Below, piece after piece: positions 1 through 64,000 of a DNA stretch of 64,000 nucleotides. Where the stretch lies: the IMG/VR virus record IMGVR_UViG_3300035497_000162, positions 32,001-96,000 of that record; one strand, given 5' to 3'. Source of the stretch: a virus (lineage: Duplodnaviria > Caudoviricetes). The notes below the pieces were generated by a model. It searched no databases and was not told the origin of the DNA. It saw only the letters and a list, made by a program, of their open reading frames with translations. Numbering within the stretch: position 1 is the first letter of the stretch; each line of letters begins with the position of its first letter. Position numbers and translations under genes: made by a program.

Positions 1-11089: not shown

Positions 11090-11371
11090 ATGGAAAAGAT
11101 TAAATGCCCAGAATTTAGAGTAAAAAAAGATACTGATACTAAATCATTAGCATCTGCTATTTTTACAAACATTAAAACTGTAGACAAAATAGAATTGAAG
11201 TGTATTGGTATACCTGCTGTAAATCAAGCTGTAAAAGCTGTAATTATAGCTAGAGGATTATCAGCACCTACTGGGTTTGATATAATTATAAAACCTTATT
11301 TTGATATGATTTCAATACAAGGTGAAGAAAAAACAGCAGTAGGAATGATATTAGAAAAAATAAACTTTTAG
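11090..11371 (+). CDS. spoVS: SpoVS-family protein
   Basis: SLASAI...IGIPAVNQAVKAVIIARG...PYF...EEKTAV. Confidence 0.88.
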   Translation: MEKIKCPEFRVKKDTDTKSLASAIFTNIKTVDKIELKCIGIPAVNQAVKAVIIARGLSAPTGFDIIIKPYFDMISIQGEEKTAVGMILEKINF

Positions 11372-11384
11372 GAGGTAATGTTTA

Positions 11385-13835
11385 ATGTTAAACAAATTAA
11401 GTTTTAATTTAATGAATTCACTAAACGAAAGTGAAACAAAAACTTATCAAGTTAAAAAGAAAGTAATAGTAGAAAGTACCGGAACTAAAACTATAGTTGA
11501 AGAAGTACAAAAACCAAAAATATCTCAAGAAGCTAAAGATTCATTTACATCTTTAAAAGATATAATAGAAAATGATGATAACAAAATAAATGTAAATGGG
11601 TTTTGGTTATCAGATAAAGCAGTAGCAATAATTAAGAGTTCAAATACAAACTTTCATCTAAATAGTTATATGAATTTAAATATATCAGATATAATAAATA
11701 TGGTTAAAGATAATGATACTATTGAACAAGCTATAGATGAATTATATACAGATTATGATAGTAATAGTGCTTATTCGTGGGCAGAAAACTTTATATCAGT
11801 ATTAGAGAATTTAAATTTTGATATTGAAAATAATATAGTAGAAAGTACTAGAACTAAAACTATAACTAATGAAAGTAAAGAAAATAAAGAAGATCTTAAA
11901 GTAAAAACATATCACATGGAAGATTTAGGTGGTAATACAATGGCAGTATTCGGTCAATTAGAAAATGGTTTATATTTTGCAGGTAACGAAGATGGAATTC
12001 GTATTTATGATATAGACACGTGGCCATATCATGAAGGAGATGGAGATAAAGAATTTGTAGATTGGTACAAATTAGAAAATGAACATAATATTGAAGATTA
12101 TGAATATGGAGATAAAGAATTCAAAGACATAATGTTACAAACAGGATTTAAAGATGAAGATTACTTCAATACTAGTTACTATAATGATGATGAATTAGAT
12201 GAATCCGTAGACCAAGATATAGAAAATGCTAAAAAAGATTCCATAGAAAAAGGTTTATACTCAGAAGCTGATGAATCAATTGGAACATTAAACGTAGAAT
12301 TAAACACAGATGTATTACCTTTAGTAGATGTAAATATGTACTCAATGGATAGTTTTATTAGTGACTATGATATAACGTTAGAAGAGTTAGATGATGTAAC
12401 AAAAGAAAAAGCAACCCCTTTCATTGAAAAGTCAATAAAAGAAATACTACCTAGTGCAAATATAGAATCAACAAAAGTATATCATCCAAAAGAGTACAAC
12501 TATTCTGGAGATGAACTAGAATTCACATTATCATTTGATAAATCAGAATATGAAGCATTAAAAGAAAAAACATTAAACAATAAAAACTTCGATAAATTTC
12601 TAAAAGATAATTACGCATCTACTAGTAACTTTATATCTAATATGGCAGACAATAAAAAGGATTTTGAAACACAGGAGGAGTGGAAACAAGTAGCACAAGT
12701 TATAATGTTTAATATCCCAGAAGGAACTATTAACAATAATAACGAAGCCTATATAAACGATTTTGTTGATTATGTAAGTGGTAATTTTCAAGAAATTAGT
12801 GGTTTAGATGAAGCTGATGAATCAACTGAAACAGTAGAAAATACAAATACTGTTGATGAATTTGAAAATATGGAAGAAAGTTATTTCTTAGAATATTTAG
12901 CAGCTATGCTAGGAATAGAGGAAGAAGATATATTTGATGCAGAAAGTCGAGCATCTAATATAGTATCTAATTGGGGTGAACCTTTAGAGTACGATGAAAC
13001 CACCGGATATAGTTTAAATGTAATAGATGGGTCTAAAATAGAAGGTTGTAAACCAGTAAAAGCTTATTATATAGTAATTGATCAAGATGAAAATGAAGGT
13101 GGCGATTATGCCTATGAATTATTTGATAATGAAAAAGAAGCAAGGGATAATGAAAAAGAAGCAAGGGATAAATACAATGCTTTAACAAACAAAATAGAAG
13201 AATCTTCTTTAACTGAAGCTAAATTAACAGACTATTTAGGAATAATGCAAATTAAAGACTTACTAAATAAAAACAAAAAAACTGCTAATAAAGAGTTTGC
13301 AATAGTCGATAATATGGAAATACAAGTAGGTAAAGGCAAAGATGCTAAAGTATACAAAGCAATTAAAAATGATGATGGTGAATGGGAATTAGAATTTATT
13401 AAGAATTTTTATGAGTCAGCATTAACTGGAGCTGATGAATCTTGTAAATCTTTAAAAGAAGATACCAATAGAGTAAAAGTATCATTTTATGTAGATACAA
13501 ACCAAACTCCTAAAGAAGAAATACAAGCTAAATTAGAAAATTTACTCGCTAATTCTGGATTAGCTTCTACTAAAGAAGATATAGAAATAGAAGATGATTT
13601 AGATGAAAATTGTAAATCTCTAGAAGAAGATACTAAGGAAATGGAAGTCAATAAATCTAATGTAATAAAAAGTCAAGGTAATATTCACATGATAGAAGCT
13701 GATGGTCAATATATAGTAGGTGAAGATTATAATTCAGATACTAAAGAATTAGCTAATGCTGAAGTATATGAGGATAAAGAAGCAGCAGACGTAGATTACT
13801 TAAATAGATGTGAAATTAGTACATCAAATAAATAA
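11385..13835 (+). CDS. large acidic protein, putative internal head polyprotein
   Basis: 816 aa with repeated LNES/IVES/ADES/LTEA/LKED linkers. Confidence 0.6.
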   Translation: MLNKLSFNLMNSLNESETKTYQVKKKVIVESTGTKTIVEEVQKPKISQEAKDSFTSLKDIIENDDNKINVNGFWLSDKAVAIIKSSNTNFHLNSYMNLNISDIINMVKDNDTIEQAIDELYTDYDSNSAYSWAENFISVLENLNFDIENNIVESTRTKTITNESKENKEDLKVKTYHMEDLGGNTMAVFGQLENGLYFAGNEDGIRIYDIDTWPYHEGDGDKEFVDWYKLENEHNIEDYEYGDKEFKDIMLQTGFKDEDYFNTSYYNDDELDESVDQDIENAKKDSIEKGLYSEADESIGTLNVELNTDVLPLVDVNMYSMDSFISDYDITLEELDDVTKEKATPFIEKSIKEILPSANIESTKVYHPKEYNYSGDELEFTLSFDKSEYEALKEKTLNNKNFDKFLKDNYASTSNFISNMADNKKDFETQEEWKQVAQVIMFNIPEGTINNNNEAYINDFVDYVSGNFQEISGLDEADESTETVENTNTVDEFENMEESYFLEYLAAMLGIEEEDIFDAESRASNIVSNWGEPLEYDETTGYSLNVIDGSKIEGCKPVKAYYIVIDQDENEGGDYAYELFDNEKEARDNEKEARDKYNALTNKIEESSLTEAKLTDYLGIMQIKDLLNKNKKTANKEFAIVDNMEIQVGKGKDAKVYKAIKNDDGEWELEFIKNFYESALTGADESCKSLKEDTNRVKVSFYVDTNQTPKEEIQAKLENLLANSGLASTKEDIEIEDDLDENCKSLEEDTKEMEVNKSNVIKSQGNIHMIEADGQYIVGEDYNSDTKELANAEVYEDKEAADVDYLNRCEISTSNK

Positions 13836-13872
13836 TAAATACCAATAAGCATAATACTTTATTAAGGAGGTT

Positions 13873-14262
13873 ATGCTTATGGATTTATCATCATTAAACC
13901 AATCATTAAACATATTATCTAATAAAATTAAATCTTATTTAGATAATCCTGTAAATATAGAATTCGCTAACTATGAACAACAAAGAGATGTAGTATATGT
14001 TAGTAATAAATATAATGAAATAGTACACTATTATTCAGACTTATTAAGTCTTATTACTGAAACTCAATATTTTATAAGTCAATGTAAAAAGGTATCTAGA
14101 TTATTATCTTCTAATACTAGTTTAGAAAAAGCTCAAAAAGATAAAATTAAAACAGCTATTTCTATCATAGAAGAAATATCAGTGCCTCTATATAATGAAA
14201 AAGAAAGATTAAAAACTATAGAAATGATGTATCGTGCAATATATAATCAAAAAGATTTTTAA
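13873..14262 (+). CDS. hypothetical protein
   Basis: AAGGAGG RBS, 129 aa. Confidence 0.7.
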   Translation: MLMDLSSLNQSLNILSNKIKSYLDNPVNIEFANYEQQRDVVYVSNKYNEIVHYYSDLLSLITETQYFISQCKKVSRLLSSNTSLEKAQKDKIKTAISIIEEISVPLYNEKERLKTIEMMYRAIYNQKDF

Positions 14263-14280
14263 TTTAAAGGAGGTTAAATT

Positions 14281-15006
14281 ATGTTTAAAAAATTAAAATT
14301 AGTAGACTCTAATAAACTTACAGAAGCACCTGAGGACGAAGAGCTAGATAATACTATATCAAATGAAGATACCGAAGAAGATTTACAAAATACTATAGAC
14401 TCTGAGGTAGACCAAGAAGAAAATCCTATAGAAGAAGATTCTATTTTAGACCAACAACTAGATGAACTACGTGAAATATTAGTAGATTTAGATATGAACT
14501 TATATCAAATTATAAATAAAGAAGATACTAATAATATTGTTTATATTATAGGTAAAGTAGCTGAGGACTCTAACGATGTATTAATGCTAGTTGATACTAA
14601 ACCAGAAGAGATTAACGATGATACTGAGGATATTGAAAATAAACCTATAGTAAATAATATAGATATTAAAGAAGATGATGAAGAATCTAACCCTGATGTT
14701 TCTAATGATGAAGAAAATATAGAAACAGATTTAGAAGATAGATTTGATTTTGTACCTTTACCTAATACTTTTGAAGAAATTAATAAATTAAATCCTAGAT
14801 ATGGAGAAGAACTAACTCCAGACCATCAAGCCATTGTAGATTATCTTATGAATTGTCTAATAGAAATTAATCCAGATGCAGCTGAAGAAATACAAAATAA
14901 TCAACAAGAAGATTTACCCGCACCTACTGAAGAGCCTATAGATTCTGATTTAGATACTGACTTAGATGTAGGTATAGATATTGATGACGAAGATGAGGAG
15001 GTGTAG
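14281..15006 (+). CDS. acidic hypothetical, putative internal head protein
   Basis: N-terminal KLTEA; D/E-rich. Confidence 0.6.
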   Translation: MFKKLKLVDSNKLTEAPEDEELDNTISNEDTEEDLQNTIDSEVDQEENPIEEDSILDQQLDELREILVDLDMNLYQIINKEDTNNIVYIIGKVAEDSNDVLMLVDTKPEEINDDTEDIENKPIVNNIDIKEDDEESNPDVSNDEENIETDLEDRFDFVPLPNTFEEINKLNPRYGEELTPDHQAIVDYLMNCLIEINPDAAEEIQNNQQEDLPAPTEEPIDSDLDTDLDVGIDIDDEDEEV

Positions 15007-15009
15007 TAA

Positions 15010-17445
15010 TTGAAAACTAGTGTAAATATATTTAATAATTTAAATGAAAGTTTTGAAAATGAATTTAAAGTTAAAAAGAAAGTAATCATAGAATCTGATT
15101 CTATAAAAGAAGAGGTAGAAAGATTCGATGGCGGAACTCTAACTATATTAGAAAAAGGATTAACACCTGATGAGTTTGATAGTTATATTGAAGATCAAAG
15201 GGCTCATTTTGAAGGTGAAGTTTTTGATACTGAAAGTTCTATGCCTTGGTATGACGACGTTACAAGACTTATTTTATATTCAGATGATGATAGCGAAGGT
15301 GAAATAATCATATTTTATAAACAAGATTATGATGAAACTACTGATAGCATTACCTATACTATATACGATACTGACAGTCTTAATGAATCTTGTAAGAAAT
15401 TAAAGGAAGAAGTAGATTTAAAACAATTTAATGATAAAGATGATGAATCTAAGTATCAAATGCTAGATAGATTAAGACAGGATTGTGAATATTTCTTAAA
15501 TAATCAAAGAAGTGAAAAAGCATTATGGACAGGAAATGTTAAAGACCAAATTGCTAAAATGAAAGAATTATATAATCAAATAAAAGAAAAACCAGAATGG
15601 TTAACAATGCAAGACATTGAAGATTATGAAAAGAAAATGACTTCAAATGATATAAATGAAAACACTTTAACAGAAGAAGATAATACTGAAGAAATAACCC
15701 CAGCAGAAAAGAAAATACTCGATGCAGCTCAAACGTCTAATTCTGAATATACATTAGACAATATATCAATTGAAACAACTTCAGAAGGAAATACACACAT
15801 TATGACAAAAGATGGAAAAGATATTGTTACAATTGGTCCACTATCTGATGATGAAAAAGAAGATTTAAGATTAAATGGTTATTATAAAACTAATTTAGAT
15901 ACTAATGAACCTTCTACCAAAGAAAATTCAGATAATTTAACAGAAGAAGATACTGTATTAGTACCTAACGTTGAAGTAGAGCCTGATTATATCATTAATG
16001 ATGTTACTGTACTTAATCAAATAGATGATGGTGACGTTCAAGCACCTGATATAGAAGGTTTACTTACTTTAGTTAATGAAAACTTGTCTAATAAATATGG
16101 TAATAATTGGGGAAAAATTAAAACTTTATCTAGTAAAGTAAACGATAATAATTCCTTTGCTTTAGTTGATATTTACACCCCAGAAATCATTAAAGAATTT
16201 GAAGAAAAAGGTATCTCAGATGTAGCTATAGGTAAAAGTTTAATTCTTGAAAATGTTGGTAAATTATTAGAATTTAAAGTAAATTCACTAAATGGAGTCA
16301 CTAGATACAGCAAAAAAACTCAAGACCCAGTAACTACTATTACTGAATGGGTAGAAACTGAATTTCTACATGAAGCTATGGTGAAAAAAGCTGAGGAAGC
16401 TGAATTCTTAAAAGTAAAAAATGAAGAAGATACTATAGCTGATTATATTAATAATCGTCCAGAATTAAAAATGGAACTAGAGAATATTAAGATGTTTATA
16501 GACTTAAGTAAACAAGTTAAAGCTGAAGAAGAAATGAAACCTTCTATTCAAGATAGAATGTATGGTTTTGCAACTGAATTCCCTGCTAGCATACAAATAT
16601 CTAATAAAAACGATAAATATGAATTATCATTTACTACACTAGACCAAATAGTAGAAAAATTATTCGGTAAAGAATGGGTAAAAGAAACTAGTGAGGATAA
16701 TAAAATAGTAGGATTAAAAGAGTCATATTCTCAATTTAATATCGGAGATATAGAGGTAGTATTTAATCCAGATACTTATGAATGTTTATACTCTATTCCA
16801 GCAGCTGATGTTAAAGATAAAAAAATTAATTTAACTAAAGTACCTTCTGTAGAAACTCCATACGATACTGATACTATTATTAAATCTTATGTAGAAACTA
16901 AATTCGGTCAAATTCCTACTGAAGAAGAAAAAGAAGTAGATAATACTAATCAAGAAATCGAAACCCCTATAGAAAATACAGATAATACTGATAATATTGA
17001 TAATACTACTTCTACAGAGATAGACCAAGAAACAAGTGAACCTGAACTACATGAAGATGAATTACCAGATGAACCTACTACAGATAATGTTCCTACTGAG
17101 AATGATACTGAAGAAGTACAATCTGAAACTGGAGAAGCTTCTTTCGTTAAAATAAGACCTAATCAAGAATCTAATATAGAAGCAGTTAGAGCTAGAATGT
17201 TAGATGGAGATACCCCTAAATCTAGTTATATAGTAGTAAATACTATAGATATTTCAGCAGAAGAATGGAATAATCTAATAAATAATTTATCAGCTCCACA
17301 ATCTTTCTTAGAAAACGTAAAACCAATAGATAGAAAAAACTATAGTTTTAACGTTGTAAAAGTAACTAGTCAAGCGTCTGATACTGTATTATTAATAGAC
17401 CCATTAGGATATAATTACCCTAGATACTTAAGTATAGAAGGGTAG
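15010..17445 (+). CDS. large acidic protein with LPD11-like domain
   Basis: YQMLDRLRQDCEYFL...KPEWLTMQDIEDYEKKM segment; LNES/LTEE linkers. Confidence 0.7.
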   Translation: MKTSVNIFNNLNESFENEFKVKKKVIIESDSIKEEVERFDGGTLTILEKGLTPDEFDSYIEDQRAHFEGEVFDTESSMPWYDDVTRLILYSDDDSEGEIIIFYKQDYDETTDSITYTIYDTDSLNESCKKLKEEVDLKQFNDKDDESKYQMLDRLRQDCEYFLNNQRSEKALWTGNVKDQIAKMKELYNQIKEKPEWLTMQDIEDYEKKMTSNDINENTLTEEDNTEEITPAEKKILDAAQTSNSEYTLDNISIETTSEGNTHIMTKDGKDIVTIGPLSDDEKEDLRLNGYYKTNLDTNEPSTKENSDNLTEEDTVLVPNVEVEPDYIINDVTVLNQIDDGDVQAPDIEGLLTLVNENLSNKYGNNWGKIKTLSSKVNDNNSFALVDIYTPEIIKEFEEKGISDVAIGKSLILENVGKLLEFKVNSLNGVTRYSKKTQDPVTTITEWVETEFLHEAMVKKAEEAEFLKVKNEEDTIADYINNRPELKMELENIKMFIDLSKQVKAEEEMKPSIQDRMYGFATEFPASIQISNKNDKYELSFTTLDQIVEKLFGKEWVKETSEDNKIVGLKESYSQFNIGDIEVVFNPDTYECLYSIPAADVKDKKINLTKVPSVETPYDTDTIIKSYVETKFGQIPTEEEKEVDNTNQEIETPIENTDNTDNIDNTTSTEIDQETSEPELHEDELPDEPTTDNVPTENDTEEVQSETGEASFVKIRPNQESNIEAVRARMLDGDTPKSSYIVVNTIDISAEEWNNLINNLSAPQSFLENVKPIDRKNYSFNVVKVTSQASDTVLLIDPLGYNYPRYLSIEG

Positions 17446-18056
17446 TGATAATAATGTTTATTTCTAATTTAATTATTAGAACCTTATTTGAAAGTGATGA
17501 CTTAAATTCAGAGCTTAAAAATATTAGTAATAAAATAGTTGATAATATTTTTAATACTAATGATAATAATTATTTTATATCATATGATACTATAGATAAT
17601 TCTGTTAGTACTTATGAAGATGATATAAATGATATTATAAAAAGAATCCACCCTAATTGGTTTGATGAAGATGAAGAATTAGATTATCACTATGAATATG
17701 ATTATGATAATTTTATTAATGATATAGAAAACTACTGTACTGATTTAATCGAAGCTAAAGGTTTTATTCATGACCCAAATAAAGAAGGTTACTCTAAATT
17801 AAACAAAGTACAAGATAAATATGACGAAATAATAAACTGGTTAGATTCTGAAAATATAAATTATGAAGTTAGTAATAGTACTCAAGCAGGTATGCTACCA
17901 TCTATTTATATAAAAGATGAAGATAATGATACTGTACTTAGAATAGCTAATCACTATAATCATAGTACTGATAGTCATAAATATAAACTATATTCAAATG
18001 ATGATTACTTCTATTGGGAAACTAGAATAAAACCAGATATATTAAAAGTAGTATAA
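17445..18056 (+). CDS. acidic hypothetical protein
   Basis: About 200-aa ORF. Confidence 0.65.
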   Translation: MIIMFISNLIIRTLFESDDLNSELKNISNKIVDNIFNTNDNNYFISYDTIDNSVSTYEDDINDIIKRIHPNWFDEDEELDYHYEYDYDNFINDIENYCTDLIEAKGFIHDPNKEGYSKLNKVQDKYDEIINWLDSENINYEVSNSTQAGMLPSIYIKDEDNDTVLRIANHYNHSTDSHKYKLYSNDDYFYWETRIKPDILKVV

Positions 18057-18122
18057 ATAGCATATTATTATACAAGGATATTTTTATCCTTGTATTTTTT
18101 ATTTTAGAAAGGAGAATTTACT

Positions 18123-18578
18123 ATGGAAGATTTAATGAATTTAGAGGCTACAGAAGTATCTAGTAATATAAACTTATTAGATGATAATAAAAATGCCTTA
18201 GAGGGTACTTCAAGTTCACCTACTGACTTATTAAAAGAGTACTCAGACTTTGAAAGAAAAAACTTAGAAGTTCAGAAAAAATTAGAAGATTTTAGACAAG
18301 CTCATTTGGAGATATTTGAAGAGTATCAAGCTATGCTAGATGAAATAGAAACTAACATTAAACAACAATCTAATTTAAAAGACCCACTAACTAAAGCTAT
18401 GAGTGCTAATGAACTTAAAACTATATCTGACGATTTATTTAAAGTTACATATGTAGCACCTACTACTAGAAAGAATTTTGATAAAAAGAATTTTGAGAAA
18501 GACCACGAAGAATTATATAATCAATACATTACCATTTCAGAAGTATCTGATTATGTAAAAATTACTTCTGTAGATTAG
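18123..18578 (+). CDS. hypothetical coiled-coil protein
   Basis: RBS, 151 aa. Confidence 0.7.
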   Translation: MEDLMNLEATEVSSNINLLDDNKNALEGTSSSPTDLLKEYSDFERKNLEVQKKLEDFRQAHLEIFEEYQAMLDEIETNIKQQSNLKDPLTKAMSANELKTISDDLFKVTYVAPTTRKNFDKKNFEKDHEELYNQYITISEVSDYVKITSVD

Positions 18579-18591
18579 GAGGAATAATTTT

Positions 18592-18846
18592 ATGGAATTT
18601 TACACTACTATTGACTTTGGAAATAAAGACTATGCTAAAATTTGGTTAGGAGTGAAACAAAACCAATTAGTAATAACTGAAAATACTAATAAAAATATTA
18701 AAGTAGGAGACCAGTTTACACAAAATAATATAAATGATATAGGAAATCAGGTAGTTTTAAAATTTAACAGCTCAGAAGATGTTAATAGATTAATTAAATA
18801 TTTAGAAGAAGTAAAAGCTAATCTAATACTGGTGGAAGCATGTTAA
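18592..18846 (+). CDS. hypothetical protein
   Basis: RBS, 84 aa. Confidence 0.65.
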   Translation: MEFYTTIDFGNKDYAKIWLGVKQNQLVITENTNKNIKVGDQFTQNNINDIGNQVVLKFNSSEDVNRLIKYLEEVKANLILVEAC

Positions 18847-19055
18847 GTTTATTTTTATCAATTATATACTTAATCTATATCATTATAGCTTTTATATTTT
18901 GTATTGCTTTTATACAAGAATATATCATTATAATAAATATTAAAACAGATGAAAGAATATGTAAAAGCAAATTTAAAATAATATTCACGTATTATATATG
19001 TGCTTTAATTTGGCCATATATTCTATATAAATTAAATAAAGATAAGGAGGAATAA
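18840..19055 (+). CDS. small membrane protein
   Basis: Two hydrophobic segments. Confidence 0.6.
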   Translation: MLSLFLSIIYLIYIIIAFIFCIAFIQEYIIIINIKTDERICKSKFKIIFTYYICALIWPYILYKLNKDKEE

Positions 19056-19058
19056 ATT

Positions 19059-19505
19059 ATGATTACATACGAAAATGAAGAAATGGCAATTTCAATTCTT
19101 AGTTATTCATACCCAAATATACAAAGTCAAAAACTATCTATAGAAGAAGTTAAGGAACTACTAAAAGGTAAAAGTATAGCTTTAAGTCTACAGGATAATA
19201 ATATTTTAGTTTTATCATTAGATAGCTCTAGTAAAAATATTAGTTTCGGTGAAGCTATCGAAGAATTAAAGAAAGGTAAAAAAGTAGCTAGAAGGGGTTG
19301 GAATGGTAAAGATCAATATATTGAATTAGCTACTTGTATTAGTTACAAAAATAATAAAGATGAAGTTATAAATCCAAACCACTATAATATAGGTAATAAA
19401 GCAATAGCATTTGTTGGAACATCAGGGGTTCAATTAGGATGGTTAGCAAGTCAAGCTGATATGTTAGCAGAGGATTGGTATGTAAAGGAGGAAAATAATG
19501 GGTAA
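19059..19505 (+). CDS. DUF2829/Tad2-like anti-defence sponge domain with N-terminal extension
   Basis: FGEAIEELKKGKKVARRGWNGK...GWLASQADMLAEDW. Confidence 0.8.
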   Translation: MITYENEEMAISILSYSYPNIQSQKLSIEEVKELLKGKSIALSLQDNNILVLSLDSSSKNISFGEAIEELKKGKKVARRGWNGKDQYIELATCISYKNNKDEVINPNHYNIGNKAIAFVGTSGVQLGWLASQADMLAEDWYVKEENNG

Positions 19506-19788
19506 TAATAAATTTGAGAATCTATGTGTAGACATAGTTAGAAATTATGCTTTAGCTCATTTAGATAAATCTGATGATACTCCAGAATTTGAAGTATATG
19601 TAGTATGGAGTTGTAAAACACTACAAAATAATAAGGCTTTGTTAAGCACTTCTCTTACAGATGGTATGTACTATGAACTTACTTATAATGGTGATGAAAA
19701 AGAATTATACTTTGATGCCTATAAAAAGTTTGAAAACCAATGTATCGAAATACCAGGTGTATACTACTTAAAGGGGGAAGATGTATAA
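19498..19788 (+). CDS. DUF6275-like phage protein
   Basis: VYVVWSCKTLQNNKALLST...DGMYYELTYNGD...YFDAYKK. Confidence 0.75.
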   Translation: MGNNKFENLCVDIVRNYALAHLDKSDDTPEFEVYVVWSCKTLQNNKALLSTSLTDGMYYELTYNGDEKELYFDAYKKFENQCIEIPGVYYLKGEDV

Positions 19789-21227
19789 TGAATATTCTGG
19801 AAACTGAAAAAACACCATTAGATATATTTTGTGAAGCTAGTGAAATATTAAACGAAGCAGTAGCTCACACTTTAGGTCCTAATGGAACTAATACAGCTAT
19901 ACAAAATAAAAACGGACATTATGAAATAATAAACGATGGTAAATCTATTATAGAAACCATTACTAGTTTAGATCCAGCAATAGCTCCTGCTTTAGAAACT
20001 TTAAAACAAGCTAGTTTTGAAACTAACAAAAAAGCTGGAGATGGAACTACTTCTACTACTATATTAATGAACAGTTTACTTCATGGAGCTAGAAAATACT
20101 TAAATACTATACACGAAGGATTATCTGTTCAAATAGATTTATTTGATTTAATAGATAGTAAATCTAATTATTACAAAATAACTCCTGTAGATTTAAGGAA
20201 CACTTTATTAAAAATAAAAGATGCTTTATTACTTAAATTAGATGAAAATAGAATAGAAATAACCGAGGAAGATTACGAAAAAGTAGCTACAGTGGCTTTA
20301 GGTGATGATAAATATTCTAAAATAATAGCTGATACCTATAAATTTTTAGGTAAAGGTAGGAGACCTACCTTAATAAAATCAGATACTTCTAATATAGAAG
20401 TAGAAAAAATAGATGGAATTAGTCTTACTAAAACTAGTATGGTTAGTAATTTATTTAATAATACTACAGAACATCATGATATAGATGTTATATGTCTATT
20501 TAGCCCAGTAAATAGATTTCAAGAAATGACTCAATTTTTAAGAAAAGTTCAACAATCTGGAAGAGAAACTATATTATTTTATAACCAACTATCTTCTGAT
20601 ATATTAGAAAATATTTTATTTAACTATACTAATGGAGCTATTAAACTTATACCTATTTCTTTACAAGGATATGGTAAGGGTACTTACTCAGTAATGACAG
20701 AATTAGCTGACTACTGTGAATGTTCTATTATTGATAATAATGAATTTAAAATATCTGACGTAAATAAAATTACTTTAGGTAAAATTGATTATTCTGTCAT
20801 CAATTCAGACCAAGTCATTCTGAAAAAAAATTCTAAAAAATTAGAAAAAAACTATTTACATTTAGATGAAAAAAGTATAATAATACACATAGGAGGAACT
20901 AACATACTAGAAAGAGAGGAGGTTTACAGAAGAATAGAAGATGCTATAAATAGTCTAGGTAATGCTATAGATTATGGTATTGTACCTGGTGCTGGAGTAA
21001 CCTACTCTAACCTACTAAACTTAGTTCTGAACGATGAAAACATTAATATAGAAATTCCAGATTTTGTAAAAACTTCTATGAATTTAATTAGAAAAACAAT
21101 CAATGCTTCAGATACTTCTAATATTTACGACTCAGCTATGGTAACTAAAGAAGTTATCGAAAACGCATTTACTATAGTTTCTCAAGTTATAACTACACAC
21201 GTAGTAATACACGACAACATAAGATAA
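19788..21227 (+). CDS. groEL: GroEL-like chaperonin
   Basis: TLGPNG, INDGKSI, AGDGTTST, RIEDAI, GIVPGAG; start taken at ATG 19788. Confidence 0.88.
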   Translation: MNILETEKTPLDIFCEASEILNEAVAHTLGPNGTNTAIQNKNGHYEIINDGKSIIETITSLDPAIAPALETLKQASFETNKKAGDGTTSTTILMNSLLHGARKYLNTIHEGLSVQIDLFDLIDSKSNYYKITPVDLRNTLLKIKDALLLKLDENRIEITEEDYEKVATVALGDDKYSKIIADTYKFLGKGRRPTLIKSDTSNIEVEKIDGISLTKTSMVSNLFNNTTEHHDIDVICLFSPVNRFQEMTQFLRKVQQSGRETILFYNQLSSDILENILFNYTNGAIKLIPISLQGYGKGTYSVMTELADYCECSIIDNNEFKISDVNKITLGKIDYSVINSDQVILKKNSKKLEKNYLHLDEKSIIIHIGGTNILEREEVYRRIEDAINSLGNAIDYGIVPGAGVTYSNLLNLVLNDENINIEIPDFVKTSMNLIRKTINASDTSNIYDSAMVTKEVIENAFTIVSQVITTHVVIHDNIR

Positions 21228-21331
21228 CGTAATATAATAAAATAAGGAAAATTTAAACATAGTAATAAATATAAATATACGAATCGATAAAGTTGTCAAG
21301 CTTATTAACTTAAAGAGAGGAAGATTTAACG

Positions 21332-22030
21332 ATGAAAAATAAGTTTGCAAATAAAACACCAATGGAACTAACACCTGAAGAACTACTAGAATTAACAGAA
21401 CAAATTTCTTATATAGAATACTCTAGAAGGAGCGATATTAGAAAGTTACAAGATTATAGAGATGGAGCTCAAGAATTACTTACATACTGGTATGAGAAAT
21501 CTGCTAGAGGTAAAACTGGTATCAATGAAATAAAACAAAAATATAATAATATGGCTCATTTTACTAACTTATTACATTTTGAAAGTAGAAATGGTATTAA
21601 TTATATTATTAGAAAAAAGAAAACACAAATTCATCTATATAATACAGATTCATTAGAACAGTCAGTAAGATTAGAAAACTCTAGTGAAAGTGGTAAAGTA
21701 TTATTAGATACAATACCAGACAGAACCCATATTAGACAAATAGAAGATAGTCTAGATATAGACTTAATTTTATCTAGAATAGATAATACTATAAAACCAG
21801 ATTATATTATAAAATATAATGATAAAGATTTATATAAGTTTAGCTATAGAAACTTAGCTAAAACTTATTTAGATTTATTTAGAGGTGTTAAAATTTCTAA
21901 TAAAGATTTAGATGGTGTACTAATTAAGTCTGAGGATAATACACCTTTAAATAAAGAAGAAATTAAATCTATAATGCATGACTTTAAAAACTATATTAAA
22001 AATAGTAATATTTTAGGAGGTGCTTACTAG
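21332..22030 (+). CDS. hypothetical protein
   Basis: 232-aa ORF. Confidence 0.7.
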   Translation: MKNKFANKTPMELTPEELLELTEQISYIEYSRRSDIRKLQDYRDGAQELLTYWYEKSARGKTGINEIKQKYNNMAHFTNLLHFESRNGINYIIRKKKTQIHLYNTDSLEQSVRLENSSESGKVLLDTIPDRTHIRQIEDSLDIDLILSRIDNTIKPDYIIKYNDKDLYKFSYRNLAKTYLDLFRGVKISNKDLDGVLIKSEDNTPLNKEEIKSIMHDFKNYIKNSNILGGAY

Positions 22031-22311
22031 TGAAATTAACACAAGACTGGATGATAGTTCAGGAAATTCAAAAAGACTTTATAATAGATGGACTATTACA
22101 AAAATACGATGATTCAGACCCTATAATGTTAGTAAAAGTATTACAAGCTAATAGCTTAGTAGAAAGTGATATTACATCTATAACTGGAACTTTAGAAAAT
22201 GCTATCTTATTAATAAATAGATGTAATAAAACAGCTTGGCATGGTAACTATTTAGCTAAAGGTGAAAATATCATAGCTATAATGACTAAAGATGAGTTAA
22301 ATCAACTTTAA
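22030..22311 (+). CDS. hypothetical protein
   Basis: Coupled ORF with GGAGG RBS. Confidence 0.65.
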   Translation: MKLTQDWMIVQEIQKDFIIDGLLQKYDDSDPIMLVKVLQANSLVESDITSITGTLENAILLINRCNKTAWHGNYLAKGENIIAIMTKDELNQL

Positions 22312-22326
22312 AGGAGGAACCTACTT

Positions 22327-22689
22327 ATGGAAGAAAACAATGAAGTTAAAATGAACCCAGAAGATTTAAAACTATTAATAGAGCAGAATGAATATCTTAA
22401 ATACGTTTTAAAAATCATGAACGATATTCCACTAGATGATGAAACTGAAGTAGACTATCAAGAATTATGGAATAAAGTATCTTTAACTAAAAATATAGAC
22501 CCTGGAGAAGTAAATTCTGATGCTATATACTTTTACTACATGTTATTATCTACTGGTCTAGATAACTTTGGTGAAGGATTTATAAGACATATGAGTAATA
22601 CAGCTAATGAACCATACTTAGCTTATGCTATAAAATGTTTATTAGCTGCAATGACTCAATATGAAGAAAATTCTAATTCAGATAACTAA
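22327..22689 (+). CDS. hypothetical protein
   Basis: AGGAGG RBS. Confidence 0.7.
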   Translation: MEENNEVKMNPEDLKLLIEQNEYLKYVLKIMNDIPLDDETEVDYQELWNKVSLTKNIDPGEVNSDAIYFYYMLLSTGLDNFGEGFIRHMSNTANEPYLAYAIKCLLAAMTQYEENSNSDN

Positions 22690-22789
22690 TAATTTAATCT
22701 AAGTGCATAATATATACTAGGATAGCAAATTAGCCTCTAAGAGCTTTAGCATTATCCTAGTATATTTTTATTTTATAGGAGGAATTTTT

Positions 22790-23758
22790 ATGAATGATGA
22801 ATTAGAAAACCAAATGAAAATGTTAGAAGGGATAGACTTCGATAATCTTAGTACTGTTGAAACAGCAGATACTTTATTAGGTAACCAACCACTAGAGCCT
22901 ACACCACAGTTAAATTCAAATACTATAGTATCACAGTCAGTACAACCTACAGCAACTACACCTAACGTAGTAACTAAGACTACCTTAGATACTAGCACAG
23001 TCAATCCAAATACTGTAGTACCACAACCAATACAACTAGATATGAACGCAGCCCCTGTATTTGTTAATCTAGGTGAAAGTACTCAAATGACTAAAACTAA
23101 TTTCTTAAAACTTAAAGAAAACGAATGTACTAGAGCAACTATCATTAATTACAATGCTTCTGGTACTCACTTCCACTATGAACCTGGCTTAGGATATTTT
23201 AAATGCTTATCTGAATATACTCCAGATAATCCTAATTACCCAGCTATTAAAGGTATCTGTTGTTTACAACCAGATGAAAAAAGTAAAATTGGTATCGTAG
23301 GTAAAGGTAAAACTAAAGTATTTTTACCTGTAATAGAATATCCAGTATCTCATACTGATGGTAAAACATTAGAACCAGGTAAAAAACCTACTCTTAAAGT
23401 ATTAGCTTTAAGTGGTCAAGAATATCAAACTTTATTCGAGATTAAAAAAGAATATGGTGACGATACTTCTACTTTTGACTTATCAATATCTCGTAAAAGA
23501 AGTGATAGAGGTGGTTTCTTAGAGTATACTATTACACCGGGCCCTTCTTGGAGATCTAGATTTTTAGCAGATATTCAAGTAGAAGCTTCTAAAATTACTA
23601 ACGAAACTTACAACTTAGCTTCTGAAGAATTCGCTAAAACTCTTTCAGTAGAACGTGTACAAAGATTCTATGCTGAAAAAGCTAAACAAGATTTAATGGC
23701 TACTCAAATAGCTAATCAACAAGTTCCAGGAGTAGATTCTCTATTTCCACAAATGTAG
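22790..23758 (+). CDS. putative ssDNA-binding protein (gp32-like)
   Basis: HFHY...FKC...CC Zn-like motif, FDLSISR...YTITP core, replication context. Confidence 0.6.
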   Translation: MNDELENQMKMLEGIDFDNLSTVETADTLLGNQPLEPTPQLNSNTIVSQSVQPTATTPNVVTKTTLDTSTVNPNTVVPQPIQLDMNAAPVFVNLGESTQMTKTNFLKLKENECTRATIINYNASGTHFHYEPGLGYFKCLSEYTPDNPNYPAIKGICCLQPDEKSKIGIVGKGKTKVFLPVIEYPVSHTDGKTLEPGKKPTLKVLALSGQEYQTLFEIKKEYGDDTSTFDLSISRKRSDRGGFLEYTITPGPSWRSRFLADIQVEASKITNETYNLASEEFAKTLSVERVQRFYAEKAKQDLMATQIANQQVPGVDSLFPQM

Positions 23759-23906
23759 TAAAAATTATTTGCAAACTTAAAAGAGTAGATTTTTATTTAT
23801 CTGCTCTTTAATTTTTATAGTGCCTAGATTAACTAGAATCAAAATAAAGACACTTTAATATTAAAGTAATATAATTTCATTACCTAATTTAGAAAGGAGT
23901 TTAATT

Positions 23907-24086
23907 ATGAGAGATATAGAAAGAATAGAACCTATATGTAATACAATTAAAGAAATTTGGACTGAAAATCCAGACTTAAGATTAGGTCAACTACTATGTA
24001 ACGTAATACCAGAAGGATATATCTATTTTATAGAAGATGATGACCTTATTAATACTATTAAAAACTATTACAAAGGAGGAATTTAA
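23907..24086 (+). CDS. DUF1040/YihD-like small protein
   Basis: MRDIERI...W..NPDLRLGQLL...YFIEDD. Confidence 0.65.
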   Translation: MRDIERIEPICNTIKEIWTENPDLRLGQLLCNVIPEGYIYFIEDDDLINTIKNYYKGGI

Positions 24087-24087
24087 T

Positions 24088-24687
24088 ATGGATGACGTAA
24101 ATCAACATAAAATTTATGTTACCTTAGGTGCTAGTAATCATTGTAAAGATGATAGAGCAGACCTGGATTTTTATAATACTAACCCCGAAGCTGTAAAGGT
24201 TTTACTAAATAAACTTAAAGAAGATAACATAGAACTACACCAAACTATTTGGGAACCCGCTTGTGGTAATGGTCTTATTAGTAAAGTATTAGAAGAATAT
24301 GGATATAACGTAATATCTTCAGATATAGTAGAGAGAGAGTACTCAAATATGATTATTAGAGATTTTTTAACTTATAATGAACCGATGAATACTCAAGTAG
24401 ATATTTTAACAAACCCACCTTATAAATATGCACAACAATTCGTAGAAAAAGCTTTAAGCTTACAAGATGATGGTTATTACACTATTATGTATCTAAGAAT
24501 ACAGTTTTTAGAAGGTAAAGCTAGATATAAATTATTTCAAGAGTACCCACCTAAATATGTATACGTTAATTCTACTAGAAGAGGTTGTAGTAAGGATAAT
24601 AATTTTAGTGGTGGTGCAGTTTGTTTTTGCTGGTTTATTTGGGAGAAAGGATTTACTGGAGAACCTATAATCAGATGGCTAAAATAA
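24088..24687 (+). CDS. adenine DNA methyltransferase
   Basis: DFYNT, IWEPACGNG, ILTNPPY, CWFIWEKG; start MDDVNQ after GGAGG. Confidence 0.85.
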   Translation: MDDVNQHKIYVTLGASNHCKDDRADLDFYNTNPEAVKVLLNKLKEDNIELHQTIWEPACGNGLISKVLEEYGYNVISSDIVEREYSNMIIRDFLTYNEPMNTQVDILTNPPYKYAQQFVEKALSLQDDGYYTIMYLRIQFLEGKARYKLFQEYPPKYVYVNSTRRGCSKDNNFSGGAVCFCWFIWEKGFTGEPIIRWLK

Positions 24688-24802
24688 ATAGTCATAGAAA
24701 GTCACAGAACAATCATAGGAGCATTTTATTATCTAAGTAATATAATTTTATACCTTAAATAATAAAATGCTCAAATTTTTAATTTAAAAGGAGGTAATAA
24801 TA

Positions 24803-25435
24803 TTGTCTAATACTAAAATAAATCACTTTATGGGAATCGATCCATCTTACAAAGGTTTTGGTTTATCTTTCATAAATTCTGAAAATAAAACTATTACTTT
24901 TAAAGAATTATCTGTTGAACTAGGTCATGGAACTTTTGCTGAAGTATGTAAAGCTTCTGAAGATATGGTCGATAAATTTCTTACAGAAGCAAAAGACTTT
25001 ATTAGATGTAATGTAATGATAGGAATGGAAATTCCTCCGGTACAAGGAATGTATGCTGTTAAGTTATGGGCTTTAGATACCCACATTTATAACTCATTAG
25101 TTTTTACTGAACCTTACTTATTTAATGTATCATATCTAAAATTTATTAATAAAAAATATGAAGGTAAAAAAGATACTATTAATATGATAAATCAAATACT
25201 AGAATCATTTAAAGATAATGGTTACACTATAATACAAGATTTAAAAGATAAAAAAGGTAAACCTCGTAAACTTACCTCTAATGAATGCGATAGTTTTATC
25301 TATACTATTAGAATGTTTGTTAAATACCACTACGACAATGGAATAGAAAATCCAATGTTAGCTGAAATCATAAATATTAATGATAAATTTTTAGTAGAAA
25401 AAGAAACTTTATTAGGAAAAAAGATAGTAGATTAA
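24803..25435 (+). CDS. RuvC-like Holliday junction resolvase
   Basis: FMGIDPSYKGFG...GMEIP...NECDS. Confidence 0.65.
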   Translation: MSNTKINHFMGIDPSYKGFGLSFINSENKTITFKELSVELGHGTFAEVCKASEDMVDKFLTEAKDFIRCNVMIGMEIPPVQGMYAVKLWALDTHIYNSLVFTEPYLFNVSYLKFINKKYEGKKDTINMINQILESFKDNGYTIIQDLKDKKGKPRKLTSNECDSFIYTIRMFVKYHYDNGIENPMLAEIININDKFLVEKETLLGKKIVD

Positions 25436-25471
25436 ATATGAAAATTACAATATAAATTTATAAAATAGTAG

Positions 25472-25577
25472 CGTTCAAAAAAATACCTGACTCGTTCAAA
25501 AAAATACCTGACTCGTTCAAAAAAATACCTGACTCGTTCAAAAAAATACCTGACTCGTTCAAAAAAATACCTGACTC
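25472..25577 (+). repeat. five perfect 21-bp tandem repeats (iteron-like; putative origin)
   Basis: CGTTCAAAAAAATACCTGACT at 25472, 25493, 25514, 25535, 25556; no spacers. Confidence 0.9.
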
Positions 25578-25960
25578 AAAAATTTTGTGTCTTGTAATCT
25601 TAGGGAGATAAGGCTTTCAAGACTTCTTATGCTTCCGTATAAATAATATTATAAATATATATTATAAATAAAAATTATAAAGAGTGGTTATACCGAGTCG
25701 AGACTCGGATTTTTTTCACTTCTTCTTTTTCTTTTATTTTTCATTAAAATAAAATGAGTGGGAGCTTCGCTCCCACGAAAAGAATTAGTTAGAAATTAAA
25801 AATATAAAATTAAACTTTTAAAGTTAAACTTTTAAAGTTAATAGCATAATATAAATAAAGAGGTTTATTAAAATTAAAACGATGATTGTGGCGTGATATA
25901 TAAACTTTATAGTAAAGTTTTACTATCAAATAAAAATAAAGAATAAAGGAGATTACAATT

Positions 25961-26755
25961 ATGAAAAATGAAGGACTTAGTATTCCATATTTTATTTTAA
26001 ACAAAAGAGAATTTAACTCAACAGATAAAATAGTATTAGGATTTTTAATAAAAAATAATAATAAAAGGGATTATTATACTATAAAAGATTTAATAAAATT
26101 TACTTCTTTACCAAGATTAACTTTATTAAGAAGTTTAGAAAAATTAAATAAGATACAAATTATTTATTTTAATAAAAATGATGAATCTTGTTATATTGAC
26201 ATTAATTATGAGATTAATAGAATTCAATTATATAAAATATTAAAAGATAAATATAAAAAATTATATATTCCTAGGAATATTTTATTTAATAAAGATTTAA
26301 CTAGTACAGAAAAATTAATACTATCTTATCTAACAGCATTTGAAAGAAGTAAAAAGAATTGTTTTACTAGAAATAAAACTATTTTAGAAACTTTAGGAAT
26401 TAGTAAATCAGTATTAAATAAATCTATAGAAAAGTTTAAATCTTTAGGTTTAATTGGTGTTCAAGGAAAAAATGATAAGTATAATTGTAATAGAGTTATT
26501 AAAGCAGATTTAGATAAAATACATAATTATTATGAAAATGTAAAAATAGGTAAAATTGAAACTGAAGAGGTTAATATAGAAACTGTTGATAATATTAATG
26601 AATTAAAAACTAAAATTATGAATATTAATACTATGAAAGCTGAAAATAATGTAGAAATTAAATTACCTGATAATATTACCATTGAAGATGTGGAATTTCT
26701 AATGAATAAATTAAAAGATAATTTTAATTTAAATAGTTTTAGTTTGAGATTATAA
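25961..26755 (+). CDS. tandem winged-HTH protein, putative replication initiator
   Basis: Two IP..IL....L.STDK/EK.VL units, each followed by an HTH; next to the iterons. Confidence 0.65.
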   Translation: MKNEGLSIPYFILNKREFNSTDKIVLGFLIKNNNKRDYYTIKDLIKFTSLPRLTLLRSLEKLNKIQIIYFNKNDESCYIDINYEINRIQLYKILKDKYKKLYIPRNILFNKDLTSTEKLILSYLTAFERSKKNCFTRNKTILETLGISKSVLNKSIEKFKSLGLIGVQGKNDKYNCNRVIKADLDKIHNYYENVKIGKIETEEVNIETVDNINELKTKIMNINTMKAENNVEIKLPDNITIEDVEFLMNKLKDNFNLNSFSLRL

Positions 26756-26909
26756 TTTTAGATATACGAAATTGGAATGTGAATATATCTATTTTCACTT
26801 TTAATATTAAAGTAATGAAATTATATTACTTAATATATAAAGTGTCTTAAAAACTTATTCTAATACTTTATAAAAAATAAACATATTATAATTATAAGGA
26901 GATGATATT

Positions 26910-28226
26910 ATGGCAAAAGAAATAAAATCTATAGAAGATTTATCTTCTGAGTTTAATTTATGGAATGAAGAGCCAAAAATAGTGAAATTAAAAAATCCAA
27001 TATTAAATGGAATGTTTCATGGAGGATTACCTCTAGGTAGTGTTATACAAATAGCTGCTCAATCTGGAGTAGGTAAATCTACTTTAGCTATACAAATTTC
27101 TAAGGAACTGTGTGAACTTGGATATAAAGTATCTTATATAGATGCAGAAAAGGGTTTAAACGTAAACATGTTAAAATCTACTGGTATTTATAAATTCGTA
27201 CATAGTAAAAATAATCCAGATGGAACTTTTTCTATACTTAGAATAAATGATTGTACCCAAGTAAACCTTGCTATACAACAGTTAAGTAATAATAAATTAG
27301 TAGATGTAGTAATACTAGATAGTTTAGGTTCATTAGATTCTGGTTTATATAAAGAAGGTGGAGTAGAAGCTGATAATCCTAAAGTAGGAGCTGATACTAA
27401 AAGTTTAAAGATTATTATGAAAACTATGAATTCTATGGCTATAAGTAATAATACTACTTTTATTTTTATAAATCATTTAGCTCAGTCTATAGGTACTTAT
27501 ATACCTACAGAAAGCCCTACAGGGGGTAGAGCCCCTATTTATCTTTCTGACATTATAATAAAGCTAACTAAAAAATCTAGTGATTTTGAAAAATTAAGAC
27601 TAGGACAGAAAGTAGAATATGAAGCTATGAAATCTAGATTTGGTCCTGGAAAGTCTAAAATGCCTTTTTATATTTTCTATGGCCAAGGTATTTGTTTAGC
27701 TCCTACTTATCGAGAATTTATAGACCAAGTAGATACTATTTATAAAGGTAAACCTCATAAATTAGTAGAATTAAGAGGTGCTGGTAACGGCTCTATGTTT
27801 ATTAATGATGAAGAAGTTAAATTTAGAGGCGAAAACCAACTTATGAATTTAATAGGTAAAAATTTAAAAGAAATTATGAGGATTGTTCCAGAAGATGTAT
27901 TTATTGTAAAACCTCCAGAATTACCTGATTATATAAAGTCTAGTATAGATACTGAAAAAGCTGTTTATAATGAATTAGAATTACCAGATAAATTTAAAGA
28001 TTTAGAAATATTATATAGTAGTGGTACTAAAGTATATTTTCATAAAGGAATAGATCCTACAGGTCAAGAATATAGTTTATCTTATGATATAGCTAAGGAT
28101 AAACTAATACTAAATATGGATGGTATAGAAGATACTATTAAATCTCCTAGTAAAGAAGATTATAATAGTAATTTAGAAGTACTTAATAATTATTTGGATA
28201 AAACTAAAAAAGAAATGGAGTCTTAG
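26910..28226 (+). CDS. recA: RecA/UvsX-like recombinase
   Basis: GGLPLG, Walker A AQSGVGKST, YIDAE, ILDSLG, FINH, PTGGRA. Confidence 0.9.
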   Translation: MAKEIKSIEDLSSEFNLWNEEPKIVKLKNPILNGMFHGGLPLGSVIQIAAQSGVGKSTLAIQISKELCELGYKVSYIDAEKGLNVNMLKSTGIYKFVHSKNNPDGTFSILRINDCTQVNLAIQQLSNNKLVDVVILDSLGSLDSGLYKEGGVEADNPKVGADTKSLKIIMKTMNSMAISNNTTFIFINHLAQSIGTYIPTESPTGGRAPIYLSDIIIKLTKKSSDFEKLRLGQKVEYEAMKSRFGPGKSKMPFYIFYGQGICLAPTYREFIDQVDTIYKGKPHKLVELRGAGNGSMFINDEEVKFRGENQLMNLIGKNLKEIMRIVPEDVFIVKPPELPDYIKSSIDTEKAVYNELELPDKFKDLEILYSSGTKVYFHKGIDPTGQEYSLSYDIAKDKLILNMDGIEDTIKSPSKEDYNSNLEVLNNYLDKTKKEMES

Positions 28227-28352
28227 AATTATAATTTAGATATATGAAATTTTAATCAGAATGAAGATATAGACATTTTAATATTAAAGTAATGAAATTA
28301 TATTACTTAGTATATAAAGCGTCTTAAAATTCATTCTAATAAGGAGTAATTT

Positions 28353-29540
28353 ATGAATTTTAAAGTAAACATAAAAGATTATCAAATTATCAAAAAAGCA
28401 TCTTTAGAGTTTATACCAGGGCTTAATGTAATAGTAGGTCCTAGTAATAATGGAAAATCTAGTATTTTGAAAGCTATAAAAGCTTGTATTTATACTGTAC
28501 CTGGAGCTAATCCTATTAGGGCAGGACAAAATCAATACTTAGTAGGTATAGAATATAATGGTCATACTGTAATATTACAAAAAGGACTTAAAGAGTCCGT
28601 TTATATAGTAGATGGAGAAAAGTATACTAAATATGGAACTACTACTCCAAAGGTTGTATCAGATGCTTTAGGTTTAAAGGAGTTAGTATTAAATAATAAT
28701 AAAGAAATATTAAATTATTGGAATCAGATGGATTATCCTTTTTTAATAGACAGAACTTCAGTGGAGTTATTTAGGTTTATAGTAGACTCTGGAGAAAATG
28801 ATAGAGTATCAGATGCTTTAAAAAGCATGGTATCTGATAGGCAGTCTATTTCAAAAGATATTAATTTAATTCAAGGTGGTATAGATACTGTAGACTTAGA
28901 AATTAAGTCTTATAAGGACAAATTAGATAAATCTAAAGAAATTATTGATACGTGTAATAGTATTATAAAATTACAACCTTTGGTAGCTAAATTAAACTTA
29001 ATGAAAAATATTAAGGAGTCTTGCTCTAAAATATTATCAGATTTATCTAAAACAAATGAAGAATTAGTTAAAAAATCTAATATTTTAGATATTTATACTA
29101 ATTTCAATAAATCTATTACAGGAAATAATAATAAATATTGTGCTTTAGTAGATAAATTTAATATATTACGTTCTATTATAGAAAATTTATCTACTGTAGA
29201 ATCTAAAATTAATTCATTAAAAATTATTTTAAGCTTATCTTCAATAGACACATCAGGATTAAATTTAAGGAAAGAAATTTTAAATAAGATAAATTATATT
29301 AATAATGAATTAAAATCTCTTAAATCTCAACCTAGTGCTAAATTTGATATATCTAATGATACTATTGAAAGGTATTTTAATTTAAAAAATATAAAAGATA
29401 AATTAATAGATTTTGATAATCAAAAAATAAGATTAGAAGATAGTAAATTAAATTGTGATAATAGCATAGAATTATATAAGGAATTAAAATTACTTTTTGA
29501 TTTTTGCCCTTATTGTGGTAGTGGGCTATCAACTACCTAA
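28353..29540 (+). CDS. SbcC/Rad50-like ATPase, N-terminal half
   Basis: GPSNNGKSS, coiled coil, terminal CPYC zinc hook. Confidence 0.85.
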   Translation: MNFKVNIKDYQIIKKASLEFIPGLNVIVGPSNNGKSSILKAIKACIYTVPGANPIRAGQNQYLVGIEYNGHTVILQKGLKESVYIVDGEKYTKYGTTTPKVVSDALGLKELVLNNNKEILNYWNQMDYPFLIDRTSVELFRFIVDSGENDRVSDALKSMVSDRQSISKDINLIQGGIDTVDLEIKSYKDKLDKSKEIIDTCNSIIKLQPLVAKLNLMKNIKESCSKILSDLSKTNEELVKKSNILDIYTNFNKSITGNNNKYCALVDKFNILRSIIENLSTVESKINSLKIILSLSSIDTSGLNLRKEILNKINYINNELKSLKSQPSAKFDISNDTIERYFNLKNIKDKLIDFDNQKIRLEDSKLNCDNSIELYKELKLLFDFCPYCGSGLSTT

Positions 29541-29634
29541 AGGAAAGAACAAAGAATTTAAATCACTAGGGTTTGAATTAAATGAAGTGGTTTATACCTT
29601 GTAATAAAACTATTGCGGTAATGAACTTTATTAA
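29539..29634 (+). mobile_element. collapsed guide cassette 8: cargo-gene remnant, mini scaffold, guide equal to the old sbcC 3' end
   Basis: 29539-29583 resembles the 3' end of gene 57144-57980; GAAGTGGTTTATACCTT-GTAATAAAAC at 29584-29610; then TATTGCGGTAATGAACTTTATTAA. Confidence 0.75.
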
Positions 29635-29649
29635 AAGAAAGGAGATATT

Positions 29650-29955
29650 ATGTATTTAGAAACTTTAATTAGTAAATCTAAAGAAGAAATGAAACCTTGG
29701 TTAGATTCTATTTCAGATTCTGAAAAGAAAATTTTATTTTCTGAAATAGAACAGAAAAAGAAATCTGCTGAGGAAGAATTTATTAGAATTGAAACTACTA
29801 AGAAAAAACTAGAGGAAGATGAACAAGAACAAATGCAAAAATTATCTGAACTTGGAATTTTTTCTTATGTGGATTTAGAAACTGAAATTAAAAAGTTAGA
29901 AGATAGTATTAATGAAGAGCTTATAAAATATGCAGAAATATTGAAAGGAGAATAG
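29650..29955 (+). CDS. coiled-coil protein
   Basis: RBS, 101 aa, between the SbcC halves. Confidence 0.7.
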   Translation: MYLETLISKSKEEMKPWLDSISDSEKKILFSEIEQKKKSAEEEFIRIETTKKKLEEDEQEQMQKLSELGIFSYVDLETEIKKLEDSINEELIKYAEILKGE

Positions 29956-29956
29956 C

Positions 29957-30595
29957 ATGATAGATAATTATAATGCTTTATATAATAAGGCTATTCAAAT
30001 TAAAAGTAAATATGATACTATTCAAAATCAGTTAGATAATAGGATAGAATACAAAAAAGAACTTGTAAATAAGCTAGAAGATACTATACATACACAAACT
30101 ACTTATGAAAAAGCAATATCTTACATGAAAGAAATTATAGATGCTTTATCTAGAACTCATATAAATCATTTAGAAAAATTATTAAATTCAGCAGTAGAAA
30201 CTATATTTTTTGATAAAGTTTATAGAATAGAGTTTGAAGTATCAGAATATAGAAATTCAAACAATCTCACTATCTATCTTATAGAAACTTTAGAAGATGG
30301 GTCAGAAATTAAAACAGATATAAAAGATAATGGATTTGGTATTAAAACAATAATAGGTTTTATACTTCAAGTATATTTTATCATCTACAATAAGTTAAGC
30401 CCTATATTATTTATAGACGAGGGATTTTCTTCTCTCAGTCAAGTATATATACCTTATTTAAAAAGCTTATTAGATTCTTTAAAAGAAAAATATGGTTTTA
30501 TATTTGTTTTAGTAGCTCATGACCCTAGATTTATAGATTTAGCAGATAAAACATATGAAGTAAAGAATGGTGAAGTAAAACTTAAAATATTATAG
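29957..30595 (+). CDS. SbcC/Rad50-like ATPase, C-terminal half
   Basis: Signature NGFG, Walker B LFIDEGFSSL, H-loop VAHD. Confidence 0.85.
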   Translation: MIDNYNALYNKAIQIKSKYDTIQNQLDNRIEYKKELVNKLEDTIHTQTTYEKAISYMKEIIDALSRTHINHLEKLLNSAVETIFFDKVYRIEFEVSEYRNSNNLTIYLIETLEDGSEIKTDIKDNGFGIKTIIGFILQVYFIIYNKLSPILFIDEGFSSLSQVYIPYLKSLLDSLKEKYGFIFVLVAHDPRFIDLADKTYEVKNGEVKLKIL

Positions 30596-30612
30596 AGAGG
30601 ATATGTTAAATT

Positions 30613-32744
30613 ATGACTTATGAAGAATTAATACAAAAAGAACAAGACCGACAAGATAATAATGTAGAATTAATCGCTAGTGAAAATTTTTGTAGTAAAA
30701 GAATAAGAGAAGCTTGTGGTAGTATATTAACCAATAAGTATTCAGAGCGGTTATCCAGGAAAGAGATATTATGGTGGTTGTAAATATATAGATGAAATAG
30801 AATCTAAGGTAATAGAAGATGCTTGTAAATTATTTAATTGTAAATATGCTAATGTTCAACCTCATTGTGGTAGTTCAGCTAATCAAGCTGTATTTAGAGC
30901 TTTTTTAAATTATGGAGATACTGTACTTAGTATGAATTTAGGAGCTGGAGGTTTGTGTTAGACTGGCTTCCCTAGTATAGTGATATACTAGACAATAACC
31001 CAGAATATGCTGGAATCCCCTGAGAGCTTAAATTAGTAGTTACTATTAGAAATTTTAGTAATATCTGAAAATATTTAAGATTGGGCAATCAGCAGAGATA
31101 GACCTAAGTTCTTTGTGGAATATGGTAAGCTCTCAACGACTATCAATGGGTAACTTTAAAATTAAGGAGGAAATATGTATATTTACTCAATTAGTGATAG
31201 TAGAAATAATATTTATATTGGTAAAACAAGTAATATAAAGAATAGAATTTATACACATAAATCTAAGTCTAAATATAGTAATACAAAGCTATATAGATGG
31301 ATAAGAAATGTAGGTTGGAGCACTTTAAAAGTAACTAAAATTTGTGAGTGTTCAATGGAAGAATCATTTAATTTGGAAATAGAATATATTAAACTCTATG
31401 AAAGTAAAGGATTTAATTTATTAAATGAACAGCATAATAGTCAATATGAACCTGCATTAAATTTTAATAAAAGGATTTTTAATAAAGATGAAATCTGGAA
31501 AGATTATTTAAACGGCAAAGGTAGAGTAGAAATTTGTTTAAGTTATGGAATATCAGATTCTATGTTGTCTAAAATAATTTCAGAAAATGGCGGAATTAAC
31601 AGAATTAGCAAATTAGAGCCATACTTTAAAGAAATACAAGATAGTATAATACAAGGTGTTCCAATTAGGAAACTTGCTAGAAAATATAATGTGTGTAAAA
31701 ATTCAATATCAAATATAAATAAGGGCATAACTGCATATGACCCAAACTTAAATTATCCCTTAAATAAAAGTTAAAGGTATAGTCTGCTCTTATACAAAAG
31801 TATAAGCTAACAAAATGCACTTAACACATGGTCACAAAATGTCATTTAGTGGACAAGATTATAATATTATATCATATGGATTAGATAAAGATGGTATTAT
31901 TAATTATAATGATTTTGTTACTAAATTGTACGAATATAATCCAAAGATAGTAATTATTGGAGCTAGTTCATATTCTAGAATAATAGACTATAAATTCTTT
32001 AAAAATATATTAGATAAATATAAAGAGGATAAAGGAGAATGTCCTATATACTTTGTTGATATGGCTCATGTTGCTGGATTAGTTGCAGCTGGAGTACATC
32101 CTAATCCTTGTGATTATGCTGATGTAGTAACTTCAACTACTCATAAAACCTTGAGAGGACCACGCGGAGGTTTAATTTTAACTAATAATGAAGAATATAT
32201 AAAGAAGATTAATAAAGCTGTATTCCCAGGTATACAAGGAGGTCCACTTGAACATATTATAGCAGCTAAAGGAATTTGTTTTGAAGAAGCAATGACTGAT
32301 TATTTCAAGGAATATGGAAAACAAGTAATTAAAAATGCAAAAGCTTTTTCAGATTCTTTTAAAGAGCTAGGTTGGAAAATAATATCAGGTGGAACAGATA
32401 ATCATATGTTTATATTAGATGTTTATAATTCAACTGAGAGAAAATTAACAGGTAAACAAGCAGAAACAGCTTTAGATGAAATTAATATTACAGTTAATAA
32501 AAATCAAATACCAAATGATTCATTACCACCTTTAAAATCTTCTGGAATAAGAATAGGAACTCCAGCTATGACCACTAAAGGATGGAAAGAAAAAGAATTT
32601 AAAGATTTAGCTATTATTATAGATGAATATTTAAAATATTGTATTAAAGAAGAACTTGTAGATGTAACAATTATAAATAGTTATAAAGAAAAAGTATCTA
32701 GTATAATTAGAAGAGTAAATATGAGAGAGGATAATTGGAATTAG
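30613..32744 (+). CDS. glyA: serine hydroxymethyltransferase; exons 30613-30952 and 31818-32744; +1 shift at CGG 30748
   Basis: [27 protein letters not shown]|[34 protein letters not shown]. Confidence 0.93.
30953..31817 (+). ncRNA. group I intron in glyA
   Basis: Exon ends GGAGGU, pairing with IGS GCUUCC; core ATGCTGGAA, AATCAGCAG, TCAACGACTA, GTATAGTCT; terminal G31817; splicing restores GGHLTHG. Confidence 0.9.
31175..31774 (+). CDS. intron-encoded GIY-YIG homing endonuclease
   Basis: YIYSI...IYIGKT...R...E...N, C-terminal HTH repeats. Confidence 0.85.
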   Translation: MYIYSISDSRNNIYIGKTSNIKNRIYTHKSKSKYSNTKLYRWIRNVGWSTLKVTKICECSMEESFNLEIEYIKLYESKGFNLLNEQHNSQYEPALNFNKRIFNKDEIWKDYLNGKGRVEICLSYGISDSMLSKIISENGGINRISKLEPYFKEIQDSIIQGVPIRKLARKYNVCKNSISNINKGITAYDPNLNYPLNKS

Positions 32745-32753
32745 GAGTATAAT

Positions 32754-51913: not shown

Positions 51914-52480
51914 TTGATATTAAATGAAGCTAAAATAAAAGAATTACAGTCTAAAACTCGAAATCAAACTCCAAAGTTAGCTGGTAGGTCTAACTATGTT
52001 AATACAGATTATATAGGTATTAGTAAATTCGGTATTTTTAATTTTAGAACTACTAGTCAAACAAGTCCTGGAAATTATTGGTATCAGACCTTAGAAATAG
52101 TAGACTTTGAATCTAAGATAATGGATGAAGATATTACAGCTGATTTTATTAAAGATTTAATAGAAAATAATGATATAAGAATTATGTGTGATTGTTTAAC
52201 TGGAGATTCAAACATATTAATGGAGGATGGAACATGTAAATATATAAAGGATATTGAAGAAGGAGATAGAGTTGTAACTCACTTAGGTAATGTTAAAACT
52301 GTAAGAGGTAAGTCTAAAAGACCAGCTGATAACGATTTACTAGAAATAGATTTAGGTGATAGAAAAATTAAATGTACTAAAAATCATCAGTTTTTAGTAA
52401 ATGATGGTAAAAACAATACTTGGGTATATGCTAAAGATTTAACTACTGATATGGAATTATTAGAGCTAGGAGATGTATAA
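51914..52480 (+). CDS. SWIM-type protein N-extein plus split intein N-part (from C94, nt 52193)
   Basis: MCD|CLTGDSNILM...IKDIEEGDRV...CTKNHQF...WVYAKDL. Confidence 0.88.
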   Translation: MILNEAKIKELQSKTRNQTPKLAGRSNYVNTDYIGISKFGIFNFRTTSQTSPGNYWYQTLEIVDFESKIMDEDITADFIKDLIENNDIRIMCDCLTGDSNILMEDGTCKYIKDIEEGDRVVTHLGNVKTVRGKSKRPADNDLLEIDLGDRKIKCTKNHQFLVNDGKNNTWVYAKDLTTDMELLELGDV

Positions 52481-53188
52481 ATGTTTGGATATATTTATGA
52501 AACAACTAATTTAATAAATGGAAAGAAGTATATAGGACAAAAGACTAGTAAAATATTTTTAAAAGAAAAATATTTAGGTTCTGGAACTTATTTAAAAAGA
52601 GCTTTAAATAAGTATGGAAAAGAAAATTTTAAAGTAAGACTTATAGAAGAATGTGATTCTAAAGAAGAATTAGATAGTCAAGAAATATATTGGATAGATT
52701 ATTACAATGCAGTGAAGTCTAAAGATTATTATAATCAATCTAGTGGTGGAGAACATTGGGATTTACCTAGTGAATACATTGCTGAAACTAATAGAAAATA
52801 TCAATCAAAAAAGATGAAAGGTAGAATTTATATCAGTAGAAATTATGATGAAGAAAAACTTATTTGGTCATATGAATTGGATGAGTATACTAATTGTGGT
52901 TGGACGAGGGGTAGAAGTAAAAAATCTAAACTTGTTATTAGTCAGAAAACTAAGGAAGCTTTAAAAGATGTGGTTTTTACAGAAGAACAGAGATATAAGA
53001 TGGGTTCTCCTAATCGAGGCAAACATCTTTCAGAAGAAACTAAAACTAAAATGTCTAATTATTGGAAAAATAGACCAAAGCCTTGGAGTAGACAACTTAA
53101 ATCAGAAGAGACAAAAGCTAAAATGTCTATTTCAGCTAGAAATAGAAAAAGGGATGCTAAAGGTCGTTTTATAAAGGAGGTATTATAA
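52481..53188 (+). CDS. GIY-YIG endonuclease between the split intein halves
   Basis: GYIYETTNLINGKKYIG, HLSEETKTKMS. Confidence 0.9.
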   Translation: MFGYIYETTNLINGKKYIGQKTSKIFLKEKYLGSGTYLKRALNKYGKENFKVRLIEECDSKEELDSQEIYWIDYYNAVKSKDYYNQSSGGEHWDLPSEYIAETNRKYQSKKMKGRIYISRNYDEEKLIWSYELDEYTNCGWTRGRSKKSKLVISQKTKEALKDVVFTEEQRYKMGSPNRGKHLSEETKTKMSNYWKNRPKPWSRQLKSEETKAKMSISARNRKRDAKGRFIKEVL

Positions 53189-53839
53189 ATGTCTGCAAAA
53201 ATAAAAGGAATAAAAGAAATACCTAATGAAGATGTTTACTGTTTAGCAGTAGAAGATGATGAATCTTATATTGTAAGTAATGTTATAAGTCATAATTGTC
53301 CATCATTTTTATATTGGGGTCTAAAGTATATGGCTTGGAATAGAGATTATGGATTAGAACCTGAAAATAGATACCCAGAAGTAAATAATACTGAACTAAG
53401 AGGAGCTTTGTGTAAACACCTTCTTAGTGTAGTAGATTTAGTTCATTCTGGTAATTTGTATGAACAGATGGCTAAAGATACTATAAATTGGAGATCTTAT
53501 AGAAATGGAGAAACTCATGGTACTTTCAGTAAAGGTAGATTAATGGGAGATGCTAAAAACAAAAAGAATAGAATAAATTGGGAAAACTATGATAGTTATA
53601 TGAATGATTATTTTGCATCATTAGCAGGAAAAAATAAATTTTTAGATGACGAAGATATAAAGGGTAGTTTAAAAGATGAAATAGAAAGAACAGCTAAAAC
53701 AGATCCTAATATGACCTTAGATGACTTTATCTCTGATGAATTTGGAGTAGATGGTATGCAAGGTTTAGCTAACGAGTTACAGATAGATATAGACTATATT
53801 AGAAAATATTTTAAAGATTTAGGATTCGTAGAGCTATAG
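53189..53839 (+). CDS. split intein C-part (36 aa) plus C-extein
   Basis: VYCLAVEDDESYIVSNVISHN|CPSFLYWG...LCKHL. Confidence 0.88.
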   Translation: MSAKIKGIKEIPNEDVYCLAVEDDESYIVSNVISHNCPSFLYWGLKYMAWNRDYGLEPENRYPEVNNTELRGALCKHLLSVVDLVHSGNLYEQMAKDTINWRSYRNGETHGTFSKGRLMGDAKNKKNRINWENYDSYMNDYFASLAGKNKFLDDEDIKGSLKDEIERTAKTDPNMTLDDFISDEFGVDGMQGLANELQIDIDYIRKYFKDLGFVEL

Positions 53840-53856
53840 AAAGGAGTTGAATTAAA

Positions 53857-54738
53857 TTGCCTATATTAAATAGAAAGAGCCAAACTAGAACTATACAACC
53901 TTATTTTAAAACTATACAGGATAATATATTACCTTTATTAAGTAACTATGGTATTAGCATGAGTACTACACCTATAAATTCTACTATGACTCAAGTATCT
54001 TATTCTGGTAATACTTATAATAATGATAGAGTTATAATAGATTTTTTAAGTAATAGCTCTAAGATAGAAGATAATGATTCTCTATTTTGTAATGTTCATT
54101 ATAATTCTGGTGCAAATTCAGCAGGAATTATAAATCTTAAAGAATTAGATGATAGTATCTTACAAATAGTTCATGCTTTAAATGAATTAGGATATAAAAC
54201 TCCAGAAGAAAACCAAGAAGCTATCGAAAAAGCTGAAAAAGAAAAAGCTAATAAAAAAGGTGATTGGAAAACTAGATATAAAGATAAAGAAGATTTTTTA
54301 AAGAAAAATATAATACCTGATGAACCAAATGATAGCAAGAATGATGGTGAATCATATAAACAAGATCAAGAGCTATCAGTTAAAGAATCTAAAGATAAGT
54401 TTGATAAATATTTGAAAGTAATGACTAAAAATAATATGGCTGACTCTCGTATGTTTATTACTATATTAGTACCAACTGGGTCTGTTAGAAAAGCCTTAAG
54501 TATAGATTTAATATATGTTGATTCAGAAAATTGTAATATTAAAACTGAAGGAATATCACCTAAAATAGATAAACAAACTACTTGGACTAAAGCAAAAAAT
54601 TATATATTTAAAGTAACCGAATCAGTAAATGGAACTATTTCTATAGAAGCTTCTGATGTTAATGGTAAATCTATAGATATAAAAGATACTGTAGTAAATA
54701 ATGTAGAAGATGATATTGATTTAGGATTTGAAGTTTAA
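53857..54738 (+). CDS. hypothetical protein in the head module
   Basis: 293-aa ORF. Confidence 0.7.
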   Translation: MPILNRKSQTRTIQPYFKTIQDNILPLLSNYGISMSTTPINSTMTQVSYSGNTYNNDRVIIDFLSNSSKIEDNDSLFCNVHYNSGANSAGIINLKELDDSILQIVHALNELGYKTPEENQEAIEKAEKEKANKKGDWKTRYKDKEDFLKKNIIPDEPNDSKNDGESYKQDQELSVKESKDKFDKYLKVMTKNNMADSRMFITILVPTGSVRKALSIDLIYVDSENCNIKTEGISPKIDKQTTWTKAKNYIFKVTESVNGTISIEASDVNGKSIDIKDTVVNNVEDDIDLGFEV

Positions 54739-54753
54739 TAAGGAGGTATTAGT

Positions 54754-55467
54754 ATGAAACAAATATTAAATGAAAATATGACTACTTCATTATTTGAAGA
54801 AGTAAAAGAAGATAAACCAAATGGTATTTTAAAAAGAATTAAAGGAGTAGTTGCAGATTTTAAGTCTAACCGCAATGGTAGAGTTTATCCTAGAGAATTG
54901 TGGGAGAATGTAATAAATTCAGAATATGTTAAAGAGATGATGGAAAGTAAATGTTTATTTGGGGAATCGAACCACCCATTCGATGATAGGGTAGAAATAG
55001 ATTTAAATAATGTGAGTCATTGTATACATGACCTATACATTGAAGGTGATAGTGTAATAGGAGTACTAGATTTATTACCTACTCCAGCTGGAGAAATTAT
55101 TAATAATCTTATAGACTATGGTAGTAAAATAGGTGTATCTAGTAGAGGTGCTGGAGAAGTAAATTCAGATGGTACTGTAGATGCTGACTCATACAACTTT
55201 TTTACTTTTGATTTAGTTCCTAGACCTAGTGTAGCTGCAGCTAGACCTACTATAATAGAATCTGAAGAAGTAAAACCAGAAAAGTTACTTACTGAAAGTG
55301 AAATAGCTAATATAATGAATAATTATAGGAATATAGACAAAAAATTAAATGAAACTTCATCTAAAGATACTAGTTATTCATATATTATTGAAGGAGTACA
55401 AAAAACTATATCTACTAATATAATAAATAGATTAATTAAAGAAAGTGATGAACTAAATATTCTATAA
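54754..55467 (+). CDS. prohead protease (T4 gp21-like)
   Basis: NRNGRVYP, GESNHP, TPAG, GVSSRGAG, FDLV..PS. Confidence 0.92.
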   Translation: MKQILNENMTTSLFEEVKEDKPNGILKRIKGVVADFKSNRNGRVYPRELWENVINSEYVKEMMESKCLFGESNHPFDDRVEIDLNNVSHCIHDLYIEGDSVIGVLDLLPTPAGEIINNLIDYGSKIGVSSRGAGEVNSDGTVDADSYNFFTFDLVPRPSVAAARPTIIESEEVKPEKLLTESEIANIMNNYRNIDKKLNETSSKDTSYSYIIEGVQKTISTNIINRLIKESDELNIL

Positions 55468-55652
55468 TTAGAAAGTCTTAGATTAAAAATCTAAGACTTT
55501 TATCATTTTAATGATAATTTATATTACATTAAATAATAAAGTGCTAAAAATAATACAAAAATTACAATTTCTTTATATATACAATTAGAAGAGAGTATTT
55601 TTATTCTTTTAGATTTTAATTTTATTACAAATTATATAAAGGAGGAAAACAA

Positions 55653-57041
55653 ATGGTAGTAGATAAAATGTACCTACAAGAAGGACAAGCTTTAGTTAAA
55701 AAACACAATCGTATGATTAGTGCTGTTAATAAAGCTTTAAAAGAATCAGCAGCATTTGGTGGTGGATTAGATAATGAAAGACAAATGTCATTAGCTATTA
55801 TGTTAGAGAACGTATCAAAAAATTTTGATGCTAATTCTCCTAAAATAATGACAGAATCAGGAACACAAGTTGTTGATATAGCAAAGAAAAACGAATATTT
55901 AAATTTAGTTGCTGCTGTTATGCCTACACTTGTTGCTGAAGAAGTTGTTAGTGTTCAGCCACTTAAACAAAAAGCTGGTGTAGCTTATTACATGAAACAT
56001 GTATATGATAGCAATAGAGGACAAATAGCTCAAGGAGATAGAATCAGTGATTACGTACAAGTTGGACCTGATGCTGATAAAATTCCTAATGCTTTCAATT
56101 ACACTTCTGAAAATATTGAAGGAGAGCAAGTTGTTGTTAGTGAAGGTAAATTCACTCTAGCTTGGTTACCAGTAGTTCCTGGATCTTTAACTTTCACTAA
56201 AGAAGGTGGAGAAGTTGTTACTGATAATGGTGATGGAACTTTATCTGATGGAGGAACTATAGATTATGCTACTGGAATAGTAACTACTACATCTACATTA
56301 GCTGAAGAGAACGAAGTATCTTATAAACAAGATCTATTTACAGCTCCAGTTAATGCTCCAGCTGTTAAAACAATTATAGCTGATGTTACTATTACAGCTA
56401 GACCACGTAAATTAAAAACAGGATTCAGTATGGATGCTGCTTATGATTTAAGTGCTACACAAAATATTGATTTACAAACTATATTACAAGCTACAGCTAC
56501 TGATGAAATTAGAGCTGAAATAGATGGTGAAATTTTAAATGATTTAGGAAATTCTGGAACTACTATGAGTGTAAGCTTCAATAAACCAGTTCCATTCGGA
56601 ATCAATAAACATGACCACTATGAGAGCTTCTATCAAGTATTAGTAGAAGGAGCTAACAAAGTATACCAAAAAACTAGAAGAGTTACACCTAACATCGTTA
56701 TTGTTGGTGAATTAGCTGCTAACATAGTTGAAACTATGGATAAATTTAAAGCTGCTTCTAGCTTAAATACTGCTGGACCTCATATAATGGGAACATTAGC
56801 TAATAGATTTATGATTGTTAAAAATCCTTATTTCCCAGCAAATAAATTTACTCTAGTATATAGAGGGGATGTTACATTAGACACTGGATATGTATATTGT
56901 CCTTATATGCCTATAACAGCTACTCAATTTATATTAGGTGATAATTTTTATGGGTCACAAGGATATGCTACTAGCTATGGAAAGAAACTTGTAGCATCTG
57001 AATTCTTCTGTAATGGATTGATTACTGAGGTTAATCAATAA
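55653..57041 (+). CDS. major capsid protein (T4 gp23-like)
   Basis: VSVQPL, ARPRKLK, EIRAEIDGEIL, YCPYMP. Confidence 0.92.
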   Translation: MVVDKMYLQEGQALVKKHNRMISAVNKALKESAAFGGGLDNERQMSLAIMLENVSKNFDANSPKIMTESGTQVVDIAKKNEYLNLVAAVMPTLVAEEVVSVQPLKQKAGVAYYMKHVYDSNRGQIAQGDRISDYVQVGPDADKIPNAFNYTSENIEGEQVVVSEGKFTLAWLPVVPGSLTFTKEGGEVVTDNGDGTLSDGGTIDYATGIVTTTSTLAEENEVSYKQDLFTAPVNAPAVKTIIADVTITARPRKLKTGFSMDAAYDLSATQNIDLQTILQATATDEIRAEIDGEILNDLGNSGTTMSVSFNKPVPFGINKHDHYESFYQVLVEGANKVYQKTRRVTPNIVIVGELAANIVETMDKFKAASSLNTAGPHIMGTLANRFMIVKNPYFPANKFTLVYRGDVTLDTGYVYCPYMPITATQFILGDNFYGSQGYATSYGKKLVASEFFCNGLITEVNQ

Positions 57042-57051
57042 TATTTTATAT

Positions 57052-57082
57052 AAAGGAGATAGATTAAGTTCTATCTCTTTTA
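57052..57082 (+). terminator. intrinsic terminator after the MCP gene
   Basis: AGGAGATAGA/TCTATCTCTT stem plus T-run. Confidence 0.7.
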
Positions 57083-57090
57083 TTATTCTG

Positions 57091-57119
57091 TTTACTTTTT
57101 ACATATAGTATGTTATAAT
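57091..57119 (+). promoter_or_regulatory. sigma-A promoter for the cargo gene and cassette 7
   Basis: TTTACT-17 bp-TATAAT with extended TG. Confidence 0.65.
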
Positions 57120-57143
57120 TATATAATAAGAGGTGATAGAACT

Positions 57144-57980
57144 ATGCTTGAAAATAAAAGTAGGAAGATTTTAAAAATAGATAAAACACTACCAACTATA
57201 AAGTTACCAGGTAATAAATTACAAATGTTTATTGACTGGTGGAATGAAGATATAAGGTTTGAAAAATCTATACCTCATTCATTTAATGAAGGGTATTTAG
57301 TAATTAGTGGATTAAATAATAATATAAGTTTATCTAGTAAAGAAACTAAAGAAACTATTAGTATTATAGCTAAATCTATGAAAACTACATACAGATATGT
57401 TGAGAATAAGTTTATTGAATTTTTAGATAATATAAGTAATGTAACTATATATTTTAAATTTTTAGATACTAATAAACTATATTTAGAAAGCTATGATATA
57501 TTAAATACATTAATATCAAAGATGACTATTGAATTTGGTGATAGTAAACAATATGAAGATGAACTACTTTTATTTAAAAACATGAATAATTTTGATGATT
57601 TTCTTAATGTTATTAATAAGTCATTATTAGCATTATTAGCTACAAGTTTATGGTATATATCTACAGCTTCTACTAATACTAAATATATTTACGAAAAGAG
57701 TACTCCACAAATATATAAAGATAAAAATACTGTAAAAGTTAAAGTGAATAAAATAATTAAGAATACTATTTATGACTTTAATAAAATTAGATATATTAAA
57801 GTAGATACTCTTAAAACTAGAAAAAGAGGTTGGACTTATTCACATAGTTTTCAAGTACATGGTCATTATAGACATTATAAGAATGGAAAAACTATATTCA
57901 TAGATTCGTATATTAAGGGAAAGAACAAAGAATTTAAAGCACAGACTTTTGAATTAAATCCAGAAAAGATAAAAGATTAA
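57144..57980 (+). CDS. hypothetical protein directly upstream of cassette 7
   Basis: C-terminal FQVHGHYRHYKNGKTIFI..YIKG motif. Confidence 0.75.
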   Translation: MLENKSRKILKIDKTLPTIKLPGNKLQMFIDWWNEDIRFEKSIPHSFNEGYLVISGLNNNISLSSKETKETISIIAKSMKTTYRYVENKFIEFLDNISNVTIYFKFLDTNKLYLESYDILNTLISKMTIEFGDSKQYEDELLLFKNMNNFDDFLNVINKSLLALLATSLWYISTASTNTKYIYEKSTPQIYKDKNTVKVKVNKIIKNTIYDFNKIRYIKVDTLKTRKRGWTYSHSFQVHGHYRHYKNGKTIFIDSYIKGKNKEFKAQTFELNPEKIKD

Positions 57981-57990
57981 ATATAATATT

Positions 57991-58309
57991 GAGGTAGTTT
58001 ATACCTTTAAAGTACATCGTTACTCATATAGAGTTTAGGTGTAAAGTTATGTTATTTGAAGTTTTATATGTATATAAAATAACATAGTAATAAAACAGGG
58101 CTTCAATTAAAACACTATTTAACGTTTTATATGTATATAAAATAACATAGTAATAAAACACAAAAGCTGCTATAAAGACACTATTTAACGTTTTATATGT
58201 ATACTAAATAACATAGTAATAAAACATTTAGTAAGAGATTTACACTCTTTCTTTTGTTTTACACATATATAAAATAACATAGTAATAAAACAATAGCATA
58301 CAAGTAAGT
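57991..58309 (+). CRISPR. guide cassette 7: scaffold, 4 repeats, 3 spacers, terminal guide
   Basis: Repeats at 58061, 58124, 58190, 58256; spacers of 27, 30 and 30 nt; terminator about 58315-58345. Confidence 0.93.
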
Positions 58310-58426
58310 ATTAGAAAGATAGTCATAAGTTAGCTATCTTTTATTTTTTTCTAATATTTTATATATAATAATAGAGTATTATTTATAGTAATTTATATAT
58401 GCTCTATTAGAGAGGAGGAAATTAAA

Positions 58427-58942
58427 ATGTCAAATACTTATAATGTAAAAATATCTTTTAAGGGAGAAGGAAATCTTTCTTTTGTTTTACCAGGATATGG
58501 TGAATTAACTATTTATAATAAAAAGGATATTTTTGTTAAAGGATTAACTGTAAATGGAGTAGAAGCTTTAAGACAACTTAGACCTTTATTATTAGACCAT
58601 CAATTAAATGCTAAACCAGATGGATGTTACAAAGTAATAGATTTAACTAATACTAATATAATTACACCTAAAGATTATTTTGAGAGATCTTCTAAAGAGC
58701 CTACTAAATCTGTAGCTGAATTAAAAGCTAGTATGATTAAATCAAATGGTCCTATAATAGAAGAAATAGAAGAAACTCAAGAAGAAATAGAAGAAACTCA
58801 AGAAGAAATAGAAGAAATAGAAGAGATAGAAGAAAGTAAAGAAGAAGAAAATATCGAACCTGAAGTAAAAACACCTAAATCAACTAAACCATCTGCTGCT
58901 AAGACTACAGCTAAAAGACAAACTAAAAGAAAAAAACGCTAG
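58427..58942 (+). CDS. hypothetical virion-module protein with EEIEETQ repeats
   Basis: 171 aa; acidic repeat followed by a basic tail. Confidence 0.7.
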   Translation: MSNTYNVKISFKGEGNLSFVLPGYGELTIYNKKDIFVKGLTVNGVEALRQLRPLLLDHQLNAKPDGCYKVIDLTNTNIITPKDYFERSSKEPTKSVAELKASMIKSNGPIIEEIEETQEEIEETQEEIEEIEEIEESKEEENIEPEVKTPKSTKPSAAKTTAKRQTKRKKR

Positions 58943-58964
58943 AGATAGAGAGGAGTAAATTAAC

Positions 58965-59618
58965 ATGACTAATGCTGATGTAAGAAAATATGTTAAAACT
59001 CAATTAGGTATTTCTTGGGTAGATGTAGAAGCTGAAAATAGAGATATAGATGAATTGATAAAAATGGCTTTGGATAAACTAACACCTTACTATGAAGGAC
59101 ATAGATTCGTTCAAGCATCAGGTAGTGTTATAGATTTATCAAATCATCATCCACTAACAATAGAAAAGATTTATAGTGTTACTAGTAATCAAATAGCATC
59201 TTTACAAGAGTATGCTTTTGGTGGTACTGGTGTAGTATTATTTGATTCTAGTTTAATGGATAGAATTATATCTTATACTTCTTTTAAAATGCTATGGAAT
59301 GAAATTAAATATCAAAAAGGACAGAATTATAAATTAATAAAAGACACTTTATATATAGATGGATATGATGGTGAGGTTCTTATCGATATGTTAGTTAGAC
59401 CTACTGTAATATCAGATATAGAAGAATCTTCAATGTATCATAGTTGGGTAAAAGAATATGTTTTAGCTTTAACTAAAGAATTACTAGGAAGAGTTAGAGG
59501 AAAATTTGTTGTAGATGGTAGCCCTTATAGTTTAGACTCATCTCAATTATTATCTGAGGCTCAACAGGAAAAAGCTAATTTAGAATCACAATTACAAGGT
59601 GAAATATTTTGCATATAG
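58965..59618 (+). CDS. neck protein (gp13-like)
   Basis: QLG...VDVE; WVKEYVLALTKELLGRVRGKF. Confidence 0.75.
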   Translation: MTNADVRKYVKTQLGISWVDVEAENRDIDELIKMALDKLTPYYEGHRFVQASGSVIDLSNHHPLTIEKIYSVTSNQIASLQEYAFGGTGVVLFDSSLMDRIISYTSFKMLWNEIKYQKGQNYKLIKDTLYIDGYDGEVLIDMLVRPTVISDIEESSMYHSWVKEYVLALTKELLGRVRGKFVVDGSPYSLDSSQLLSEAQQEKANLESQLQGEIFCI

Positions 59619-59630
59619 GAGGTAATATAA

Positions 59631-60203
59631 ATGACTGTGAAAAAACCTAGAGGAAAACTTTATCCTTCTTTTAGAGAAATAGAATTATATAGAAAGAATT
59701 TTGTAGAAGGTGCTAATCTTCAAGGTCGCTCAGGTTATTTATATGAAGTAGATTCTACAAAAATAAGTAATACCGATGAATACTATAGTTGGAAATCTCC
59801 AGTTATAGTATCGTACTATCTAATTGAAAATCCAAAGAAGTCTATATTACAAAAATATGGATGGTATACTGAAGATAAAGATAATCAACCAATACTTTGT
59901 TACATGACCTTCAATGATGAAGATAATAAACCAATTAATCCATCTGAAGGAGCTATATTAGAAATATCTACTAGATTAGATCCTCATAAAGATAATTCTT
60001 ATATCACTCAGAAATTTGATATTGTTAAAGTTAGTACCGATTATGATTTAGCTATGTTTATATGTAATTTAGCTCCTCATAGAAAACATTTAAATCCAAT
60101 TAATCCAGTAGCTACCTCTAATGATATAAATAATGAAAATAGGTTTTTTAATAGAAAATTATTAAGTGTAGAGGATATTAATCATGATTTTGATGAATTG
60201 TAA
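59631..60203 (+). CDS. head closure / neck protein (gp14-like)
   Basis: Synteny; LQKYGW motif. Confidence 0.5.
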   Translation: MTVKKPRGKLYPSFREIELYRKNFVEGANLQGRSGYLYEVDSTKISNTDEYYSWKSPVIVSYYLIENPKKSILQKYGWYTEDKDNQPILCYMTFNDEDNKPINPSEGAILEISTRLDPHKDNSYITQKFDIVKVSTDYDLAMFICNLAPHRKHLNPINPVATSNDINNENRFFNRKLLSVEDINHDFDEL

Positions 60204-60534
60204 TAATTTTTTACAAGGAGCTCTTTCAGCCAAGGAAATGTTTATAATACTAAGTAATGCACAATTAATTAAATTACATAATGAAGGTTCATTAGGATTA
60301 TCTCAATTAGAAAAATTATACTCTCTGTCTGAAATAAAACAATCTTTTAATTCAATTAGGTTAGATAATAAAGGGTATTTATATATTCCAGAACATACTA
60401 AACAATCAAAAATATTAAGATATTTAGAATATGGCGGAGAAAATATACCACCTACGCATCTAATATCTGATGTAGTTACTAAAGTCTTTAATTCTTTAAA
60501 TATGAATGGAGGGAAATATGTATACAAATTTTAG
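60184..60534 (+). CDS. hypothetical tail-completion protein
   Basis: YLEYGGENIPP motif; synteny. Confidence 0.5.
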   Translation: MILMNCNNFLQGALSAKEMFIILSNAQLIKLHNEGSLGLSQLEKLYSLSEIKQSFNSIRLDNKGYLYIPEHTKQSKILRYLEYGGENIPPTHLISDVVTKVFNSLNMNGGKYVYKF

Positions 60535-61129
60535 CAAGTATAGTGAAGCGTTAAAATCTTTATTAAAAGAAGTATTTGTAGGTGATGTAATTCTAGAGCC
60601 AGTTGATACAGCTTTTAAGTATGCTATAGAGCAAACTAATAATAATTTAAAATTTCCATTTATTAGTTTCTATCCAGATAATTCTATAATGATAGATGCA
60701 AAAAATAATAGTATGCCTTCCTATACTGTAGGTATGCCTTATGAAAATCCAATTACTGTTTATAATGAAGATGGTAGTATTAAAGGAGAAAATAAAAGAC
60801 TATCTAAAAATACTCAATTTTTATATATAATAATAGGTTATCAATTAGATATTTGGGGTACTACTCGTCAAGATACTGAAGAGGTAATGCAAGAGCTATT
60901 ATTTTGGTTATATCAAAATCAGGAAATAAAACTAGATTATGAAGGTAATCAATTATATTTTACATTTACATTAGGAAATGAAATCATAGATAACTCTGAT
61001 TTAGTTTCTTATACTACAAATGGAAAATTATATAGATATACATATCCTATTCAGGTACAAGCAGCCTTGACGAGAAGTGAAAATTACTTTACTGTTCTTA
61101 AACCAAACATTAAGATTGAAAAATTATAG
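60506..61129 (+). CDS. tail terminator / sheath stabiliser-like
   Basis: FPFISF, YQLDIW; directly before the sheath gene. Confidence 0.55.
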   Translation: MEGNMYTNFSKYSEALKSLLKEVFVGDVILEPVDTAFKYAIEQTNNNLKFPFISFYPDNSIMIDAKNNSMPSYTVGMPYENPITVYNEDGSIKGENKRLSKNTQFLYIIIGYQLDIWGTTRQDTEEVMQELLFWLYQNQEIKLDYEGNQLYFTFTLGNEIIDNSDLVSYTTNGKLYRYTYPIQVQAALTRSENYFTVLKPNIKIEKL

Positions 61130-61158
61130 AACTAATAATAATTTAAGGAGGTATTAAT

Positions 61159-62670
61159 ATGAGTTTACCTAGAGTTAATGTAAACGTTGGAGAAGAAACT
61201 ATAACAGCTTCTAATTTAGAAATTCCATTTATTCCAGCAGTTTTAATGAAAACAAAATCTGGACCTATTGGAACTGTAGAAACTGTTTCTAGTGAATCTC
61301 AGTTCAAAGCAATGTTCGGAGAGTCTGATTATACAACACCTTCTGCTTATGCTATTCAAACATATTTAAGAAGTTATTCTTATATTTATATTACTAGATT
61401 AGCAAATGAAAATGAAGCTAAACTTGGTACTGGTAAAATGACATTTACTCAAGATTCTGATACAGTAGAATTAATGTCAGCCACTACTAAATATAAAACA
61501 GATTTATTTAACGGAAAAGAAATAAAATTAGTATATGATAATACTAATCATAAAATATGGATAGATGTATCTTCTATTACTGGAAAGAATACAATATCTA
61601 TAAAAGAAGATTTTACAGCAGATACTGCAACTGCTGAAACCTTATCTACAGCTTTAGATAAAATTATAAATTCAATAAATGTGTCTAATTTAGGATTTAC
61701 TTTAACTAACCTATTCGTTGATAAAACAAGTTCAGATAAAGTACCATCTATTGATTTATTTAATGCTGGATTTAGTCTTTATATTGAAGAAGGAGATAGT
61801 GGTAATAGTACTTTATTAGATGATTCTAAAGTTAAGGAAGCCATTGATTTATATGATATTCCTGATAGAGATATAGATGTAATGGTTATACCAGAATATA
61901 CTAATCATACTATAGTAAATTATGCTACTGAATTAGCTGAAAAAAATAACTTTGTATTTTTAGTATCTGCTAAAGGTAATACTGTAGATGAAGTTAAAAC
62001 TAATATAACTAACTATAATACAGATAATAAAGGGAGTTTAGTAATTTATTATCCAGATGTATATTACAATAACTTCTATGATAATGAAGGTAATTTACAA
62101 GCTATACCACTATCAGTAGCAGTATTACACACTTATGCTAAAACAGATAATTTAACTAAATGGGGAGCCCCAGCTGGAGTAACTAGGGGTACTTTATCTT
62201 TAGTAAATAGTCTTACTGTTAAATTATCTGAAGAAATGATTACTGAACTTTATGATAATACTATACCTGTAAACTGTATAAATACTATTTCAGGTAAAGG
62301 ATTTATAGTTTGGGGAAATAAAACAACTTCTGGAGATAGTAATTTCTTTGATAGAATTAATATATCAAGATTAGTTAAATATGTAACTAAACAAGTAGCT
62401 TTAATTTCTTGGGATTATCTATTTGAACCAATTACTTTAGACGTATTTACTGGCTGGACTAGTAGAGTAACTACTTTACTAGATAATATTAAATCTAGCT
62501 ATGGAATAGCTGCTTATGATGTTACTATGGATGATTCTATAAATACACCAGAAACTATAGCAGCAAACCAATTAAATGGTATTATTAAAATAAAACCACA
62601 AGAAGTAGCAGAGTTTATTAATATAGACTTTACAATCACTGATACTGTAGCTGTATCAGTAGAAGAATAA
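61159..62670 (+). CDS. tail sheath protein
   Basis: PRVNV, WGAPAGVTRG, VWGNKT, DRINISRL, LFEP, AEFINIDF. Confidence 0.93.
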   Translation: MSLPRVNVNVGEETITASNLEIPFIPAVLMKTKSGPIGTVETVSSESQFKAMFGESDYTTPSAYAIQTYLRSYSYIYITRLANENEAKLGTGKMTFTQDSDTVELMSATTKYKTDLFNGKEIKLVYDNTNHKIWIDVSSITGKNTISIKEDFTADTATAETLSTALDKIINSINVSNLGFTLTNLFVDKTSSDKVPSIDLFNAGFSLYIEEGDSGNSTLLDDSKVKEAIDLYDIPDRDIDVMVIPEYTNHTIVNYATELAEKNNFVFLVSAKGNTVDEVKTNITNYNTDNKGSLVIYYPDVYYNNFYDNEGNLQAIPLSVAVLHTYAKTDNLTKWGAPAGVTRGTLSLVNSLTVKLSEEMITELYDNTIPVNCINTISGKGFIVWGNKTTSGDSNFFDRINISRLVKYVTKQVALISWDYLFEPITLDVFTGWTSRVTTLLDNIKSSYGIAAYDVTMDDSINTPETIAANQLNGIIKIKPQEVAEFINIDFTITDTVAVSVEE

Positions 62671-62689
62671 TTAAAAGGAGGTATAAGAT

Positions 62690-63235
62690 ATGAGTACACA
62701 AACAAATCCTAATGTTAGTACCATGACATTGACTGCAACTCGTTTTAATAATAGAGAATATCAGTTACAAAGAAAAAATCATTTTGATGTAACTTTTCAA
62801 GAGAATGATTTTATAAACAGTGATTTGAAGTTTATGTTAGTTAATTTCCCATTACCTAAAGAAACTACTGAATCTTCTGATATTAACTATTTTAACCAAA
62901 CTATAAAAGTTGCTGGCAAAACTACTTTTGATACTACTACAATGACATTAAGAGATGCCATAGACTATGATACTGAAATGAAATTCTTACAGTGGAGAAA
63001 ACAAGTTTATAATCCTAGAACAGGGACTATGGGATTAGCTGCTGATTATAAATGCAAAGCAATAGTTCATGAGTATACTCCTAATGGGGAAGTGTATAGA
63101 ACTTGGATAGTAGAAGGTTGTTGGCCATCAGGAGTAGATTATGGTGAGTTAACTTATGATGATGGTGGAGAAAAACAAATTTCTGTAACAATAACCTATG
63201 ATTTTGCTTATAGAGATGAGAAAGAAGAAGAATAG
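62690..63235 (+). CDS. tail tube protein (gp19-like)
   Basis: KVAGKTTF, W...VYNP.TG.MGLAADYK, GCWPS, VTITYD. Confidence 0.88.
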   Translation: MSTQTNPNVSTMTLTATRFNNREYQLQRKNHFDVTFQENDFINSDLKFMLVNFPLPKETTESSDINYFNQTIKVAGKTTFDTTTMTLRDAIDYDTEMKFLQWRKQVYNPRTGTMGLAADYKCKAIVHEYTPNGEVYRTWIVEGCWPSGVDYGELTYDDGGEKQISVTITYDFAYRDEKEEE

Positions 63236-63238
63236 TAT

Positions 63239-63272
63239 AAAAATGAACTAGAAATCATTCTAGTTCATTTTT
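63239..63272 (+). terminator. intrinsic terminator
   Basis: AAAATGAACTAGAA/TTCTAGTTCATTTT inverted repeat. Confidence 0.75.
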
Positions 63273-63434
63273 TATTTTAAAGTAATTATTTATATTAATG
63301 AATATATAATATGCTTAGATTTTAATTCTAATTAGTAAAATAATAAAATATTATTTACATTAACTTTATATATAATTATAGAAATATTTATAGTAATATA
63401 TTTTTATTTAATAATAATTTTAGGAGGAATTTTT

Positions 63435-64000
63435 ATGGAAACAATTGAAAAAACTTATCAATTACCTAGTAATGGAATTTTTGGAGGTCCTAAAGAAATA
63501 ACTTTAAGAGCCATGACTACTAAAGAAGAAAAAATACTATTATCTACTAGAGATTTTAATGTATTCGATAGATTAGTTAAATCTTGCTGTGTAGAGCCTA
63601 AGGATTTAGATACAGGATTATTACATCAAAATGATATAATGTATTTAACTTATGCTTTAAGAGACTTAACTTTTGGAAATACTTATATACAAGAAATAGA
63701 ATGTCCTAACTGTGGATTTAAACAAGAAATAGAAGTAGATATTTCAGAGATGGAATTATCTATACTAGATACTGATAATATAGAAGAAAGGCTTCAAGTA
63801 ACTTTACCAGTAAATGGTGATAGCTTACAATTAAAACTATTATCTACAGGAGATAATAAAAGAATATCTAAAATAGTAAAGAATAAAGCTGCTAAGGGAA
63901 AATTACAAGATCCAGATTCTTATGAATTTTCTTTAAAACTAATGGAAACTATAGTTACTAGAAATGGAGAAGAATTTGATGATTTTGAAGAAAAAAGACA
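63435..64000 (+). CDS. baseplate hub assembly protein (gp26-like), truncated by the window end
   Basis: LPSNG...LRAMTTKEEKILL...D..YL..ALR...CPNCG. Confidence 0.75.
   Translation, partial: METIEKTYQLPSNGIFGGPKEITLRAMTTKEEKILLSTRDFNVFDRLVKSCCVEPKDLDTGLLHQNDIMYLTYALRDLTFGNTYIQEIECPNCGFKQEIEVDISEMELSILDTDNIEERLQVTLPVNGDSLQLKLLSTGDNKRISKIVKNKAAKGKLQDPDSYEFSLKLMETIVTRNGEEFDDFEEKR

Follow-up and report, generated by a model that had tools for sequence, protein, structure and literature searches.

A probable decayed guide-cassette remnant at the zinc-hook end of a split Rad50-like gene in a TnpB-encoding, T4-like phage

The window that we analyzed, a stretch of 64,000 nt, covers bases 32001–96000 of a 119,730-bp IMG/VR record that is 94% complete; coordinates below are those of the window unless a genome position is indicated. 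All genes of this phage lie on the + strand, the G+C content is 26%, and the phage has capsid and neck genes of T4-like type (Gp23 and gp13 families). The locus under study is the end of a Rad50/SbcC-like gene (28353–29540, + strand; 395 aa, Pfam AAA_23), whose product terminates in CPYCG-SGLSTT. The Rad50/SbcC homologue is distributed over three ORFs (28353–30595), namely an N-terminal half that runs to the zinc hook, a 101-aa coiled coil and a separate 212-aa C-terminal ATPase half (29957–30595), and the Walker A ATPase, the coiled coil and the CxxC zinc hook of the family are all present. The gene had been labelled sbcC in the initial annotation; the family assignment holds, and the label has to be narrowed to the N-terminal half of a split gene. 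Since relatives at 40–54% identity display the identical three-way split, it is a family-wide trait that the insertion described below did not cause. Just past the C-terminal ATPase ORF, the SHMT (glyA) gene at 30613–32744 is interrupted by an ORF for a 199-aa GIY-YIG protein, which is also found in strain L014; the intervening ORF in the glyA gene of strain L011 (L011:5261-7188, compared with L014:2334-4261) encodes 139 aa and carries no GIY-YIG annotation.

Among ~250 homologues of 390–405 aa, the zinc hook CPxCG is located 3–12 residues before the end of the protein (for example CPYCGNPIHS, CPLCGNKIH and CPVCGSKLGGKK, each followed by the stop codon), and residues C385, P386, C388 and G389 are invariant in 20 homologues. 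Between the stop codon and the next ATG, the four nearest relatives have −1, 16, 15 and 18 nt, and this phage has a gap of 109 nt. Measured from the end of a second hook-like segment further downstream, hereafter X2, the gap is 15 nt, and X2 with its TAA and an RBS 15 nt before the ATG has the same arrangement as in L016, L019 and L020. Relative to the family layout, ~100 nt (29511–29610) are extra, and they contain parts of a guide cassette in cassette order. We are therefore highly confident that a real cassette-derived insertion lies in the Rad50 N-half gene, directly 3’ of the hook Pro codon, as had been claimed from the sequence at the outset.

The remnant can be laid out base by base on the + strand from 29508 to 29650. 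The hook Pro codon CCT (29508–29510), which is the proposed TAM, stands 5’ of X1 and, in an empty allele, would stand 5’ of X2. X1 (29511–29540) is exactly 30 nt long and forms the current gene end, YCGSGLSTT plus the stop codon; it probably came with the insertion. A remnant of a gene end (29541–29583) follows, out of frame with the Rad50 ORF, which resembles the last ~14 codons of the gene at 57144. Next to it are the scaffold head GAAGTGGTTTATACCTT (29584–29600), bearing two substitutions and a weakened hairpin, and the last 10 nt of the repeat/scaffold tail GTAATAAAAC (29601–29610), while the ~80-nt structured core between head and tail is absent. X2 (29611–29634; YCGNELY plus the stop codon) starts at the first base past the repeat tail and is probably the original gene end, now displaced. 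The RBS region (29635–29649) leads to the ATG of the next gene at 29650; the RBS and this gene, which encodes the 101-aa coiled-coil piece of the split Rad50, span 29635–29955, and the gene occupies the same place in the gene order of the relatives L015 and L016. Every string named in the initial annotation was found where it had been placed, and the coordinates could be sharpened. The remnant region is unchanged in five further near-identical strain contigs, so that all six contigs are filled, and a blastn search of the locus against phage GenBank returned no match.

The head and tail patterns stand far above background. For the head pattern, 0.26 occurrences would be expected on the + strand of the window and eight are present; the tail pattern, with an expectation of 0.65, occurs 16 times. 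The gene-end fragment aligns over ~43 nt with the end of 57144 and has an exact 21-mer in common with 57918–57938 (blastn E 3e-6 within the genome; recurring 21-mers occupy just 1.9% of genome positions), the order from gene end to head is the same at both places, and the junction between fragment and head is the product expected from a slip between the two ATTAAAT repeats that end 57144. X1 and X2 are identical at 13 of their first 17 bases and then diverge; this DNA likeness is weak by itself, being equalled within 150 nt by 4.8% of random positions. At the peptide level, a scan of all 119,730 nt in the three forward frames gave just three occurrences of the pattern [YVLT]CG[NQSH], among them X1 and X2, which are 100 nt apart. 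A target-site duplication followed by drift was considered for the pair and rejected, as a duplication of 17–24 nt does not fit and the tails differ by indels; to our knowledge, such a duplication is unlike every known TnpB or transposase footprint. X1 also holds a perfect hairpin, GGTAGT-N9-ACTACC, one of two such in the genome.

The candidate effector for the guides, and the only one, is a TnpB-family nuclease of 414 aa (8882–10126, + strand; Pfam OrfB_IS605, Cas12f1-like_TNB and HTH). Its alignment with ISDra2 TnpB (8H1J, 8BF8; E 1e-32) spans the full length of the protein and includes all three acidic residues of the RuvC site (D/E/D). The canonical head/scaffold of ~107 nt has 11 copies in the genome in addition to the remnant. 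Its computed fold has two stems, among them an anti-repeat/repeat duplex, between the head and a single-stranded tail; in the fold of the intact unit, both stems fall in the part missing from the remnant. With the structured core missing, the remnant copy would be unable to form a guide RNA. The scaffolds are usually followed by 36-nt repeats with spacers of 27–30 nt, and the intact cassettes carry true spacers between repeats, so that direct repeats with unique spacers of constant length, as in CRISPR, characterize the intact cassettes and not the remnant. Cas1 (PF01867) is absent from the genome, and profiles for a Y1 HUH TnpA (PF01797) and a serine recombinase (PF00239) matched nothing in the 119.7 kb, while the positive controls matched. 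The closest TnpB, that of L048 (54% identity), sits at the syntenic position in another phage contig; downstream of it are a tracr-like region unlike the one here and seven repeats that share the tail of those in this phage. Because this syntenic nuclease comes with same-tail repeats, the nuclease-plus-array system is older than this phage. As an array, the repeat was not found in 185,579 species-representative genomes, which yielded two chance matches, and a scan of IMG/VR for the repeat tail gave 11 matches, all by chance in coding DNA.

Three further observations concern the cassettes. First, an 18-mer, AACGGCTTAAAAGTTTRG, follows a repeat tail at 8819–8836, just upstream of the TnpB gene, and occurs twice in the array of L048 (L048:4429-4446 and 4532-4549), the 54%-related phage; shared between phages in this way, the pseudo-spacer may play a part in regulation. 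Second, in cassette 44573, the sequence that takes the guide position behind the last repeat (44744–44781) resembles the 3’ part of a tRNA, with a T-arm (GGTTCAAATCC), an acceptor strand and CCA; no 5’ half was found nearby, the tRNA covariance model reported nothing for this piece, and a search for an intact form found none. Third, the stretch between tRNA-Gln and tRNA-Asp contains a degenerate repeat tail (44128–44152), which, with scaffold-like bits near 43905, may be another decayed cassette.

The gene to which the remnant fragment corresponds is part of an intact paralogous unit (57144–58291, + strand), consisting of an AcrVA2-like gene (57144–57980), a scaffold (57991) and a four-repeat array, and its 3’ end adjoins the TnpB guide scaffold. 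Searches of 57144 against a local Pfam library, including a family HMM search, gave nothing, an HMM search of the PDB gave nothing and no AcrVA2 match either, and Foldseek against the PDB also gave nothing. In the Atlas, the cluster nearest to 57144 bears PF26125 (AcrVA2-like) on 14% of its members. When a model of 57144, in which the C-terminal domain is poorly modelled, was compared with 48,161 chains, the crystal structure of AcrVA2 (7ci1_A) ranked first, with 158 aligned residues at an rmsd of 6.3 and a Z score of 5.9, which is below 8; the runner-up reached 4.0. H241, R243 and H244 are invariant in 36 homologues of 57144, and a C-terminal H-x-R motif is required for AcrVA2 activity (bioRxiv 10.1101/2022.11.29.518452). 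These three residues may be the equivalent of that motif, judging by an inferred correspondence of positions, and 57144 is probably a member of the AcrVA2/FinQ family. Homology of the fragment to the end of 57144, which the initial annotation had proposed, is thus upheld by the 21-mer and the ~43-nt alignment, and its description of that gene as generic cargo gives way to a probable AcrVA2-like protein. The remnant would then record an AcrVA2-like gene end that travelled together with the scaffold.

Codon usage bears on which of the two gene ends is the original one. The last seven codons of X1, which include GGG, CTA and ACC, fall in the lowest 0.4% of codon-usage windows among the long ORFs of the genome, and the codon usage of X2 is typical (33rd percentile). 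Since the codons of X1 are atypical and those of X2 are not, X2 is read as native: in our assessment it is quite probably the original gene end, and X1 was brought in, although SGLSTT and NELY are both plausible as tails of a Rad50 N-half. That the original end was displaced to just 3’ of the repeat tail, into the guide position, is probable as claimed earlier, with X2 starting right at 29611. Because the native-looking X2 begins right after the repeat tail, the right end of the mobile unit is set at the last base of the repeat.

Mobility of the cassettes can also be read from other sites. First, strain L041 (Logan) is 99.5% identical to the window over 5.5 kb up to ~57860, ~120 nt short of the end of 57144, beyond which its gene end and its downstream gene differ and both scaffold and array are missing (L041:5360-5645 compared with window 57860–58430). 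This pair is a natural presence/absence polymorphism with a breakpoint inside the gene end. Second, two promoter-type cassettes outside the window, at genome positions 11860 and 28871, have 93 nt of upstream sequence in common, and the first 24 nt of it (G000:C1:11767-11790 and 28762-28785) contain TAG, TAA and TAA, which are stops in three frames. Two genes that are unrelated to each other take their final codons from this 24-mer, each in another reading frame: one at genome 11193–11786 and a DNA methyltransferase gene at 28144–28785. Third, four complete relatives of 120–130 kb lack both TnpB and 57144, and the homologues of 57144 (more than 366) occur mostly in phages of ~200 kb. In the broad sense, the earlier claim that the cassettes are mobile is borne out by these three lines, and cassette insertion and mobility are well supported by the sequence comparisons. 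A second collapsed scaffold, also outside the window (G000:C1:27986-28030), lies in a short gap between genes, ahead of a methyltransferase gene; its head is perfect and the tail behind it degenerate.

Whether the flank served as a guide is a separate matter. The repeat tail abuts X2 exactly at 29610/29611, and CCT, which stands 5’ of X1, would likewise precede X2 if that were uninterrupted; this geometry of a flank-derived guide is real. X1 mismatches a guide made of X2 at positions 6, 11, 14 and 15. CCT occupies 0.58% of genome positions and precedes one other self-protospacer: the spacer at 39961–39990 matches 39192–39221 (+ strand), in the gene adjacent to its own cassette, at 28 of 30 positions, with the mismatches at positions 2–3, in the seed beside CCT. 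The spacer at 45102–45131 likewise matches 1969–1998, at the start of gene 1967–2257, at 28 of 30 positions, and there the 5’ flank is AAT, not CCT. A role of CCT as the TAM is thus only suggested, by the one self-protospacer at 39192. External protospacers for the spacers of this phage and of L048 were absent from all fetched loci and from the genome, so no TAM is derivable from them.

The initial annotation had predicted that an alignment of related phages would reveal empty alleles ending in CPYCGNELY as well as full ones, and neither came to light. IMG/VR scans for a sister-allele spacer and, at the coding level, for an empty allele gave zero matches, and a scan of JGI metagenomes for CPYCGNELY found three unrelated zinc-ribbon genes and no allele of the Rad50 gene. 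With a set of 5.8 billion proteins added, neither an empty nor a full allele was found in any of the three collections, in which this lineage is thinly sampled. An IMG/VR search with the Rad50 protein alone found none, and one with a profile found 11 distant relatives, all without TnpB, 57144 or cassettes. The nearest relatives are only 54% identical, and in them the site is uninterrupted but not allelic. The description of the unit as an IS605 element does not hold either, as the genome has no TnpA. Guidance of the unit by its own flank is a proposal: the empty and full alleles and TnpA are missing, CCT is a putative TAM, and a 10-nt microhomology with the left junction of the cassette, TATTGNGGTA, offers a rival route. 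The Rad50-hook site itself is fixed and dead in all sampled strains. The remnant documents mobility, and that a guide RNA was behind it is possible but less likely than not.

Taking these points together, we propose, as a tentative reading with somewhat less than an even chance of being right in full, that the locus holds a decayed guide-cassette remnant with the 3’ end of an AcrVA2-like gene, inserted after the zinc-hook Pro codon. A relative would have carried the full unit of gene, scaffold and repeat at this site, and in a co-infection the unit would have reached the present lineage, through gene conversion or the repair of a double-strand break. The break would have been made by the phage TnpB, with the flank-derived guide directed against the uninterrupted allele (CCT plus X2). 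It counts against this reading that a flank in the guide position is a matter of geometry: however a unit with the repeat as its right end is inserted, the displaced sequence will border it there. The filled allele would have been spared because X1 differs from the guide at the four positions given above. Subsequent deletions would have removed the scaffold core and the greater part of the gene, and slippage between the ATTAAAT repeats could explain one of these deletions. Arrival by RNA-guided homing, taken on its own, is possible and somewhat doubtful. In a classical IS605 insertion the TAM is separated from the target, and a substitute gene end is not needed. The earlier idea that the insertion supplied a recoded gene end therefore stands insofar as the Rad50 ORF now stops within inserted DNA (X1), whereas under IS605 logic such an end is superfluous.

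The observations could also be explained by short-homology or illegitimate recombination through T4-like machinery without RNA guidance, an explanation that we hold to be unlikely. The hook codons TATTGCGGTA resemble the cassette left junction TATTGAGGTA, and the motif would have been duplicated on both sides, leaving the guide position of X2 as a by-product. The distribution of TATTGNGGTA is as this route would have it, with eight occurrences on the + strand and none on the − strand: X1, X2, the left junctions of five cassettes and a single further site. Over its first 12 nt, X1 agrees with the left junction (11/12) no less well than with X2 (10/12), the hairpin in X1 is head-like, and the phage has no transposase. 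However, when X1 was examined as a degenerate scaffold head, the likeness was not significant past those 12 nt (shuffle p 0.08), and the coding of Y-C-G largely forces TATTGYGG, so that the likeness could be due to chance (estimate ~0.14). Moreover, a crossover in the present junction would create a TGA and truncate the hook, and the right junction presupposes a donor that carries a repeat tail directly next to a cassette junction, and no such pair exists in the genome.

Less probable still, and in our view quite unlikely, X1 may be native, the insertion may comprise 29541–29634 between stop and RBS, and X2 may be a spacer copied from the allele of a sister phage. This would be RNA-guided intronless homing too, with an acquired guide in place of a displaced flank. 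Removal of 29541–29634 restores a normal stop-RBS-ATG spacing, the tails of X1 and X2 both fit the family consensus, and there is a parallel in cassette 39855, which lies 43 nt past its gene and has a spacer against an allele of that gene. The codon usage speaks against it, as does the seamless passage of X2 into TAA and RBS, just as in the relatives; in addition, X2 runs for only 24 nt to the stop, under the 27–30 nt of a spacer, and no closing repeat comes after it. Chance likeness in AT-rich intergenic DNA with no insertion at all is highly improbable: the DNA match of X1 and X2 by itself (p ~0.05) would allow it, but not four independent cassette-like pieces in correct order, a gap of 109 nt against at most 18 nt in relatives, and a duplicated hook peptide.

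Our preferred reading, an insertion that displaced the original gene end into the guide position, would fit into a wider scheme, which we regard as speculative and somewhat unlikely. In it, the T4-like phage would possess an RNA-programmed gene drive, in which one TnpB serves about a dozen dispersed cassettes of scaffold plus mini-array, with guides against sister-phage alleles of neighbouring genes or against the flank in its uninterrupted form; a co-infecting relative, once cut, would be repaired from this genome, so that the cassettes and the adjacent anti-Cas12-like (AcrVA2-family) gene would be copied across, and the Rad50-hook remnant would be the footprint of one such event. The remnant is the only place in the genome where a past insertion boundary is readable base by base; on its own it is a footprint and no proof of guidance. 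If true, the scheme would constitute a new kind of phage-versus-phage weapon.

Several known systems can be compared with that of this phage. The AcrVA2/FinQ family (PDB 7CI1) is common on phages and megaphages (bioRxiv 10.1101/2022.11.29.518452); 57144 and the remnant at 29541–29583 are like it in the best structural match and the conserved H-x-R, and unlike it in that 57144 has no HMM-level match to AcrVA2. Known mini-arrays are likewise short, sit in viral genomes and have spacers against alleles of related phages, whereas they use the repeats and the Cas proteins of the host, and this phage has its own TnpB and a tracr-like scaffold. Homing of TnpB on an empty site has been shown for bacterial insertion sequences (bioRxiv 10.1101/2023.03.14.532601). 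The TnpB-omegaRNA systems of IS200/IS605 elements (ISDra2, G. stearothermophilus; bioRxiv 10.1101/2023.03.14.532601, PMC8612924) are similar in having a TnpB-family nuclease, a scaffold that ends at the right boundary of the unit and a flank as 3’ guide, such that the uninterrupted allele would be the target. In contrast, the phage has neither TnpA nor an LE/RE pair, its scaffold has an anti-repeat and then 36-nt repeats with 27–30 nt spacers, ~12 dispersed copies go with one nuclease, the insertion carries a substitute gene end, and the host is a T4-like phage genome instead of a bacterial chromosome. Intronless homing in T-even phages, by the free-standing endonucleases SegF, SegG and Mob, is guided by protein (PMC13565253). 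As there, self and sister alleles differ by few substitutions in a conserved gene beside the unit, and co-conversion in co-infection leaves mosaic boundaries such as that in L041; here, however, recognition would be by RNA guides, and the nuclease gene is at least 20 kb from most cassettes. TranC, which comprises TnpB-to-Cas12 intermediates (PDB 9JFO, LaTranC), is comparable in its TnpB-sized effector and its split or CRISPR-like guide. The phage TnpB is much nearer to ISDra2 TnpB, with which it aligns over its full length at E 1e-32, than to LaTranC, where the alignment (E 5e-16) is confined to the C-terminal part; its scaffold, unlike that of TranC, is fused to the first repeat, with dispersed copies. 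If the proposed scheme is true, flank guides of the IS605 type and CRISPR spacers would be linked in one system, and a phage system that joins TnpB homing with intronless homing would represent a natural intermediate on the way from transposon omegaRNA to CRISPR.

Follow-up and report, generated by a model that had tools for sequence, protein, structure and literature searches.

Viruses carry short arrays without cas adaptation genes in the form of virus-borne mini-arrays, solitary repeat units and RNA anti-CRISPRs, which depend on the Cas proteins of their host or inhibit them. Phage TnpB-derived effectors that come with a short array are likewise known already. The TranC systems, for instance, are transposon-CRISPR intermediates, some of which are phage-borne and phage-targeting (review PMC13565253). 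One of them, CauTranC9, was described from a Caudoviricetes genome and consists of a phage TnpB-derived effector with a short array and no adaptation genes (bioRxiv 10.64898/2026.03.27.714800). In the Thermus Lalka phages, the gene for the TnpB-like nuclease Cas12r is followed by a short array, again with no adaptation genes; its repeats mimic those of the host type I-E system, and host-mediated acquisition has been proposed (bioRxiv 10.64898/2026.04.20.719267). A functional analogy comes from the free-standing homing endonucleases of T-even phages, which tell competitor from self by a few substitutions (PMC13565253).

The phage considered here is represented by an IMG/VR virus record of 119,730 bp (26% G+C, estimated to be 94% complete), which encodes a T4 Gp23-type capsid protein along with T4-like head and tail genes. 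Positions 32001–96000 of this record, a stretch of 64,000 nucleotides, are referred to as the window in the following. The window contains 12 copies of a CRISPR-like repeat, all on the + strand, and the whole record more than 20. The Cas1 and Cas2 models (PF01867, PF09827) found no match in the 119.7-kb record, their controls having matched, and the Cas9 model (TIGR01865) found none in the phage. Unusual here are the cis scaffold of every array, the approximately ten dispersed cassettes, a junction of type II-A appearance and guides that resemble alleles of related phages.

These features set the system apart from its closest counterparts to different degrees. With TranC (LaTranC, PDB 9jfo; CauTranC9), it shares a TnpB-sized RuvC nuclease, a short CRISPR array with no adaptation genes nearby, and an ancestral omega/reRNA that appears divided into a tracr-like scaffold and repeat-spacer units. 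In comparisons with known structures, however, the nuclease matches ISDra2 TnpB at E 1e-32, much more closely than LaTranC, where the match covers the RuvC part only (E 5e-16), and in this T4-like phage a scaffold lies in cis before every array, while the dispersed cassettes include single-guide and tRNA-linked forms. Like Cas12r, the system combines a phage nuclease and a short array without adaptation genes with repeat and spacer sizes that mimic a CRISPR type. Cas12r, however, works without a tracr or scout RNA, has 29-bp repeats and one gene-adjacent array, and targets host integrative elements, whereas here we find a tracr-like scaffold, type II-A-like geometry, many arrays and spacers like the alleles of related phages. 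The nearest sequence family is that of IS200/IS605 TnpB with its omegaRNA (ISDra2), as reflected in the conserved catalytic triad and zinc finger, a scaffold that begins where the gene ends, a guide located 3' of that scaffold and two local targets after a TAM-like CCT; it differs in having one flank-derived guide instead of multiple repeat-spacer units and cassettes far from the gene, and neither tnpA nor transposon ends were noted here. In virus mini-arrays, too, the viral genome contains a short array or a solitary repeat but no adaptation genes; here, the phage itself encodes a matching effector and a matching anti-repeat. Lastly, there is a purely functional analogy with intronless homing and localized marker exclusion by Seg and Mob enzymes, in that the guides resemble alleles of conserved genes of which the phage's own allele differs; unlike in those cases, recognition would be RNA-guided and programmable.

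A TnpB-family nuclease and dispersed guide cassettes

The phage encodes one TnpB-family nuclease and about ten guide cassettes, all on the + strand and spread over 80 kb, in which a 70-nt structured scaffold is followed by repeats and spacers. Apart from the array at 58061–58291, the features discussed in the following are:

8746–8848, + strand: cassette just 5' of the nuclease gene; its scaffold runs straight into the repeat 3' half, after which comes the guide AACGGCTTAAAAGTTTAG..
8882–10126, + strand: sole TnpB-family nuclease gene, 414 aa (Pfam, NCBIfam, structure matches, tblastn)
10137–10280, + strand: collapsed 'single-guide' cassette, beginning 10 nt past the nuclease stop codon
29540–29634, + strand: remnant, in which the 3' end of a gene like ORF 57144–57980 (278 aa, hereafter ORF278) precedes a collapsed scaffold/repeat; the guide that comes next is a variant form of the adjacent gene's end, and that end follows CCT
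39855–40026, + strand: cassette; spacer 39961–39990 equals the phage's own 39192–39221 (inside a neighbouring gene) at 28/30 positions, with mismatches at positions 2–3 and CCT 5' of the site
43668–43773, + strand: scaffold with a solitary repeat, 3 nt 3' of a tRNA
44573–44743, + strand: cassette; the 27-nt spacer 44681–44707 is an in-frame variant of a gene in the related genome G002 (21/27; VIVTVTGSI vs EIVTVAGIT, own allele TTVKVEGIT)
44867–45167, + strand: four-repeat cassette; spacer 45102–45131 equals the phage's own 1969–1998 at 28/30 positions, starting at the G of the start codon of ORF 1967–2257

The nuclease matches the Pfam families HTH_OrfB_IS605, OrfB_IS605 and Cas12f1-like_TNB as well as the NCBIfam model guided_TnpB (207 bits, cut-off 100), and in an alignment with its homologues the RuvC residues D198, E306 and D402 and four zinc-finger cysteines are invariant. 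Its gene is single-copy in the phage by tblastn and is flanked by guide cassettes on both sides (8746–8848 and 10137–10280). The only close homologues, with 54% and 52% identity, are encoded on the metagenome contigs L009 and L010. In this phage and on both contigs, the scaffold starts approximately 10–15 nt past the nuclease stop. In L009, a seven-unit array with a related 36-nt repeat comes next; in L010, the contig ends at the first repeat.

The cassettes vary in their degree of reduction. In three of them, the apical part is absent, and the anti-repeat/scaffold is joined nearly directly to the repeat 3' half and the guide; in three cassettes, the guide has no downstream repeat. The collapsed cassettes resemble natural single-guide RNA. 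Two leaders begin 3 nt 3' of a tRNA gene, and tRNA processing could therefore release guide RNAs; between 43589 and 44860, guide cassettes and four tRNA genes are interspersed with one another. Five arrays, namely the one at 58061–58291 and four others, show a common polarity, with the most degenerate repeats at the leader-distal end.

The array at 58061–58291, which lies 48 kb from the nuclease gene, consists of four 36-nt repeats (GTTTTATATGTATATAAAATAACATAGTAATAAAAC) and three spacers of 27, 30 and 30 nt. Together with its flanks, it is organized as follows:

57982–57987, + strand: TATAAT, a -10-like box just past the stop of ORF278 and 3 nt 5' of the scaffold (sequence reading)
57991–58060, + strand: 70-nt scaffold ('leader') with three predicted stems and a 3' anti-repeat (fold, conservation)
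58061–58096, + strand: repeat 1 (R1), 36 nt
58097–58123, + strand: spacer 1 (Sp1), 27 nt, AGGGCTTCAATTAAAACACTATTTAAC, the twin nearer the leader
58124–58159, + strand: repeat 2 (R2), same sequence as repeat 1
58160–58189, + strand: spacer 2 (Sp2), 30 nt, ACAAAAGCTGCTATAAAGACACTATTTAAC, twin of Sp1 (21/27)
58190–58225, + strand: repeat 3 (R3), carrying the ..TATACTAAAT.. variant that characterizes the arrays at 39925–45101
58226–58255, + strand: spacer 3 (Sp3), 30 nt, without a match
58256–58291, + strand: repeat 4 (R4), leader-distal and most degenerate, with 3 mismatches
58314–58352, + strand: terminator-like hairpin of 10 bp, rich in A+T, with a U-run behind it (fold)

A sigma-70 scan did not call the TATAAT box at 57982–57987, which has no -35 element, and a G+C-dependent terminator scan missed the hairpin at 58314–58352; a TATAAT box in the context TTAAATATAAT-ATT-GAGG is found upstream of 5 of the 10 cassettes. 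The scaffold has a predicted fold of -23.1 kcal/mol (z -3.3 vs shuffles). In the last stem of this fold, its 3' part (GTTATGTTATTT) is predicted to act as the anti-repeat and to pair with the first repeat in the 3' half (AAATAACATAG), at repeat positions ~17–28. It is conserved in 10 copies in the genome and is homologous to the sequence 3' of the TnpB-like gene in L009 and L010. Compensatory exchanges replace UA by CG in stem 2 and CUC/GAG by CUUC/GAAG. In the relative L018, whose capsid protein is 82% identical, a cassette occupies the genomic position that corresponds to the array described here; its anti-repeat TATGACAAA and repeat TTTGTCATA have co-varied relative to TATGTTATTT and AAATAACATA in our phage. 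The scaffold has no matching family in Rfam, and the exact repeat 3' half has no match in IMG/VR beyond its own record. Taken together, the scaffold-repeat pairing, its covariation and the link to the nuclease point to the leader as a presumably transcribed, tracr-like scaffold; judged at the sequence level, the arrays would supply guides to a TnpB-derived, type V-like effector and are not Cas9 arrays.

Twin spacers and the search for their target

The initial annotation had pointed to the interval 58097–58189, which comprises Sp1, repeat 2 and Sp2, and had described two adjacent spacers that share their last 12 nt and differ codon-wise. Both observations hold. The common 3' 12-mer is ACACTATTTAAC; aligned from the 3' end, the twins are identical at 21/27 positions over the whole length of Sp1, and four of their six substitutions fall on third codon positions. 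They are the sole clearly similar pair among the 78 pairs that can be formed from the 13 repeat-bounded spacers of the genome, and for 13 random genomic 30-mers, the probability that some pair has a 12-nt common suffix or 21/27 identity is 6–8e-4. The similarity is thus real and non-random. The proposed anchoring at the 3' end, which the annotation linked to a Cas9 PAM, is not a forced reading, because the twins align equally well when a 3-nt gap is placed behind the common first A, and both ends then coincide. Moreover, no Cas9 was found in the phage, and a TnpB-family effector such as the one it encodes would be expected to use a 5' TAM.

On the + strand, only frame +0 is open in both twins, giving RASIKTLFN and (T)KAAIKTLFN. 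In this frame, the substitutions are found at codon positions 2, 3, 1, 3, 3 and 3; two of the codon differences are synonymous, and the replacements are R/K and S/A. When six substitutions were placed at random in frame +0, an equal BLOSUM score without a stop was obtained in about 0.2% of the trials, a value that rises to about 1% once the choice of frame is allowed for; the statistic is a modest one, as it concerns six substitutions only. The pattern resembles coding divergence, or purifying selection on frame +0, and not drift within the array.

No target for the twins was found. In the phage itself, blastn-short returned a single, non-significant match for Sp1 and Sp2 (19/22 at genome position 39796, E 1.8). 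This best look-alike, with 20/27 identities from window position 7792, lies in frame in the orphan ORF 7669–7977 (GGTSIKIIFN); it is not significant (BLAST E ~2), and no homologue of the ORF was found among 5.8 billion proteins or in the phage relatives. The earlier statement that this window holds no target is thereby borne out. Likewise, the best scores of the twin peptides in a six-frame scan of the phage and its relatives were noise, four related IMG/VR records searched in full (one of them a complete 133-kb genome) contained no match to the twins, a search of the INPHARED phages in distant mode gave only chance matches, and a pattern spanning both twins had 0 matches in IMG/VR. The same pattern matched four times in JGI metagenomes and once in the GTDB genomes, a collection with one genome per species; we rejected these matches as chance, since they agree at the forced positions only and lie in unrelated, G+C-richer contexts. 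For Sp3, there was no protospacer in the phage, the four relatives, INPHARED, IMG/VR, the JGI metagenomes or the GTDB genomes.

Of the sister spacers, the three that could be mapped (39961, 45102 and 44681) are all near-copies of the sense strand of coding sequence. They resemble alleles of phage-family genes and are mismatched to the carrier's own allele, which supports a reading of the guides as aimed at alleles of related phages. Spacers 39961 and 45102 may either act as guides against relatives while avoiding self, or regulate genes of the phage itself. CCT, whose trinucleotide frequency on the + strand is 0.006, directly precedes two local near-targets, a hint that would fit a 5' TAM and type V orientation; the 5' flanks of the mapped near-protospacers differ, however (CCT, CCT, AAT, GGA). 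A second pair of related spacers, at genome positions 26243 and 28957 and with a CCT-flanked site in the relatives G001 and G003, was discarded, as only the first 11–13 nt match.

For the claim that the twins represent variants of one phage gene, the outcome is therefore mixed. Their homology, the coding-like divergence and sister spacers close to variant alleles argue for it, whereas no collection yielded a target; because no protospacer of Sp1 or Sp2 was found in the collections searched, the notion of two alleles of one gene draws on the spacers themselves.

Possible origins of the twin spacers

In our preferred reading, which we give about an even chance, the array is a guide cassette of the TnpB system, and Sp1 and Sp2 are guides against two alleles of a rival's gene that serve in inter-phage competition. 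It is by analogy with the allele-like sister spacers that we read the twins in this way, and the cassettes in general are probably aimed at rival phages. We infer the following course of events, from transcript processing and the use of the scaffold in trans to DNA cleavage, and likewise what the twins target and how spacers are acquired. The array at 58061–58291 would be transcribed from the promoter through the 70-nt cis scaffold and the four repeats and three spacers to the terminator. The scaffold would pair with the repeat 3' half, in cis for the first unit and presumably in trans for the later ones, and the resulting tracr:crRNA-like handle and spacer would guide the single phage TnpB-like nuclease (8882–10126). 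Sp1 and Sp2 would have been copied separately from homologous positions in two alleles, carried by related phages or other mobile elements. In type V orientation, the first 16–20 nt would specify the target and the common 12-mer would lie at the distal end; as the twins differ at six positions within these first 16–20 nt and by a 3-nt offset, both guides together would cover both alleles. The outcome would be exclusion, or an allele-specific 'marker exclusion', in co-infection.

If this is true, the twins preserve a rare sign that a phage renews its guides as a rival's gene diversifies, and they are evidence that such arrays are in use and kept up to date, not fossil. With its small nuclease of 414 aa and its naturally occurring single-guide forms, the system would illustrate, in a present-day phage, how TnpB omegaRNA gave way to tracrRNA and CRISPR array, and would be a testable case of RNA-guided competition among related T4-like phages. 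Possibly, it is also a phage array that borrows the host adaptation module of another CRISPR type: it is conceivable that a type II-A module of the host acquires the phage spacers. A bolder version of the preferred reading, which we regard as speculative and rather improbable, envisages a programmable, RNA-guided form of homing-type warfare with successive twin guides, in which a type II writer, provided by the host and lured by mimicry of its junction, serves a type V-like reader. How much weight the twin spacers can bear hinges on the discovery of their target.

The similarity of the twins could also have arisen within the array, either by duplication of a repeat-spacer unit through unequal recombination or by recombination between strains with allelic spacers, followed by mutation; the common 3' end would then reflect in-array ancestry. 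Several features of the family point in this direction. R1 and R2 are identical, and two repeat variants are combined in mosaic fashion within the array (R1/R2 vs R3). Its leader and R1 are 100% identical to those of the cassette at genome position 11860 over 106 bases, a sign of exchange between cassettes, and the related array in L009 contains exact spacer duplicates, so unit duplication does happen in this phage family. Nevertheless, we consider this origin unlikely. The twins are 22% diverged and differ by 3 nt in length, as opposed to 0/36 differences in the flanking repeats, and drift of non-coding spacers gives no reason for a bias towards third codon positions or for conservative replacements. 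Moreover, the whole phage, including the full array region, is 100% identical in at least two other samples (JGI 3300035495 and 3300043077), and JGI 3300043003 carries part of the array region in identical form; given this identity, no spacer turnover is documented among the samples, a point that also speaks against the preferred reading, as does the distance of 48 kb between array and nuclease gene.

A more radical alternative holds that the repeats are mainly decoys or hijackers of a host type II-A system, acting as RNA anti-CRISPR-like mimics or being read by the host Cas9, that the link to TnpB is secondary, and that the twins result from Cas9-PAM-anchored acquisition. The repeats are indeed 36 nt long and of the form GTTTT..AAAAC, the spacers mostly have 30 nt, the phage has no adaptation genes, and NNAGA follows 2 of the 3 mapped near-protospacers on their 3' side. 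In addition, 6 of the 7 cassettes with a full first repeat have the junction ATTTGAG|GTTTT, identical to that of group-1 type II-A loci, where ATTTGAG forms the leader end and 10 leader nucleotides with one repeat suffice for integration (PMC5382924); the array at 58061–58291 itself has ATTTGAA. The likeness in repeat length, spacer length and leader-end motif is, however, a resemblance only. In type II-A systems, the anti-repeat pairs with the 5' part of the repeat and the crRNA consists of spacer and 5' repeat, whereas here the anti-repeat pairs with the repeat 3' half, which is the type V/TnpB arrangement. Furthermore, the three guide cassettes without a downstream repeat would be useless as Cas9-type crRNA, the scaffold lies directly 3' of a TnpB-like gene in three phages, and the self mismatches of spacer 39961 at positions 2–3 would protect under a 5' seed but not under the 3' seed of Cas9. 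This makes the decoy explanation very unlikely in our eyes.

Least probable of all is a constraint of the system itself, by which the TATTT-N3 at the twins' 3' end would copy the leader end (TATTTGAA/G before R1) and aid integration or folding: the twins do end in TATTTAAC and the leader in TATTTGAA at an equal offset from the repeat GTTTT, UAUUU pairs with the repeat AAAUA in the predicted scaffold fold and Sp3 holds ACACTCTTT near its 3' end, but the similarity of the twins spans all 27 positions instead of being confined to the last 8, TATTT-N3 is absent from the ends of the other ten spacers in the genome, and spacer ends agree with the leader at 7–9/20 positions, which is approximately chance for this composition.

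Genes and junctions around the cassettes

ORF278 (57144–57980) lies between the capsid gene and the array and belongs to no Pfam family. Homologues with 45–48% identity occupy the same place in L012, L014 and L018; a cassette follows the homologue in L018 and is absent in L012 and L014, and the complete relative G002 has neither ORF278 nor the nuclease. A simple homing model in which the guide equals the empty site is not supported for this locus, as the L018 guide is not directed against the cassette-free junction of L012 or L014. The remnant at 29540–29634 includes a fragment like the 3' end of ORF278, and its guide is a variant of the neighbour's C-terminal codons; since it joins a gene end and a cassette, the two seem to have moved together. 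On the short contig L043 (JGI 3300043078, 1765–1885), ORF278 is followed by leader and repeat 1, after which the cassette at genome position 11930 contributes its first spacer. The likeliest cause of this junction is an assembly path that crosses the 106 bases shared by both cassettes, the alternative being a real recombinant between cassettes.

The guide AACGGCTTAAAAGTTT(A/G)G occurs behind a repeat just 5' of the TnpB-like gene at 8819–8836 and twice in the array of L009, at 4431–4448 and 4534–4551. That it is kept in L009 despite a nuclease identity of 54% suggests a fixed regulatory or host target; the conserved guide AACGGCTTAAAAGTTTRG had no match in the phage, its relatives or IMG/VR (0 matches).

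Five of the 13 spacers are T-rich before the repeat (..TTTTTCTAA, ..TTTTTCTAT, ..ATATTTTT, ..TTTTTTG and ..CTTTCTTTT). The gene 3' of the array (58427–58942) contains a tandem Glu-rich repeat at 58756–58855 with 9–21-nt units encoding IEE/TQEE. Elsewhere, two adjacent DNA methyltransferase genes at 2845–4872 and 5028–6215 (C5-cytosine and N6/N4, respectively) likely have anti-restriction or self-marking functions.
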